Below are positions 1 through 64,000 of a stretch of DNA of 64,000 nucleotides, piece by piece. The translations under genes were made by a program, and so were the position numbers. Source of the stretch: a virus; IMG/VR virus record IMGVR_UViG_3300008267_000265, positions 1-64,000 of that record; one strand, given 5' to 3'. Positions within the stretch are counted from its first letter, which is position 1, and every line of letters starts with the position of its first letter. The notes beneath the pieces were generated by a model that saw nothing but the letters and a program-made list of their open reading frames with translations, ran no database searches and was not told the origin of the DNA.

Positions 1-33
1 GCTCCAATAACATTCGACAACATTACATCACTC

Positions 34-339
34 TTACCCATTATTCTCTAATTTATATCTACTTAAAACTGTTTGTATATTTGTTGGTATTCTTAGCTGC
101 ACTCCGATAGGTGGGTATAACGAATCGCCTGGTAGTGCATTTGCGGATGCAATGATCCACCATAAGTTCACATCTTGATAAAAATCATATGCCATTAAAT
201 CAAGTCTATCTCCAATAGTTGTGATCACATAGTAATCTGTATCAGTTGGTTCGATTGTTGGATACACGTTAGCTTGATAGTACAAGCTACCTGTCATTCC
301 TTCTCTTGTTGTTGGTATGTTTTCATATCTAGATGCCAT
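34..339 (-). CDS. Baseplate protein, LysM/tail-X-like (T4 gp53-like)
   Basis: GDRLDLMAYDFYQDVNLWWIIASAN...LRIP motif; lies downstream of tape measure and tube-initiator genes. Confidence 0.75.
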   Translation of the reverse strand: MASRYENIPTTREGMTGSLYYQANVYPTIEPTDTDYYVITTIGDRLDLMAYDFYQDVNLWWIIASANALPGDSLYPPIGVQLRIPTNIQTVLSRYKLENNG

Positions 340-361
340 CTCTTGTTTGTTTTATTTTATT

Positions 362-1795
362 TTAAAAACCACCCGCTTTACCAAAAGTAGCGGCTGCACC
401 AGTGCTAGATTGAGCTCGAACTATCGGTGCAGCTGGTACTGTGGAAGCTCTTCTCGATCTCGGTGTTTTTTTCGTAGATGTCGTCTTTTTAGCTGCTTTC
501 GCTTGGTTCGTTGTAGTAACCGGTGCCTGTGCTGTATTAGTTGGTGTAGTGGCAGCTGTACTAGCTGTTGTACTCGCAACTTGTGCAGCTTGTGCAGCTT
601 GTGCGGCTTGTGCAGCAGTAGCTGCAGCGTTTGCTCTCTCTCCTAGTATGTTGGTCGGATCGTTAATTACTCCGTCACCAAAAGTTGAATCAGGAGTCAC
701 GTTGCCAATATATCTACTGTATAGATTCGCAGACGTTATCTTACTTGGTAAAATATCCATAATTGGAAAGAAGGTACACGCAACTGTCACATAGTGTGGT
801 AGTTGAGCTACCTCGTTCTTTTCGTCACCAAATGAATTTAGCATTATTTCCCACGGAGTATTGCTATTCTCTACTGTTATATTAACACTTTCTAGAAAGC
901 CTGGCATCCTGTAAATATAATCACCTATTGTCAATCTAACAACATTACCTCTCATTATATTTGTCCCTGGAGAATAGTCTGGGTATATTTGTGATACTAG
1001 TTGGTTTAGTTTGTTATACAGTGGTTTTAATTCCTGTCTGCTTTGTGCAGCAATCTTAAAAGTAAAAGATAAGGATCTGTTAAATCCTTGATATGTTCTG
1101 AATGTTTCACCACGACCTAAATACTTAAATGTGCTATACTCGGCTGTGTTATTATCAGTTATTGTGCCGTCTAAGAAAGCTCTAAAAATTAAAGCCACTG
1201 CATTATCTTGATAGTTATTATCTAAACATTCGAATGCAAATTTTATAATGTCGTTAGTTGTAGTACCTGGGCCTGTGCTATTTGGTACATCCCACGGAGT
1301 GTTTATGCTAGCGTCGTAGTAGAACGGATTGAGCATATTAAGCTGGTCTTGTCCATCTTCACTCGCGTTAGTGTATACGCTAGTACCTCCTGCAGCTAGT
1401 CCGCCTGGATTTCCTATTTTTAACCTGCCTTCCAATGACTCGTCTTGGTAGTCCCAACTAGGGTGTGATCCATCCAGCTCCTCTCTATAATCTCGTGGGG
1501 TTGGATATGCATTATAAAGACCTCTCTGCTGTGCTTGGTTAGCTAACTGCTGGTATGTAAACCCAATGGCTGAGTACGCAATCTCTTCAACCGGATCTTG
1601 AATCGGTTGTGTATCTACGGCTCTCTTTATTGCTGTGTATCCAATACCATAAACAGATCCAGGACCGCCTAAGTAGTTGTATATTTGATTCTGTAAAAGC
1701 GATATTCCCATTTTATCAATCAAACCAGGATCAATGCCTTGCCCCGTTGATGTGTTTGAGTTGTTTATAAAATTCGTACTACCGACTAGTTTCAA
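362..1795 (-). CDS. Baseplate/tail-tube initiator-like protein (gp48/gp54/CIS-tube-like), C-terminal part
   Basis: YLGRGETFRTYQGFNRSLSFTFKI...VRLTIGDYIYRMPGFLESVNIT motif. The TTG start is probably not real; likely one gene with 1779..2285, broken near 1804. Confidence 0.65.
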   Translation of the reverse strand: MKLVGSTNFINNSNTSTGQGIDPGLIDKMGISLLQNQIYNYLGGPGSVYGIGYTAIKRAVDTQPIQDPVEEIAYSAIGFTYQQLANQAQQRGLYNAYPTPRDYREELDGSHPSWDYQDESLEGRLKIGNPGGLAAGGTSVYTNASEDGQDQLNMLNPFYYDASINTPWDVPNSTGPGTTTNDIIKFAFECLDNNYQDNAVALIFRAFLDGTITDNNTAEYSTFKYLGRGETFRTYQGFNRSLSFTFKIAAQSRQELKPLYNKLNQLVSQIYPDYSPGTNIMRGNVVRLTIGDYIYRMPGFLESVNITVENSNTPWEIMLNSFGDEKNEVAQLPHYVTVACTFFPIMDILPSKITSANLYSRYIGNVTPDSTFGDGVINDPTNILGERANAAATAAQAAQAAQAAQVASTTASTAATTPTNTAQAPVTTTNQAKAAKKTTSTKKTPRSRRASTVPAAPIVRAQSSTGAAATFGKAGGF

Positions 1796-2285
1796 AGCTC
1801 TTAATCCCTTGTCTATTGAAATGTGCTCCAGTACCGCTAACTCTTACTTGAGCTAATGTGTTTAATTCACTATATGTTTGTGTAACTGGCAGCACTACAT
1901 TGCCTAATGATAAGCCAGCAAACTCTAATGCTTGTGGTACTTGTGTTCTTGGATTAGTTAATCCTAAACCCTTCTGCTTCTCTATAAAGGTTGTACCGCG
2001 TGGTTTATCTTTAAAAAAAGCTTCTATTCTTCTTACATCTATTGCAGCTGATATTGTTGCATCGCCACCCTCCACCAATTGTGTTATAGAACCACCCCTA
2101 ATTGGAAAATCTAAACTTGTTCTATTAGCACTGTAGTATGTTGCAAATGGATCGGCTACATTACCGTTGTCTATTGGTGCTTGTATAAAAGGCTGCCCGC
2201 TATATCCACCACCCGGTCTATCACCTGTATCAGGCTGACCGTATTTAAGGCTTGTTAGATTGGTTCTAAAGTTAATTAATGGCAT
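1779..2285 (-). CDS. N-terminal part of the baseplate protein above (frame broken)
   Basis: ATG abuts the upstream stop; overlaps 362..1795 in another frame. Confidence 0.55.
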   Translation of the reverse strand: MPLINFRTNLTSLKYGQPDTGDRPGGGYSGQPFIQAPIDNGNVADPFATYYSANRTSLDFPIRGGSITQLVEGGDATISAAIDVRRIEAFFKDKPRGTTFIEKQKGLGLTNPRTQVPQALEFAGLSLGNVVLPVTQTYSELNTLAQVRVSGTGAHFNRQGIKSFETSR

Positions 2286-2286
2286 C

Positions 2287-2757
2287 TTATATTCGGTTAG
2301 CTGCTTTTAAATAATTCAAATACGTTGGCTGTGGTAATGAGTTAAAGGTTATGTCAATTGGATCTAAGATGGGTGGTATTATCTCTGATCTATCTGGGAC
2401 TGAGTAACCTCTTATCACAGCAGCTACGTTTTGAGGTACTCCCTCGAACTTACCTGTTGGATTTGTTTTACCACGCTTACTTAATTTTGAGTTAGGTATT
2501 TGTCCTAGTAATGTATCAGTAGCACCTGGCGTTTGATCATGTACTCCTGATGTGATTACTCTACCGTCGTTACTTAAATTTGTATCAGCTGCTTGTTGTG
2601 CTGCTGATTGCTGAGTTATTGGTGGTGTGGACGGTACTGGGTTGCTGTTGCCGAAGATAGGACTTGGATTCACATTCGTGTCCATTGGATCCGGTAGTAT
2701 GAACGCATTAACTAGTCCTAGGTTGGTATCTGTACTTTGATCTGTTATTCTTGGCAT
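2287..2757 (-). CDS. Hypothetical tail/baseplate protein
   Basis: 156 aa ORF tightly packed in the tail operon. Confidence 0.6.
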   Translation of the reverse strand: MPRITDQSTDTNLGLVNAFILPDPMDTNVNPSPIFGNSNPVPSTPPITQQSAAQQAADTNLSNDGRVITSGVHDQTPGATDTLLGQIPNSKLSKRGKTNPTGKFEGVPQNVAAVIRGYSVPDRSEIIPPILDPIDITFNSLPQPTYLNYLKAANRI

Positions 2758-2769
2758 AGTTATCCTATT

Positions 2770-5109
2770 TTAGGTGTGATAAATTGTTGATGCATTTCTA
2801 TTGTAAGCTACTGCTACTTCACGACCATCTATCTGTACTGATTGCTTTTGATTAATCATTGCTGCTAATAACTCGTTAGTTTTCTTTTGTGCATCCAGCT
2901 GATCTTTTATTACTGATATTGAATTAGCTCCTAGGTAAACTTCACCCTTATCGACTTTTGCCATACCCGTCTCCGTTACAATGCCGCCATCTGCTAGTCC
3001 AATACCACCGCTTACTGCTCTTATTCCACCTGTAAACATTCCGGTGCCGCTTGATACAGTTTCTGATAAGCCTTTGAACATATCACCATACTTATTACTA
3101 AAGATGCCAGCAAAATCACCTATCATCGCAAGCGTTCCTGATATTATTTGACCTACTGTATCAATAGCTTGTGCAAGTCCACTTAGAACGGATTTAATGA
3201 AGCCGTTTACTCTTTCAGGCTTTGTTAAAAAATCAAAGATCTGAGATTTTTCTATAAAATCAATAAACGTTTGTTTAATTTTTTCCATAACAGCTGCTAA
3301 TTTTTCAGCTATTGAAATTTGCGTGTAACTTGCATACATCTCTTCTCCCAACATTTCTTTTAACTGTTGCTTACCCTTTACTGTTTTATTAAGTATGTTA
3401 AAGTTAGCTAGTGCATCTTTTTGATTAGTTGCACTCAGCTTATTATACATTTCTTGTTTTGTCAACACATCTGCTAAGCTATCAGCTGTCATATTCACTG
3501 CAGCTGCTATTGCCTCTTGTTTGAATCTGTCCATTTCGAGAAACTCACTAGCAGTCCCAACATTCTTAGCAATCTCAGCAGACAATTCCGCATATCTATT
3601 ATTCATAGCGGCGTCCCTTGCTTTTGTTAGATTCATCTCTTTTCCACTAATTACCTGTGCTTCAAATTCCTTTGATATACTGCTTTCAAAATCTAAAAAG
3701 CCGCCTGCTGTATCACGTAGCTCTTTCAAATCAAATCCGAGTACCTTAACCTTCATCATTGTACTTGCTATCTTGCCTGGAAATTTAGCAAACTCCAATC
3801 CTAGTACTCCTGATAGTTTAGCAAGGTCTCCCATTACATTACGGAAGTTAAATGATATGCCTGTCATTTTCTTAACATATCCAACTTGTCCCATTAGCTC
3901 CTTAGTAAGACCTTCTGCGTTCTTACCTGTAATTATACTTAATTGAGCTATCTTTTCTCTTGATTGTAATTCAAATCCTGCAATGTCTTTTAATTTAACA
4001 TCGTTTTCTAGAATGCTTCTAGACATTATATTATTAACACCTAAAGCTTCGGAGAGCTCCACTTGCTGCTCAAGCAATCTTGTCTGATTAACGACTATGT
4101 TATTAGATGATAAGGATATTTGTTGAAACTCAGCTCTTATCCCTTGTGCTGCTTTGAGTGAAATTCCTTGATTTCTTGCGAAATTTACCTGTGCTTGGTT
4201 GATACCCAAAATAGCTTGTAATAGTGTATTAAATCCTTTTACCGCCATGCTGATATATCCACCCACTACTGGTATGAGATCTGTAAAGCCTGTGATGAGA
4301 TTAGTAACACCGTCCATCATGCTTGTGACACCTTTTCCAGATGCCTTACCACCACCAATGCCGTAGCCACCGCTATCAATTAAGGCGGCAGCTTCGCTCA
4401 GTGGTGCAGTTAACCCATCCATCACTGCTTTTTTTACTGCCTGAAATGGTGCTGCTAATGCTTTTACTTTTGCTATTAAAAGTCCTGCTATTGCTCCGTA
4501 CGGACCTGCTGCTGCAAGTGCTGCTTCTGATCCACCCCCTCCCTCGCTTGCCAGCTCGCCTGTATTAGCTCCACCCCCTGCTTTTGCACGTGCTAGATCA
4601 ATACTTTTTTGCTTAGCTTCTTTAGACCTAAATAGATCGGCTATCTTACCACCTAACCCTCGTTTTTTATTAATATCTTCTACTAAGTTCTTTTCTGCTT
4701 CAAGAGCTGCTTTTTGTTTAGCTGCTGCTGCTTCTTGCATTCGTAAATAACCACCATGAGTTTTCATTAAATACTCTAAGTTAGCTTTCTCCGCTGCCAT
4801 TAACCTCTTTGTGTTCGCTATTTGCTGTTGATTACCGTTTCTTCTGTAGTTAACTAAATCTTGCTCTAATCTCTTTATCGATAAGATGGAGGTCTGTGTG
4901 TCTCTAGAGTTTTTTGCTTCTTGTCCTTGCAGCTTGTTAAGCTCTCTCATAAGACTAGCCTGCTCTTTGGTAGCTCTATTTATCTGCTTTTTGACCTTTA
5001 AAATATTGGACCAAGAAAGTTGCTCCTTCTCTATGCGTCCAACATCTGATGGATCTACGTTGGGATTAGACGGTCTTCCCGCTGGTCCTGGATTTTGAGA
5101 TGTTGCCAT
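2770..5109 (-). CDS. Tape measure protein
   Basis: 779 aa, helical, Ala/Gly/Lys-rich; LDFESSISKEFEAQVISGKEMNLTKAR and C-terminal LADGGIV...VQIDGREV motifs; follows the chaperone pair. Confidence 0.8.
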   Translation of the reverse strand: MATSQNPGPAGRPSNPNVDPSDVGRIEKEQLSWSNILKVKKQINRATKEQASLMRELNKLQGQEAKNSRDTQTSILSIKRLEQDLVNYRRNGNQQQIANTKRLMAAEKANLEYLMKTHGGYLRMQEAAAAKQKAALEAEKNLVEDINKKRGLGGKIADLFRSKEAKQKSIDLARAKAGGGANTGELASEGGGGSEAALAAAGPYGAIAGLLIAKVKALAAPFQAVKKAVMDGLTAPLSEAAALIDSGGYGIGGGKASGKGVTSMMDGVTNLITGFTDLIPVVGGYISMAVKGFNTLLQAILGINQAQVNFARNQGISLKAAQGIRAEFQQISLSSNNIVVNQTRLLEQQVELSEALGVNNIMSRSILENDVKLKDIAGFELQSREKIAQLSIITGKNAEGLTKELMGQVGYVKKMTGISFNFRNVMGDLAKLSGVLGLEFAKFPGKIASTMMKVKVLGFDLKELRDTAGGFLDFESSISKEFEAQVISGKEMNLTKARDAAMNNRYAELSAEIAKNVGTASEFLEMDRFKQEAIAAAVNMTADSLADVLTKQEMYNKLSATNQKDALANFNILNKTVKGKQQLKEMLGEEMYASYTQISIAEKLAAVMEKIKQTFIDFIEKSQIFDFLTKPERVNGFIKSVLSGLAQAIDTVGQIISGTLAMIGDFAGIFSNKYGDMFKGLSETVSSGTGMFTGGIRAVSGGIGLADGGIVTETGMAKVDKGEVYLGANSISVIKDQLDAQKKTNELLAAMINQKQSVQIDGREVAVAYNRNASTIYHT

Positions 5110-5138
5110 GTTAATCTAGTTCTTGTGTAAATAAATAG

Positions 5139-5432
5139 CTATTTTCTAGATTTTACTGTCGATGTGTAAGTCGGCTTAGCTACGACCTCTTCCTTACCCT
5201 TCATTGTAGGTGGTTTGCTAATTTTAGGTTTATCTGCAGTTATGATTTCTCTTTCTTCACGAGCTTCTTTAACCTTCTCTAAATGCTCGTTTATAAAGCG
5301 AAGATTAAGCCTCCTCTCGGAAACTGACATACTCATCACCTCCGACCAAGTGAAGCCACCTCCGCCGTGATAAACTAGCTCAAACACCTCTCTTTTGTAG
5401 ACCGCTCTATACTCAGTTCCTGGGAAAAAAAA
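5139..5432 (-). CDS. Tail/baseplate-hub assembly chaperone, second part (gp51/lambda gpT-like), probably reached by frameshift
   Basis: Frame is open from the T9 run (5425-5433) with no upstream ATG; FTWSEVMSMSVSERR motif. Confidence 0.6.
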   Translation of the reverse strand, partial: FFFPGTEYRAVYKREVFELVYHGGGGFTWSEVMSMSVSERRLNLRFINEHLEKVKEAREEREIITADKPKISKPPTMKGKEEVVAKPTYTSTVKSRK

Positions 5433-6165
5433 ATTCAGCCGTTAAAGGTAGTGTATCCGTGACTTCTGTGCCGTTGGATAACTTGAAGTCTACCGTGAGA
5501 TCGATGTCTGGAGTAATACTCGTAATATAGGATCTAAGTGCATTAGAATCCCTAGCAAGCATTATCGTATCTACAAAGTCTCTTACTGACTTGGCGTTGT
5601 AGTCGCCGTTTATTGAAGTTATTTGGTGCTTTAAACGTGTTGTTAATTCACCGGTCTGTATGTTTGCTTTTTTAAGACCTTTTAGTTCCTGGTCTATCTT
5701 TTTTTCATCTCCTACTGTAAGTAGTTTTACAGTTACCACATTCTTAGATGCTGGTAGCTCGAAAGTAAATTCATTCTTATTGTTGTATAGACTGTGGTCT
5801 ACTACTTTATCCTTAATCTGTTGTAAATCGATTGTGATCTGCTCTCTGTTTTCTGTTTCAGGATCTTGATACTCGAAAGTATAGGTTGATCCGTATCCTA
5901 AAATTCTTGCAGCAATCAATAGTGCATTTCTATCACCTAACAACAAGTCCTCATACTGGATTGGTGACTTGATTAATGCTTGAAGCATTTTCTCAATTGC
6001 TAAACCTTGTCTTAATAAATTTGCATTTGTTAGGATATCTTCCTCTCTTGCTGTCATATACTTCATTTCTACTGTACCCGATGAGAGTGGATTTTCTGTT
6101 TCGTAAACTTTTCCTTGTGATGGAAGTGTAACTGTTTCTGTTGGGAGAGCTATTTTTTCAGCCAT
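5413..6165 (-). CDS. Baseplate hub/tail assembly chaperone (T4 gp26-like)
   Basis: LPSQG...MKYMTAREEDIL...LLLGDRNALLIAARILGYG motifs; ends in FFFP. Confidence 0.75.
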   Translation of the reverse strand: MAEKIALPTETVTLPSQGKVYETENPLSSGTVEMKYMTAREEDILTNANLLRQGLAIEKMLQALIKSPIQYEDLLLGDRNALLIAARILGYGSTYTFEYQDPETENREQITIDLQQIKDKVVDHSLYNNKNEFTFELPASKNVVTVKLLTVGDEKKIDQELKGLKKANIQTGELTTRLKHQITSINGDYNAKSVRDFVDTIMLARDSNALRSYITSITPDIDLTVDFKLSNGTEVTDTLPLTAEFFFPRN

Positions 6166-6212
6166 AATCTTTATTTGTTTATTATAAATATATACGAATT
6201 AGGTTTTACAAT

Positions 6213-6242
6213 AAAAAAACCCCTCTTTTTTTGAGAGGGGCT
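6213..6242 (-). terminator. Intrinsic terminator
   Basis: CCCCTCT/AGAGGGG stem followed by a T-tract on the minus strand. Confidence 0.8.
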
Positions 6243-6263
6243 ATTATAAGTTAGTTTATTTTA

Positions 6264-7460
6264 TTAAACTGCGTAGGTAATTATTACAACACCGTTTCCA
6301 CCACTTCCACCGGCTCCCCAGTTACTTGCTTGATCTGATAATGCTCCACCTCCACCTCCGCTTCCGGATACGCCATTTCCACCGTTACCACGTACACCAC
6401 CGCCACCGTTTCCGCCTATGCTAGATCCACCAGCTCCACCTGCACCCGGTCCAACATTTACATCACCACCACCACCGCCACCGGCTGCATATGCTTTTGA
6501 AGTACCGTCTTGTAAAAAATAAGACTTACCTGCACCGCCTGCACCGCCACTCCAAATAAGGAATGGAGCATTCCAAGTTGATGTAGCCGGATTACCTACT
6601 GCTGTAGCACCACCGCCACCAGCTCCTGATCTTCCTCCTTGCAATCCACCCGCTGATCCACTGTCTGCAAATATAGCAGATCCTGATGGGTTACCACCAC
6701 CTCCTGATGCACCGTCTCCACCTGCAGGTTGTCCGCCGTATCCACCACCTGATCCTGTGAAGCTAAGAACTGCGTCGACACCACCTTGAAAGCTGGTTAC
6801 TGTTGAGCCTGTTACAAATCTAAAACTATTTCCTACTGTACCACCTATACTCGCTGTTAAATTAAGGTTTCCACCAGGATGATTAGCAATTATATTAAAG
6901 CTCGATGATAACGAATTAATTTTAGCAGCTAGATTTGAGGTTGTTGCTGTTACTCCTGAAGCTGATACAACATAGTAATTTGGAAATACGTCTACTTGAG
7001 TAGTACTTCCTGTTATATAAAACCTACCAGCTACCGATCCCGTTAATTGGATGTATGTGCCATCTGCCCATGAAGTTATAGTTACTGAGGCTGTTGCGAA
7101 ATTTGATTGTTGAGCAAAGCTGGATGTACCACCGTTAGTTGATCCTATTGCTGGGTAGTTGCCGCCTTGACCTCCTGCACCAACTACTGCATTCCATATA
7201 GGGTAAGTGGTTGTCATTATGTAGGAACTTGTGTAGAATATACCACCAGCACCACCACCATTTCCACGGGTAGTAGCATTTGATTCGCCACCACCCCCTA
7301 AAGCTCCACCGCCTCCGCCTCCTACAACTAATACCTGAATGGCTTGTGTACCAGTTCCGGTAATTGTAAGATTTCCTGTGCTTGTAAATGTATGCGATTT
7401 ATAATTAACAGCTCCTGATGTGAAGGTTGTTTCAGTGCCGCCTGATAGTGTTAAGGCCAT
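6264..7460 (-). CDS. Glycine-rich virion/adhesin-like protein
   Basis: HTFTSTG...VLVVGGGGGG...GGSGGNGVVIITY architecture; has its own upstream motif and terminator. Confidence 0.65.
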   Translation of the reverse strand: MALTLSGGTETTFTSGAVNYKSHTFTSTGNLTITGTGTQAIQVLVVGGGGGGALGGGGESNATTRGNGGGAGGIFYTSSYIMTTTYPIWNAVVGAGGQGGNYPAIGSTNGGTSSFAQQSNFATASVTITSWADGTYIQLTGSVAGRFYITGSTTQVDVFPNYYVVSASGVTATTSNLAAKINSLSSSFNIIANHPGGNLNLTASIGGTVGNSFRFVTGSTVTSFQGGVDAVLSFTGSGGGYGGQPAGGDGASGGGGNPSGSAIFADSGSAGGLQGGRSGAGGGGATAVGNPATSTWNAPFLIWSGGAGGAGKSYFLQDGTSKAYAAGGGGGGDVNVGPGAGGAGGSSIGGNGGGGVRGNGGNGVSGSGGGGGALSDQASNWGAGGSGGNGVVIITYAV

Positions 7461-7508
7461 GATTTTTGATTTAGTGGGTTATGTGTTAATAAATAGTTTT
7501 TAAAATAG

Positions 7509-7533
7509 AAAACCCCTCTTTTTGAGAGGGGCT
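7509..7533 (-). terminator. Intrinsic terminator after the tail tube gene
   Basis: Near-identical to the hairpin at 6213-6242. Confidence 0.8.
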
Positions 7534-7553
7534 TAGTAATATTTGTAAATTGA

Positions 7554-8039
7554 TTAGTAGTTTAAAATACAATAATCCATTCCAATTCCAAGTTCGATTG
7601 TGATCGCATCTTGGTTAGACCAGTCATAAGATCCGAAGTTAGATGTCTTAATGAAGGCTCCTTTGATGATCCACTCACTAACCACATCACCCACCGGTCC
7701 TAAAATAGATAGGTTTAAATCCTTTTTATAGAAGTCTGAATAGCCATCACGTCCTGTTACAGATTCGTGAGATAGACGAATCCACTCCATTACAGCCTGC
7801 TGGCCAGAAGGAGAGATTGGATTATAGAGGTTAAGAGTCATATCTTGCCACTCGGCTTTTCCTTTTATCTTACGATACACGTTGATATGATCTAACTTAA
7901 CTTCGTTTAAGTTTATGTTTGGAGCTGTTGCACTTTTAATCATGAAGGATGGGATACCATCAACATACATGATAAAGCGGTTCTGAACGGTCGGTTCATA
8001 CGCCGTGAACATTATTTCGTTTGGATCTAATACTGGCAT
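7554..8039 (-). CDS. gp19: Tail tube protein (T4 gp19-like)
   Basis: EPTVQNRF...KGKAEWQDMTL...YKKDLNLSILGPVGDVVSEWIIKGAF; follows sheath. Confidence 0.9.
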   Translation of the reverse strand: MPVLDPNEIMFTAYEPTVQNRFIMYVDGIPSFMIKSATAPNINLNEVKLDHINVYRKIKGKAEWQDMTLNLYNPISPSGQQAVMEWIRLSHESVTGRDGYSDFYKKDLNLSILGPVGDVVSEWIIKGAFIKTSNFGSYDWSNQDAITIELGIGMDYCILNY

Positions 8040-8069
8040 GTTATTACTTTTAAATAAATAGTACTGTTA

Positions 8070-8462
8070 TTATTTTTTAGTTTTCCCTATCTTTACTAAT
8101 TGCGCAGCTGTCTTAGCAGCATCTTCTTCTGAAAACCCAGCCTTCATAAGATCTTTTTTTAGATCCTCTTCAGTACCCATTTCTGCTCCTCCGAACATAT
8201 CATCACTACCCATGTGATCATCATCGTCATCAAAATCGTTGTATTCTTCTACCTTTTTCATTTTTTCGGTAGATTCCTCCATTGCCTTCATTTTATCGGT
8301 TTTGCTAACTTCTGGAGATTTTTTAGCTTTTGGTGTCTTTACGGCTTCTGTGTAAGCACCACCAGACATATCCATCTTTTTAGCTTCTGCGATGATTTGT
8401 TTGCTTAGGGATTCGAATAGCTGCTTTGATAGACGAATTCTAACTTTTGTGTTGTTGTTCAT
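8070..8462 (-). CDS. Charged hypothetical protein, possible internal head protein
   Basis: 130 aa, K/E/D-rich, contains LFE and IIAE motifs. Confidence 0.55.
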   Translation of the reverse strand: MNNNTKVRIRLSKQLFESLSKQIIAEAKKMDMSGGAYTEAVKTPKAKKSPEVSKTDKMKAMEESTEKMKKVEEYNDFDDDDDHMGSDDMFGGAEMGTEEDLKKDLMKAGFSEEDAAKTAAQLVKIGKTKK

Positions 8463-8478
8463 TGGTTATTGTTTTGTC

Positions 8479-10257
8479 TTACGGTTGACCAAAGGTTACT
8501 CCAGTTGGTAAGATGTTAAAGTCTAATTGAATAAATTCTGCTGTTCTAGTTGGTTGTAAGTAAATAGCACCTACTAACAAGTTTCTATCGATTACATCTG
8601 GCGTGTTGTTAGTGTCATCCATTACAACTCTGAAGGAGAACAAACCTTGTCTTTGTTGTACATACTGTAGGTATGGATTAACTTGAGATAAGAATCTGTT
8701 TCTTGTTACAGCTGTGTTTTGTTCGAAGACTAATGTTTGAGCAATTTGACCAATGTAACTCTTAAGAGCAATCAATAGTCTTCTTACGTTTACTCTATCA
8801 AGTGCTGATGCACGAGCTTGTAAAGTCTTTTGACCGTAGATTACTGTTCCTTGTCCTGGGAATACTGCGATTGGGTTTACTTTTGCAGTATACAATATGT
8901 TTCTTTGACCTACTGTTAATCTTCTTTCAGGTTGGATTACTGTTGGTAGACCACCTCTGTTAAGACCTGCAGGTGCAAACCACTCAGCAGATACCTTATC
9001 ATTGTATTCATATACAGCTGGTACAATCGTAGAAGCTGGAACGAAATGTAGTTTACCTGTCTCAGTTGATCTTACCTGTACCCATGGCCAGTATGTAGCA
9101 CCATATGAATTATCGTAGCTTTGTGCTGCTGATGTAGTAGTTGTAATTGATGAATTATATCCAACCACATCAACTACTGCAATAGCATCTCCGCGATCTT
9201 GTACTGTACCTAATAGTGCACTTATTTGTGACGGTGCGTTTTGACTGGTGATACCAGGTGCGTAGATTGATTTATATAAATATGAATCTTTATTCGCTAG
9301 TAAGTTAATTGCTAGATCGTAATCACCTGCAAACAAGCCTTGTGTATTATTTGCTGCTGTTGTTGCTGGTACTGTTGGAATGTCCTCGAATAAATTTAAA
9401 GGCTGTACTCCAAAGCATCCGTACAAAGGACCGTTAGCACCACCGAAGGATCCGTTAAAAGAACCACTACCGTTTCTAGGAATAGATCCTGTATAAGCTG
9501 GTTGTGGTTGTCCGTTTGGAGTTAGGTAATTCGGTGTTGGGTAGTTAACTTGCTTAACTCTAACATAGTTTGATGAGTTAGGATAGCTACCAGTTGTTTG
9601 TAAATATGCTTGACCGTATTCATCTACCAGTACAGTTTGAGTTTGGTTACCAATGATGTACTCAATGTAGTTATTTTGATTTGGATCCAACGATAAGTTA
9701 GTCCAAGTTTCTAACACAGTTTGTGAGTTGGTATAATCATCACCTCTTCTGATCAATAATGTAAAGTATCCAGAAGCTGAGTCAGCTTGTGCAACTTGCC
9801 ATCTAACGTTTGATGCAGATCCTGATGGTAGTATTCCGTTTTGGTTTACTGCAGCTGATGATGAAAAACTGTTGTTCATTACATCACCTACAGATAAAGT
9901 TTCAAGTACGAAAGCGCCATCTGTTGCACCTGCAATGTTATTTGGAATTACTGACGATGTTGCTGGTGTGTATGATCCACTAGCTACCCTAGTTACCAAT
10001 AACGAAGTACCACCTTGCTGAAAATAGTTGTAGGCTGCTTGAGAAGTTAAATACTCTCTAGTAGTACCTCCAGAAATGAAGGTAGTACCAAACCTAGCTC
10101 TATATTCAGAGTAAGATGTTACTAAGGTTGGAATGTTGGGTTTACCTACTACTGTAGGTCCAATCAAAGCTGCGCCAACGTCAATTGGGCCTGCTGTTAT
10201 TTGAGAAAGATCGTTTTCTCTAAGAAATACGCCTGGTGAGATTAGTGCTTCTGCCAT
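8479..10257 (-). CDS. gp18: Contractile tail sheath (T4 gp18-like)
   Basis: SPGVFLRE, YWPW, WFAPAGLNRG, RVNVRRLL, FEQN and PTRTAEFI motifs. Confidence 0.95.
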   Translation of the reverse strand: MAEALISPGVFLRENDLSQITAGPIDVGAALIGPTVVGKPNIPTLVTSYSEYRARFGTTFISGGTTREYLTSQAAYNYFQQGGTSLLVTRVASGSYTPATSSVIPNNIAGATDGAFVLETLSVGDVMNNSFSSSAAVNQNGILPSGSASNVRWQVAQADSASGYFTLLIRRGDDYTNSQTVLETWTNLSLDPNQNNYIEYIIGNQTQTVLVDEYGQAYLQTTGSYPNSSNYVRVKQVNYPTPNYLTPNGQPQPAYTGSIPRNGSGSFNGSFGGANGPLYGCFGVQPLNLFEDIPTVPATTAANNTQGLFAGDYDLAINLLANKDSYLYKSIYAPGITSQNAPSQISALLGTVQDRGDAIAVVDVVGYNSSITTTTSAAQSYDNSYGATYWPWVQVRSTETGKLHFVPASTIVPAVYEYNDKVSAEWFAPAGLNRGGLPTVIQPERRLTVGQRNILYTAKVNPIAVFPGQGTVIYGQKTLQARASALDRVNVRRLLIALKSYIGQIAQTLVFEQNTAVTRNRFLSQVNPYLQYVQQRQGLFSFRVVMDDTNNTPDVIDRNLLVGAIYLQPTRTAEFIQLDFNILPTGVTFGQP

Positions 10258-10328
10258 TTTATTATTTTATTTCTACTAATAAATAGCTATTACTAGTGGC
10301 AAAACCTAATTTATTATAAAGCTGTATT

Positions 10329-10586
10329 TTAGTTTGCTTCAATTGGAGTAATTTCACCTGTTTCAACGTTGATTGATCCGTCTCCGTACTTCTCTCCTAA
10401 CGTTTTCATAAGTGCTTGTTGTGTGTCAACATTGCTCTTAATTGCTACTTTTAGGTTGTCTAACTCTAAATCAATTAGCGTTTTTTGATAGTGAATCTCA
10501 CCTAGCATAGCTGCTAAGCGGTTAGCTTCTGTTCTGTAGTTTTGGAATTGACTTAATTCTTCTGCTGTAAGTTGTTTTTTATCCAT
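10329..10586 (-). CDS. Small coiled-coil protein
   Basis: 85 aa heptad pattern ending KYGDGSINVETGEI. Confidence 0.6.
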   Translation of the reverse strand: MDKKQLTAEELSQFQNYRTEANRLAAMLGEIHYQKTLIDLELDNLKVAIKSNVDTQQALMKTLGEKYGDGSINVETGEITPIEAN

Positions 10587-10821
10587 TGTTTTGTTTTTTT
10601 GTAACTTGAGTTTTAGGTTTTTTTGTTGTTGGTGTTTTTGTTTTCTTAGGAGCTTTCATAATTGGAGCATCAGTTTTTTTAACTGGCTCTACAACTGGAG
10701 TTGACTCTTCTGTAGTATTCTCTATTGTTATCTGAGATGATACTACTGGTTTCTTAGCAGCTAACTTTGCAATAATGCCTGCTACTGCTAATACGGCGAT
10801 AAGTACAAGAACGAATGACAT
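10579..10821 (-). CDS. Small membrane-anchored protein
   Basis: N-terminal hydrophobic helix and a Lys/Pro-rich tail. Confidence 0.55.
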   Translation of the reverse strand: MSFVLVLIAVLAVAGIIAKLAAKKPVVSSQITIENTTEESTPVVEPVKKTDAPIMKAPKKTKTPTTKKPKTQVTKKQNNG

Positions 10822-10878
10822 AGTAGTTTGTTTATTTAATATAAATATATACGATTAAGAGAAAACGACCAAATCTTT

Positions 10879-11742
10879 TTAAAAAGTTGCTATAATTACT
10901 AAGCCGTCGCCTCCTTTACCTCCACGACCTCCCGCCGCTCCTACTCCAGGCCCTCCTGCTCCTCCTCCGCATCCAAATGCACCATCTCCTCCATTTCCAC
11001 CAACTCCCGCATTATTACCGCCTCCACACGCTCCTCCTGTTCCGTAGAAAGGCTTCCAACTCCATATTCCACTACCTCCTGCCGCTCCTGTATTAGCTCC
11101 TCCAGCTGGTATGGTTGGAGTCGTAAATACAGAGAAGTTAGCAGTTAGTATTCCTGCTCCTACAGCATTTGTTCCACCTCCTGGGTGTCCGCCTCCTGCT
11201 GATAATGTATAAACTGGATATGCTGAGATGTTCGTAGTCGATGTACTTGTTCCTCCTGTTGCTGACCAAGTTGCTAGGTTTAATAGATATGCGTTTATTA
11301 TTCCTGCTGTTGTTTCCCCACTTCCCGCTACTGTTGCTGCTGCGTTACCTGACGTACATACTATATTCATTGTATTACCTGAGCTAGCTGATACCGCTAC
11401 AAAACTCTTGTTTCCTGCTCCTCCTTGATTTGCTGCTGATGTTGATGTTGTACCTGCTCCACCAGCTCCACCTGGACCTGGCTGCACGTATAAAGTATCG
11501 GGTAGTACATTTGCTGGAAATAATGCTTTTGTTATACCTCCACCACCACCACCGTTAACCGATATAGCTGATATTGTAGATCCTGATACTCCGCCTGACC
11601 CGCCAGATCCTCCTCCGATACACATTATCCAAACAAAGTTACAGTTTCTTGGCTTATTCCAAGTTTGCCAGGTTGTAGTTCCTTGTGAGTAAAATACTTT
11701 TATACCTTCTTGTTGATTCGGTATATTGAATACATCTAACAT
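10879..11742 (-). CDS. Glycine-rich adhesin-like protein, paralogue 3
   Basis: MLD...TWNKPR...CIGGG...GKGGDGLVII. Confidence 0.7.
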   Translation of the reverse strand: MLDVFNIPNQQEGIKVFYSQGTTTWQTWNKPRNCNFVWIMCIGGGSGGSGGVSGSTISAISVNGGGGGGITKALFPANVLPDTLYVQPGPGGAGGAGTTSTSAANQGGAGNKSFVAVSASSGNTMNIVCTSGNAAATVAGSGETTAGIINAYLLNLATWSATGGTSTSTTNISAYPVYTLSAGGGHPGGGTNAVGAGILTANFSVFTTPTIPAGGANTGAAGGSGIWSWKPFYGTGGACGGGNNAGVGGNGGDGAFGCGGGAGGPGVGAAGGRGGKGGDGLVIIATF

Positions 11743-11746
11743 ACTT

Positions 11747-12631
11747 TTAAAAACTTGTTGTTGTTGTTATAATTACTATTCCGCTACCTCCGTTTCCTCC
11801 ATTACCTCCTAAAGCACCGCCTCCGCCTCCACCACCACCGCCTGAACCGTATGATCCATCACCTCCTCTACCTCCGGTAGTTGTGCTACCAGCACCGCCA
11901 GTTCCTCCCATAAAAGATAGTACTGGTTCAGTTATTATCGGTCCGTTAGATCCGTTAGGAGCGGTGACTCCTGTTGCAGCTAATGGGCCTGGTATAGCTG
12001 GGAAGTATCCATTTGCTACGTAGCCCCCACCTGCAACTTGAGCACCTCCTCCACATCCGGCTAACGTTATTGAAATCGGGGTTATACTAGTTCCAGCACT
12101 TACAGCTCCACCAAGTACACCAGCTGCCCCAGCAATAGCTGTAAAACTTGCTATATTCAAGAAAATAGCACCTGCAACTGTTGCTATTGTTTCTCCAGCT
12201 CCACCACCATTACCTGCAGCACCTCTAGCAGATGTTATGCCTGATGTACATACTATGTTTGCTATAGACGATGCATCTGGAATTATACAAATATTTGATT
12301 TCTCAGCATTTTGAGCTGGGTTGAATGTTGAGGTAGAACTTCCTAGACTACCGGATCCTCCAGCTCCTATATAAACATATAATAAGTCTGGTAGCACGGA
12401 TGCTTGATAGTATGCGCGAACTACACCACCTGCTCCACCGCTACCGCCACCAGTACCTCTTGCTGTAACTCCTGTCACTGCTCCTCCAGCTCCACCACCT
12501 CCTCCACCAATGCATAGTATATTTACAAACTTAGCTCCTCTTGGTTTTACCCATGTTACCCAAGATCCTGCATTTGTGAATGTTTGTGTATTTACGTTAC
12601 CGCTATTTCGAAAATATGATAAATCTAACAT
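11747..12631 (-). CDS. Glycine-rich adhesin-like protein, paralogue 2
   Basis: MLD...TWVKPRGAKF...GNGGSGIVII. Confidence 0.7.
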   Translation of the reverse strand: MLDLSYFRNSGNVNTQTFTNAGSWVTWVKPRGAKFVNILCIGGGGGGAGGAVTGVTARGTGGGSGGAGGVVRAYYQASVLPDLLYVYIGAGGSGSLGSSTSTFNPAQNAEKSNICIIPDASSIANIVCTSGITSARGAAGNGGGAGETIATVAGAIFLNIASFTAIAGAAGVLGGAVSAGTSITPISITLAGCGGGAQVAGGGYVANGYFPAIPGPLAATGVTAPNGSNGPIITEPVLSFMGGTGGAGSTTTGGRGGDGSYGSGGGGGGGGGALGGNGGNGGSGIVIITTTTSF

Positions 12632-13543
12632 TTACAATATTGTTGTTATTATTACTAGTCCATCACCGCCCTTACCCCCTCTACCGCCAGCTGTCACGCC
12701 AGCGCCACCACCGCCGCCACCTGATCCGTATCCACCATTCCCTCCAGTCCCTCCAGTACCTCCAACTGCTACTGTCCCTCCACCTCCTGCTCCGCTCATG
12801 CTACAGAGTGGGTTCAATGATGCATACCCTGATTCAGCAGATCCTGATTGAGGACCTCCATTTACATTTGCAGTTAGAACTGCAGTTGCAGCTGTGTTAG
12901 TGCCTCCGTTTCCAAATGTACCTGCCGTCCCGTTTTTAAACCCTCCACTTGCACCTCCCATCGCTAAGTTGTTTGATGCAAAAGCGGCTGATCCATTACC
13001 TGCTGTTATTAATCCGGTTATGCCGTTTACACCTGCAACTGGTATAATACTCAATCCTATCGTAGCTCCTAAAATAGTATTTCCAGGTACTACTGCAATT
13101 AGACCACCTGTACCTCCTGTTGCGTTACCGCTTGCACCGGCATTTCCACCGCTTCCTCCATTTGTATTGCCTGATGATAAGATGCCTGGGATTATTGCGT
13201 TAGTTGGCGCTATGGAAACAATACTAATAGTACCGCCACTCCCATTGCCACCGCTCGCTCCACCTGCTCCACCTGCCCCTACCTGGATATATAAAATGTC
13301 GGGTAGTAGGAATGCTGGGTAGAATCCTCTGCAGTATGCTGCTGATCCACCTCCGCCGCCTCCTGATCTAGTTGTGGCTCCGGTTGCAAAGCCACCGCCT
13401 CCACCACCGCCTCCGCCGCCCATAGCAAATATTTGTAGGAACTTAGCTCCACGTGGTTTTTTCCACGTCTGCCAAGCACTTCCCATTGTGTAAAATATTT
13501 GAGAGGTTGTTTCAGTTGCAGGTATATTAAATATATCTAACAT
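12632..13543 (-). CDS. Glycine-rich adhesin-like protein, paralogue 1
   Basis: MLD...TWKKPRGAKF...GKGGDGLVII. Confidence 0.7.
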   Translation of the reverse strand: MLDIFNIPATETTSQIFYTMGSAWQTWKKPRGAKFLQIFAMGGGGGGGGGGFATGATTRSGGGGGGSAAYCRGFYPAFLLPDILYIQVGAGGAGGASGGNGSGGTISIVSIAPTNAIIPGILSSGNTNGGSGGNAGASGNATGGTGGLIAVVPGNTILGATIGLSIIPVAGVNGITGLITAGNGSAAFASNNLAMGGASGGFKNGTAGTFGNGGTNTAATAVLTANVNGGPQSGSAESGYASLNPLCSMSGAGGGGTVAVGGTGGTGGNGGYGSGGGGGGAGVTAGGRGGKGGDGLVIITTIL

Positions 13544-13551
13544 AAACTAGT

Positions 13552-13740
13552 TTATGGTTGTTGTGCGCAAGCTGGCGGTTGTGCGTATCTATCTATTAAA
13601 TGAAATGCTACTGGTAGTCCAATTTCATTACAATCTTTATCGATTGCTTTTACAAAGACTTGCCAGTCATCTTCTACTACATAGTAAAATTCAGGGTCTT
13701 GTAATGTTCCTGTATCATCATGTGATAATATATAATGCAT
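13552..13740 (-). CDS. Small hypothetical protein (fibre accessory?)
   Basis: 62 aa ORF filling the gap in the operon. Confidence 0.5.
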   Translation of the reverse strand: MHYILSHDDTGTLQDPEFYYVVEDDWQVFVKAIDKDCNEIGLPVAFHLIDRYAQPPACAQQP

Positions 13741-13755
13741 ATTGTATGAGTTTTA

Positions 13756-14184
13756 TTATGGTGTTGTATAAGATCCTCCTACTGCTGATGCATACCAACC
13801 GCCGCCTGCTGATTGAGCTGTTGCAAGCGTTGCTAATATTCTATATCCGGCTGGTAATGCTGCGTTTACTGGTAATTCGTATACTGCTGTTGCGGCTGTT
13901 TGAGTTGCTGATGTTAGCGGTAACGTAATTTCATCGAATAATACGTTGTTTGCTGCACTGCCCGTTGCTTGACCGTTATTAATGAATATACGAGCTGCTG
14001 TTGCTGTAGTAGATCCTGATGCTTTGAATCTAACTCTCTGTACAAAGCTTCCTGAAATAGAGGCTGAGAAGACTATTGCTGCGTTAGCAGCTGTTGCATC
14101 GTACGTAGAGTTTACCGCTGTTAATACAGTTGTCCACTGTATATCTCCTACTCCTGAGTAAATTGGTGCTGTGTTTAATGCCAT
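13756..14184 (-). CDS. Virion fibre-associated beta-rich protein
   Basis: MALNTAPIY...RIFINNG...LFDEITLP...LPAGYRI. Confidence 0.6.
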   Translation of the reverse strand: MALNTAPIYSGVGDIQWTTVLTAVNSTYDATAANAAIVFSASISGSFVQRVRFKASGSTTATAARIFINNGQATGSAANNVLFDEITLPLTSATQTAATAVYELPVNAALPAGYRILATLATAQSAGGGWYASAVGGSYTTP

Positions 14185-14196
14185 AATTGTTTATAT

Positions 14197-15427
14197 TTAA
14201 AATAAGTTTGAATATCCTATTGCTATTGCTACTACTTTACCTTGTGATAAGCCTCCTCCACCTCCACCAGTTGAATTAATTGTCACATCTCCTGTTCCTG
14301 ACGGACCTGTGGAAGTTATTGATATATTTGTTCCTGCTACGATTGGAGGAACTTAGTACTGTTCCTATTACATTTGATGCCGTTACGAAAGAAGCAGTTT
14401 GTGCTGTCGTAGCAAAGGATGCTGATGTTATGGTACCCGAAAACGATCCTGTAAATCCTGCTGTAGATGTTACACTTCCGCTGAATATGGCAGGGCCTAT
14501 ATTTGTAAAAGTAGATGAACCTGATACGATTAATGATCCTGTTATTTGTACTTGCGATCCTGATGCGAATATTAAATTGCTTCTGTTGAGGTCACTAGTT
14601 CCGTTTCCTATTATAAAAGCATTTGGATCTGTTAATGGAATGTTATAGGCTCCTTCTACGTGTTGAAAATCACCGTACGCTATTGTACCCAGTCCTTCTG
14701 CATGTGATGCATCTCCTACCGCCAAGCTTCCGCTGCCTTCTGCATGTGAGTAATCGCCATATGTTATGGTTTTACGACCTTCAACATGGGATGCTAATGC
14801 TGATGGAAACGTTTCGCTGGCGTTGTAAGGCGTAGGTGTTGTTGTTGATGTAAAATATAAAGTTCCGTTAACGGACGCGTCTACTAATTGTATTGATACT
14901 GTTCCAGCAAAACCTATCTCAGATGGTGTGTAGGTTACTGATTGTATTTCGTAAAGTGTTCCTTCAATATTCAAGTACTTACCAAAATCGCTACTGAAGT
15001 CAACTCCTGGATCGAGAACGATGTTGACTAATCCGGAGCTAAAAGAGAGATAGTACCAGAGCTGTCCAGCTGTAGTGCCTTCTCCTTCTGCGTGAGTGTA
15101 GCTGCTAACAGCAATTGGGTTACTGCCGTTTGAAAGTTTACCAAGAGTTATTAAATCCGATGTAAAGTATCCACCACCATCAACAGTTAGTTTTTGATAC
15201 AGAGTCGTTGTACCGATTCCTATCTGAGCAGCATTTTCATAAATTACACTTGCTGTTAATTGTGTTGATCCGTTCCATTTAGCTATGTAGCTATCTGTAC
15301 CGCCTTGAAGATTACTTGCTGTACCGAATAGTGATCCGGTTATGCCGTTTGTAACTGTTAATGATCCAGTTACTATAGAATTATTTTGTGAGATGAGCCC
15401 GTTCTTGGCTACAAATTCATTTGCCAT
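14197..15427 (-). CDS. Tail fibre protein with SHAEG (Hep/Hag-like) repeats; frame broken near 14344
   Basis: MANEFVAKNGL start and SHAEG repeats. The natural-looking C-terminus IVAGTNISIT...GYSNLF* is in another frame (14197-14343). Confidence 0.7.
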
Positions 15428-15432
15428 GTTTA

Positions 15433-15456
15433 ATTAGTTTTCACTATCCAACTAAT
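15433..15456 (-). promoter_or_regulatory. Leader stem-loop ATTAGTT-GGATAGTGAA-AACTAAT
   Basis: Perfect 7-bp stem ending 5 nt before the ATG at 15427. Confidence 0.45.
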
Positions 15457-15462
15457 AGTCTA

Positions 15463-17241
15463 TTATAAATAGGTAGCTATCATTTTTACAGTCCATGCTG
15501 ATGATGCTGCTACTGCGTTAATTTGAATTTGACTTGAGACTATTGCTGCTTGGAATGTTATATCTGATGTGTTTCCTATATCTACTGTTGCGTTATCGTA
15601 GTATGATGTTGATGTACCGTTCCACGATACTACAAATTCACCTGCTCTTGAATTAGCTCCTTTGTAGACTGTATACCTACAATGAGCTGATGTCCACGAT
15701 CCAGTTGCTTGCTGGAACATATTGTTCGATCCAACTATTGTAGATGCATACTTTGAGAAATCTGTTAGTGTTTCGTCTATTGTAAGTGTTGATGTTACAA
15801 CGAAGTTTGATCCACTCTGTGCATTTATTGCATTAATTACAGTTCCAGTTACTAGTGACGCTGTTTGAGCAAAACTTGCTGTACCTGCAAACTGAGATGT
15901 GTTGGATCCAGTGTACGCGTTAAAGCTCGACGTCGTCACTAATCCACTAGTATCTACTGATCCACCTCCTGCATTCATAGCATATGATGCTGTTAGTGCG
16001 TATGATGATGATCCTAATAGTGATCCTGTTATATTCGCAGCAAGTAATGATCCAGTTACTGTAAGCCCGTTTGTAAAATTACCTGAGCCTGATACATCTA
16101 GTTTGTAGTTTGGAGTGGTTGTACTTATACCTACATTTGTATTAGCTCTAATATAGAGAGCAGTATCTAAAATAGAAGAACCATTTCTTACTTGAATAAA
16201 AAAATCACCAGTATAAAGACCTGTACCTCCACCTAATGTTATTAATCTAGATCCTAATCTAGCTACAGCTGTAGGACCATTACCATGAGCAAATGAAAAT
16301 AGAGAAAATGTGTTAAGAGTTGTTGCTCTATTATATGTTGATATTGTAGATCCTAATGTCAAATCTGTTAAATCAGTTTGAGAATCAGCGGTTGTTACTC
16401 GAAGTACATTAGTACTAAAAGTACTTCCACTTACTTCTAATCTAGTATCAGGACTATTTACTCCTATACCAACTCTATTAGCGCCTCCATCTACAAATAA
16501 TGTATTACTATCTATATTTAGATTACCCAACAAACTCATAGTAGCCGCATTCATTACAATGCTATCTGTTGTAGCATCGCCAAATGTCATATTCCCTGAG
16601 ACGATTAGATTTCCATTTAAGACAGTTGCTCCTGAAACAAATAAGGATCCTGATGTGCTTGGTCCATTTATTGCTATTCTATATCCTAAATCTCTAATAG
16701 TGATACCACTTTGAGATGGTTCAAATACGAAGTTTCCTGATGAGGAGAACATAGTAGCTACTACTGTATTTCCTGCGCTGCCTGATTGAAAAACTAGATC
16801 GCGTGTATTTGCTCGTATGATATTTGTTACAATGTGAGATGTAAATGTGTTACCGCTTGCTCTCATATCTCCAGATACATCAAGTTGCACACCAGGAGAG
16901 ATTGTACCTATACCAACTCTATTAGCTGCTCCATCAACATATAAAGTATTACTATCTATATTTAATATACCATTACCACTGCCTAGACTCATTGTGGTAG
17001 CGGTTAATGTAATAGTATCTGTACTTGTATCACCTAATGCAACGTTGCCTGATACGATTAAATTATTTCTCACAGTAAAGGCATCAGCGCTTGATGCTGT
17101 GGCGGCATGAGATGCACTGACGGTGTTTAGAACATTATTAGCCCAGCTCGCAGTTCCAAATAAACTACCCGTAAAGCTAGTTGCAGTTACTGATCCTGTT
17201 ACATTTAGTGATCCTGTTACTATGGGTTGAAATATTCTCAT
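15463..17241 (-). CDS. Tail fibre protein
   Basis: Repeated NRVGIG/LDVSGS fibre motifs, an internal duplication, TGS and ASYA repeats. Confidence 0.75.
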   Translation of the reverse strand: MRIFQPIVTGSLNVTGSVTATSFTGSLFGTASWANNVLNTVSASHAATASSADAFTVRNNLIVSGNVALGDTSTDTITLTATTMSLGSGNGILNIDSNTLYVDGAANRVGIGTISPGVQLDVSGDMRASGNTFTSHIVTNIIRANTRDLVFQSGSAGNTVVATMFSSSGNFVFEPSQSGITIRDLGYRIAINGPSTSGSLFVSGATVLNGNLIVSGNMTFGDATTDSIVMNAATMSLLGNLNIDSNTLFVDGGANRVGIGVNSPDTRLEVSGSTFSTNVLRVTTADSQTDLTDLTLGSTISTYNRATTLNTFSLFSFAHGNGPTAVARLGSRLITLGGGTGLYTGDFFIQVRNGSSILDTALYIRANTNVGISTTTPNYKLDVSGSGNFTNGLTVTGSLLAANITGSLLGSSSYALTASYAMNAGGGSVDTSGLVTTSSFNAYTGSNTSQFAGTASFAQTASLVTGTVINAINAQSGSNFVVTSTLTIDETLTDFSKYASTIVGSNNMFQQATGSWTSAHCRYTVYKGANSRAGEFVVSWNGTSTSYYDNATVDIGNTSDITFQAAIVSSQIQINAVAASSAWTVKMIATYL

Positions 17242-17244
17242 CTT

Positions 17245-20200
17245 TTATGCTATCTGTGTTACTGTTACTGTTATTGATGGTGTTGCTGGGAATCCACTTC
17301 CTGCAGCAGTATACGGAAAGGATGTATTTGCTCCGTTGGAATGGTACCATATTTCGATATACTCTCCTGCGTTTATAGATTGTGCAAATTGAGACGTTAC
17401 AGCTGTTTGACTATTGTTTTCCAATTGTATAATCGTACTCGAATTATCTACATTAGATCCTGTTTTCCTAAACCATATACGTAAGGTAGGTGTAGTATTT
17501 CCTTGTTGTGCTAGTGCTGCGTATTGTATGTTATATAATCCTGTGTTTTCAAAAGTCATCCTACTACTACTAACTATACTTACACCGTCCTTAAAATATG
17601 TTAGTGGTAGTTCAATAGACGCTGATACGTTTTGAGTCGCTGTTATAGAGCCGGTATTAGCAAATTGAGCATAGTTAAATAGTTTGTTACCCCATCTTGT
17701 AAATGAAGAACCGCTTATAACGTTGATGTTGCCTATTACATTTAATGATCCTGTTATAGTTGAATTACCTGTAAGGCTTTGGTTTCCATTAATGAAGGAC
17801 GACCCTGTAAAATACTGAGATCCGGTTACTGTGAATGTCGTATTTGAGAATGTAGAGGTGCCCCTTACGTCGAAGTTTCCTAGTACTTTTGTTGATCCAG
17901 TTACTATAAACTCACTATTGTGAAAATTAGAAGATCCACTAACTTCAATACTACCGCTCATTACCGTATTCCCCAAAATTGTATTACTTCCACTTAGAGT
18001 GTGGTTACCGTAGAACGCCGATGTACCGTTAAATGTCTGAGATCCACTTATGTTAATTGATCCTGATAGTACTGTGTTTCCTATTAATGTGTTATTGCCC
18101 GTTTGTGTTGTTGAACCGGTAATGTTGACCGATCCTGTAAAGTATGAGTTACCTACTTGATTTCCTATACCTGTGAATGTCTGAGATCCGCTTATATCTA
18201 TACTACCGCTTAAAACTGTAGTACCTATTAATATATTATTACCGGTTTGTGTAGTAGAGCCTGTTACACTTAGAGAGCCAGTTAAAGTAGTTAGCCCTAT
18301 ATTTGTGAATGTACTCGATCCAGATACGGTAAGTGAACCAGTTATTGTGTATGATCCACTTAGTTGTTTTGTATTAACCCAAACACCGTTACCGTTGCGC
18401 ATTAGTAAATCTCCATATGCTAATGAACCTGTATTAATCAATACATTGTGAAGCTCATCTAATTCATAGCCGTTATCCACTTTTACAAAGATAGATCCGT
18501 TAGGACTTGCTTGTACAACGTATCCTAATCTAACTGAGTGACTTGGGGCAGATGGTGGTATATTCGTTATTCCTCCAAATGTAGTGGGAGACAGATAAAG
18601 TCCGTCTCCATCAACCCAAGTTTCTCCTTGCAATGTTCCTCTTGTATCAATATTTCGTACTAATCCATAGGTAGTAACAAAACCTTCTTGGTTAATAGCT
18701 ATATTCTCTGTTACTAATCCTATTGTATCTAATGAATTTGCATCACCATCTCCTTTAGCTAGTGCCACTTTTATTCTATTTCCTTGAGCACCATCCAATC
18801 TTACAACCTGATATCCTGCTTCTGTTAGGTTGGTTCCGGTTTTGTTTACGACACGGACTACTTCTTCTTGTCCTATTTGTAAAGTAACGCTGCCTCCTTT
18901 TAATCCTAAATCTAATGTACCGTCGACATCATTCCATTTTAATCTACCTACTGCTCCTGCATTTGATGCCGTTGTATCAAAGTCGATATAATCAACTCCT
19001 GATATGTAGGATGACCCCGACATTATGATAGAGCCTGTTAGTATTACATCTTGATATAGTGGATTAAGGTAGGATGCTGTTTGTGAATTTATAGCATTAC
19101 TAGCACTAGTTGCCCAGCTCGCAGTTCCAAATAGTGATCCCGTAGCTCCATTTACTAAAGTTACACTACCGTTAAATGTAGTTGATCCTGATATTGATAA
19201 TGAACCTGTTATTGTTTGGTTGCCTCTAAATGTATTTGATCCTGTTGTTGCTAATGATGCTGACTTGGCTACAAATACTGGATCTGTTTCTATGTAGTAT
19301 GACGCTGTCTGAGCATAGTCTGAGAAAGTTGCGTATGATGCTGATAAGGCTGTTCCTGTTGTACCGCCCGTAGATCCAATAGCAAATCCACTTTCTTGAG
19401 TCGGAAATGTTATAATAGCACTTGCTGTGTCTACTAGTTGTATGTTTTCCGGTATGATTTGATTATAGTTAGAATCAAATACAGTTATGATAGGTGTTCT
19501 AGTACCGAGATCGTGGTTGAACGTAAAAGATGTTGTGTTGACGAAAGATCCGGTTACGAGTGATCCTGAAATGATTGTTACGCCTCCGCCTGCAGATGCT
19601 ATAACTGTTACCGCTCCTTGACCGTTAGATGGGAGGAGTGTTATACCCGATCCAGCTATTAGCTGCGTTACACCTCCATTTCCTGCTATTGCTGCATAGT
19701 CAGCAGAAGTTGCAGTATTCGACTGTAGGGCATGTGATGCACTTGTTACTGTTCCTACTACGTTTGCCGCAGCTACAAATGAAGCTGTTTGTGCAGTTTG
19801 TACATACGATGCTGTTTGAGCAAATGAGCTACTGACTGCTTGTAATACGTAAGATGCAGTTTGAGCAAATGAAGCTGTTTGTGCTAGTGATGCTGTAGTT
19901 GCAAATGAACTACTAACTGCTTCTAGTACGTAGGATGCTGTTTGAGCAAATGATGCCGTCTGTGCTAGTGATGCTGTAAAAGCATACGAAGCTGTGCCTG
20001 CGAATTGAGACGTATTTGATCCTGTGTATGCATTGAAGCTTGACGTTGTAACAACCGAGCTTGTAAACGCATTGAAAGAACTTGTTGTTACGAATGATCC
20101 TGTATCGACTGCAGAACCTCCTGCATTTAATGCGTAGGATGCTGTTAAAGCGTACGATGCACTTCCAAACAGCGATCCAGTAATACTTGATGCATTTAAG

Positions 20201-21540
20201 GAACCTGTGATCTGTTGACTACCTGATACTATTACCGTTCCTACTAATGTTTGTACATCGTCCGTGTTATCACCAAATATATTTGATCCACTTGAGTATA
20301 TTACAGAGGCTGATTCGTAGGTTACATTTAGAAATGTTACCGATGCTGTTCCGTTTACAGTTACATTTCCATTTATCGTACCTCCTGTGAGTGGTAGATA
20401 GGCTGGTGCGAAAGATGCTGTTTCAGCGTAGCTTGCACTTCCGTATAGTGATCCGGTTATACCTCCGAGTACAACTAGGTCTGTATCAATCTCTAACGAA
20501 CCAGTTATGTTGTGGAGGTTGTTAGCATTTAATTCAAACTTCCTATCTACTTCTGTATCCGGTCCGCCTACAAAGAACTGTAGTGGTTTATTAGGAGTTG
20601 CATTACCAATGTGAAGATGGCTACCAGTAGCGTATAGGTATGCATCATTAGGTCCACCTAAGAATCCGCTGAAGTTATCGCTATTGATACCCATATCAAT
20701 GTAGTTGCCATTCTCGTTTCCGTTACCTGCTGTTGCAACTACATCTGATGATGCATTCGTACCTTGATTTGTATTTTGAATGTTAAGCTGTAGGTAGCTA
20801 TTAAGGTTACCTTTACCGCTTATTACATTAATTGATGTTGGATTTGGTTGATAGACGTATAATGCTTCTGGATTGTCTATTGTAGCATTGTCTTGGTTTA
20901 TTACTACAGTGCTGGAACCTGATTGATATAGAGAGCTTGTAGCAAGTGTTGTATCTGTGATGAAATATGGTATGTGAGTTGCTTTACCTCCTAAAATAGC
21001 TGATGCTGTTGTTGAGTTAAGAGCGTATGACGCACTCACTGCATTTTGTGCGTAGGATGCTGTTTGTGCGTTTTGTGCGTATGAGGCTGTTCTTGCATAA
21101 CTAGCTGTCACTGCAAAACTACTACTCAATACCCTCATCGAACTAGTCTGCGATGTCAACACATAAGGTGCTAACATAGAGCTAGTTGCGGTCAGCGGTA
21201 AGTAGGCTGGTGCAAAGGATGCTGTTGAGGCATTTGTTGCATTTAGTGCATATGATGAGCTGATTGCATTATCGATCGTACCTGATACGTTTACTGCGTA
21301 CGATGCTGTTAGAGCATTTATAGACCAGCTAGCTGTTGCAGCGTAGGATGCTGTGCCCGGAAAAGATCCCGTATACGTAGTGGAAACTAGAGAGACTATT
21401 GATTGTGTAGTATCGACTTCTTGCTTAAGATAGACGGCACCGTCGTAGGTATTAATTGCTAACTCACCTAAGTCTAGCGATGCGGTGGTTGGTATTTTAC
21501 CTGGTACGGAACTACGTTTCAGTTCTATCTTAACTGCCAT
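17245..21540 (-). CDS. Long tail fibre protein (1431 aa)
   Basis: N-terminal IELKRS...P...L.LGELAINTYDG fibre-anchor motif; many TASYA and TGS/SGS repeats. Confidence 0.8.
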   Translation of the reverse strand: MAVKIELKRSSVPGKIPTTASLDLGELAINTYDGAVYLKQEVDTTQSIVSLVSTTYTGSFPGTASYAATASWSINALTASYAVNVSGTIDNAISSSYALNATNASTASFAPAYLPLTATSSMLAPYVLTSQTSSMRVLSSSFAVTASYARTASYAQNAQTASYAQNAVSASYALNSTTASAILGGKATHIPYFITDTTLATSSLYQSGSSTVVINQDNATIDNPEALYVYQPNPTSINVISGKGNLNSYLQLNIQNTNQGTNASSDVVATAGNGNENGNYIDMGINSDNFSGFLGGPNDAYLYATGSHLHIGNATPNKPLQFFVGGPDTEVDRKFELNANNLHNITGSLEIDTDLVVLGGITGSLYGSASYAETASFAPAYLPLTGGTINGNVTVNGTASVTFLNVTYESASVIYSSGSNIFGDNTDDVQTLVGTVIVSGSQQITGSLNASSITGSLFGSASYALTASYALNAGGSAVDTGSFVTTSSFNAFTSSVVTTSSFNAYTGSNTSQFAGTASYAFTASLAQTASFAQTASYVLEAVSSSFATTASLAQTASFAQTASYVLQAVSSSFAQTASYVQTAQTASFVAAANVVGTVTSASHALQSNTATSADYAAIAGNGGVTQLIAGSGITLLPSNGQGAVTVIASAGGGVTIISGSLVTGSFVNTTSFTFNHDLGTRTPIITVFDSNYNQIIPENIQLVDTASAIITFPTQESGFAIGSTGGTTGTALSASYATFSDYAQTASYYIETDPVFVAKSASLATTGSNTFRGNQTITGSLSISGSTTFNGSVTLVNGATGSLFGTASWATSASNAINSQTASYLNPLYQDVILTGSIIMSGSSYISGVDYIDFDTTASNAGAVGRLKWNDVDGTLDLGLKGGSVTLQIGQEEVVRVVNKTGTNLTEAGYQVVRLDGAQGNRIKVALAKGDGDANSLDTIGLVTENIAINQEGFVTTYGLVRNIDTRGTLQGETWVDGDGLYLSPTTFGGITNIPPSAPSHSVRLGYVVQASPNGSIFVKVDNGYELDELHNVLINTGSLAYGDLLMRNGNGVWVNTKQLSGSYTITGSLTVSGSSTFTNIGLTTLTGSLSVTGSTTQTGNNILIGTTVLSGSIDISGSQTFTGIGNQVGNSYFTGSVNITGSTTQTGNNTLIGNTVLSGSINISGSQTFNGTSAFYGNHTLSGSNTILGNTVMSGSIEVSGSSNFHNSEFIVTGSTKVLGNFDVRGTSTFSNTTFTVTGSQYFTGSSFINGNQSLTGNSTITGSLNVIGNINVISGSSFTRWGNKLFNYAQFANTGSITATQNVSASIELPLTYFKDGVSIVSSSRMTFENTGLYNIQYAALAQQGNTTPTLRIWFRKTGSNVDNSSTIIQLENNSQTAVTSQFAQSINAGEYIEIWYHSNGANTSFPYTAAGSGFPATPSITVTVTQIA

Positions 21541-21602
21541 ATCTAGGAGCGTTTAAAGTATATACTACGAGGACTTATATAAGCCGTTTATAAATAGTAT
21601 AC

Positions 21603-22085
21603 TTAGAAGGTTCCCCCGTCGATTGTATTGGTTGGTTCCATGGATCCTGATACGGATACGATAAAGTCTTCGTTAGGTACGAATGGTAGATTTAGGTCTT
21701 GTGCAAAGGTCGTTGATCCTGATACATACAAGCTGCCAGAAATAATAATGTCGTTGTTAGCGGTTCCGTTGAGCGCACTAATAATTCTAAGAACGTGATC
21801 AGCTTTAATGATTGCTCCAGGATAAATTCCATCAGTTGAGATTGTACCGCTGGTAGGTGTTGGGGTGTAGATTATGATTGGTCCACCAACATTCGCTCCA
21901 GATACGAAGGATGCACTAGTTGGTGGTATATTAAAACCTGTTAAGTTATTAATTTGATTAACTATGCTATTTACAGATCCACTTCCAACTGGTTGAGATG
22001 CACTTATAATATAGCCACTAGCACTTGGAATTAGGTACCCAGTCAAACTGTTTATCTGGCTTATTATATCTCCTAGTGTACTCAT
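21603..22085 (-). CDS. Virion protein with an internal duplication
   Basis: IISQINSLTGY / IVNQINNLTGF repeat; ends IDGGTF. Confidence 0.55.
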   Translation of the reverse strand: MSTLGDIISQINSLTGYLIPSASGYIISASQPVGSGSVNSIVNQINNLTGFNIPPTSASFVSGANVGGPIIIYTPTPTSGTISTDGIYPGAIIKADHVLRIISALNGTANNDIIISGSLYVSGSTTFAQDLNLPFVPNEDFIVSVSGSMEPTNTIDGGTF

Positions 22086-22942
22086 AAGGCTTGTTCGGTG
22101 TTAAATACTATCTTGCATAGGTTGTATGTCTTACCTTGTAGCTGTGCTAGGAAGGCATTTATGGAGTCTGGTATTAGATATCCATTCAGCGTCATATCGA
22201 ATTCTGTTCTTACTAATCTATCCTCACCTTGTTCATACGTCTGAGAATCCGTAAACGTTTCAATTTTTGTTAAGAATTGAAATCTTGATGGATCACCCCA
22301 ATAAGAATTGGATGCGAAATTTACCGCTTCTATTAGCTTATCCATCTGCTCTACGAAGTTAGTCCACATTAGACATCTGTAGTTTACTGTAACATAGTCC
22401 GGTGTTACTGTTACAACGAATTCTTTTTGTGGTGTTTGGTTCCGCAGTACTGCGAAGTTATCGTATACGTTTCTTCTTGAGTATGACTTTTCAAATAATT
22501 GCACGTTGTGAGCATTGTTACCATCCAACTTGTTACCAAGTGTGCGATTCTGTACAACAGACTCTCTTTTAAACATCACAAGTGGTGACATAATTCTAGC
22601 TGCTCCGTCTCTGTAGTATCCGTCTGCTTGTACTGATTTCCACTTTTCAGGTGATCCGTATATGATTGGCACTAGTACTGACTCATTGTTCTGGTATACT
22701 GATAGCTTGAGGACATTATCAAAATAGTACATGATAGCTTCGTCAATATCCTTTATACCAATAGAAAACTTCTTATCTTGCAGATCCTTTAAAGATGTCT
22801 CATATGCACGATTAAACTCAGGTTGACCTGGTTTGAACGGTTCAGAGAATACAATGTTAGGATTACCGTACTGTGGGTCGTACGGATTCACTAACTTATT
22901 CATGAACTCCCTTCTAGTTTGTGGTCTTACTTGTTGTCCCAT
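22082..22942 (-). CDS. Tail terminator/sheath stabiliser (T4 gp15-like)
   Basis: VPIIYGSPEKWK and PDYVTVNY motifs; follows neck genes. Confidence 0.7.
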   Translation of the reverse strand: MGQQVRPQTRREFMNKLVNPYDPQYGNPNIVFSEPFKPGQPEFNRAYETSLKDLQDKKFSIGIKDIDEAIMYYFDNVLKLSVYQNNESVLVPIIYGSPEKWKSVQADGYYRDGAARIMSPLVMFKRESVVQNRTLGNKLDGNNAHNVQLFEKSYSRRNVYDNFAVLRNQTPQKEFVVTVTPDYVTVNYRCLMWTNFVEQMDKLIEAVNFASNSYWGDPSRFQFLTKIETFTDSQTYEQGEDRLVRTEFDMTLNGYLIPDSINAFLAQLQGKTYNLCKIVFNTEQAL

Positions 22943-22943
22943 A

Positions 22944-23435
22944 TTATAATCTTTGGCGTGTAATACCCAATCTTTCTGGTGATGTTAAGTGAGCGTTTAG
23001 TATTATTGAGAAGCTGCCACCAAAGTTTTGTAATCCATCAGAGTATGTATAATCCGGATCTTTACCAAGTATTAATTGGTTTTCATTGGTATTATCAACT
23101 TCGTAGTATAGCTCATTATACATAATAATATCGCCAGTTTCTGGTACGACGTTTGCAGTTATTAGATCGTCTTTTAAGAATCTAAAAACAACCTCTCGTC
23201 TACTGTCTGGTCCAAAGCTATCAGCTACTGTTGTAAAGTCTCCTCTCTCAATCAAACAGTCTATCAATACAGGTCCAATATAGTCTTTTACCAAAGCTTC
23301 ACCGTACACATTGGGTTGTGTATTAGGTAGTATTACTTTGTAGTATCCTATCTGCTGAGTAGCAACGTTGTGAACGAATTCCATTGAAATTCCTTTAAAC
23401 ATTGTTACGTCTCGTACTGTTCCAAATAATGCCAT
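22944..23435 (-). CDS. Neck/head-closure protein (gp14-like)
   Basis: NVYGEA...PETGDIIMYNELYYEV; gene order. Confidence 0.65.
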   Translation of the reverse strand: MALFGTVRDVTMFKGISMEFVHNVATQQIGYYKVILPNTQPNVYGEALVKDYIGPVLIDCLIERGDFTTVADSFGPDSRREVVFRFLKDDLITANVVPETGDIIMYNELYYEVDNTNENQLILGKDPDYTYSDGLQNFGGSFSIILNAHLTSPERLGITRQRL

Positions 23436-23436
23436 G

Positions 23437-24624
23437 TTATCCTATGTACACCATCATCGGTATACTATTTAGTGTATCGTTTAATGATTGATTCTCTGAT
23501 TGCTTTCTTTCTAGTTGAGCCTTTCTTGACATCTCTTCTAGATCTCCTCTTAGCTTCTCTCTCAAGGTTGTCTGCATTGCTTGTCCTCGTGATATTAGAT
23601 CAGCAAAGTTGAGAGTTACCTCTGCTCCTGGTATTGCTACTTGTTGGTACTTACCTCTAACTAATCCTAACAACTCAGATGTCAAAGCAGCTGTGTATTC
23701 TTTGATCCACTGCTTACCTGGTTGATTGATTTCTCCGTATACAATGTTAGCATACGGTACTTGTGATGGGTTAGCTACCAATCCTTGGTTGCCGTTATAC
23801 GGACTGTTGGTAGTCAAACTCATTAAATCTGATTGAAAGCAGTATTGAATAGACATGTAGGAGTATACTGATAGTCGTGGTACTGGCATTAGTCTCAAGT
23901 TTGTACCAATTATCTCGAAGCTCCAGGCTGGTAGACGAACTTGGTTTGACATCTCAAGCTCCTGGATTCTTTGAATATCCCAGAATACTGGGTATAGTGT
24001 AACACTATTACCTGCACCACCTACGCCAACTCCCATACCAAATCCACCCCAATCACCTGGTGTAGCTCCGGCTCCTCCTAATTGTGGATAGTATGCACCG
24101 TAGCCATATCCATACACAGCTGGTGGTGCTTGATACATTACTCTTTGTACGATTACTCTATCGGTAGGATCCATGCCTTGCGTATTGACAGCCCAATCGT
24201 ATAGATCGTAGTTTTGCTGGCCAGCTATCAACTCAATTGACCCTGTCCTCCAACTTACAAATCCACCAACTCCTGCAGCTTGACCGTAGGTTTCTGATAT
24301 GTTTAGGGTGTTTGTTAGGTTTGGCGACACTACTGTATTATTCAGAGTAGATCCAGTTGGAGTACCTTCAATTGTAAGATAGTTGTCTTTAATCTTAATT
24401 TGGTAGAGCTCTTCTGCGTAAATAGCAGTTGCTTCTTCAAAGCAGGCGTATATGTTGATATCTTGAAGCTCAACATCTAATACTGGATATCCTAATTTAC
24501 GAGCACAATAGTTTGCTACCTTAGGGCCGTCTGCCTGGTATACCGGGTCACTATCAAAGTACCCGAAAGGAGTTGATCCTGAGATTGGTCCTGGTGTACC
24601 GTCGTATATTATTGGATTTGCCAT
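23437..24624 (-). CDS. Neck/head-tail adaptor (T4 gp13-like)
   Basis: RKLGYPVLDVEL, WIKEYTAAL...LGLVRGKY...PGAEVTLN. Confidence 0.85.
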   Translation of the reverse strand: MANPIIYDGTPGPISGSTPFGYFDSDPVYQADGPKVANYCARKLGYPVLDVELQDINIYACFEEATAIYAEELYQIKIKDNYLTIEGTPTGSTLNNTVVSPNLTNTLNISETYGQAAGVGGFVSWRTGSIELIAGQQNYDLYDWAVNTQGMDPTDRVIVQRVMYQAPPAVYGYGYGAYYPQLGGAGATPGDWGGFGMGVGVGGAGNSVTLYPVFWDIQRIQELEMSNQVRLPAWSFEIIGTNLRLMPVPRLSVYSYMSIQYCFQSDLMSLTTNSPYNGNQGLVANPSQVPYANIVYGEINQPGKQWIKEYTAALTSELLGLVRGKYQQVAIPGAEVTLNFADLISRGQAMQTTLREKLRGDLEEMSRKAQLERKQSENQSLNDTLNSIPMMVYIG

Positions 24625-24629
24625 GTTAA

Positions 24630-25295
24630 TTAGTCTCTGTGATCATTGTAGATTTTTAGAAGCTCTTCTACAATTGGATCACGGTGGTTTGTTTTAAGTG
24701 TTACTACTGAAAAACCTTTAACAGTTGTTAGATTATTGCATATAAAGTTGAATCCTGACTGCTTTCTATCTTTTAGATCCACTTGAGCAGTATCACCGCA
24801 AATAATCATCTTGCTACCCTCGCATAGACGGCCTAGAATCAGTTCCATCTGTCTGTGAGTAATGTTCTGCCCTTCATCAACTACAACGCAGCAATTCGAA
24901 AGATTTCGCCCTCTCATGAAGGCTACTGGAATTACTTCGATGTGACCTTCTGCCAGCTCTCTGTCGATCTTCTCTTTGCTGTACAATCTATACATGTTGT
25001 CGTAGATTGCGGCTGTATAAGGAGCTAATTTAGCATCCTTATCACCAGGCATAAATCCTAATTCTTCACCAGATGTTACAGCTGGTCTTGTTAGGATAAT
25101 TTTCTCTACTTGGTGTGTAAATAAAAGATCTAAAGCTACTTGAGCTGCAACCATCGATTTACCCGATCCTGCACCTCCTTTCAGCACTGTTATCTTATTT
25201 TCTAATATAACTGCTTTAGCTTGTTTCTGTTCTTCGTTTAGTGTAACCTGGAACTTTATTGGGTTCTTTGGTTTGCGCTTTGGTTGTGTGCTCAT
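24630..25295 (-). CDS. phoH: PhoH-like ATPase
   Basis: GGAGSGKS Walker A, LGFMPG, FMRGR, DEGQN, GDTAQVD, HRDPIV. Confidence 0.95.
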   Translation of the reverse strand: MSTQPKRKPKNPIKFQVTLNEEQKQAKAVILENKITVLKGGAGSGKSMVAAQVALDLLFTHQVEKIILTRPAVTSGEELGFMPGDKDAKLAPYTAAIYDNMYRLYSKEKIDRELAEGHIEVIPVAFMRGRNLSNCCVVVDEGQNITHRQMELILGRLCEGSKMIICGDTAQVDLKDRKQSGFNFICNNLTTVKGFSVVTLKTNHRDPIVEELLKIYNDHRD

Positions 25296-25333
25296 ACGTA
25301 TACCTTTTAAATAAATAGTTTATACTACCAAAT

Positions 25334-25357
25334 AAAAAAGCCCCCATGTGGAGGCTT
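25334..25357 (-). terminator. Intrinsic terminator
   Basis: AAGCCTCC/GGGGGCTT stem plus T-tract. Confidence 0.7.
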
Positions 25358-25379
25358 CTATATTATTCTTGTTTTTAAA

Positions 25380-26768
25380 TTAACCTAGACTTGATGTTAC
25401 CCATCCATCTACACCTCCGTTTCCAGTGTAGATCCACAATTTGTTAGTCGCTGGTTCAACATACATAGAGCCGGTTAATGTTAGCGATGAGCTGATTGGT
25501 ATTACCAATGAGCCGCTTATTCGAACTGACCCTGATGTGATTTGATCTCCGTTAAATGTATTTGAGCCAGTTGTTGCTAGATTTGATGCTCCTGTTATAG
25601 TACCAGGAACACTTAAAGATCCACTGGTATCGAAGGTCCATGTTTTTGTTGCTCCAATACCATCATAGGTGTTTATAGTTACGTTACCATTTTGTATATA
25701 TCCGTATCCCGACCCACCATAAATATTTACAGCACCTCCCACTGCATTAATACTGTCACCTCCTCTTATTTCTACGAATCCTGCATTACCATCATCCGTA
25801 TTACCACCTTCTATTCGAACATATCCACCGCTTCCTGATAATGGTCCGTATCCACCACGTACTTTAATATCGCCACCACTACCACCTTCCACACCGCCGC
25901 GTCCTGCCCATAGGTAGATATCACCACCTTCACTTGAGCCACTTCCTTGTCCTGGGTTGATTACTAGTCTTTGGCTGTTAGGAAATGCAGCAGTTCCGTT
26001 AGGTGTGCTTATCACTGCTTGATCTGTACCATCGCCTAATTTTAATGTATTTGTGGTTAGATCACCACTAGCGTTGTCCCCTCTTGGAGTAGTCAAGGAT
26101 GGAAATAACGTATTCCCGTTGTCATCGAATACCCAGGTGCTTTGGGTTGAGCCTGTTTGGGAATTAATTTGAACCCAGTATTTGTCGTTAAAAGAATTAT
26201 CTAAATTTCGTACAACTACATTTGCTTTTTCACCACCTAAATATAAATAAGCACTTGATGAATCTATTGTACCACCGGCACGAATGTGAATATGATTTGG
26301 TGATGTTGGGTCTAATACTATATATTGATCAGTACCTAAATTTTCATCTGGGTTTAATTGTAATGTTGACGCTCCTAATCCGTCTCCTGAGCTCTGTGAT
26401 ACCGATTGTATTAAACTACCATCTCCAAAATTAATTGATCCTGATATTGTTTGATTTCCTCTGAACGTGTTTGACCCTGTTGTTGCAAACGATCCAGTAT
26501 TAATATTAACTCCTCCACCACCGTTCATGGCATATGATGCTGTTAGTGCATACGATGCACTTGTTACTGTTCCTCTTACATTAGATGCTGTTACAAAAGA
26601 AGCTGTTTGAGCTGTTGTGGCTGTTCCTACGGTGCCATCTACATCAGCACCAGCAACATAGGATGCTGTTTGAGCGTAGGATGCAGTTGTGACTAAGGTT
26701 GCGTTTAAGGTTATAGTGGTTGAACCGCTGGAAAACGGTGTGATATTGTCTACTCTTAGTGTGCTCAT
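25380..26768 (-). CDS. Virion fibre/decoration protein
   Basis: TASYA repeats and GG.I...GG beta-repeats; shares peptide modules with the long fibre. Confidence 0.65.
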   Translation of the reverse strand: MSTLRVDNITPFSSGSTTITLNATLVTTASYAQTASYVAGADVDGTVGTATTAQTASFVTASNVRGTVTSASYALTASYAMNGGGGVNINTGSFATTGSNTFRGNQTISGSINFGDGSLIQSVSQSSGDGLGASTLQLNPDENLGTDQYIVLDPTSPNHIHIRAGGTIDSSSAYLYLGGEKANVVVRNLDNSFNDKYWVQINSQTGSTQSTWVFDDNGNTLFPSLTTPRGDNASGDLTTNTLKLGDGTDQAVISTPNGTAAFPNSQRLVINPGQGSGSSEGGDIYLWAGRGGVEGGSGGDIKVRGGYGPLSGSGGYVRIEGGNTDDGNAGFVEIRGGDSINAVGGAVNIYGGSGYGYIQNGNVTINTYDGIGATKTWTFDTSGSLSVPGTITGASNLATTGSNTFNGDQITSGSVRISGSLVIPISSSLTLTGSMYVEPATNKLWIYTGNGGVDGWVTSSLG

Positions 26769-26807
26769 TTTCGATTGGATTATTTGTAATAAAATATTAT
26801 ATTTTTG

Positions 26808-27149
26808 TTATAGTATTGATAAATTTGAACCAGACCCCACAGACACTGTTCCACCAAACCCAGTAGGTCCTATTAAAAAGGCGTTATGCTGCGCTGGTAT
26901 ATCTACGTTGCTTGTTATTGTTTGTGGATGCATAAACATCTGGCTGTTAACGGTGTTACTTGTAGTTATACTACCGCTTACTGCTAAAGATCCGCTAATA
27001 ACAACGGCTTGATCATCTAAGGAGATCGCTGTTGGATTGCCAAGACCATCTGTTATATTTTTTAGCGTACTGTCTACTATACCGTTATCTACTGTTTTTA
27101 GGAGCGATTGATACGTTGAAGCTACCGTATTGTTTGTTAAAGCTGCCAT
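26808..27149 (-). CDS. Small virion protein
   Basis: Ser/Thr-rich; upstream TATTTAT motif. Confidence 0.55.
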   Translation of the reverse strand: MAALTNNTVASTYQSLLKTVDNGIVDSTLKNITDGLGNPTAISLDDQAVVISGSLAVSGSITTSNTVNSQMFMHPQTITSNVDIPAQHNAFLIGPTGFGGTVSVGSGSNLSIL

Positions 27150-27192
27150 GCTTAGAGATTGATTCCTATATAAATAGTGGTATACTCAATAT

Positions 27193-27219
27193 AAAAAAGC
27201 CTCTCATTAAAAGAGGCTT
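27193..27219 (-). terminator. Intrinsic terminator
   Basis: AAGCCTCT/AGAGGCTT stem plus T-tract. Confidence 0.75.
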
Positions 27220-27245
27220 ACTATAAATTAGAGCTAATTAACTTA

Positions 27246-27542
27246 CTATTGTCCTGGTGTGCCTGGAAGGTACGCTCCTGAATATAGTATTGCTACTCCT
27301 GCTGATTGACTTACTGATGTGATTGCACCGTAAATGCTTTGGCCGGCTGCAAACGATGCAGATATTGATCCTGTAGCAATGGTTCCAGCATTAGTCGTTA
27401 AATTACTAAAGTTTATAATTGCTGTTGTTGCAGTTACAGCACTGTACCAAAAGGCATCTACTGAGAATGTTACTGATCCGCTTAGGATTTTTCCACCTGA
27501 TAGACCGAAAGGACTTTTTAGTTGATCTACTATTTGAGGCAT
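27246..27542 (-). CDS. Small virion protein (capsid decoration candidate)
   Basis: Start placed at MPQIVD, downstream of the motif at 27554; immediately follows the capsid gene. Confidence 0.55.
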   Translation of the reverse strand: MPQIVDQLKSPFGLSGGKILSGSVTFSVDAFWYSAVTATTAIINFSNLTTNAGTIATGSISASFAAGQSIYGAITSVSQSAGVAILYSGAYLPGTPGQ

Positions 27543-27576
27543 AGTTGTTTTTATATAAATAGTTACTACTTGCAAT

Positions 27577-27602
27577 AAAAAAACCGGCCTTACGGGGCCG
27601 GC
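27577..27602 (-). terminator. Intrinsic terminator after the major capsid gene
   Basis: CCGGCC/GGCCGG stem plus T7. Confidence 0.85.
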
Positions 27603-27634
27603 TTTCTTTTTATTCTAAAGTTCTGATTTTGCTA

Positions 27635-30475
27635 TTAAGCTACACCAGCAACTTGTAGGTCAGATACATACACCTTACCATAGAATTCAGGACGAACCAT
27701 TTTCTTAGCGTAACGAGTCATGATACCTTTACGTGGAGTGAAGGTAGTTGGATCGTAGATAAGAGGAGTCATGATCAATGGAACATAAGGAGCGTAAACA
27801 GCACCAGTCTCCAAGAATTGGTTACCTCTGAAGCCCATCAAGATGGTGTTTTCAGTCATGTATGGATTCTTGTAAACTTTGTAACGGCTGTTCAAAGAAC
27901 CAATTTTCTGTACGCCAAATGCATACTTCATTGTATCTGCTGCACCATCAGTATCAGCTGCAAATCCAGGAATTGATTCCAAGATAGTAGCTACTGTTGG
28001 AGAACATACTAAGAAGTTAGCACCACCACGCAAAGTCAACTGGTGAATTTTGTTAGATACAGCTTGAAGCTTAATACCTAAAGTTTGGAACCAAGACATT
28101 TGATTGTAGTATGCACCAGCAGTGTTGCTTACATAAGCGGTACCAGCTGCATTGATTTGATTACCAATCTGAGCAGACCAATTAGCAACTGTTGGAGCAT
28201 TTTCAATCAACATATCCATGATTTCCAAGTCAATTTCCAAAGAAATGTACTCAGACAACATACCAGTCAATTCAGCTTCAGCATCCAATGAGTGGTAAGC
28301 ATTCAAGTCTTGAGCAAATTCTGGAGTCCATTGTGCTTTCAACTTACGAGTTTTAGCAGAAATGGTTTCAGACTTCATCTGAACATTGATTTCTGGAATA
28401 ACGATCTGAGTTGCAGAAGCAGCGTTTGGATTAGAGAATGGAGTTGGGGTATCGTTTGGAGCATCTTCGAAGTCACCACGAGTTTGGAAGTTAGTAGCTT
28501 TGTTGTACCATACTGCAAGTGAACCTGTGCAAGCTTCGATAGCTGCTCTTGTACCACTAACAAAGAAAGTCAAATTACCACCACTTAAAACAGTGAAGTC
28601 GTTAATTGTAGTTGATGGAGCGATAACTACACCAGCACTTTGAGATGAATACAATTCAAAAGCACGAACACCGTTTGAATCAATTGATCCTGTCAAAGAT
28701 GATGTTGGAACTGTGATAGCCATCATAGTAACAGTTGCACCAGCGATTGACGCTGAGTAATCCGCGTTAAAGTTAAGTTGTGCATAGGTAGCTGGTGCTA
28801 TACTAATAGACGCAGAGCTAACAGATGCAGAGAATTGGTTGATTGAGTAACCAAAACGACCTTGACCGTAAAGACCACCGTCAGCAGTGTTACCAAATCC
28901 GCTATTTGCAGTTTGGGTTAAGTTACCATACAATGAGTTTCCAGCACTGAAAGGCTTAGGAACGTTGTTACCGTATTGGAAATCTAGGTAGAATACCAAT
29001 CCAGCAGGCAAGTTCATTGGTTGAACAGAAACGAACTCTTTAGCAGCGATCTGACCGAAGATCTTACGAACCAACGGAAGAGCTACACCAGCCCATTGCT
29101 CACCATTACCTGGAGTGAAAGTAGCACCGTTTGTTACGTTACCACCTGTTGATGATTGTTCCATCACCAATTGTTTTGCTTGGTTTTCCAAGATAGTAGC
29201 CATGTTGTTTTTGTCGTAGTCCTTAAGACCTTCCAACAAACCAGATTTGGCCCACTTCTTTACAAGCTTCTGGCTAACACCAAGTTGATCTTGGTAAGGG
29301 CCAGCAAGCACTTGCCATCTGTTTACGAAGGCGTCTGCTTCAACAATTGGACGAGCTGGGGCGTTTCCAATTGGTTTTGATGCGAAACCAATAGATTCTT
29401 TAATAGATGACTTTTTAGATTCACCTATAGATTCCATTAATGTTTTGTAGGTATTCTCAACTTCTTTAACCGATGTTACTCTATCAAATGCATTGATAAC
29501 CTTAGTCTTTTGAGCTTCGTTAAGATTTTTAGCTTTGAAGATTTTATTTACGTAAAGCATTTTGGCATTGAACAAATTAACTTCGTTAAGTTCTGCTTTA
29601 AGGGCTTTGATAGTCCTAATAGCTTCATTCAACTCTTTCTTTACTTCTTCAACCGCATAAGAATCAGCAGCTTTAGTTTGGATCTGTCCACCTGGGATGT
29701 GTCCTGGTTCAGCAGCTTCTTCCATTTTCTTTTCGTCTTCTTCAAGCTCAGCCAGAATTTCTTCAAGAGTGATCTCTTTCATTTCTTCGTCGTCTGTGCC
29801 TAAAGTAGCCGCCATGTCAGTACCTGCGTCTAAGTCACCTGCTGGTGCTCCGCCGCCTTGCATCTGCGTAAATACATCACGGATGATGTCTTTTAGCTCG
29901 CCAACTTTCAGTTCAATAACTTCTTCTTCATCAGTTACTGGACCACCGTCGTCATCGCCTGCTGGTAATTCTGTGTCTGCTTCTTCAGCATCTTCTTCAT
30001 CACCTTCGTCTTCATCAGCTTCGTGTAGTTTGTAGTCACTGTGAGATACCTTGTCTGATTCGCTGTAACTACCGTTTTTGTTGCCAGATTTTTTTCCAGC
30101 CTTTTCAGTGTAAACTGATTCTTTGCCTTCTTCAATTGATTCATCTTTCATGTCACTTCCGTCCATGTCTTCTGACAAGGCGTTTAGTTCAGCTAAGATT
30201 TCATCAAGAGTAGATTCGTCCATTCGATCTGAATCTTCTGTGTGCATTGATTCGTCCGTTCCTTCTTCCATGTTAGTACCTTTTTCGTCCATTGATTCTT
30301 CAATGTCCTCTTCAATTTGGTCGTCCATGTCTTCAGAAAGTTTTTGACGCATCATTTCTTTGATCTGTGGCTCAAAATGTTCCGCGAGAGTCGTTCTAGC
30401 TGCAGCCATAGCCGTCTCACGTACTGCTTTTGCATCCAAGATCGCTTGTCTGTACAAGTCTTGATTGCTTTCCAT
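27635..30475 (-). CDS. gp23: Scaffold (gp22-like, about 29302-30475) joined in frame to major capsid protein (T4 gp23-like, about 27635-29300)
   Basis: Capsid motifs VSVQPMNLPAGLVFYLDF, AKTRKLKAQWTPEFAQDL, YAPYVPL, FTPRKGIMTRY; acidic coiled-coil scaffold ending RWQVLAG. The fusion is likely a deletion artefact. Confidence 0.9.
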   Translation of the reverse strand: MESNQDLYRQAILDAKAVRETAMAAARTTLAEHFEPQIKEMMRQKLSEDMDDQIEEDIEESMDEKGTNMEEGTDESMHTEDSDRMDESTLDEILAELNALSEDMDGSDMKDESIEEGKESVYTEKAGKKSGNKNGSYSESDKVSHSDYKLHEADEDEGDEEDAEEADTELPAGDDDGGPVTDEEEVIELKVGELKDIIRDVFTQMQGGGAPAGDLDAGTDMAATLGTDDEEMKEITLEEILAELEEDEKKMEEAAEPGHIPGGQIQTKAADSYAVEEVKKELNEAIRTIKALKAELNEVNLFNAKMLYVNKIFKAKNLNEAQKTKVINAFDRVTSVKEVENTYKTLMESIGESKKSSIKESIGFASKPIGNAPARPIVEADAFVNRWQVLAGPYQDQLGVSQKLVKKWAKSGLLEGLKDYDKNNMATILENQAKQLVMEQSSTGGNVTNGATFTPGNGEQWAGVALPLVRKIFGQIAAKEFVSVQPMNLPAGLVFYLDFQYGNNVPKPFSAGNSLYGNLTQTANSGFGNTADGGLYGQGRFGYSINQFSASVSSASISIAPATYAQLNFNADYSASIAGATVTMMAITVPTSSLTGSIDSNGVRAFELYSSQSAGVVIAPSTTINDFTVLSGGNLTFFVSGTRAAIEACTGSLAVWYNKATNFQTRGDFEDAPNDTPTPFSNPNAASATQIVIPEINVQMKSETISAKTRKLKAQWTPEFAQDLNAYHSLDAEAELTGMLSEYISLEIDLEIMDMLIENAPTVANWSAQIGNQINAAGTAYVSNTAGAYYNQMSWFQTLGIKLQAVSNKIHQLTLRGGANFLVCSPTVATILESIPGFAADTDGAADTMKYAFGVQKIGSLNSRYKVYKNPYMTENTILMGFRGNQFLETGAVYAPYVPLIMTPLIYDPTTFTPRKGIMTRYAKKMVRPEFYGKVYVSDLQVAGVA

Positions 30476-30602
30476 TTTTTAAAATGTTTCGGGGATTGCT
30501 TATTAGAGTAGTAGCAATATAGGGGTAAAATGAAATTAACATGCTATATTGGGATAGCATACACTCATAAATATCAGAGAGTTAGAGAAAAAACTATGCT
30601 AG

Positions 30603-31160
30603 TTACTTAAGATTTGTTAAAAAGTTTTTTACTATCTGTGTTAGTTTTGGCGCACTGTGTTCGCTAATTGCTTGTAAAATCTCACTACTTGATTCACCTG
30701 CAAGGTCTTTTATTGCTGCTACTGCACTGTCTAGTTTGGTTAGGTCTACTGCTCCTAAAACTGCCATACTTGCCAATGTTATTGCTTTTAAAAATTTAGC
30801 AACTTTGTCTCTCTTCGTTTGATCGGGTATGAATGGGCGAAGCATTAGTTTGAAAGGGGTGTCTAAATAGCCGTCTATTTTAGCAGTTACTTTTTCTATA
30901 GTTTTATACCAACTTGGACTTTTCCTCTTTTTTAAATCGATGCCACTTTTCTTAGCGATTACATCCACGACCTTCATAACCGCATTAATAATACCCGGTG
31001 CTGCTAGTACAAGTGCGGTAGCACCTAGTATTGATTCATTCTCTTGCTTTGAAGCTTTTTCTAGCTCCTTACCTATTAAATCAGGAAGGTCCCTCAAGTC
31101 TGATAAATCGATGGAGTTTTCTTCTTGTATTTCTTTTAGTATATTAACAAACTTAATCAC
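30603..31160 (-). CDS. Putative internal head protein with hydrophobic helices
   Basis: Leader MIKFVNILKE. Confidence 0.55.
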   Translation of the reverse strand: MIKFVNILKEIQEENSIDLSDLRDLPDLIGKELEKASKQENESILGATALVLAAPGIINAVMKVVDVIAKKSGIDLKKRKSPSWYKTIEKVTAKIDGYLDTPFKLMLRPFIPDQTKRDKVAKFLKAITLASMAVLGAVDLTKLDSAVAAIKDLAGESSSEILQAISEHSAPKLTQIVKNFLTNLK

Positions 31161-31171
31161 TCTTAAAACAA

Positions 31172-31519
31172 TTAAGCTTTTACGTTTTTCATAGTTCTGG
31201 TAAAGTTTGCGTTCGTTGTCTTAGCTATACCAGAGATACTTGCTTTACTACCTTTTTCTACGAATTGCTTGATAAAATCATACAACGCTACTGCTTCTTT
31301 AGGATCAAGATCCATTTTTATTTGACCCGTACCTATATTTTTAAGGTATAATTTAAGGGTCGCTGAGTTTGTTACTACTGGTTCTTCTTTCGCACCAACA
31401 GCTGCTGGCTCTTGTTCTATGCTACCGTTTGTTTCTTCCATTGATGCTTGGTACTCACCTTCTGTTATAAGCCCAGCTTTTAACTGCATTAATTTTGCTT
31501 CTTTGATTAAGTTTGCCAT
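31172..31519 (-). CDS. Putative internal head protein
   Basis: Leader MANLIKEAKLMQLKAGLITE. Confidence 0.55.
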   Translation of the reverse strand: MANLIKEAKLMQLKAGLITEGEYQASMEETNGSIEQEPAAVGAKEEPVVTNSATLKLYLKNIGTGQIKMDLDPKEAVALYDFIKQFVEKGSKASISGIAKTTNANFTRTMKNVKA

Positions 31520-31534
31520 TGTGCTATTTAGTTT

Positions 31535-32164
31535 TTATTTTAAACAACAGACTCCTGACTGGGTACAGATGATGTCTGAGATTAATCTGTCAATCCCTGC
31601 ACGTCTATTGTTGTTTATTTGTGGATTATAGCTTTCATTTAAGCCTCCTACTGGTTTTACATATGCTCCATAAGTTGATGGAGTGGATACGAAATCCCAG
31701 CAAATTAATTCCAAATCCTCCTCAACTTGAACAAGACCTTCACCAATTGGTGTTACAGATCCCATTGCTCTTGATGATACACCAACATTAATTCCTGCTA
31801 GGAATAATTCTTTTAATATGTTTCCAGATGGAGTGTCTAAGATTTCAAATTCACCAAACAATTCTTTTCCTTCCCACCACAGTCTTGTAATATTGTGACA
31901 AACGTTCTTTAAGTTGATCACAGAGGTTTCTGGGTGATCTAATTCACCTAGAGCTCTTTTTTCTTTAACCGGACCTTCCATGTAGAGTTCTACTTGTTTG
32001 TGGAGCGTTGGATAGCTGTAGATACGTTTATTTGCATTAGGCATGTCCGCTGCCTGCACCTTACCGGATACTAAGAAAGGAGCTCTTGGATTCACTCTAG
32101 CTTCATGCAACTGCTTAGGCAGTGGCTTGAAGGTCATGTATTCTATTAAGACTTCTTTGCTCAT
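31535..32164 (-). CDS. gp21: Prohead core protease (T4 gp21-like)
   Basis: NANKRIY, ALGELDHP, GVSSRAMGS, WDFVSTPS. Confidence 0.95.
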   Translation of the reverse strand: MSKEVLIEYMTFKPLPKQLHEARVNPRAPFLVSGKVQAADMPNANKRIYSYPTLHKQVELYMEGPVKEKRALGELDHPETSVINLKNVCHNITRLWWEGKELFGEFEILDTPSGNILKELFLAGINVGVSSRAMGSVTPIGEGLVQVEEDLELICWDFVSTPSTYGAYVKPVGGLNESYNPQINNNRRAGIDRLISDIICTQSGVCCLK

Positions 32165-32165
32165 G

Positions 32166-33905
32166 TTATACTTGAGTTTCTTCTCCTGTTTTAGTGTTTA
32201 TTACCTTAAGTCGATCCTTTGTTGTTGCTGTTATCTGCTTACCTTTTTTTATAGCATCTGCTACAGTTGGTCCTGAGTAGATTGGTGTCGATTGTGTTGT
32301 AGTATTTCCAACTTGACCTGTTGCAAGAATAGCTCCTTCCTCTACTTCCTTTTTAACAAACTTCATCAACTTCTCTTTGATAGCTTTTAGCTTATCTTCT
32401 CTGCTCATCTCTTCTTTCTGTGCAAGAGGTGGTGCATTCTTTATGAAATCAGATTGATAGTTAGGTAGCTTTGGTCTTGGAGCTGCGTCTGAGTGTTTTA
32501 AGAAATTTGGTTGAAAATCTCTTTCTTCACCTGTCGTATCTAATTTAACAGTGGCTGTATGTCCATCGAATTTAGTTATCTCTCCTGCAAACCTTCCGTC
32601 ATTAGTCTCCACTCTATGTCCGGTTTGGAATTGTTTTTTTATTGGGTTTTCCACTGTCAAATCTTCCATGATATGCTCTTTGAGAGCTAGTACTTTTTCT
32701 TTGCCAGGAACTTCCATTACTTGAGCAATTCCTTTAGATTTTTTTGGAGTTTGAGTCATGTGCTTAAGTCCTTCTCCGTTTTTGCTTTTAGCTCTTTCTT
32801 TCTTTCCTAAATTATCTTGAACATTTCCTTTTGCATCTTTTTCAACAACTTTCATTCCGTTTGCCTTATCAACCATGTTATCTTTTTTAACTGGTTGCAT
32901 TCTAAGGTCTTTATCTTTCTTCTCGATATCCTTAACGTTGGCAATTACTAAGTCTCTGTAGGCGTTAGGATCTTTTACAAGATTCTTAACAGCTTTTTGC
33001 TTAGCTTTTACCAATGCCTCATCTGTAATCTCTCCCATCTTAGAAAGCTCGTATTGTAGACCTTTCATTAGTTGGTTGTAGTTTACATGATCAGCTCCTG
33101 GAAATACATCGTATTCTGCTTTGCCAGTTACCTCTTTATATTTTCCTTCTGATTTTTTAACTGCTTCGTTTAGGGATCCTTGTAGAGATTGGTTAAGTGC
33201 CGTTATGTAATCCGATGGCCAATCTTCGTCAGCAAGGCCGTATGTTAAGTTTTTAACAACTACTTGTTCCATTTTAGCATCAATCATCATATTAAAAGCG
33301 TGATTAAGTGCAGCGTGTTCAAATTCTTTGTAGCCTTCGCTCTTTTTCTGTTTTAATTCTTTGCCATGCTTCTTTGCTACTGCTTTAGCTAGGATTTCCG
33401 GATTGCGGAAAGTTTGGTTTGGAGTTGATCCCGGTACTGCTTCGTTAAATCTATCTGCACTTACTTCTGGATCAGCACCTGGATTGCTTGGATCGTGATG
33501 GCTTTGTTTTGATGCCATTTGCGACACCATTTCACTTTCAGCTCTTTTCACAATCTCGCTAGCATCTCCCATAAACGCTCTAGCAGCAAACGGTGATTGC
33601 ATCATTCCATACATATCAACTAATCCATGATCTCCTAAATATCTCATAGCTGCTTCCGCCTCTTCTTTCTTTTCAGGTGATAGGTTTGCTGCTTGGATAT
33701 CCTGCTTAAAGGTATCTAACCATTGAGTGTTCCCTTCGTGGCTTTCATTCAAAATCCTCTTACTCTTCAAGATATTCACGGCATCGTTAAACGAGTTACC
33801 AGAGGAAATCCACTGAGGGAAGTCTCTGCGTATGTTTACCATGAAATTGGTTTTTGACATTTTACCTTCTAAGAGGTCTTGGTACTGTGCTTGTATGTTC
33901 TTCAT
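32166..33905 (-). CDS. Large charged, modular putative internal head protein
   Basis: 579 aa; modules separated by LNE/FNE/LKE; an SH3/KOW-like segment. Confidence 0.6.
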   Translation of the reverse strand: MKNIQAQYQDLLEGKMSKTNFMVNIRRDFPQWISSGNSFNDAVNILKSKRILNESHEGNTQWLDTFKQDIQAANLSPEKKEEAEAAMRYLGDHGLVDMYGMMQSPFAARAFMGDASEIVKRAESEMVSQMASKQSHHDPSNPGADPEVSADRFNEAVPGSTPNQTFRNPEILAKAVAKKHGKELKQKKSEGYKEFEHAALNHAFNMMIDAKMEQVVVKNLTYGLADEDWPSDYITALNQSLQGSLNEAVKKSEGKYKEVTGKAEYDVFPGADHVNYNQLMKGLQYELSKMGEITDEALVKAKQKAVKNLVKDPNAYRDLVIANVKDIEKKDKDLRMQPVKKDNMVDKANGMKVVEKDAKGNVQDNLGKKERAKSKNGEGLKHMTQTPKKSKGIAQVMEVPGKEKVLALKEHIMEDLTVENPIKKQFQTGHRVETNDGRFAGEITKFDGHTATVKLDTTGEERDFQPNFLKHSDAAPRPKLPNYQSDFIKNAPPLAQKEEMSREDKLKAIKEKLMKFVKKEVEEGAILATGQVGNTTTQSTPIYSGPTVADAIKKGKQITATTKDRLKVINTKTGEETQV

Positions 33906-33919
33906 ACTTATAAATAGTT

Positions 33920-34051
33920 TTAGCGACCTTGGCCGCGGTATGTTTTCTCTGTTCTATTGTGCTTATTTCTTGACTTTGCTGCCTTACCTGACTTTCTTTT
34001 TCCGAAAGTGATTTTTGTGGCTGATCCTGCTGATGATTTTGTCTTTGCCAT
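33920..34051 (-). CDS. Small basic protein ending YRGQGR (not in ORF track)
   Basis: MAKTKSSAGSATKITFGKRKSGKAAKSRNKHNRTEKTYRGQGR*, 43 aa; fills the intergenic gap. Confidence 0.7.
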   Translation of the reverse strand: MAKTKSSAGSATKITFGKRKSGKAAKSRNKHNRTEKTYRGQGR

Positions 34052-34059
34052 TTTATAAA

Positions 34060-34680
34060 CTAGATTGCGTATTTTTTAAGATAGTTTTGTATTTTACTTG
34101 GTACAGTTGCGTTATCAGTACCCAAATCTACGTAGCCTCCTCCTTTGAGAATACCTTCCACACTTTGTGTTCGTCCTGAAGAATCTTTTTTGTTTCTAGC
34201 TGTAACTCTCTTAGTTGCTGGAAAGAATACTAGTTCGTAGTTGATTTGTCTTGATCCATTCTGTGTAAAGCCCTGCACGTCAAATTCAATGCGGTTAAAC
34301 TTAGGGTCATTCTTGTCTGGGGTTATAACTAATCCTCCAATAGCTTCACCGTCCGTAAGTGCGTCTCCTTGAGAGCCACTCCCATCATCTTCGTACATAC
34401 GACCAAACGGCTCATCTCCACCAAAATCATCATCTCCCATTTCAAAATCACCTGTTAAATCTTCTCCGTAGATGCTATTTACAATCATTTTAGCTTTGAT
34501 TGGATCGATACCGGATACTTCTAATTCTTCAGCTGCATCTTCTGCAGTTGCTCCATCCAACTTTGCTTGTCTAGCTATTTTATGAGCTGTTGAATCCATT
34601 CCTTCTTTTACTACAGCCTTACTGTAAGCTCCTAATTTATTTTCCATTAGGAATTTCTTAAAATCAAAATTGTCTGCCAT
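34060..34680 (-). CDS. Putative internal head protein
   Basis: Leader MADNFDFKKFLMENKL. Confidence 0.55.
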   Translation of the reverse strand: MADNFDFKKFLMENKLGAYSKAVVKEGMDSTAHKIARQAKLDGATAEDAAEELEVSGIDPIKAKMIVNSIYGEDLTGDFEMGDDDFGGDEPFGRMYEDDGSGSQGDALTDGEAIGGLVITPDKNDPKFNRIEFDVQGFTQNGSRQINYELVFFPATKRVTARNKKDSSGRTQSVEGILKGGGYVDLGTDNATVPSKIQNYLKKYAI

Positions 34681-35750
34681 TAGTTTAAGTGTTTTAGTTT
34701 TTTATATGCTTCTGCTATTTTTGTTTTTAGTTTATCCATTGATTTAGCTGTACGAGCCTTTACTTCTAACGTTTCTTCTCCTTCTGATAATTCCTCTTTC
34801 ATTCTGGTTGTAAACTCTAGTATTCTATTTACTTCGTCTAGCTTTTTATTTACAGCTTTGATTGCTTCGTGGTATTGATCCTGCTTTGGACGTATTTTTG
34901 TTTCTTTTTTGAAGCGGTTGTAGTTTTCTTGAATGCCTGCTTTTGCTGCTGCGTCTACTACATCACTATATGTATGTGGTGCTAAATCCATTTCAAGAGC
35001 GTATTTAATTTTCTCATACACAGATTCATTCTTTTCTTTTATCTTACTAAGTAGCTGTAGTATTTTTTTGTAGTCTGGTTTATACCAAGTTTCTTCCAGT
35101 TCCTCGCTCATTGCAGTTGGTTTCGTATCCCACAAATCATCTACATCAATGCTTTTTAATTTTGGATGACCCTCTGTTTTCTTAAATCCGTCTTGTGTAT
35201 ATGTGCTGATATCTGCTTTGCCTGCTGCAAGCATTGGAGCGTCCTCGTTAACTGACTTGATTTCTTCGCCTTTATTTAGTATGTTAGTTGCTTTTGTTAA
35301 GCCGGTACCTTTGTTATAGGATACGTTGTAATTCCACCTACCCATCATATCTTTCTCAACTTTTGTAATTACTGCAGGATGTCCGAGATACGCCACTTTC
35401 TGACCTACTTTAAACATGGGGCTATCACTACCTTCTTCCATCTTTTTTCTGCCCGTCATCTGCTCACCATTATTTGTTCCACTTGACCAGCTTGCTCCGT
35501 TTGTTACTCCGCCACCTGTAGTTGATCCAACACCCATTCCATCCTCACTTAATCCAGTTGTTGCTTTGCAGATTTCAATAGCTTTTTCAAAATCAATTAC
35601 ATGATCTGCTGCTGCTTTTGCTAACATGGTAGCAGCATCTTTATTAGCTCCACAGTATCTTACAAGATAATCTACCATCTTCTGGCGGAAGGCTTCTTTG
35701 TCTGCATCGAACTCCTCCAATAAAAACTGCGTTGCAAATTGATTATTCAT
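34680..35750 (-). CDS. Modular putative internal head protein
   Basis: Several L/M/V-x-E junctions, an SH3-like module and a C-terminal coiled coil. Confidence 0.55.
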   Translation of the reverse strand: MNNQFATQFLLEEFDADKEAFRQKMVDYLVRYCGANKDAATMLAKAAADHVIDFEKAIEICKATTGLSEDGMGVGSTTGGGVTNGASWSSGTNNGEQMTGRKKMEEGSDSPMFKVGQKVAYLGHPAVITKVEKDMMGRWNYNVSYNKGTGLTKATNILNKGEEIKSVNEDAPMLAAGKADISTYTQDGFKKTEGHPKLKSIDVDDLWDTKPTAMSEELEETWYKPDYKKILQLLSKIKEKNESVYEKIKYALEMDLAPHTYSDVVDAAAKAGIQENYNRFKKETKIRPKQDQYHEAIKAVNKKLDEVNRILEFTTRMKEELSEGEETLEVKARTAKSMDKLKTKIAEAYKKLKHLN

Positions 35751-36601
35751 TATTTGATGGCTTTAAGCTCATTTACTAATTGATAGTACTGCATAAGACC
35801 GATCAAAACTTCATCTTTTATAGATTCGTTAGGACCGATTGGCTTTACGAAGTTTAGTACTTCGTTTAATTTTATCTGTAGTACTTTGTCTTGTGCTTTA
35901 TCTTTCAAGCTACTTAGCTCTACTTTTACTTCAATTAGTTTTGTATTCAGATAGCTTCTTAGTTGCTTTGTATCTGATATATTGTTGATGTACTCTTTTA
36001 GTAGGTCCTTCTGCTCTGCAGATAGGGTTGAGTATTTATCGTTAAACTTTTCTACTAATATTTTGTAAGCCAGTACTCTGATTTCTTTATCCTCTTTCAT
36101 GAACTCCTCAACAACTTTAGATGCTACTTTTCTTTCGGTGAGAGTTTCTTTTGTGATATGTTCTAGGAGGGTTAGTTTGTTTGTTACAATCTGCTTTGTG
36201 TCTGTTGCACTTCTAGCAATTGTTGCTTCAATTAGAGTGTATACTGATGCGTAAACTTTGTAAGCGTCGATCTTTGCTTTGAAGAAATTGTCGAGGTCGT
36301 AGTTCTTTTTAACCTCTTTTATTAGATTATACTTCTCTTTATCTAGCTTTTCTCTATCAAGTTTCTTTGCTTGCTCTGTAATCGTTGATATTAAAATATC
36401 AGCTTTAGTTTCGTTTAATTTCGGAGCGTTTAATACTGTGTTGTACAAGTCGTACTCCTTACTGAGTTCGGTATTTGTAAAGTATTTCTTGAAGATTTTT
36501 ACGGCTACTGGGTTCTTGTTTGACATTAGATCCGAGGTTGCTTGCCTCACTAATAATTCAAATAATATTCCAGTATTTTTGTATTTGCTGTGCTTTATCA
36601 T
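35750..36601 (-). CDS. Conserved head-module protein next to portal
   Basis: KHSKYKNTGILFELLVRQ...FNDKYSTL; helical. Confidence 0.65.
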   Translation of the reverse strand: MIKHSKYKNTGILFELLVRQATSDLMSNKNPVAVKIFKKYFTNTELSKEYDLYNTVLNAPKLNETKADILISTITEQAKKLDREKLDKEKYNLIKEVKKNYDLDNFFKAKIDAYKVYASVYTLIEATIARSATDTKQIVTNKLTLLEHITKETLTERKVASKVVEEFMKEDKEIRVLAYKILVEKFNDKYSTLSAEQKDLLKEYINNISDTKQLRSYLNTKLIEVKVELSSLKDKAQDKVLQIKLNEVLNFVKPIGPNESIKDEVLIGLMQYYQLVNELKAIK

Positions 36602-36633
36602 TGCGTTTTAGCTTACTTATAAATATCTGTGTA

Positions 36634-38580
36634 TTAGGTTAAATCGGGTTTTATTTGGTTCTCATTGAGCAGATCGCTCTCCTTGTACAAGTCCACACGT
36701 CTTTTACCGAATGCCTCTAAAGCACTTTTGTTTCTTAGGTAAGCCGCAACCGTGTTATTACTGTGTTCTTTGTTCTCTTTCAGTGATAATGGTGAGTTTC
36801 CTTTGTACTTGACCTTTAAGTTGTCCTCTCCTGTGGTTGGTTTTGACTTCAAGTCATAAACACCCATTCTGTCACGTCCTAATGGATCCTCTGATGTGTT
36901 GATAAGTGATACTTTATCTTCAGGTCTGCCTGGCAATTTAACTGGTTCGTTAGGATTAATCTCGTCGTATCCCTGCGGAACCTCTGTATTGGCTAGGTTA
37001 GTGTTGCCGTATCCACCGTACATAGACGCAATCTGATGCGGTGTACCGAATGCTTGGCCTGATTGAGCTGGATCATTACCCTCTTCTTCGATTTGTTTGA
37101 ACCTAAATGCTCTCTTTTTGTCTTCTGCAACAAGGTCTCTGTACTCATCAAACTCTTCCTCAGAGAAGTGGAACAGTTTATCGTAGATCCAGTCAGTAGG
37201 TAACAAGCTAGTTTCCATCATTTGAGCTGCTAAATCCATCTTTTCCTTCATTAATGCCACTCTTTCTTGTTCGTAAATGATGGATGGAGTTGTTAAACTT
37301 AGATCGAAATTAGTTAACGACTCGTCTGTATAACCCTGTGCGTACAAGTGAACTAGTGCTATCTTAGTCAATTCACTAAGAACAATGCGCTGAAGTCTCT
37401 CGATTGTACGGGCAAAACGGATATCTTCAGCTGCTAATGTCGCTTTACCGGTCAAGTCTTTCTCATATCCTAAGAACGCTTTTGGTATTTTAAGAGCTGC
37501 GAATAGCTTGTTTAGTAGATAGTTGATGTCCTCTATACCGTTGTAATCCAACGCTTTAGCTGTGTCAATTCTCGTTGATGTATCGTTACCGCGCACAGGG
37601 ATGAAGAAATCTTCCATCATATTCTGCACGTTAAAGTTGAGATTGTACTGTCCCGTTTTCTGATCAACAAGTGGTGTTTTCTTCATCTTGTTAATCATTC
37701 TTTGCATGTAGTTTTCTACTTCATTTGGCGGAATAGCGCCAACGTTTACATAGAATATTCTACGCTCTGGGGCACGTGTGATACGGTGAATTAACATCGC
37801 ATCTTCCATCAAAACGTACTGCTTATACAATCTACGTCCTGGCTCCAAATAAGATCTACCGTATGGCAAATAATTTATATCTCCAATCAATCTTAGGTGT
37901 GCCATTTCATAGTTATAGAAGGTAATACCTAAGTCAGTATTTTGATATGAGGTTGAGTATCCCGCAGTTGCACCTAAGGCAGCTGTCGGATCGTACTTGT
38001 AAATTACTTCAGATGGATTACTTGGGTTGGTTCCTTCTAAGCGCACAATATTATATGCCGAGAAAGGAATTACATTATAGACACCAAACTTTTCTGCGAT
38101 CTCTAATTTCAAGAAGAAATCGCCGTATTTACACATATTCCTAATCCAGAACCACAAATTGAATTCAATATTCAATACATCGTAGAATAAACTACGAAGG
38201 ATATGCTGTATGTTTTCGTCTGCTGATCTAATTTGTAATACATCTCCAGTTGCATTCTTTAATGTACACTCATCTGCAATAATATCCAAAGCGGATGCTA
38301 CGATTGGATCTGTATCCATTGCTTCGTAGTCTGCGTAAATTTGAACACGTACATTCTGGTAATTCTGAGCGAGATTAAGGTTTACACCGTAGGAAGTTGA
38401 TGTCGTGTAAATACGATTAAAACGGTCAATAAGTGCATTCGTTTGAAGCACACCATCGACCTGAATCTTTTCGACATCTACTGTCTTTAAATCTCCACCA
38501 TCGTTACGTATAATAACGTCCGTGGAAAATAGCCTTTTTAAGGTTGAAAACAGATTTCTCTGCGGTTGTTGTTCTGCCAT
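36634..38580 (-). CDS. gp20: Portal protein (T4 gp20-like)
   Basis: LMEDAMLIHRITRAPERRIFYVNVG, MMEDFFIP, LFAALKIPK. Confidence 0.95.
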   Translation of the reverse strand: MAEQQPQRNLFSTLKRLFSTDVIIRNDGGDLKTVDVEKIQVDGVLQTNALIDRFNRIYTTSTSYGVNLNLAQNYQNVRVQIYADYEAMDTDPIVASALDIIADECTLKNATGDVLQIRSADENIQHILRSLFYDVLNIEFNLWFWIRNMCKYGDFFLKLEIAEKFGVYNVIPFSAYNIVRLEGTNPSNPSEVIYKYDPTAALGATAGYSTSYQNTDLGITFYNYEMAHLRLIGDINYLPYGRSYLEPGRRLYKQYVLMEDAMLIHRITRAPERRIFYVNVGAIPPNEVENYMQRMINKMKKTPLVDQKTGQYNLNFNVQNMMEDFFIPVRGNDTSTRIDTAKALDYNGIEDINYLLNKLFAALKIPKAFLGYEKDLTGKATLAAEDIRFARTIERLQRIVLSELTKIALVHLYAQGYTDESLTNFDLSLTTPSIIYEQERVALMKEKMDLAAQMMETSLLPTDWIYDKLFHFSEEEFDEYRDLVAEDKKRAFRFKQIEEEGNDPAQSGQAFGTPHQIASMYGGYGNTNLANTEVPQGYDEINPNEPVKLPGRPEDKVSLINTSEDPLGRDRMGVYDLKSKPTTGEDNLKVKYKGNSPLSLKENKEHSNNTVAAYLRNKSALEAFGKRRVDLYKESDLLNENQIKPDLT

Positions 38581-38605
38581 ATTTTATAAATATCTTTTGT
38601 CTGTA

Positions 38606-40081
38606 TTATCCCAGCAGCCAGGTTATATCTGTTTGTTCGTTGCCAGCCTGCATTGTCCATGGGTTATTTTGAGTGTTGGACGTTGGTGTATAAACTTGGA
38701 ATCCGTCAGTTGTTCTTGTAAAGCTATTGAGGCTTGCGTAGGTTAAATCCATTGCTGTTCGTCTGAATCTCAATGCTGTATCTCGTAAAAATAATCCAAC
38801 ACATCCTGGCATCACAAGGTCATCGTTGTAGCCATTCATTGCTTGTGCTCTACCGTTCTTCCAGATGAATACTCTCAGCTCATCTAAGAATCTTTGTGAT
38901 CTTATTACTACTGTTTTTTCTTCTATGAAGGATCTTGCTTTTTCAATTACAAGTGGTCTCGTTTTTTGGTTCATTGAGAAGCCTGGAACCATTCCGTCTC
39001 CTCTATCAAACTTGGCAACGTATAAATCTATCTGTGTGCCAACTACTTCTGATTTAGGAGAGTAGTATAGGTTTGCATAGCCAGCTTCTTGAATTGTTGT
39101 TACAACATCCCATCCAATACTTGCATTCTCCACGACTAGCATTGCGTTATTCCAATCGGTTGCAACTGATATTAGCTTGCGTGCAAAGTCTTTGGTTGGT
39201 ATTTGATCTTTAAACTCTGCTACTTGCTCTAATTCATCTACATCAAATACGTGGAAGGTTGAGAAGTCTTTTCCGTCTCCACGGGCAACGTCAGCTACAA
39301 CCATATAGGTCTTCATTGAGTCCGGATACTTCCATATCCAGTAGTTGCCACCTTGATCTCTTCTTTCAACTGGCTCTCTTACTGTGTTCTCTTGGTAGTA
39401 GTTTAGTGTATTCGGTTCAATTACAGTATCACCGGATGTACTGAAGTCACAATCACATTCCTGCGCAGCTGCTCTCGGTCCTAGTTGAGCTGTTTGCTCG
39501 TCTCTCCATGATTGCTCTCTTTCTGGATGTACTGTCCACGGTAAGCTAATTGGAGTAAATTTATTCTCTCCAACTTGAGCTCTTGTGAACTCTTTATGGA
39601 ACCAGTTACCAACACCGTTAGGAGTTGATAGTGCAATACATCTACCACCCGTTGCAAGTGTTTGTTGTGCAGCTGTAAAGATGTCTTCAATACGATCAAT
39701 GAACGCAGCCTCATCTATTACAAGTAGTGATACCGCTTCCGAACGAGCTGAGTCAGTTGCTGCTGATACTGCTTTGATTTGCGATCCGTTCTTAAGTCTT
39801 AAACTAAGACGGTTATGTTCCATCACCGGTAGCTTCATCCAGGTAGGTAGATTGTCGTATGCAAATCTAACCTTTGTTACCATATTCTTTGCAGTTGCTT
39901 GCGTTGTCGCAAGTACAAGAATATTCTTATCCTGTTCAAAGAGCATCATCCAAAGAGCAAATGCAGAGCTCAGCGTTGATATACCGAGCTGTCTTGATTT
40001 GTTTATGATCGTGTAATCGTATCTCTGTAGTAGTTTTAACGTCTTTTTTATTGCGTCGTTTATGCTTAGTTGGGAAGCCAT
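38606..40081 (-). CDS. terL: Terminase large subunit (T4 gp17-like), N-terminus appears truncated
   Basis: KSRQLGIST Walker A, LLVIDEAAFI Walker B, STPNG, ADVARGDGKDFS, YNDDLVM. Confidence 0.95.
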   Translation of the reverse strand: MASQLSINDAIKKTLKLLQRYDYTIINKSRQLGISTLSSAFALWMMLFEQDKNILVLATTQATAKNMVTKVRFAYDNLPTWMKLPVMEHNRLSLRLKNGSQIKAVSAATDSARSEAVSLLVIDEAAFIDRIEDIFTAAQQTLATGGRCIALSTPNGVGNWFHKEFTRAQVGENKFTPISLPWTVHPEREQSWRDEQTAQLGPRAAAQECDCDFSTSGDTVIEPNTLNYYQENTVREPVERRDQGGNYWIWKYPDSMKTYMVVADVARGDGKDFSTFHVFDVDELEQVAEFKDQIPTKDFARKLISVATDWNNAMLVVENASIGWDVVTTIQEAGYANLYYSPKSEVVGTQIDLYVAKFDRGDGMVPGFSMNQKTRPLVIEKARSFIEEKTVVIRSQRFLDELRVFIWKNGRAQAMNGYNDDLVMPGCVGLFLRDTALRFRRTAMDLTYASLNSFTRTTDGFQVYTPTSNTQNNPWTMQAGNEQTDITWLLG

Positions 40082-40127
40082 TTATTTAGGTTATAACCTA
40101 CGAGTGTTTATTAATAAATAGCTAGAA

Positions 40128-40376
40128 TTAGAAGTCAAAGTTTGTTGGCTCCACTGCTGCAAACATCTTATCCTGTGCTACAAGCGCTAACCAGTCGTTT
40201 TTGCTGTACTTAATTCCGTTTACATAATACTCAGGTTGCAACCCTTCTGATTCTGGGTAGGTTATAGCCGGTCCTTCCAAGGAATGTGGCTTTGCATTTT
40301 CTCCAACCCTTTGTGTATAGGTAATTGTTTTACCGCATACAGTTGTCATTGTTTTGTTAATAATTGCTGCTCTCAT
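40128..40376 (-). CDS. Small protein with HS.EGPA...EYYVNG (MORN-variant-like) motif
   Basis: 82 aa ORF with its own sigma70-like promoter. Confidence 0.55.
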   Translation of the reverse strand: MRAAIINKTMTTVCGKTITYTQRVGENAKPHSLEGPAITYPESEGLQPEYYVNGIKYSKNDWLALVAQDKMFAAVEPTNFDF

Positions 40377-40396
40377 ATCGATTTGTTTATACTAAT

Positions 40397-40425
40397 AATA
40401 TAGTTCCTTTTATTGGTATTTCCAA
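40397..40425 (-). promoter_or_regulatory. Sigma70-like promoter TTGGAA-N17-TATATT
   Basis: 17-nt spacing; resembles the site upstream of primase. Confidence 0.5.
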
Positions 40426-40435
40426 CAATAAAATA

Positions 40436-40462
40436 AGAAAACCCAAGCTTACAGGCTTGGGC
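40436..40462 (-). terminator. Intrinsic terminator
   Basis: CCCAAGC/GCTTGGG stem plus T-rich tail. Confidence 0.7.
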
Positions 40463-40511
40463 TTGCACCTATGGTCTAGATAGGCTGTCCTAGGGTAGCA
40501 GGACGATTATT

Positions 40512-40979
40512 TTATGATTCAGTCTCACCTGCTGTTTCTTCTGCTGGTGTTGGTTCTTCTTCTGCTGCTTCTGGTTCAGATGTTTGCTCTTCTCCTTCTG
40601 GTCCTTTTGTTGTGATTGGGTTACCCAATGCAAGCAGTCTTGCTATTGCATTTATACACCTCTCTTTCTCACCGATTGTACGAAGATAAAACTTCTTACC
40701 AGCCACTGTTGCTTCGTATGCTTTTTCTAAGAAAGTTAGTAGATATTCTTGGTCGTTGTGTAAAGCAATTTTGAAAGTTGTTGGCTTTGGTGCAATGATG
40801 TAGATACCCGTAACGTAATCTTTGAAGGCTGGTGTCATCAACATCTCTAATGTGTGGTTGAGAGTTGGATACTTTTTAAGAATAAAAGCGATTGGATTAT
40901 CCTCAAATGATTGTACATTCGGTTCCATCCTCTCCACTTCATTCAATATCAGTCTTCTTATAATTGCTTTATTGTTCAT
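40512..40979 (-). CDS. Conserved hypothetical, putative internal head protein
   Basis: Start placed at MNNKAIIRRLILNE; acidic tail. Confidence 0.6.
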   Translation of the reverse strand: MNNKAIIRRLILNEVERMEPNVQSFEDNPIAFILKKYPTLNHTLEMLMTPAFKDYVTGIYIIAPKPTTFKIALHNDQEYLLTFLEKAYEATVAGKKFYLRTIGEKERCINAIARLLALGNPITTKGPEGEEQTSEPEAAEEEPTPAEETAGETES

Positions 40980-40980
40980 A

Positions 40981-41511
40981 TTAATATCCTTTTTCTTGAG
41001 CTCTGCGTTTAGAATAATCTGAAGCATACTCCTTTTCGTCATCTTCTATTTCAGAGTCGTATCCTACCTCATCAATAAACTCTTGTAGTTCTCCTAGTGC
41101 CTGCAGCAGTCCTTGTTTATCTGCTGTAGAAATATTTGAATTGGTTGAGATATTTCTCATTAAGTTACGGACGGTGGTGTCAGCGGCCTGTACTTTTTTT
41201 AAATCCACAGATTCAGCTACCACAGCAAATCCCGGTGTTGGTTGCTGCATTGCTCCCATTTCGTGTTGCTTTCCAATCATATACTCAGCTACTGAGTGCA
41301 TATAGTCAGCTGCTAAACTAATGTATGCTGAAACCCATCCTGGAAGTTCATCTCCTGGTTGGATGATGTTTTGTAGTTTTGATGCGTTTGAGATCATATC
41401 TCTCAATTCGCTGTCAGCCATTGAAGCTTCGTGATCGTGTCCGTGAGTGTAATCGGTGCCTTGTCTTTCGCAGTCTCCGCACTCGTTTAGTAAGTTAGCT
41501 AATCTGATCAT
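40981..41511 (-). CDS. Putative internal head protein
   Basis: Start MIRLANLLNE; DHEASMA...LPGWV module. Confidence 0.6.
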   Translation of the reverse strand: MIRLANLLNECGDCERQGTDYTHGHDHEASMADSELRDMISNASKLQNIIQPGDELPGWVSAYISLAADYMHSVAEYMIGKQHEMGAMQQPTPGFAVVAESVDLKKVQAADTTVRNLMRNISTNSNISTADKQGLLQALGELQEFIDEVGYDSEIEDDEKEYASDYSKRRAQEKGY

Positions 41512-41533
41512 TACTGTGTTTTTAATAAATAGT

Positions 41534-41881
41534 TTACTTGTGTTTAATAAGTAATTCACCTAGAACCTCAATCTTACCAACTATCTCCTGAAAGCGGATC
41601 TGAGATATGTCCATCTCTTTGCTGGTGGCTTTGTGTAGTTTCTTGAGTAGTTCTTTGTATTCTTTTTCTGCTCTCTCGATATCAAACTTACCTTCTGCTG
41701 CCTTTTTATAGTATGGCTCTTTTACTTTGAAGTGATGCCAGGTTAGTAGTGCTAGACCACCTTTATCGTGGGCATTATCAGCAATCTTAGCAGCTCCTTT
41801 GCCACGTGTCTCTGCAAAGTCTTCGAAGGTGTCTTTTACTTCTTTCTTTGCTTCGCTTAGTAGGTCGGTTAGTTTTATCAT
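41534..41881 (-). CDS. Putative internal head protein
   Basis: Start MIKLTDLLSE; LTWHHFKVK. Confidence 0.6.
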   Translation of the reverse strand: MIKLTDLLSEAKKEVKDTFEDFAETRGKGAAKIADNAHDKGGLALLTWHHFKVKEPYYKKAAEGKFDIERAEKEYKELLKKLHKATSKEMDISQIRFQEIVGKIEVLGELLIKHK

Positions 41882-42243
41882 TAGAATAAGTTGGCTACGG
41901 TTAAATTGATAATAAGTGCTATAAAGAATATCATCCAAGCCTGGTTGATTTGTGGTTTAACTCCATCCTCATCGAAGTTACCAATGTGATACGGTCTTGT
42001 TTTAAAATTAGAGAATCCCATTGTTAATCCAGCTCCAATAAATGCAAATAGATATGCTAATACCACATACCACATTTGATGATCCTTGTCTGCAAATAAG
42101 ATTGGAAACGGTATACCTACTCCTATTACTATGACTGGTATTAGAGCAAGTAGTGGGGATAGTATAAAAAAGGATAGACAGTATATTACTGTCCCCGCTA
42201 TGAAATGGTTTGCTTTGTCGGCTGCTATAATTAGTTTTGTCAT
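41881..42243 (-). CDS. Membrane protein, possibly a chimera of two genes
   Basis: DKANHFIAG start; character changes abruptly at GVG/IPFP (about 42115). Confidence 0.45.
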   Translation of the reverse strand: MTKLIIAADKANHFIAGTVIYCLSFFILSPLLALIPVIVIGVGIPFPILFADKDHQMWYVVLAYLFAFIGAGLTMGFSNFKTRPYHIGNFDEDGVKPQINQAWMIFFIALIINLTVANLF

Positions 42244-42350
42244 GCTTTTAATTTCTTCAAGATCGCATTATTTTGATCTATCTGCTTTTGTTTTTTGATA
42301 CCACTTCTTTTTGATTTCATTGGTACCTTTTTTAATTTTGCTCTTGCCAT
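42240..42350 (-). CDS. Small basic protein (not in ORF track)
   Basis: MARAKLKKVPMKSKRSGIKKQKQIDQNNAILKKLKA*; ATGA overlap with the next gene. Confidence 0.6.
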   Translation of the reverse strand: MARAKLKKVPMKSKRSGIKKQKQIDQNNAILKKLKA

Positions 42351-42370
42351 TTGTGGAAGCTCTTTATTAT

Positions 42371-42667
42371 TTATCCTTGTTGCATTAGCTTTTTCATGTA
42401 CGCTCTAGCATCTTGAAGATCATCTATATCTATAGTCGCTTTAATGTGTGCACGTAGTTCATCATCACTAAGCGGTGTCATATCTAGGCGCTCACGTGGC
42501 GAAAAGGCTTGTTTAAAAGCAGGTGTGTTTCTGTTCATTACTATAAAGTCAATATCTTCATCACTACCCTCTTTAAAGCCATAGCCTCCAAATTCGTTCA
42601 ACTGTGATTCTTTAATCAATCCAGCTAATTGCTGCATTCTTTTTGCTTCGTTTATTAGTTTTTTCAT
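42371..42667 (-). CDS. Putative internal head protein
   Basis: Leader MKKLINEAKRMQQLAGLIKESQLNE. Confidence 0.6.
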   Translation of the reverse strand: MKKLINEAKRMQQLAGLIKESQLNEFGGYGFKEGSDEDIDFIVMNRNTPAFKQAFSPRERLDMTPLSDDELRAHIKATIDIDDLQDARAYMKKLMQQG

Positions 42668-42670
42668 ATT

Positions 42671-43288
42671 TTACCATGCTCTGCAGGACCAGTAGTTTGC
42701 TTTCCATCTTGGTCCAGGGTTTTGACAATGGTGTCTTGCTCTATAGGATTTTCTACGAGCTGGGATGTTCTTTTTTATTTTCATGTTAGGATCACCGAAG
42801 TTCACCTTAACAACGTTTCCTTTTGCATTCTTAACGTATACCGATCTTTTCTTGGGTCCGCCTGGTGTTAGGAATGGTTTACCTAGCTTTACTTTGCGAC
42901 CTCTATACTCTGCTTCTTCTAGCTTGTGTTCGTATTCTAATAGATACTCTATCATGCACTCTGTACAGAAGCTATCTGTCTCGTCCATTGCATTTATTCT
43001 ATCCGCTGCTTGTTTTGCTTTTTTAAAAGCTTCTGATCCTTTGCGGGCAGGCTTTTCGCCACGGGCTTGCTTAGCTCTGATGTTTGCCCATAGACCTTTT
43101 AAAGCCTCTTCAACATCAGCTTTTGGATCGTGAAACTCATCATGGGCGTCGTGATTCATTGTATGCATTTCATTTGCTCTTCTTGCACAGCTTCTCTCTC
43201 CTTTTAAATAAGGGGTTGGGCACGATGTTCCTTTTACGTGAACGTGCCCACATCTACCACAGCATGTACCTTTCTTTTCGTCTAGCAT
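42671..43288 (-). CDS. Modular basic protein, putative head cargo
   Basis: Cys/His N-terminal module, GLWANI module, EAEYRGRKVKL...RARHHC...YWSC module. Confidence 0.65.
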   Translation of the reverse strand: MLDEKKGTCCGRCGHVHVKGTSCPTPYLKGERSCARRANEMHTMNHDAHDEFHDPKADVEEALKGLWANIRAKQARGEKPARKGSEAFKKAKQAADRINAMDETDSFCTECMIEYLLEYEHKLEEAEYRGRKVKLGKPFLTPGGPKKRSVYVKNAKGNVVKVNFGDPNMKIKKNIPARRKSYRARHHCQNPGPRWKANYWSCRAW

Positions 43289-43304
43289 TGCTCTTTAGTT
43301 ACTA

Positions 43305-43607
43305 CTATCCTATAATCCGGTTAACATCATTCACAAGATTTCGATCTACGTCAACTGTGCTCCAGTCTGAAAAGTCGATTTCACTATCTATACGCGCTTC
43401 AGGATCTTCTTGAGAAGATAGTTCTTTTTGAGAGAGATCAAATGAAATAGAGTATTCGTTATCTAACATGTCGACTAGTGTATCTATTTTACCGTTGTTA
43501 TAAGCTTTCTTTAGAGCGTTTTTAAAAAATCTCTCAGTAGTTCCTTCACCTTCTTTCAAGATTCCAGCTAATTGCTGCATTCTTTTTGCTTCGTTGATTA
43601 GTTTCAT
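43305..43607 (-). CDS. Putative internal head protein
   Basis: Leader MKLINEAKRMQQLAGILKE. Confidence 0.6.
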   Translation of the reverse strand: MKLINEAKRMQQLAGILKEGEGTTERFFKNALKKAYNNGKIDTLVDMLDNEYSISFDLSQKELSSQEDPEARIDSEIDFSDWSTVDVDRNLVNDVNRIIG

Positions 43608-43608
43608 A

Positions 43609-43828
43609 TTAATGTAAGAATTTTAGTTTGTACTTAGTTGATATAGCCTCTAACGATTCCGTATCTACCTTGGAAACTTTCTACCAAACCGTCTGCTAAA
43701 TCAACGATTTCATCGTAGAAGGTATTCAATGCTGCGTGAGCTGCAAATGAAGTTGTCTGTAGGTGAAAGATGTGAGCTTGTGTGCGTGATGCAAACAGCG
43801 TGCTGATGAATTGTGCGTATTGTTCCAT
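43609..43828 (-). CDS. Ferritin/Dps-like helical phage protein (DUF5856-like); internal deletion and frame break
   Basis: QAHIFHLQTTSFAAHAALNTFYD...VESFQGRYG; C-terminus STKYKLKFLH* sits in another frame. Confidence 0.65.
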
Positions 43829-44169
43829 TATTTTTTATCTTTATTTTCTGGTAATCCGTATGGGATGCCTAGTATGCTGTGTACAACACTTCTAAACATT
43901 TTTTGCGACTCTACTTGAAATGCTTTTAATAGTAAATCCTGTAGTACTTTATTGCCTACTAACAGTGGTATTTTATGGTTTTCTGGACCGTGGTAGAAAG
44001 CGCTTATTTCAAGTTTTAATTTATTGTTATCATCCACGTATAATCTAACAGATGGCACGTCGTCTACCTGCTCCGGGTCAGCGGGTTCATCTATTTGATT
44101 AAACTCCTCCTCACCAACAATACCTGCTAGTTCTTGTAATCTTCTTGATTCGTTGATTGATTGTTTCAT
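43828..44169 (-). CDS. Putative internal head protein
   Basis: Leader MKQSINESRRLQELAGIVGE. Confidence 0.6.
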   Translation of the reverse strand: MKQSINESRRLQELAGIVGEEEFNQIDEPADPEQVDDVPSVRLYVDDNNKLKLEISAFYHGPENHKIPLLVGNKVLQDLLLKAFQVESQKMFRSVVHSILGIPYGLPENKDKK

Positions 44170-44783
44170 TACTCCTCTTCTTTTTCGATTTCTTTTTTAG
44201 ATGCCTCAACCCTTTGATGCTTACTGCGGAGCTCTGCGATTCTTTGTAGCATTTCTTGTGCTTTCATGTCATTACCCTCATCCATGCAGCGATTAACTTC
44301 TTTTTGCAGTTTCTTAATTGTTTCTTCAATTTTAGAAATTACTGTATGCTTCTTATCTTCGATTTCTTTTAGTTTATTTTGGATAGCTGCAATAAGCTGG
44401 TCAGCTGTTTTTACAGCTTTTGACTCCTCTTTGTAAATGCCGATTACCTCTTCCTCGTACAAGCCACCTCTAACCTGATTTGCAAAGTGTAATACGTTTG
44501 ACTCAAACACGATATCTTCCATTGTTGATCCTTCGTTTGGTCTAGTCACTACCCAAAAACTTCCAACTTCGTCTACCATTTCAGGCTGCTGGGCTTCTTC
44601 AATAGACTCATTTACGTGTTTTGGTAATCCTTTGTGCTTTGTAGATGCTACTTTTTCTAATTCTTTTTTAGACATCTTAGCCATTGATTTAGCTGCGCCT
44701 TTAAGATCTGTTGTTTTTCCTTTTTTCTTAGCTGCTAAAGCTGCTCCTGCTGCTTGTTGTTGTGCTTTTGATACTGCTGGCAT
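44169..44783 (-). CDS. DUF3008-like N-terminus plus coiled coil
   Basis: MPAVSKAQQQAAGAALAAK...ASTKHKGLP, then a VNE junction. Confidence 0.6.
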   Translation of the reverse strand: MPAVSKAQQQAAGAALAAKKKGKTTDLKGAAKSMAKMSKKELEKVASTKHKGLPKHVNESIEEAQQPEMVDEVGSFWVVTRPNEGSTMEDIVFESNVLHFANQVRGGLYEEEVIGIYKEESKAVKTADQLIAAIQNKLKEIEDKKHTVISKIEETIKKLQKEVNRCMDEGNDMKAQEMLQRIAELRSKHQRVEASKKEIEKEEE

Positions 44784-44784
44784 G

Positions 44785-45229
44785 TTATTGTGAGTTATTT
44801 TGATTATAAATATCAAGTTTCTTAAGTTCAGCTATACGCTCTTTTACCTGTTGGTATATAGCTTTCTTGTCTCCTCCTCCCCATTTCTCTACTTCTCCAG
44901 CTGATGACACAGTCAAAACAGGTTTTGTGGATGTTCCACATTTTCTTCTCAATATCGTGCGTTTTCATAAGACCCCCACAATTAGGACAGGAGAGAGGCA
45001 TTAAAACTAGTTCTTTGATCTTATCGAGTTTGGTAACTGTCTGCTTTATGCCGCTCTTGATAGTCCATTTCTTGCCACCCTCTTCCCAGATATCACCTTC
45101 TCCGTAGCTCTTCTTCTCTTTTTCCCAGCCAGCTTGCAGTTGTGTTGCATCTCCTGTGTTACCTGTGATGATGTTTCTCATTCTTTGCACATCTCTTGGT
45201 GCAAATTCTTTCTTTAAATTATTGTCCAT
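44785..45229 (-). CDS. Zn-finger phage protein; frame broken near 44901
   Basis: GDIWEEGGKKWTIK, CPNC and CFDC; C-terminus AGEVEKWGGGDK... in another frame. Confidence 0.6.
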
Positions 45230-45249
45230 AACATTTTATTTTATTATTA

Positions 45250-46053
45250 TTATTCGTCGTCGTCTGGAAATAGTTGGTGTGCTTTGCTTGTATCGATTTT
45301 CATGAATTTATTTACATCCTTTGGATCAGCTATGACATAGAATAAGCCGTCTTGCTCTTCTTCAGATGCTTTTCTTGTTCTGTGATTACCGTCTATCAAG
45401 ATCCACTCTGTCTTTTTTGATTCTGGATCTTCGAACTTTACTACGATTCCAATTGGCTTGCTGTAATCTATCTTCATAGCAGCTACCTTTGTAGGTTCTG
45501 CTACACTAAACTCAGGATGTGATAACTGCTTCATCATATATGGCTTGAATGGCTTAATGTTGCTTTTAACCTTTCCTGACTCAATCATTTGGTAAGCCCT
45601 TGTTACATCAAACAAATACCTACCGTTGTATGCTGAGAATATTTCATTTTCTGGTTTGATCTTAGCTTCGCTCATCATCTGCGATGACGCATCTAGATCA
45701 TAAACACTTAAATTCAGCTTACCGTAATCTCTCATTAAGATACCTGCCATCGCATTTGCTTCGTTCTCAATCTCCGATCCAGTATCACCTGAGTTAGTTG
45801 CGATCATACCAAGCTCGTTCTGTCTGTGGTGTACCAGTTCATGTGCCAAACTTCTACACACATCTGCTAAATTTCTGCCTGGGTAGTACAGTCTTATTTG
45901 GTTCTCATGCACACTATACTCACCGTATGATCTAAATTGCTCAACAAAGCTTCTATCATTTATCAGTTTAATCACAGGTAGCGACTGTATGTTTAACTCT
46001 TCTTTACAGTATCTAATAAAGTGTTTTATTATATCAAGCTTGTTTTGGTTCAT
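45250..46053 (-). CDS. HExxH metallopeptidase-like domain fused to ParB/Srx-like domain
   Basis: RSLAHELVHHRQ...ENEANA and ILIDGNHR. Confidence 0.65.
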   Translation of the reverse strand: MNQNKLDIIKHFIRYCKEELNIQSLPVIKLINDRSFVEQFRSYGEYSVHENQIRLYYPGRNLADVCRSLAHELVHHRQNELGMIATNSGDTGSEIENEANAMAGILMRDYGKLNLSVYDLDASSQMMSEAKIKPENEIFSAYNGRYLFDVTRAYQMIESGKVKSNIKPFKPYMMKQLSHPEFSVAEPTKVAAMKIDYSKPIGIVVKFEDPESKKTEWILIDGNHRTRKASEEEQDGLFYVIADPKDVNKFMKIDTSKAHQLFPDDDE

Positions 46054-46726
46054 TTGGTATAGGTGGTGCTTTAGGTATAGGTGGTGCTTCAGGTGTTGCT
46101 GGTTCAGCCGGTGCTGGTTCTTCTTGCGGTTCTGGTTGCTCTTCCGGTGGCTGAATTGTTGCTGTCAGCATTTGAAATATTTTTGGAGCGAATCCTTTAT
46201 TGTAAGCTGCTTCTGGGATTGTTGTTTTGAATCCCTCATAATCACGCTTTCTCAAAAGCTCTCTAACGTAGTACGAATTAACTCTACCATCCTTCTCCTG
46301 TACTGAGATTGTCTTTAGAATGTTTGGGTATCTTTGTCGTAGACTTTTCATGTATTCCTGATCATCCTTCTCATCTTCTCCTCCTGCTACGTAGATTGCT
46401 TTTAGATCCTCTTTACCTGCCAAGTATTTAAAGATATCTTCTACTGGACTATCCTCTTCGGCTATTCTTACTTTGATCTTTGGATTTGGTTCTGCCTTCA
46501 AAAACATCTTCCACACTTGCAGTGACTGCTCTGGTGTGAGGCCTTCTTCAGTTTTTCTGCTTATTATAACAACTACTTCTGTTATATAATTTCTGGATGT
46601 GAGATTTTTAGCAGCTTTAAAGTGACCTTTATGAGGTGGCTTGAAACCTGCTGGATAAAAGCAGATGCCTGCTTCGTTTACAATCTCTTCAACTATTAAT
46701 TTGGCTATTGATGTGTAGTCAATCAT
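46034..46726 (-). CDS. Cytidylyltransferase-like (HxGH) nucleotidyltransferase
   Basis: FYPAGFKPPHKGH motif. Confidence 0.7.
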   Translation of the reverse strand: MIDYTSIAKLIVEEIVNEAGICFYPAGFKPPHKGHFKAAKNLTSRNYITEVVVIISRKTEEGLTPEQSLQVWKMFLKAEPNPKIKVRIAEEDSPVEDIFKYLAGKEDLKAIYVAGGEDEKDDQEYMKSLRQRYPNILKTISVQEKDGRVNSYYVRELLRKRDYEGFKTTIPEAAYNKGFAPKIFQMLTATIQPPEEQPEPQEEPAPAEPATPEAPPIPKAPPIPNEPKQA

Positions 46727-46739
46727 ATGATAATAAATA

Positions 46740-47396
46740 TCATTGAGCCGGATCTACCTCGGTAATTAGTTGGTTATTACGTTTTTTAAACAATTCTTTT
46801 AGCTCTTCCATGTATTTTGCAGCCTGCTCAATCCTATCTATCATGCTTTTTACCTCATCCTCATTACGATTCAGTCTGTAAACGAACATAGTATACTCGG
46901 AATCTACTCTTGGATCAAAGCTAATAAAGTCACACCACTGCGCATTTGCACATATCATATTAGAAATACACTGGTAGTAATAGTCGGATGCTATCTTTTT
47001 GAAGTCTGCATCTGTCTTTATCATGCCGTGCTTAAAGTGTTTTGCAGATGTATAGGGGCATTTCACTTCTATAATACCTTCAGGCGGTGCTATTCCGTCC
47101 GGAGATCCGCCGTAGTAGTCGTTGTATACTATAAAAGATGCCTTATCTACTTGTGTTTTTGTAATATCTGAGTAGTGTTCTATCGCTACTGGCTCCCAAT
47201 TCGTTCCCCATTCTAAGGCTATTCCAGTGGCTGAGGATGCTGCACCGCCGTAAAACTCCGATACTTTTTCCAGTAGGTAGGTCTTTGCTGTCTCACTAAA
47301 CCCCTCTTTGCCCATTATTTTATGTACTTCAGAGCTTGTTATTTTACCTTTTCTGATCTTGAACCATTCCTGGCTTCTTTGTTCAATTATCTGCAT
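46740..47396 (-). CDS. YqaJ/lambda-exonuclease family nuclease
   Basis: QRSQEWFKIRKGKITSS, GSPDG, EVKCP, YYYQ, CDFISFDPR. Confidence 0.9.
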   Translation of the reverse strand: MQIIEQRSQEWFKIRKGKITSSEVHKIMGKEGFSETAKTYLLEKVSEFYGGAASSATGIALEWGTNWEPVAIEHYSDITKTQVDKASFIVYNDYYGGSPDGIAPPEGIIEVKCPYTSAKHFKHGMIKTDADFKKIASDYYYQCISNMICANAQWCDFISFDPRVDSEYTMFVYRLNRNEDEVKSMIDRIEQAAKYMEELKELFKKRNNQLITEVDPAQ

Positions 47397-48154
47397 AGTT
47401 GCATTTTCTTTAGTAGCAAGTCGCTGAATGTTAGCTGCTTTGCTGTGTGTAAATACTTTGTTATATTTTCAAAGCCAATATCGGATGGGTCTTTTCCTTC
47501 TAATTCAATCAAATAAACGTCTTTACCGAGGTTTAATAATTGTTGTGAGTAGTTGATAGCTTCCTTTAAGGCATCGTTATCTAACGCAAGATAAACCGTT
47601 TTAACATCATTCTCTACGAGCTTCATCATAAGAGACTTTGGAATCGTCTTACCGAAGAGTGGTATTGCATTTCTTTTGAGTGCTATTGCGTCAAAAATAC
47701 CCTCACATAGTATGACTGGTACCTTCCAATTAATATAATACTCAAAACCAATCAGCTCATTCTTGTTGCAAGACGGTGCATTATACTTTCTTCCTGGATC
47801 TTTCTCGAATGATCTTGAGATGTAGTAGTTTAGTTTACCATTTTTATCGTAGGATGGCACTTGGTAAGTTTTGTTCTGTTCTTCTCCTTTTCCATCTGGA
47901 AAGTAGGACCTCATTTCACTTACTTGTGTAGGATCTGCGTGTAGTTTCTTGAGTAATGATACTAGATTTCTACCCTTAGTTGCAGGCTGACACGTCCAGC
48001 AGTTATAGAAGCCAGTCGTTGGATCTATCTCAAGTTTTGGTTTATGATGCTTGCAGAAAGGACAATGGAAGGCGTGATTACCCTTCGTAGATGGCTTGGA
48101 TCTACCAATAACAGTGTGTAATAAACCTAATACTAACCGTGCTTTTTCGTTCAT
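47387..48154 (-). CDS. DNA primase (Zn-binding + TOPRIM), with an internal deletion
   Basis: CPFC/CWTC, CEGIFDA, LALDND, KDPSD. Confidence 0.85.
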   Translation of the reverse strand: MNEKARLVLGLLHTVIGRSKPSTKGNHAFHCPFCKHHKPKLEIDPTTGFYNCWTCQPATKGRNLVSLLKKLHADPTQVSEMRSYFPDGKGEEQNKTYQVPSYDKNGKLNYYISRSFEKDPGRKYNAPSCNKNELIGFEYYINWKVPVILCEGIFDAIALKRNAIPLFGKTIPKSLMMKLVENDVKTVYLALDNDALKEAINYSQQLLNLGKDVYLIELEGKDPSDIGFENITKYLHTAKQLTFSDLLLKKMQLCR

Positions 48155-48172
48155 AGTATACCTTTAACTTAT

Positions 48173-48201
48173 ACTATACTACTTCTTCTTTGTATTTGCA
48201 A
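48173..48201 (-). promoter_or_regulatory. Sigma70-like promoter TTGCAA-N17-TATAGT for primase
   Basis: 17-nt spacing; -10 box ends 18 nt before the ATG. Confidence 0.5.
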
Positions 48202-48619
48202 CAGGCTGTTCTTCCAGCCATGCGTCCGGAATCTTTTTATCGGCGTACGGTATGCCTAGTGCTTCACACCAACTGCCATAGGTTGTCTTTGATCTCTTGG
48301 ATATTTTTGTATTGGAGTTGCTAAATACGAATCTAATATCAAGCTCTGGGTGTTGTTCTTTAATCAGCTTGTGCTTCTTTCTATCTGCTAGTACGAATCT
48401 ACCTTTTGTTTCTACAATAATTCCGTTCCATAGCTTGAAATCGGGTAAGTAGGTGTGATCTTTAGCGGGGACTGTATATTTTACAGTATTTGCTTTGTCT
48501 TCGTAGTCGTAATATATCTTTTGTTGTTGTAGTTGCTCTGCAACCGCTTCTTCTAATCCGCTGCGGTATCCGTGCTTTATTGCTCTTGCTCTCGCACTAA
48601 CCTTTTTCTTTTTTTTCAT
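48179..48619 (-). CDS. T7-type endonuclease I (Holliday junction resolvase)
   Basis: YRSGLEE, YLPDF, ETKGRF, HPELDIRFVF, KTTYGSWC. Confidence 0.92.
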   Translation of the reverse strand: MKKKKKVSARARAIKHGYRSGLEEAVAEQLQQQKIYYDYEDKANTVKYTVPAKDHTYLPDFKLWNGIIVETKGRFVLADRKKHKLIKEQHPELDIRFVFSNSNTKISKRSKTTYGSWCEALGIPYADKKIPDAWLEEQPVANTKKK

Positions 48620-48628
48620 AAGTTTGTT

Positions 48629-49000
48629 TTAAGAATCCCATCTGACTATGAACGTCATATCCGTATTGGATGGGATCGGGTATGGGGTCGCCAATTTACC
48701 AACTACTAGTAGATCGTTATTTTCATTGTAAAGACCTATGGTAGTTGCATATGGACGGAAGTCTGATCCCGTAATATTATCAGCTAATGTACCATCTATA
48801 ATTTGACCATTTATAGCCGTTTGCCCTGGTGGTGCAAAAAACGGTAATGCTGCTGAGGAGGTTATACCTGATACCCTAGCAAATACTGATGGATTCTGTG
48901 AGTAATTAAAGTCGTTTTCTAAAACTCTACACTTAACCTCGTTCTGATAAATTGTGGTTTCAGAGGTAAGTCTTAGTTGGTATGGTATTGTTGTTGGCAT
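48629..49000 (-). CDS. Baseplate protein C-terminal-like domain, paralogous to the end of 59325..60410
   Basis: FNYSQNPS...PYATTIGLYNENNDLLVVGKLATP compared with YNYSSNPS...YITTIGMYNDNTELLAVAKLSKP. Confidence 0.7.
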   Translation of the reverse strand: MPTTIPYQLRLTSETTIYQNEVKCRVLENDFNYSQNPSVFARVSGITSSAALPFFAPPGQTAINGQIIDGTLADNITGSDFRPYATTIGLYNENNDLLVVGKLATPYPIPSNTDMTFIVRWDS

Positions 49001-49019
49001 GCTTATAAATAGATTATTG

Positions 49020-49964
49020 CTACTGTTTTACTTCAACTACAGCTATATTTGCTGCATACGAGTACTCATCTGTCATTGGAAACAGCTCTTTACTCTTTGC
49101 ATAATGTCTTATCATATTTGCAAATTTTTGCCTGTCCATGTCTTTTTTAAAACAGAATTTATGAATAAGAAAATCGCAGAGTCTGTGAGCATCTTCTATT
49201 GGTTGTACGTTCGTAACAAATTCTTCTTTTGAATAAATTATTCCATACGCATTGTAGAAGGTGCCTGGAGCATACTGCACGTACGGCACTCCTTTTAGGA
49301 GCGCATCCACTGCAAAAGTAGAGTTGAAGGATACACAAAATTCTGCATTGTCTATTATACTCAACCTTGCTTTTCCATACTTACATCCATACTGCTTTAC
49401 AATGGCTTCTAACTCTGCGTAGATTTCTCCAGAATTCCATGGATGAAATTTAACAAATAGTTTATCTCCGTAAAATTTACAGCAATCTCTTACAAACTCT
49501 AAGTACTTCTTTGTACTTGTTACGCTCAGTATCGATCTATCTGTTGGATTCTGTAGTATCAAGACCGGGCCAGTCCAGCTAGCGATCTCACTTTCATTGT
49601 ATGTTGCATTGTATTTAGATTGCTGATGGGCTGGAAGACTTTGTATCAACTCTCTAGCACTTTTTTTATCTTCTAGATCAAAGTCAGCCACTGCCTTATA
49701 ACCAGCTGCTGTGTTTAATGAAATAGTCTGGTAGTTGCCAACTGTATCTATAAAGGATGCGTTGTGAAAAAAGCCTGTTTCCATCACACCGTATCTATCG
49801 CCGTACTGAGCAGTATACGGCTTAGTTCCCCAGTAGACAACATACTCGTAATCTGTTTTACTCTTGTGGCTAAAAGTGAATCCTAGCTCTTGAGCCTCTG
49901 CTTCTGTTGTTAGCGGTAGCAGTCCGTAGTTAGTTGCGTATGATGGCAGTACTATACTAGACAC
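49020..49964 (-). CDS. KpsS/KpsC-like (GT107-type) glycosyltransferase
   Basis: LQNPTD (QxxxD), VKFHP, NSTFAVDALLKGVP. Confidence 0.65.
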   Translation of the reverse strand: MSSIVLPSYATNYGLLPLTTEAEAQELGFTFSHKSKTDYEYVVYWGTKPYTAQYGDRYGVMETGFFHNASFIDTVGNYQTISLNTAAGYKAVADFDLEDKKSARELIQSLPAHQQSKYNATYNESEIASWTGPVLILQNPTDRSILSVTSTKKYLEFVRDCCKFYGDKLFVKFHPWNSGEIYAELEAIVKQYGCKYGKARLSIIDNAEFCVSFNSTFAVDALLKGVPYVQYAPGTFYNAYGIIYSKEEFVTNVQPIEDAHRLCDFLIHKFCFKKDMDRQKFANMIRHYAKSKELFPMTDEYSYAANIAVVEVKQ

Positions 49965-50911
49965 GACTTACTTGCTGTTTCAATGATCTCTCTAACATAG
50001 TTATATGTGCAGCTATTAGAGCTATAATCTTCTTGTTGTATACTGTATGGTAGCTCAGTCATGTACAAACCCTTGTAAAACTTTCTACCGCAGTTACACA
50101 CAATACCTGCATTGTGAAAGATTGGACATTCATCCCATCTTTCAACCGGATCTGTTGCCCATGCAAAGTTTAGTTCTGGGACTACTTTGACTTCGTTACC
50201 TCTCAACCAGCTATTCCATAGCACTGCCCACATATCTGCACACCATATTTGCAGTTCATGGTAGTTAGGTTCTGTTTCTTTTACCTGGTAGTTTATTTTA
50301 TTAATCTCAAAAAACATAGTTTCAGCATCTCTTTCAACCTTATGCCAGTAGTCTGCATCAACATTTTTAAGAATGTATTGTGCACCTCCTGAGTGTGCGT
50401 TGTTTTGTTTAGGTATTTCCGGATCGATACCAACTATCTCACACATCTTTTCATAAACACCGTAGCCTTTTGACTGGATATACGTGTAGTTTATGTAGCT
50501 GTTTGTGTCGCTAACGTACCAAACATCGTCGTTTAGTAGATGATCAAAAGTAGGTTTTCGTGTAAATAGTGCATCACAGTCGTGATAATATATCGCAGCA
50601 TCCTTCAATTCAGGGTAAGCTTCAAAGTGCTGCTTCAAGATATTGGGGCGGACTGATGAAATGTAGTGAATTGGGTGTGGTCTTGTGTCTCTGTAGAAGT
50701 GAAAATTAACAGTTGTATAGTGCTTTTTTAATTTATCCCAAGCACTCACTGCTTCTTGAGTGTTGGTTCCGTCTATCGGATTCCAAGCAACTAGGATATC
50801 AATCTTACTTCCATCTATTCCATGCTTTAGGAAGTTGTTTATTGCAACTTCAACTTGCCATGCATAGTAGACTAGGCGTGGTTGAACGCACATGTACCGT
50901 AACTCTTTCAT
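49952..50911 (-). CDS. GT-A glycosyltransferase resembling peptide O-glycosyltransferases (GT95/GT96-like)
   Basis: RPNILKQHF, HDCD (DxD), GGAQY, WCADMWA. Confidence 0.55.
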   Translation of the reverse strand: MKELRYMCVQPRLVYYAWQVEVAINNFLKHGIDGSKIDILVAWNPIDGTNTQEAVSAWDKLKKHYTTVNFHFYRDTRPHPIHYISSVRPNILKQHFEAYPELKDAAIYYHDCDALFTRKPTFDHLLNDDVWYVSDTNSYINYTYIQSKGYGVYEKMCEIVGIDPEIPKQNNAHSGGAQYILKNVDADYWHKVERDAETMFFEINKINYQVKETEPNYHELQIWCADMWAVLWNSWLRGNEVKVVPELNFAWATDPVERWDECPIFHNAGIVCNCGRKFYKGLYMTELPYSIQQEDYSSNSCTYNYVREIIETASKSCLV

Positions 50912-50990
50912 AAACTATTTTATAATAAATAGCTTAGTATATATCTAAACGAAGAGCTATGTTGCTTTTAGTGTATTATATTTTTTGTTT

Positions 50991-53426
50991 TTATGTTATA
51001 GGATAATAGTTATTAGCCACTTCAGTAATATTAATTAGGGCTGATGCATATGTATAGGCACTTGGGTACAGTCCTGTAATGTTGGATGCTACTGACCCAC
51101 TTCCTATTAGCGTTGTACCACTAGATGGATCGGCTACTCCTTTCCATATAAATCTATAATATCGTGATCCATCTAAATTTAGTATACTGCTATAGTTAGT
51201 ACTTGTAACTGCGCCGTCAGGTGTGTATACCTCGTATATTCTATATGTAATCGGCATATCGCTCCAACCTATGTAACTTCCAGGTCTCGTTTGCATTCCC
51301 GTAACTATTACTTCACCAGCACTTACACCAACAGTTATTGATAGGTCTACTCTATAGACACCAGTAGTTGGTACATAAAATCCATCGCTACTATCGTATG
51401 TTATTCCTAATGAGTTTTGTATTTGTAATTGCGCTATAGCTTGATAGGTGTCTGCCGTGGTAAGATCCTGAGATGATGTACTGTATGCTGATATGTAGTA
51501 TGGATCGCGACTCGGCACTGCTGTTGATGCTGTAGCAAATACTTGTCCACTACTACTAATCATTAAAATGTTTGTTGGTAGTGTTACTGGTGTTTGTAGG
51601 TCTGGGAAATATATTGAGCCTGATAAATTAGTTGAGCCTGTTACCGTTAAATTATTTCTAAAGTTGCCATCACCGTCTACGTCAAAAGTATATGCTGAGG
51701 ATGTTGCTCCTACTATTAATTTAGATCCGTTTCCTCCAGTTTTAGTTCCAGATAGTGATGCACTAAGAGCTACTCTACCGTCATCAAAAATTGACAATAT
51801 ATCATTATAAGAGCCGAGTACGAGACCAGCTGTGTTTCTTTCTAAAGAATTAAATCTAACTCTATTTTGCGATTGAGTATTGCTACCAAACATCTGTATT
51901 TCAAATCCAGGATAGTAGGTTGAGGAGGCTGTTACATTACTATATCCAAATGCTATGGCAGCCCCTCCTGAGGTAAAGTTAGCAACTGATGTGTATACTC
52001 CCATCTTTAGGTCACCGTTTCTTTCACTAACTATATTCTCATATTGATTCGTAGCCATGCTACCTGCACCATTAATCGCTCTTAAAGAACCTGTTGCGTT
52101 TATTGATCCAGTCACTCTGTGTACGTCTGTTAGTGCGTTGCCTATTGTTACACCCGTTCCAGCCACAGCAAACTCTGTTATACTAGCGCTTGCAACAGTA
52201 AATACATTTCCTCCACCTATGTTTACACTGGCAGTTACTGACCCTGTTGCTATTTGCATTGGTGTTGTACTGACTACACTCAGCGCTGATGAAGCTGTTA
52301 TAAATAACTGTCCGCTATTATCCATCAGTACGACTTTATCGGCAGTATTTGAGTCTGTTAGGTTTGGAAATCCAACTGTACCGCTTACATGTAGCGTATA
52401 TAACGGTGTCCGAGTGCTGATACCAACTCTCGCACTTTGTACTGAACCTGAGAATGGATTTCCTGTGGTTGTACCGTATGATCCAGTTGCAAAGATCACA
52501 CCTCCTATGTTGATTGAGTTTCTAGATCCGCTTGGTAATGTAATGTTTGTACCGATGATGATGTTGTTGATGCCTACACTCCTCGGTCCCTGTGTAGCTT
52601 CGTAACCTGCGTAGTATCCTATGAAGGTCGAGTAGGATGCATTTATTGAGTACGCACCTGCGTTGTAGCCTATGAAGTTCGAGGATGATGCGGCAGAGGC
52701 ACTGTAACCTACCCCCGCTCCTATAAAATTTGAATAGTTTGCATTAATCGCTTTTTCACCTGCTCCGCTTCCGATGAAAGTCGAATAGGCTGCGTTTGTT
52801 GCTTGATATCCCGCTTGTGTTCCTATAAAAGTAGAATAAGATGCACTTACTGCTTGGTTTCCTGCAGAATTTCCTACAAAGTTTGAATTGTCTGCATGTC
52901 TTGCGTCGTTGCCCGTATTACTTCCTATAAAATTTGAGTTCGCTGCGTTAGTTGCTCCGAAACCTGCTAAGGCTCCTATAAAGTTTGAATTATACGCGTT
53001 CGTTGCTTGACGGCCTGCATTCAGACCTATAAAATTGGAATACTGGGCGTTTGTTGCACTTAGACCTGCTTGGTATCCTAGAAAGTTTGATATGTTTGCG
53101 TTTGTTGCATTACCACCCGCTTGATATCCTATAAAGTTTGACTCAGCTGCATTTGTTGCACCGTATCCAGCTCCTGTATTTAAAAACACTGAGTTGTTTG
53201 CTAGCGTTGCATTATACCCTGCATCTAGACCTAAGAAGATCGATTCCGTTGTATTAACGCCCGTGGTTGACGGGTCATATGAATATATTGTACTTCCAGT
53301 TGTTCGCACTGAACCTAATGGTCCTTCTAGAGCGTAGGATGCTGTACCGTGTAATGATCCTGTAAATCCTCTGGTTGCTATGATCGATCCTGTTAAGTCA
53401 ATTGATCCTGATAATATTAGTGGCAT
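50991..53426 (-). CDS. Fibre/adhesin with 17-aa SNFIGxxAGxxATNA repeats
   Basis: About 13 repeats, followed by a distinct C-terminal region. Confidence 0.7.
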   Translation of the reverse strand: MPLILSGSIDLTGSIIATRGFTGSLHGTASYALEGPLGSVRTTGSTIYSYDPSTTGVNTTESIFLGLDAGYNATLANNSVFLNTGAGYGATNAAESNFIGYQAGGNATNANISNFLGYQAGLSATNAQYSNFIGLNAGRQATNAYNSNFIGALAGFGATNAANSNFIGSNTGNDARHADNSNFVGNSAGNQAVSASYSTFIGTQAGYQATNAAYSTFIGSGAGEKAINANYSNFIGAGVGYSASAASSSNFIGYNAGAYSINASYSTFIGYYAGYEATQGPRSVGINNIIIGTNITLPSGSRNSINIGGVIFATGSYGTTTGNPFSGSVQSARVGISTRTPLYTLHVSGTVGFPNLTDSNTADKVVLMDNSGQLFITASSALSVVSTTPMQIATGSVTASVNIGGGNVFTVASASITEFAVAGTGVTIGNALTDVHRVTGSINATGSLRAINGAGSMATNQYENIVSERNGDLKMGVYTSVANFTSGGAAIAFGYSNVTASSTYYPGFEIQMFGSNTQSQNRVRFNSLERNTAGLVLGSYNDILSIFDDGRVALSASLSGTKTGGNGSKLIVGATSSAYTFDVDGDGNFRNNLTVTGSTNLSGSIYFPDLQTPVTLPTNILMISSSGQVFATASTAVPSRDPYYISAYSTSSQDLTTADTYQAIAQLQIQNSLGITYDSSDGFYVPTTGVYRVDLSITVGVSAGEVIVTGMQTRPGSYIGWSDMPITYRIYEVYTPDGAVTSTNYSSILNLDGSRYYRFIWKGVADPSSGTTLIGSGSVASNITGLYPSAYTYASALINITEVANNYYPIT

Positions 53427-53437
53427 CTGTTTTTATT

Positions 53438-55681
53438 TTATACTATTCTTATTGCTATAAAGTTTCCGCTTCTATATAACCCTCCTAACGGTACTCCACC
53501 TGCTGCGGCTGCAGTATCGTCTGCAAAATTCAAGCTTTGTGATACTTGTGTTAGTATTACCATGCCGTGATTGAATCTAGCAGATCCCGATACATCTAAT
53601 GATGCGCTTGGTGATACAATATTAATACCAACTCTACCGCCTGCTGATCCTGAGGATACAGTTGAGGTATTTGAATAGGACCCAGTTGCAAAGATCACAC
53701 CTCCTATGTTGATGGAGTTTCTAGATCCGCTTGGTAGGCTGATGTGGTTTCCAATTATAATGTTATTACTTCCTACTGTACGAATGGAATCTGTTGTTGA
53801 ACCTGCTTGATATCCTATTGCAATGTTATATGATGCGCTAGCTGCATAATAACCAGCAAATGTTCCTAAAAATACTGATCGAGATGCGAAGGTTGCATTG
53901 TTGCCTGCACCGTATCCGACAGCTGTTGTATTATCTGCTCCTGCAGCTTGTGTACCAGCAGAGTCCCCTACGAATGTTGAGAAGGATGCACTAAATGCTT
54001 GGAGGCCTGTATTTGTTCCTATGAAAACCGAGTTGTTTGCATTGGTTGCACCGTTTCCTGTGTTACCTCCTATAAAGCTTGAATTATACGAATTCGCTGC
54101 ATCATTCCCTGCACTACTTCCTATAAAGTTTGAATTGTATGCGTTCGTTGCTTGACCGCCTGCATTACTTCCTATGAAGTTTGAATTAGATGCGCTGTAA
54201 GCGGATATACCAGCAGCATATCCTATAAAGTTTGAGTAATACGCATTTACTGCACTCTGGCCTGTCTGACGTCCAATAAAATTTGAATGTGATGCGTTCG
54301 TTGCACTTCTACCTACATCGCTACCTATAAAGTTGGAGTATGATGCACTTGTTGCTTGTAAGCCGGTGGAATCTCCTATAAAGTTAGAATAAAATGCATT
54401 TGTCGATCCTGATCCAGCAGTTATTCCTATAAAATTAGAACCGCTGGCATTTGTTGCACCATACCCTGCATTAAATCCTAGGAAGTTTGATAGGATTGCA
54501 CTCACTGCTTGATATCCTGCATTTGTTCCTATGAAGCTCGAGCTGGCTGCGTTTGTTGCTTGAAAGCCTGCACTATTTCCTATAAAATTCGAGTTTGAGG
54601 CGCTTACTACTGATTGTGCTGCGTTTCGTCCTAAAAATATACCGTTTTGTGTATTTTGAGTTGAGAAAGTAGTTATCGATACCGGTGCTGTTGTGTATAT
54701 TGTACTACCTGTTACATTTATCGGATATGATGATGTTGTAGCAGTTGCTGTAGTTAGTGCATACGATGAGCTTACCGAATATGAACTAGTCAAAGCATAT
54801 GATGAGCTTACCGAATATGAGCTAGTCAAAGCGTACGATGAGCTTACCGAATATGAACTCGTTAGAGCGTATGAACTACTTAAAGCTGGATTTGTCGATG
54901 TGAATATTGAGCCAGTTACATAGCTAGCTGTGCCAAATAAAGATCCAGTTATTCCTTGGCTTACACTCAGCGATCCTGATATTACAGCTCCGCTGCCAGA
55001 TACAAGTAAACTGCCTGAAATGACTGCATCACCTGTGTAAGGAAAGGTTGGTGCTGCCACAAAAGCTGATGATGCTGTGTAGTAGACGTCTCCTGTCGTT
55101 TCGTCGTACACCAGTACATTATTAGCACCCGCGTTATCTAGATATCTAAAATTAACAGACCCGGTTACGCGTAGTGATCCGGTAAATTCATGTGTATTTG
55201 TTAGGAGGCTACCAAATCTTGATGAGCCTGTTACGTAGTCTACGCTCGATGTTACAAACTGTGTAAAGAGTGTAACTGTCGTTAGAGTACCGTTAATTAA
55301 GGCACTTGATGCTGTTATTGGTCCGTTTACATTTAGCGATCCAGTTATAGTAGCACCACTTCCTGATAGTCGTAGACTGCCTGTAATTACTGTATCTCTT
55401 AACCTTGTTGTTCCGTCTACATTTAGTGATCCAGTTATGGTAACACCGCTTCCCGATACTAATAAACTACCTGATATTACAGCATTTCCTACGTAGGGAA
55501 AAGTAGATATTCCACTACTATTTAGAGCATAGGACGCTGTAAATGCGTAACTACTGCTCAATACAGTCATTGAGCTCGTTTGAGCACTTGATATAAACGA
55601 GGATGATAGGTATAAAAAGTTATCATCCAGCTCCTGGTATGTGAGTGGTAATCCTTTGGTAAGTCTGAGTGTTAATGCCAT
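53438..55681 (-). CDS. Fibre/adhesin with 17-aa SNFIG repeats
   Basis: MALTLRLTKGLPLTYQELDDNF anchor; about 17 repeats; C-terminal AAAAGGVPLGGLYR. Confidence 0.7.
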   Translation of the reverse strand: MALTLRLTKGLPLTYQELDDNFLYLSSSFISSAQTSSMTVLSSSYAFTASYALNSSGISTFPYVGNAVISGSLLVSGSGVTITGSLNVDGTTRLRDTVITGSLRLSGSGATITGSLNVNGPITASSALINGTLTTVTLFTQFVTSSVDYVTGSSRFGSLLTNTHEFTGSLRVTGSVNFRYLDNAGANNVLVYDETTGDVYYTASSAFVAAPTFPYTGDAVISGSLLVSGSGAVISGSLSVSQGITGSLFGTASYVTGSIFTSTNPALSSSYALTSSYSVSSSYALTSSYSVSSSYALTSSYSVSSSYALTTATATTSSYPINVTGSTIYTTAPVSITTFSTQNTQNGIFLGRNAAQSVVSASNSNFIGNSAGFQATNAASSSFIGTNAGYQAVSAILSNFLGFNAGYGATNASGSNFIGITAGSGSTNAFYSNFIGDSTGLQATSASYSNFIGSDVGRSATNASHSNFIGRQTGQSAVNAYYSNFIGYAAGISAYSASNSNFIGSNAGGQATNAYNSNFIGSSAGNDAANSYNSSFIGGNTGNGATNANNSVFIGTNTGLQAFSASFSTFVGDSAGTQAAGADNTTAVGYGAGNNATFASRSVFLGTFAGYYAASASYNIAIGYQAGSTTDSIRTVGSNNIIIGNHISLPSGSRNSINIGGVIFATGSYSNTSTVSSGSAGGRVGINIVSPSASLDVSGSARFNHGMVILTQVSQSLNFADDTAAAAGGVPLGGLYRSGNFIAIRIV
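54765..54878. repeat. 36-bp tandem repeat, about 3 copies (SSSYALTSSYSV)
   Basis: GATGAGCTTACCGAATATGA recurs at 54765, 54801 and 54837. Confidence 0.85.
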
Positions 55682-55722
55682 TTTTTGTAGTTTCTTCCTA
55701 TATAAATATCACAACTACCTTA

Positions 55723-57552
55723 TTATAATTGTCCACCATCAATTAGATTCCAAGTAGCATCAGCTATTATGTTGTTTCTAGCTGTTGCTGCTGATGATGG
55801 ATATTGGATTGTTCCAAAGTTTACAGTCAGGTCTGGTTGTAGTTCTATTAATGACCAACTATTCAATATATCACCGTAATTAACTGCTGAGTAATTAGCT
55901 GATGTTTTACCAGCCATGAAGTTGATAAAGTTTCTAACGTTTGTAACATTCCAATTATTGATTGGTTGGTTGAAATTAGTAGCGTTTTGGAACATAGACT
56001 CCATGTTTGTAACAAATGCTACTTCCCATATAGCTGTGTTAGGGGTTGTATTGATTGGTTGATTGAAGCTAGTAGCATTCTTAAACATATAGCTCATGTT
56101 AGTTACTCTCAATGTATTCCAAGTTGATATACTATAGTTGAAAGCAGTTGCGTCTTCAAACATATGCGACATGTCAGTAACCAGCTCAGTATTCCACGTT
56201 GATAACGGTCTGTTAAATACAGTTGCACCGTTAAACATGTAAGACATATCTGTTACTTTAGCTACGTTCCATGCTCCTACCGGACTATTGTATAAAGGCG
56301 TATCTTGGAACATAGCTTTCATTGTAGTAACATTGTTAGTATACCAAGTTGCTACATCACCTAGGACAGCTCCAAAATTTGCTGCACCGCTAAACATATA
56401 AGACATGTCTGTTACATCGGTTGTAGTCCAGCTTGTCAAATCTTGATCAAACGAAGCTGCTGCACTGAACATACCTGACATGTTTGTTACATTGCTCACA
56501 TTCCAATTGCCAATGCTTTGATTAAAGAGACTAGCTCCTCTAAACATATCGCTCATATTTGTCACGTTTGCTAGCGTCGATCCAACTCTCTCCCAATTAG
56601 ATAGTGCTCTGTTAAAGGAGCTAGCACCTTGGAACATCCCTGCCATGTTTTGAACATTTGTGACATTCCAGTTTGGTAGTATTGTGTTAAATGTAGTAGC
56701 GAACGCAAACATGTATGACATATCTCTAACAAGACTGGTATCCCAGCTGTTAAGGATTTGATTGAATACCATTGCGTTGTAGAACATATATGACATGTCT
56801 TTAACCCTACTCGTATTCCAGCCACTAACATCGTCGTCAAACTGTTCACAGTTCTTGAACATACTTGCCATGTTTGTCACTCTAATTGTATTCCAACTAG
56901 TAATATTAGCAATTGTTGTGAGACTTATGCAGTCCTCAAACATTCCACTCAAGTTCGTTGTATTCCCTAAAATAAGTGTGTCCGTTACTGCTGATAAATC
57001 TAGATTGGTACACCCTTTAAAGTAATTTCCATCATTTCCTAATCTAAGTGGTCCCCACTCTAGTATACTTGTTAATTTTCTCTCACTAACGCTTATGTTC
57101 CAGCCAATACCATTAATTACTCCGTAAATTTGAACAGTGTATGTGCCCGCTACCACGTATGTATGAAAGGCGTCCGTATCATTCCAAGTTGTCACATTTA
57201 CGACTGGGCTTCCGTCGCCCCAATCAACGTAAAAGTCATATGTACCGTTGCTTGTAAGTGGTAAGCTAATTTGTTCGTAAGGGACCGTTGTTGTCCACGT
57301 ACTTCTGAAATACTGTATAGGTATTGGTATGTCTTGGTAGTTATCACATGTTGCATTTGTTGATTGAACTCTAACTGAGACAGCACTTCTTGGTACTTGT
57401 ACTGTAAAACCACTACCTAAAAAACCACTTGGTGGTACACCTATTGCTAGTAGCATTAGATTTCCATTTGCATCCACGGAATATACGTCGAACGGTCCTG
57501 TTCCAAGACCATTGGCTGTTAATTGTACTTGTACTGTATAATACTGTGCCAT
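55723..57552 (-). CDS. PKD-like domain plus DUF285/BspA-type repeat surface protein
   Basis: VDWGDGS; about 13 repeats of W(N/D)T..V..M..MF. Confidence 0.85.
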   Translation of the reverse strand: MAQYYTVQVQLTANGLGTGPFDVYSVDANGNLMLLAIGVPPSGFLGSGFTVQVPRSAVSVRVQSTNATCDNYQDIPIPIQYFRSTWTTTVPYEQISLPLTSNGTYDFYVDWGDGSPVVNVTTWNDTDAFHTYVVAGTYTVQIYGVINGIGWNISVSERKLTSILEWGPLRLGNDGNYFKGCTNLDLSAVTDTLILGNTTNLSGMFEDCISLTTIANITSWNTIRVTNMASMFKNCEQFDDDVSGWNTSRVKDMSYMFYNAMVFNQILNSWDTSLVRDMSYMFAFATTFNTILPNWNVTNVQNMAGMFQGASSFNRALSNWERVGSTLANVTNMSDMFRGASLFNQSIGNWNVSNVTNMSGMFSAAASFDQDLTSWTTTDVTDMSYMFSGAANFGAVLGDVATWYTNNVTTMKAMFQDTPLYNSPVGAWNVAKVTDMSYMFNGATVFNRPLSTWNTELVTDMSHMFEDATAFNYSISTWNTLRVTNMSYMFKNATSFNQPINTTPNTAIWEVAFVTNMESMFQNATNFNQPINNWNVTNVRNFINFMAGKTSANYSAVNYGDILNSWSLIELQPDLTVNFGTIQYPSSAATARNNIIADATWNLIDGGQL

Positions 57553-57572
57553 TTAGAGTTTAATTAGTTTTA

Positions 57573-59312
57573 TTAACAGACGATATCAACAAAGCCTTGA
57601 CTTGGACATGGGTGACTACCTTGAACACCTGCTCTTTCAGCATTGTATGTTGGTCCAGTAGCTCCCCCCTCTAGTTGAGCTAATCCAAAGCTAGTACATA
57701 CAAATGGCTCTGTAATAGGTGTAGTAGATCTCACTATAAACTGATCTCCATATGATTCACAGTTCTCTGAGTCGAATTGCCTTGCGTTATAATAATAATA
57801 TAGTATGCCACTAGTAGTCGTTGTAGTTGTTGTACTTGTCGTAGTTGTTGTTGTACCGGTTGGGCATGGTCCTTGTGGTGTTGCTGAACCGAAGCCACTT
57901 AATCTTACTACGGTTCCTGTTCTAGCACAAACAAATTTAGGAGATGCTGTAGAATTGACAGTTATAGGTAGTAGGTCGTTTTTATCACAATCTCTGTACT
58001 GGAAGGTTGTCTGTGCGAACGGTGATGCTAATCTATAGTAGGTACATGTCACTGCTGCAGTAGTCGTTGTAGTCGTTGTACTTGTTGTTGTTGTTGTTGT
58101 AGTTGGCGGTGCAGTAGTCGTTGTAGTTGTTGTACTTGTTGTTGTTGTCGTTGTTGTAGTTGGTACTATAACACTACCTGCTAAGAAACAATCTGCTATA
58201 CAGCCTATTCCCGATAATAGACTAACGTTAAATAGTATTGGATCGTAATTTATTTCGTTGTTGCAAACGCAGACTTCTATTTGATTATCATCATTCGTTA
58301 ATTGGACCGTTTCTGTATTGCCCGTACTACACGCAGTGTATGTAAATGTTGCTGCAGTAGGTCCTAGATACTGTACGTAATATGTTCTACATATACACGG
58401 ATCAGGTGTCACTGTAATAGTTACTCTACCACGATTACTTGTTAGTAGGCAGCCCTCGTTGAAAGTACTATCTACAGTATAATCTACTGTGTAAGTTCCA
58501 ATTGTTGTTGAATTGAGTGTGATAGTGCCATCTAAATTGTTCGTAAATAACGGTGCATTACTTCCATATAGTACTACTGAGGATGGTACTATTGTGCCAC
58601 TCCCTGCTATATCGTTTGCTATAACGTTAATTGTTTTTGGAACAGTTGATTTTGCATATGTTCCAAAATCTGGTATTGCAGTCGGTGCTATAGGGAATAC
58701 ATTCTGATAATTAGGGTTTGTTATTACTGCAAATCCTTGTTTATATAAGACATTACCTACGTGCGTTACTGGACCGTATACATACCAATCTGTAAATTCA
58801 GGTACGTAGGCTTGCTGTATAACGTATGGAAGTGCTGATATATCCAACAAGTTACCGTTTCCATCGTCTACAATAACACCCAGTGATGAGCTAGCCCAGA
58901 AGCCGTATCTTGAGATTTGTTGACCGAATACGTTTCTAGGGATTGATATTGCAATAATGCTATCTCCTGATCCTGTTGGAAAATTTCTTATATCTGCATC
59001 CTCTGTTCCGAATGCTGCTGACGATTGTAGTGAATTATCAAAGCTGGATGTGGTGGTTAGATAGGAGCCTGATAGTTGTGCGGTAGTTACTGACCCAGTG
59101 AGGTAGTTTGAATAAAAAAGTTGCCTGATTGATCTGTAAATCAGCGTCTCTTCAGGCACTGACCCTGTTACTGTCACAGCTCCATTAACTCCTTTGTAAA
59201 CCGCTATACCTACTCCAGGTGCTGTATTGCAGTCGTATGAAGAAGTATACTTTAGTTTAATTGGAGTAGTTATAACATCTGATACCCTAAGGCTATTTGA
59301 CGATCTACTCAT
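57573..59312 (-). CDS. Baseplate-associated protein with Ig-like domain, Cys-rich modules and poly-Thr linkers
   Basis: ISIPRNVFG...VDDGNGNL...VGNVLY N-terminal domain; PTAIPD...NVIAND Ig-like domain; three T(6-9)ST(7) tracts. Confidence 0.65.
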   Translation of the reverse strand: MSRSSNSLRVSDVITTPIKLKYTSSYDCNTAPGVGIAVYKGVNGAVTVTGSVPEETLIYRSIRQLFYSNYLTGSVTTAQLSGSYLTTTSSFDNSLQSSAAFGTEDADIRNFPTGSGDSIIAISIPRNVFGQQISRYGFWASSSLGVIVDDGNGNLLDISALPYVIQQAYVPEFTDWYVYGPVTHVGNVLYKQGFAVITNPNYQNVFPIAPTAIPDFGTYAKSTVPKTINVIANDIAGSGTIVPSSVVLYGSNAPLFTNNLDGTITLNSTTIGTYTVDYTVDSTFNEGCLLTSNRGRVTITVTPDPCICRTYYVQYLGPTAATFTYTACSTGNTETVQLTNDDNQIEVCVCNNEINYDPILFNVSLLSGIGCIADCFLAGSVIVPTTTTTTTTSTTTTTTTAPPTTTTTTTSTTTTTTTAAVTCTYYRLASPFAQTTFQYRDCDKNDLLPITVNSTASPKFVCARTGTVVRLSGFGSATPQGPCPTGTTTTTTSTTTTTTTSGILYYYYNARQFDSENCESYGDQFIVRSTTPITEPFVCTSFGLAQLEGGATGPTYNAERAGVQGSHPCPSQGFVDIVC

Positions 59313-59324
59313 TATATTTTTTTA

Positions 59325-60410
59325 TTACCAGTCTAACTTAACTCTGATTAAAGCTTCTTTTGTGAAATCCTTAACTAAAGGTTTAGATAATTTTGCTACT
59401 GCTAGTAGCTCTGTGTTATCATTATACATACCTATAGTTGTAATATATGTCTGTGGACTGAATACCATTGTATCAAACAATACGTTACCTGATCCTGAAG
59501 TGAAGCTTGGGTTTGATGAGTAATTATAGTCTCCGTTTGCCACTCTTACAAATACGTAATCTGATGAAATAGTTTCTTCCGAGTTCAGTTGAAAGTATCC
59601 AGCAGTATTTAACGCATTATATAGTACTGTGTTATTTGTTGAGGTATATGATGCTGATGCGTTGAACGAAACTACTCCGTAATTTCTAGTATCGTTTTGG
59701 AAGGCGATTCCTCCTGATACTGCTGATAATTTAAGAGCACCTACGTTAAGAATAATTGTACCTATGTCAGGTAAGAACAAGCCATATGATCCAGACGCTG
59801 TGTAGCCTGGAGCTATTTGATTAGCTGCGGCTGTTGCTGCAGCGTTTCCGTAGGAACCTGATACTATATTGAAAACTCTACCACAGTCTAAGTAGCTTAC
59901 TACTGTTGTATCTCTACTATCATCACATAGTTGTATCTTTGTTCCGGTTGGACCTGTAAGTTGTAAGTTAAAAGTTCCTGGGAATAGGCTGCCTTTATAT
60001 CTATTTCTTTCGACGTTAAGTGCATAGATCTCAGGAGCTTGTGTAGATGCACCACCAAAATTAAAGCCTTGAGAGCCTGATAACTCAGGTCCGTATATCA
60101 AGGTTTTATACTGCTTATAAGTTGATAAAGACGGTGACACTCCCGGTACTAGTTGATTATATAGGATCGATCCAGACCCGTTAATATTACCGTAAGCAAT
60201 TGCGAATTGTACGGCTGATCCGTTAGTTCCTATTGGTAATTGGTATACGTTTAAGTAGAAGGCTCCGGCTGTAATGGTTGTACTTGGTAGCGGAGGTGCT
60301 ACATTAAAATTACCAGGAGTTAGTACTGTAAGGTTAGTACTCCAGGCAGGAGCTGTTACAGAATCAGAGCTTATTACAAAGTCTGTTGGAGCGAATCTTG
60401 TAAATGACAT
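59325..60410 (-). CDS. Baseplate wedge-like structural protein
   Basis: YGLFLPDIGTIILN...YITTIGMYNDNTELLAVAKLSKP. Confidence 0.65.
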   Translation of the reverse strand: MSFTRFAPTDFVISSDSVTAPAWSTNLTVLTPGNFNVAPPLPSTTITAGAFYLNVYQLPIGTNGSAVQFAIAYGNINGSGSILYNQLVPGVSPSLSTYKQYKTLIYGPELSGSQGFNFGGASTQAPEIYALNVERNRYKGSLFPGTFNLQLTGPTGTKIQLCDDSRDTTVVSYLDCGRVFNIVSGSYGNAAATAAANQIAPGYTASGSYGLFLPDIGTIILNVGALKLSAVSGGIAFQNDTRNYGVVSFNASASYTSTNNTVLYNALNTAGYFQLNSEETISSDYVFVRVANGDYNYSSNPSFTSGSGNVLFDTMVFSPQTYITTIGMYNDNTELLAVAKLSKPLVKDFTKEALIRVKLDW

Positions 60411-60424
60411 ATTATATTATATTA

Positions 60425-61081
60425 TTATGATCTTGTTATTTGAACTGGGATAAATAATCTTGCACCTGAATCGCGGCCGACAATTGTCAAGGTCGTGTAT
60501 AAGGTTGTATTGGAGCCGAATAAAGTATTCACAGTCGTTGCTGTAATGTTAATACTTGTACCAATCACCGTCTTAGATACTTCTGTTCCAACTGTTTGAG
60601 TAGCGGCATTCAAGGTTGTTGCCTGAGCTGTGTTGATACCAACTCCGTTAAATGCTGCAGTTGTTCTCACATCTCCAATTGTTGCAACATATCCTGATTG
60701 CTCGAAGGTCGAAGTTGCACCTAGGTAATTAAGAGTTTGTGGTGTTATTGTAGTTGAGCCACCTTGTGGTAAAATGATTGACGGTCTACCTGCAGTAATT
60801 ACAGGCAACTTAGCTGTTCCTCTCGGTAATGTGATTAGCTTGTACTTCATAATCTCATTTGACTGAGGGAATGCTTGTACAATTGGCATATTCTCAATAG
60901 CTTCTCCGTAGAACGCTGATCCGGATGGATGGTTTGGATTATACAAAGTGTAATCAACTTCGTCATCCGATAGTGAAAATTGTGTAATTTGAAATGAACC
61001 GTTATTCTGTGCTAGTAGTTCTCGACCTTTGTCAGTCAATATAGCATCTACAACAACCGATGTGTTACTTAAATATCCCAT
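60425..61081 (-). CDS. Baseplate structural protein
   Basis: MGYL...DAILTDKGRELLA...ITQFSLSDDEVDY. Confidence 0.65.
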   Translation of the reverse strand: MGYLSNTSVVVDAILTDKGRELLAQNNGSFQITQFSLSDDEVDYTLYNPNHPSGSAFYGEAIENMPIVQAFPQSNEIMKYKLITLPRGTAKLPVITAGRPSIILPQGGSTTITPQTLNYLGATSTFEQSGYVATIGDVRTTAAFNGVGINTAQATTLNAATQTVGTEVSKTVIGTSINITATTVNTLFGSNTTLYTTLTIVGRDSGARLFIPVQITRS

Positions 61082-61138
61082 GTTTTAATTGTTTTTCTTC
61101 TTATAAATATATGGTTTAGTCAAAAGTTCTATTATTTA

Positions 61139-64000
61139 CTACCCTGGTGTATTTTGATTTTCCAATAATTGTGATTGTATCGCAGATTGCAGTGTATTAA
61201 TTTGAGCTGTTACAGTCGGGTTCGTTTGATCTGGTATTAGGAATCCGTACGATGTTGCTCCTGTTTGTTTGTTAAAAGTCAATACTATGTTTTGTTCGTC
61301 TTTATATTTTCTTAAAATTAGAACTCTTGTGATTAGAGATGGATCATTTACCCAATTTGTTACGACATTAGGTACAACATCTACTACCATTGATCTTGGC
61401 GATGTTGGCGATGTTTGCTGTATTTGTGACGAGAGTACCTCATATGTCTGAGTTGTACCGTTGTCGTCCTGTAATACCATCGTATCACCTGCTATTGGAG
61501 CCATTTGTGAGTTCACATCCCCATACTGCGTGTATAAGCTGCTTGAATAAATCGTTGATCCTGATTCAAAATAAGGAACAAATTCATAATCAGTATACTG
61601 CGATATGGAGTTGTTAAATGTAATAGATGCTTCTGCTGTTGTCGTATTTATGATACTGGTTATAAAACCTGATCCTGCTGATGCAGATGCATACGTTGTG
61701 CCACCTCCTGCTGTTATAGCTGTAAGTAAACTATTCTGGCCTGGTGCTACAGATGCTGTGTATCTGGATGTTGATGGTATAAACCGATACTTAAATTCAA
61801 CGTAATCAGACGGCTCTAATCGTATAGGTGTACTCGTTTGATCGAATGTTAGAGTTTTGAATAATCCTGGGTTTGTAACACCTTGCAGGGTGTCATGAAC
61901 AAAATATGGATTGATTGGTGACGGTTGCTCATTCCATAGTGGTAAATTTCTAGCAAATATTGGATTATTTAAGTCTGAACTTCTTCTTACAATTCCAGGC
62001 TGAACGATAGTTTGAAAGCCGGTGGAAGTTCTAGCTATTAGCGTATAATTTTGTAGCTCTATCCACGATCCTGGAGTTCCCATTGACTGTCCTAACAATG
62101 TCTGAGTAGCGTTCTGTATGTATGGACTTTTCCGATATGTAGTGAAAGGTCCAGCTAGGAAAGTCACTGGGCCAGATGGTGCAGCTACTATAGCGTTTGT
62201 TTGGTTCTGGGTACTACCATACCATAAAAATAATACGGTTGGTACTGGTGGATCTTGCGTAGCAGTTACTATACTACTCGTAGTGTAGTAGTTAGAGCCA
62301 CCGTTCTTTGCTAGTTGCCACTGCAACTGTGCTGTTTGACCAACATTAGTAAACTGTACCGATATTAGAAGCTTTGTTCTAAAACTTTTAATTGCTGCTT
62401 GAGATGCTGTAAATTTTGGAAATGCTGGAGCTGTTTTGCTTCCCGTCTCGTAGCCTGTTCCAGAATCGAATGCTCCAAAGAAATTGTATACTATATTATT
62501 TGGACCTGTTGGTTTGTAAAAAGGTGTTGGAACACCTGATATATAAGAGTTATCTTCCGGGAATGGTGCAGGAATTGGACTGTTAGTTGCTACGAAAGTA
62601 TCTGATTCCCCCTCACCAGCATACTGAAAATATAAATCAGTATCCGTAGATGTATTGTAGTATAGTCTCGGCGTATACGAATACCCACTATTAAAGACTC
62701 TTTTTACACCGTCCGTTGATGATTGGTTGCCATACTTTTGACTATCGAACTGCTTAATTGTTAGCGTTGTTCCTGCTATAAATGTGTTTTGTACATCCTG
62801 CCAATTCTTATTATTTTGATTCAATTCTAACAATCCGCCTGATACATCTGCCAAGTATGCCATCTTAGCATTTACTTTACCTGGTAGGAATGAGCTTGTT
62901 TCTATCTGAGTAAAGAATCCTAACTTATTGGTATAGTGGTTTATTACAGGCTCGTTTCCGTATGATAAGTCGCCGTTAGTGTATACGTTGTATCTCCTGC
63001 CTATCAATGTCGATCCGCTATATCTTGCATTTATCGAGGATTGTAAGTAATAGTTGAAGTCTTGTAGCTGTGCATATTGTGAGTACGGTTGTTGACTCTG
63101 TATAACCGATCCTGTCAAAGCAGTTTCCTCTAGTGACTTTGTTATTAGTCCGTAGTTAACTGGAGTAGCTTGTGATCCATTGTAGTCTAGATCTAAAAAT
63201 CTTTGCGATAGTATTGCTCCCGATACATTCTCAAATAACGGACTCACTGAGTAGGTTGTGAACATTATTTGCGACCTACCTCGAATAGATGATGTTGGTG
63301 GATTACTGTACGTTGATGTTTCTTGTTGATCGAAGGGTTGCTCGACCATTAAGATACTACTACCACTAAGCTCTCCGTTATACTGCTGTACGTTATCAGT
63401 TGATGCTACGTAGACTGTTCCAGGAGCTAGTGCTAGTGGAGCAGATGCTGTGTAATTATATTGTACTGGGATTGCTTGAATATATCCTGTTGATGTTGTT
63501 ATACATCCTCCTCCTGAGCCCGATACGATCACCATTTGATAGTACCCCTCATTGGAGCTCGTTATGTACGTAGGCTCGTGTCTTGGGTACTTATTTCTTT
63601 CAAGTAAATGCGATTTGATTATAATACCGGTTGCTGCGCTTGATCTTGCAGGTACCCAATCTCTTAGCATTTTGAAAAGAGAGTTGTTATAGTATTTAAT
63701 CAATCTAATAAAATCCCAAACATTGTATCTACTTGTGTAATTTGCAGCAAAGTACGCATCTTTTAAGTTCTCTAATGGCGTATAGGAGCTTGAATACTGT
63801 AGTTGCGGATCACCTATCAGCTGCATTATGTTGAAATAACCTGGCTGGGCTGATGATGTTATCATTCCAGATGAGGTTATTGCTGCGTTAATGGAATCGG
63901 CAGGTGAGAAACCTATTTCGAGATCAATAGAGCTCTTCATTAAATTATTCTGATAAAGCTGTATTGTTGTGTTGGTAGTTAGTAGATCCGACTTTATTTG
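61139..64000 (-). CDS. Large baseplate wedge-like protein, 5'-partial
   Basis: Frame stays open to the window edge; DFIRLIKYYNNSLF...VPARS...GIIIKSHLLERNK. Confidence 0.65.
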   Translation of the reverse strand, partial: QIKSDLLTTNTTIQLYQNNLMKSSIDLEIGFSPADSINAAITSSGMITSSAQPGYFNIMQLIGDPQLQYSSSYTPLENLKDAYFAANYTSRYNVWDFIRLIKYYNNSLFKMLRDWVPARSSAATGIIIKSHLLERNKYPRHEPTYITSSNEGYYQMVIVSGSGGGCITTSTGYIQAIPVQYNYTASAPLALAPGTVYVASTDNVQQYNGELSGSSILMVEQPFDQQETSTYSNPPTSSIRGRSQIMFTTYSVSPLFENVSGAILSQRFLDLDYNGSQATPVNYGLITKSLEETALTGSVIQSQQPYSQYAQLQDFNYYLQSSINARYSGSTLIGRRYNVYTNGDLSYGNEPVINHYTNKLGFFTQIETSSFLPGKVNAKMAYLADVSGGLLELNQNNKNWQDVQNTFIAGTTLTIKQFDSQKYGNQSSTDGVKRVFNSGYSYTPRLYYNTSTDTDLYFQYAGEGESDTFVATNSPIPAPFPEDNSYISGVPTPFYKPTGPNNIVYNFFGAFDSGTGYETGSKTAPAFPKFTASQAAIKSFRTKLLISVQFTNVGQTAQLQWQLAKNGGSNYYTTSSIVTATQDPPVPTVLFLWYGSTQNQTNAIVAAPSGPVTFLAGPFTTYRKSPYIQNATQTLLGQSMGTPGSWIELQNYTLIARTSTGFQTIVQPGIVRRSSDLNNPIFARNLPLWNEQPSPINPYFVHDTLQGVTNPGLFKTLTFDQTSTPIRLEPSDYVEFKYRFIPSTSRYTASVAPGQNSLLTAITAGGGTTYASASAGSGFITSIINTTTAEASITFNNSISQYTDYEFVPYFESGSTIYSSSLYTQYGDVNSQMAPIAGDTMVLQDDNGTTQTYEVLSSQIQQTSPTSPRSMVVDVVPNVVTNWVNDPSLITRVLILRKYKDEQNIVLTFNKQTGATSYGFLIPDQTNPTVTAQINTLQSAIQSQLLENQNTPG

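Follow-up and report, generated by a model that had tools for sequence, protein, structure and literature searches.

A two-enzyme cassette that may glycosylate the threonine-rich fibre protein of its own phage

In the reading that we favour, a late-expressed two-enzyme cassette of a freshwater Flavobacterium-type phage would glycosylate the phage's own Thr-rich fibre protein in the cytoplasm of its Bacteroidota-type host; we put the probability of this at roughly 0.6. A 579-residue fibre protein would then probably be coated with an acid-capped, mucin-like glycan; which protein accepts the sugars, which donors supply them, which step comes first and how the fibre is affected are what we infer. 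The window is the whole stretch of 64,000 nucleotides analysed (positions 1 to 64,000 of IMG/VR record IMGVR_UViG_3300008267_000265). The source contig measures 79.6 kb, about half of a genome (CheckV 49%), so that sugar-synthesis or base-modification genes could sit in the missing part.

All genes and elements described here lie on the minus strand. The two glycosyltransferase-like genes, GT1 (49952-50911; 319 aa, ATG start) and GT2 (49020-49964; 314 aa, GTG start), overlap by 13 nt, with the GTG start of GT2 inside the last codons of GT1; this overlap suggests joint expression. Read along the coding strand, the region begins with the gene of the 579-aa poly-Thr protein, the candidate acceptor (57573..59312), and continues with a three-gene fibre cassette. 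The cassette is opened by a 609-aa DUF285 (BspA-like) repeat protein (55723..57552; PF03382, E 2.9e-127), a homologue of which is present in only 1 of 80 related loci, followed by a 747-aa fibre with SNFIG-type repeats (53438..55681), a member of the variable cassette with its own TATTTATA box, and an 811-aa fibre with the same type of repeats (50991..53426), directly upstream of GT1. The poly-Thr gene and GT1 are thus 6.7 kb apart in the window, with these three genes intervening. Behind GT2 follows p123 (48629..49000), a small structural-type protein which is the last gene of the cassette, is preceded, at 11 nt, by a TATTTATA box of its own, and is homologous to the C-terminus of gp105 of Flavobacterium phage immuto and of a 361-aa protein; only then come endonuclease I, primase and YqaJ exonuclease. 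GT1 and GT2 are hence embedded between fibre genes and p123, with the DNA enzymes beyond, which places the pair at the border of the structural block and outside a base-modification block. An earlier note on this DNA had described two overlapping glycosyltransferase-like genes downstream of fibre genes and not in a DNA-modification block, and both parts of that description hold.

A TATTTAT box, which the same note had seen above the pair, lies at 50925..50931 (coding strand 50931-50925), 20 nt before the ATG of GT1. Along the coding strand of the contig there are 37 copies of the motif, 23 of which are located at most 60 nt upstream of a start codon, with only 4.5 kb of DNA being non-coding; this placement is far above chance. 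Besides GT1, a further 22 genes have the box in front of them; most are virion genes, with sheath, portal, terminase and fibre genes among them. We regard it as a candidate late promoter element, and count the box common to GT1 and the virion genes as support for late timing.

The 579-aa protein carries the mucin-like poly-Thr tracts that had been described for this gene, in the form of three runs of 15-16 residues (T8ST7, T7ST7 and T6ST7S). Tracts 1 and 2 (58059..58160; residues 385-400 and 404-418) form the arrangement T8ST7-APP-T7ST7, and tract 3 (57810..57854) covers residues 487-501. The runs are encoded by mixed ACA/ACT/ACG/ACC codons, which argues that they are selected at the protein level and are not a DNA repeat, and no other protein of the contig has such tracts. 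The protein consists of an N-terminal domain common to its relatives, one Ig-like domain (Big_9-type, a weak lead with scores below 0.8) and three modules rich in Cys, each roughly 70 aa long, with the poly-Thr linkers between them. Its N-terminal part is kept in 40 related loci, every time upstream of GT1, and resembles the N-terminus of immuto gp105. That the protein belongs to the virion we infer from synteny only.

Co-occurrence with Ser/Thr-rich proteins, anticipated in the earlier note, is strongly positive for GT1. GT1 relatives were examined on 80 viral contigs, and the ORF directly upstream carries poly-Thr tracts in 63 of 79 cases, compared to 33 of 880 other ORFs (3.75%). The pairing is kept in 27 of 35 clusters after de-replication at 80% GT1 identity, and is seen in two contig groups that have no other genes in common. 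The remaining 16 loci lack a poly-Thr gene directly upstream; three of them have a truncated, tract-less homologue. In unrelated cultured phages with a GT1 homologue (iLp84, Semele, phiCTP1, PT94, Enterococcus 4995_1, VPE25 and Chryseobacterium MA9V-3), poly-Thr was found on a virion or neighbouring protein in all seven checked, and in six of them the tract is in the gene directly upstream; the exception is VPE25, whose major tail protein, encoded about 1.8 kb downstream, carries the poly-Thr. The GT1 homologues of the cultured phages adjoin capsid or tail-tube genes. The nearest cultured relative of our phage, immuto, has a portal 59% identical and a complete genome which contains neither GT1 nor a Thr7 run; its gp105 corresponds to the 579-aa protein and p123 joined in a single, unsplit chain.

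The predicted structure of GT1 (pLDDT 97.1) matches glycogenin (Z 15.6), LgtC (14.8), Skp1 AgtA (14.6), UGGT (14.3) and GlyE (13.5) best among solved structures, with the first four matches covering residues 1-319 and Foldseek E-values against the PDB around 1e-7; the LPS enzyme WbbM is also among the matches. The nearest solved folds are thus those of GT8 and GT24, of GT-A type. The motif series D111-x-D113, W223, M227, W228 and H266 is conserved in the family: in an alignment of 48 sequences D113 and H266 are invariant, and D111 is nearly so (HDCD). GT1 matches the unnamed phage protein family phrog_4417 over its full length (E 4.8e-60; residues 5-311 on positions 2-290 of 293 of the profile), and this phage-centred family comprises 847 representative clusters. 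No Pfam family, Glyco_transf_8 included, matches GT1 or 47 relatives at E ≤0.1. GT1 is predicted to be a soluble, retaining GT-A glycosyltransferase, which we describe as GT8-like by fold and do not file as a GT8 member.

For GT1, the earlier note had read the RP...DxD-type motif series as a sign of kinship to the eukaryotic peptide O-glycosyltransferases of GT95 and GT96. The motif series is indeed present and conserved in the family, but membership in GT95/GT96 (HPAT/SGT1) was not borne out: the Pfam HPAT family PF23452 matches neither GT1 nor its 47 relatives, and the nearest solved folds are those of GT8/GT24. The PDB matches of GT1 include no HPAT or SGT1 structure with which the fold could be compared. 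A six-frame search with PF23452 (E ≤10), covering this record together with five phage records that bear GT1, found nothing either, a weak result, as the control also matched nothing anywhere. A feature search of the ESM Atlas gives, as second-nearest among the named cluster sets, one with 22 hits and a score of 0.96 in which 10% of the members have PF23452; this language-model neighbour list hints at kinship to HPAT, as a lead only.

GT2 (pLDDT 93.8) is, by its predicted structure, clearly KpsC/WbbB-like with intact catalytic motifs. Matches to WbbB (Z 16.1) and KpsC (Z 15.1) extend over residues 3-312; over all KpsC and WbbB structures Z is 14.7-16.1 with 252-267 aligned residues, with KrkA at about Z 10 and the next unrelated GT-B at Z ≤10.3. 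The first 22 Foldseek ranks are taken up entirely by KpsC, WbbB and KrkA (E 2.7e-9), so that GT2 shows the modified GT-B architecture specific to this group, though its identity to the solved β-Kdo transferases is only 11-16%. Q138xxxD142 and H174-P175 are invariant in 44 sequences, and N214-S215 is also present and conserved in the family. In a profile alignment with KpsC (6mgc), D142 falls on the Asp of QTFND and H174-P175 on VKVHP. Peptide numbering identifies the former as Asp160, which is the proven nucleophile within the invariant QXXXD motif of KpsC (PMC10148158). In the HP motif of this enzyme group, the His protonates the phosphate of CMP. E62 of GT2 is invariant in the family and may be the counterpart of Glu66, the general base in the N-terminal domain of KpsC. 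In Pfam, GT2 has no PF05159 (Capsule_synth) match at E ≤0.1 and a weak match to polysialyltransferase PF07388 (E 0.0012), and a cellular homologue from Chthoniobacter, 40% identical to GT2, reaches 21.1 bits with PF05159 against a cut-off of 20. Both proteins are glycosyltransferases of the kinds that had been guessed, and for GT2 the earlier note had named the KpsS/KpsC CMP-Kdo transferases from its QxxxD, HP and NST motifs.

The position behind GT1 is a variable slot. In relatives it is occupied by GT6 (16 loci), GT2-family (11 loci), Gly_transf_sug (5 loci) or radical SAM/SPASM genes; the partner families seen there are also found fused to GT1 domains, and in a contig with flanks about 92% identical, 564 other bases stand precisely where GT2 would be. 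The picture of a primer and an extender, which the earlier note had drawn, fits this slot and the domain fusions, whereas GT1 and GT2 themselves are not a conserved pair: GT2 is absent from 80 of 80 GT1 loci and GT1 from 9 of 9 GT2 loci, so that the two-step order would rest on adjacency, the 13-nt overlap and analogy.

These same counts bear on an alternative that we consider unlikely, namely that GT2 acts in parallel, adding Kdo or another ulosonic acid straight to Thr/Ser or to another virion protein without any need for GT1. In 4 of the 9 loci where a GT2 relative occurs without GT1, a poly-Thr protein is encoded upstream of it, the upstream partner of those relatives is a different, GT2-family enzyme, so that the GT1 product would be dispensable, and GT1 does without GT2 in 80 loci. 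A glycosyltransferase is nonetheless found directly before GT2 in 7 of the 9 loci, which fits an extender; the known β-Kdo transferases use sugar acceptors (PDB titles; PMC10148158), and the overlap with GT1 speaks for joint expression.

The fold matches could also be read as those of enzymes which transfer a sugar and Kdo onto LPS or capsule intermediates of the host, with the poly-Thr neighbour being a coincidence of the fibre neighbourhood. The closest solved structures for GT2 are capsule and O-antigen enzymes, its cellular homologues (Planctomycetaceae, Chthoniobacter) sit in polysaccharide gene clusters, and LgtC and WbbM are LPS enzymes. Such remodelling of the envelope, as well as the purposes it might have, e.g. 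a superinfection block or keeping progeny off debris, appears to us quite improbable. Gram-positive hosts possess neither LPS nor Kdo, and GT1 homologues occur in small phages of such hosts, temperate as well as lytic, where they are located between capsid/tail-tube and connector genes, always with poly-Thr tails. The poly-Thr enrichment (63/79 vs 3.75%) is specific to the gene beside GT1 and not a feature of fibre genes generally; immuto lacks GT1 and poly-Thr together; neither GT1 nor GT2 has a membrane segment; and the box before GT1 is that of late virion genes.

Glycosylation of DNA (hydroxymethyl-pyrimidine hypermodification) against restriction, with the variable slot diversifying the DNA glycan, has in its favour that phage GT-A/GT-B arrays build varied 5hmC glycans, including GT8-like second-step enzymes (bioRxiv 10.1101/2023.12.21.572611), that DNA enzymes lie just beyond p123 and that half of the genome is missing, but it seems to us scarcely credible: a thymidylate-synthase-type hydroxymethylase was not found in this record or three related records (52-70% complete), GT1 homologues are located inside the head-tail module of 39-kb temperate phages, the DNA-acting GT-A enzymes of the same preprint resemble JGT and TarP and not GT8, and the poly-Thr association would be left without explanation. 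A Tet/JBP search of those four records was also empty, which proves little as the control genomes were unmatched as well.

The glycosylation of the 579-aa protein proposed for GT1 and GT2 would resemble several known systems in part. With the protein- and glycoprotein-acting enzymes of GT8/GT24 (glycogenin, Skp1 AgtA, UGGT, GlyE), GT1 has in common a GT-A fold over the whole protein (Z 13.5-15.6), the DxD motif with a later invariant His, and a cytoplasmic, soluble nature, while identity is only 8-13%. GlyE acts on the pneumococcal Ser-rich repeat adhesin PsrP, which receives its glycans in the cytoplasm from a primer enzyme and variable extenders. The same logic is proposed for the GT1 cassette, with the difference that GlyE is an extender and GT1 would be the primer. 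Plant and algal HPAT (GT95) and SGT1/SERGT1 (GT96) place the first sugar directly on hydroxyls of Ser-/Hyp-rich repetitive proteins, as proposed here for GT1. GT2 is similar to the retaining β-Kdo transferases KpsC/KpsS (GT107, PF05159), WbbB (GT99) and KrkA in its whole-length fold and its QxxxD and HP motifs; it differs in being a single 314-aa module within a phage fibre module, and its proposed acceptor is a protein-linked glycan instead of the end of an O-antigen or a Kdo chain on a lipid; the solved relatives all use lipid-linked or polysaccharide acceptors and not proteins. Virion glycosylation is known from mycobacteriophages Che8, Corndog and Myrna (Freeman et al. 2023, Cell Host Microbe 31:1216, as reported in PMC12619734 and PMC13313380). 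As far as those reports describe it, both systems have phage-encoded glycosyltransferase genes within or beside structural genes and glycosylate their own virion proteins in the cytoplasm (here proposed from genes alone), and the C-terminal tags of capsid and tail-tube proteins in cultured Firmicutes phages with GT1 homologues are a further likeness. Our phage differs in its freshwater host phylum of Bacteroidota type, in its pure Thr runs, which are internal linkers of a fibre protein, and in a cassette that includes a Kdo-type transferase.

Based on this, we suggest that GT1 would start the glycan by attaching a sugar to hydroxyl groups in each of the three poly-Thr linkers that the 579-aa protein contains; its DxD motif makes a metal-dependent reaction with a UDP-sugar donor probable. 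TGS-type tripeptides would not be needed as target sites. GT2, translationally coupled to GT1 and with Asp142 as nucleophile, would then move a CMP-activated ulosonic acid onto the GT1-primed glycan, most simply from the CMP-Kdo of the Gram-negative host. The gene of one GT2 relative directly follows that of a CMP-sugar synthetase (CTP_transf_3), and none was found in this half-genome. By analogy only, Thr-dense acceptors, a priming GT-A enzyme of the retaining kind and a cap made from a CMP-activated acidic keto-sugar recall the mucin-type O-glycosylation of animals with its sialic-acid cap, and would yield a 'bottle-brush' that is extended, charged and resistant to proteases; the enzymes of the two systems belong to unrelated families, and the proposed process would take place in the bacterial cytoplasm with a Kdo-type cap. 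The product would be a baseplate-attached fibre with stiff, protease-resistant, negatively charged mucin-like spacers between its distal Cys-rich modules, and it is speculation that such a coat might serve for shielding or capsule mimicry.

The two glycosyltransferase genes of the window lie on the minus strand, GT1 (319 aa) at 49952-50911 and the KpsC/WbbB-like GT2 (314 aa) at 49020-49964; they overlap by 13 nt, with the GTG start of GT2 placed within the last codons of GT1, so that both families are joined in one overlapping operon. On the coding strand a TATTTAT box at 50931-50925 stands 20 nt ahead of the GT1 start. The overlapping pair, this box and the threonine runs of a nearby 579-aa protein were among the features from which the earlier note proposed a virion O-glycosylation system, and all of them are confirmed here. 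Across the contig, the coding (minus) strand holds 37 copies of TATTTAT(A) and the other strand 8; 23 of the 37 coding-strand copies sit 11-56 nt upstream of start codons (counted within 60 nt), although only 4.5 kb of the 79.6 kb is non-coding, and a chance match can therefore be set aside. The genes preceded by the box are mostly virion genes, among them those for sheath, portal, terminase, a fibre and the small structural-type protein p123 (48629-49000, minus strand), and also GT1. A longer form, TATTTATA on the coding strand (TATAAATA on the plus strand), has 16 copies in the window, in a single orientation throughout, and p123 has its own such box 11 nt upstream. We propose TATTTAT(A) as a candidate late promoter element for these related phages; a promoter and terminator scan of 48400-51200 returned nothing exceeding shuffles.

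The window belongs to a viral contig of 79,661 bp, estimated by CheckV to be ~49% complete, with all genes on the minus strand and a virion set that includes T4-type major capsid, portal, large terminase and tail-sheath proteins. The portal is 59% identical to that of Flavobacterium phage vB_FspM_immuto (160,410 bp; immuto below), the closest cultured relative, and near-identical DNA was found in freshwater and lake metagenomes of several studies; the host is thus most likely a freshwater Bacteroidota bacterium, Gram-negative and CMP-Kdo-making. The major capsid protein (27635-30475) is 946 aa long, and its best Gp23-domain match spans residues 688-934 only, which implies a very large additional portion, either N-terminal or inserted. 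A separate 230-aa protein (46034-46726), conserved in 12 related loci and without a significant Pfam match, combines a Pro/Glu-rich C-terminal tail with an N-terminal GFKPPHKGH motif that resembles the HxGH signature known from nucleotidyltransferases; a role as nucleotidyl- or cytidylyltransferase is conceivable.

GT1 belongs over its full length to phrog_4417 (E 4.8e-60), a phage family that carries no annotation and counts 2,734 homologues in 90% clusters and 847 clusters at 50% identity. Neither Pfam nor NCBIfam has a match for GT1, and an NCBIfam search of six proteins gave nothing useful. The GT1 model (pLDDT 97.1, built from 48 sequences) finds its best solved-structure matches, without exception, among GT8/GT24-type retaining GT-A enzymes: glycogenin (Z 15.6), LgtC (14.8), Skp1 AgtA (14.6), UGGT (14.3), WbbM (14.2) and GlyE (13.5). 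Since these cover protein-, glycoprotein- and LPS-acting enzymes, the acceptor cannot be named from the fold. D113, H266 and K280 are invariant in the family and D111 nearly so, a pattern predicting a metal-dependent DxD enzyme; no membrane segment was found in GT1. The GT95/GT96 kinship suggested earlier found no confirmation, in that the Pfam HPAT family (PF23452) went unmatched by GT1, by 47 relatives and by five homologue-bearing phage records, the sole hint being a set of ESM Atlas neighbours with HPAT in 10% of its members; searches for HPAT and DUF7164 (PF23741) likewise gave no matches, a weak result given that the genome-search controls were also unmatched. A PDB profile search with the GT1 alignment returned TALE-repeat proteins only, and we reject this kinship as an artefact of repeat summation: the matches cover positions 139-168 (alignment A2; GT1 residues ~150-180), set MC.IVGID...NSGGAQ of the GT1 profile against LCQAHGLTPEQVVAIASNSGGKQA, and consist of many weak repeats with a summed E of 1.7e-6.

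Gene neighbourhoods were taken from IMG/VR loci, GenBank phage records and a single scan of genome contigs. The GT1 relatives of 80 IMG/VR loci are 45-67% identical to GT1, and a threonine run was defined as an [ST] run of at least 7 residues with at least 5 Thr. Such runs are present in the ORF immediately upstream of GT1 in 63 of 79 loci, compared with 33 of 880 other same-strand ORFs (at least 100 aa) of the same loci, and after de-replication the pairing is found in 27 of the 35 clusters formed at 80% GT1 identity and in 13 of the 20 formed at 70%. About 40 of the 80 loci keep the gene order of the window (baseplate wedge, p446, p114, p1548, p218, p361, poly-Thr protein, GT1, a variable stretch, p123, primase); between the window and the remaining ~40, BLAST finds nothing else in common. 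The pairing also recurs in unrelated cultured phages, of which we list seven. Directly upstream of the GT1 homologue lie an Ig-like protein with long terminal Thr runs in Lactobacillus iLp84 (where the capsid protein also ends in ...PTTTTTTTSK), the poly-Thr proteins gp074 and gp075 in Lactobacillus Semele, a tail-tube protein with a poly-Thr C-terminus in Clostridium phiCTP1 (gp11 has poly-Thr too), a 110-aa protein with a T14 run in Staphylococcus PT94, a capsid protein with a poly-Thr C-terminus in Enterococcus 4995_1 and a 428-aa poly-Thr protein in Chryseobacterium MA9V-3; in Enterococcus VPE25 the poly-Thr is on the C-terminus of the major tail protein, ~1.8 kb downstream. The complete immuto genome has neither a GT1 homologue (E up to 1) nor, on either of its strands, seven ACN codons in a row. 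At three comparison loci (L045 10954-11985, L048 10954-11985 and L052) the counterpart of the 579-aa protein measures only 176 aa and lacks a Thr run; at L045 and L048 the gene after GT1 encodes a radical SAM/SPASM enzyme in place of a glycosyltransferase, and a fusion protein (P0206) combines the same two partners. Among the papers covered by full-text searches, none ties threonine runs to phage glycosyltransferases. We predict with good confidence that GT1 acts on poly-Thr tags.

In the window the candidate acceptor is the 579-aa protein (57573-59312, minus strand), the sole contig protein with such threonine runs; it has three, each of 15-16 residues and in mixed codons, and all six runs of seven ACN codons in the contig fall inside its gene. 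Residues ~305-579 (57573-58400) form three ~70-aa modules with Thr linkers between them, each with 4-6 cysteines in a C.YY...F.Y..C pattern; the modules match no known family and might serve in binding. An Ig-like domain is a lead only, from ESM Atlas hits scoring below 0.8, and a PHROGs search gave no match for this protein or for GT2. Immuto gp105 (357 aa; L098 8372-9445) matches the N-terminus of the 579-aa protein at 35% over 83 aa and p123 at 41% over 114 aa, p123 resembling the gp105 C-terminus. In the lineage of the window, a gp105-type gene thus seems to have been split, with ~8.5 kb inserted between its halves; the insert would comprise the poly-Thr modules, a fibre cassette of three genes (609, 747 and 811 aa), GT1 and GT2.

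The stretch behind GT1 is variable. In relatives, one to six genes of many families lie between GT1 and p123, including GT6 enzymes (16 loci), GT2-family enzymes (11), Gly_transf_sug (5), radical SAM/SPASM (2) and several unknowns, and longer proteins fuse GT1 domains with these partner families; the KpsC-like GT2 of the window is in none of the 80 loci. A 4,956-nt contig from the metagenome run X17 matches p123 and GT1 at ~90-92% identity, with GT2 replaced exactly by 564 unrelated bases (joint 49011 to 49953). Near-identical GT2 fragments occur in runs from two other studies. The varied families and the X17 replacement indicate that GT1 is constant and that the next position is an exchangeable cassette, even among close strains.

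In a Foldseek search with the GT2 model (pLDDT 93.8), retaining beta-Kdo transferases fill ranks 1-22, and VIA places residues 3-312 on WbbB (Z 16.1) and KpsC (Z 15.1), with unrelated GT-B enzymes at Z 10.3 or less. A PDB-sequence profile search returned KpsC only, aligning QNPTD on QTFND and KLHP on KVHP; Q138, D142, H174, P175 and E62 are invariant in the family. In KpsC, Asp160 of the invariant QXXXD motif is the nucleophile and Glu66 the base, and the HP motif is common to KpsC and the CMP-sialic-acid enzymes (PMC10148158). On this alignment and these roles, the catalytic set of GT2 appears complete, with E62 as candidate base. We found 75 homologues, a few of them fused to methyltransferase domains. 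A GT2-family transferase directly precedes the relatives of GT2 in 7 of 9 viral loci and a CMP-sugar synthetase does so in L008, and threonine-run proteins lie just upstream of the cassette in 4 of the 9. The phage contig L008 (6629-12881) encodes, in order, a mucin-like Thr-rich protein, a sigma-factor-like protein, an unknown gene, the CMP-sugar synthetase, the KpsC-like enzyme, a methyltransferase-like protein and a GDP-mannose 4,6-dehydratase, adjoining prohead protease and terminase genes; no CMP-sugar synthetase was found in the half-genome of the window or in three relatives. Cellular homologues (~40% identity) come from Planctomycetaceae, Verrucomicrobiota and Chthoniobacter, inside polysaccharide gene clusters; those at L112 5251-7539 and L113 5629-6744, from Planctomycetaceae and Chthoniobacter flavus, have pyruvyl transferase, methyltransferases and other glycosyltransferases as cluster neighbours. 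One homologue exceeds the Pfam Capsule_synth cut-off and one is fused to a Gly_transf_sug domain. The Planctomycetaceae and Chthoniobacter homologues are a possible source of the phage gene. Searches of GenBank phages gave no match by tblastn with GT2 or by blastn with the GT1 and GT2 genes, which leaves metagenomes and a few bacteria of the PVC group as the only known sources of the GT2 family proper. We think it quite probable that GT2 transfers a CMP-activated ulosonic acid.

From the observed folds, motifs, gene coupling and comparative associations we infer an acceptor, donors, an order of steps and a benefit, and suggest, at a probability of roughly 0.6, that GT1 primes the poly-Thr linkers of the 579-aa protein and GT2 adds an acidic Kdo-type cap late in infection. 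The two genes would be read together from the box common to virion genes. GT1 would place the first sugar, from a UDP-sugar, on the linker threonines, in an alpha linkage if the fold analogy holds; GT2 would draw on CMP-Kdo from the host LPS pathway, or on another CMP-ulosonic acid, form an Asp142 adduct and hand the sugar to the growing glycan, much as WbbB caps O-antigen. The glycosylated linkers might then keep the three Cys-rich distal modules off the baseplate and shield the linkers from proteases.

The gene neighbours of GT2 relatives show no BLAST homology to those of GT1 relatives. The independent distribution of the two families would suit a scheme in which the enzymes act in parallel and GT2 glycosylates protein directly, which we regard as unlikely. 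Remodelling of the host envelope by the pair agrees with the relatives of GT2, yet it leaves unaccounted for the GT1 homologues within head-tail modules of Gram-positive-host phages, the specificity of the poly-Thr pairing and the joint absence of GT1 and Thr runs in immuto, and we hold it to be improbable. DNA hypermodification, for which multi-GT arrays on 5hmC set a precedent (bioRxiv 10.1101/2023.12.21.572611), deserves very little credence, as it would leave the poly-Thr link without explanation and no thymidylate-synthase-type hydroxymethylase was found in four partial records (a Tet/JBP search of the same records was also negative, weakly so, its controls being unmatched as well).

The nearest known system to priming and capping of a poly-Thr protein is the virion glycosylation of mycobacteriophages, as described in papers citing it. 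Compared with that description, the tag here consists of pure Thr runs, the host group is another, and the candidate system has an exchangeable extender slot and a Kdo-type enzyme. To our knowledge, self-glycosylation of phage particles has been shown experimentally only in actinobacteriophages. New in the window are the union of both families in a single overlapping operon, a predicted KpsC-like enzyme with its catalytic Asp intact, the strain-level gene replacement and the control offered by immuto; cultured phages with a GT1 homologue and tagged proteins exist, and the close cultured relative immuto is without both.

The evidence points to a much wider modular system, in which virion proteins bear Thr-run tags, hundreds of phage lineages encode a dedicated primer and the extenders are exchangeable. 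More tentatively, and with the odds somewhat against it, we speculate that GT1 (phrog_4417) is a general poly-Thr O-glycosyltransferase of tailed phages in Bacteroidota, Firmicutes and uncultured aquatic lineages, that poly-Thr runs are portable acceptor tags, and that the slot is a swappable 'glycan serotype' cassette, here holding a Kdo transferase. If so, this would be the first known protein-linked, Kdo-capped glycan, and on a virus particle; the acceptors of beta-Kdo transferases would widen from lipids and polysaccharides to glycoproteins, and glyco-engineering would gain a soluble enzyme of the cytoplasm together with a short peptide as its tag. It would also account for a very common 'hypothetical protein' of phage structural modules, and would give a new picture of phage surfaces, of their charge, stiffness, protease resistance and stickiness to mucus and debris, and of their recognition by immune systems and grazers.
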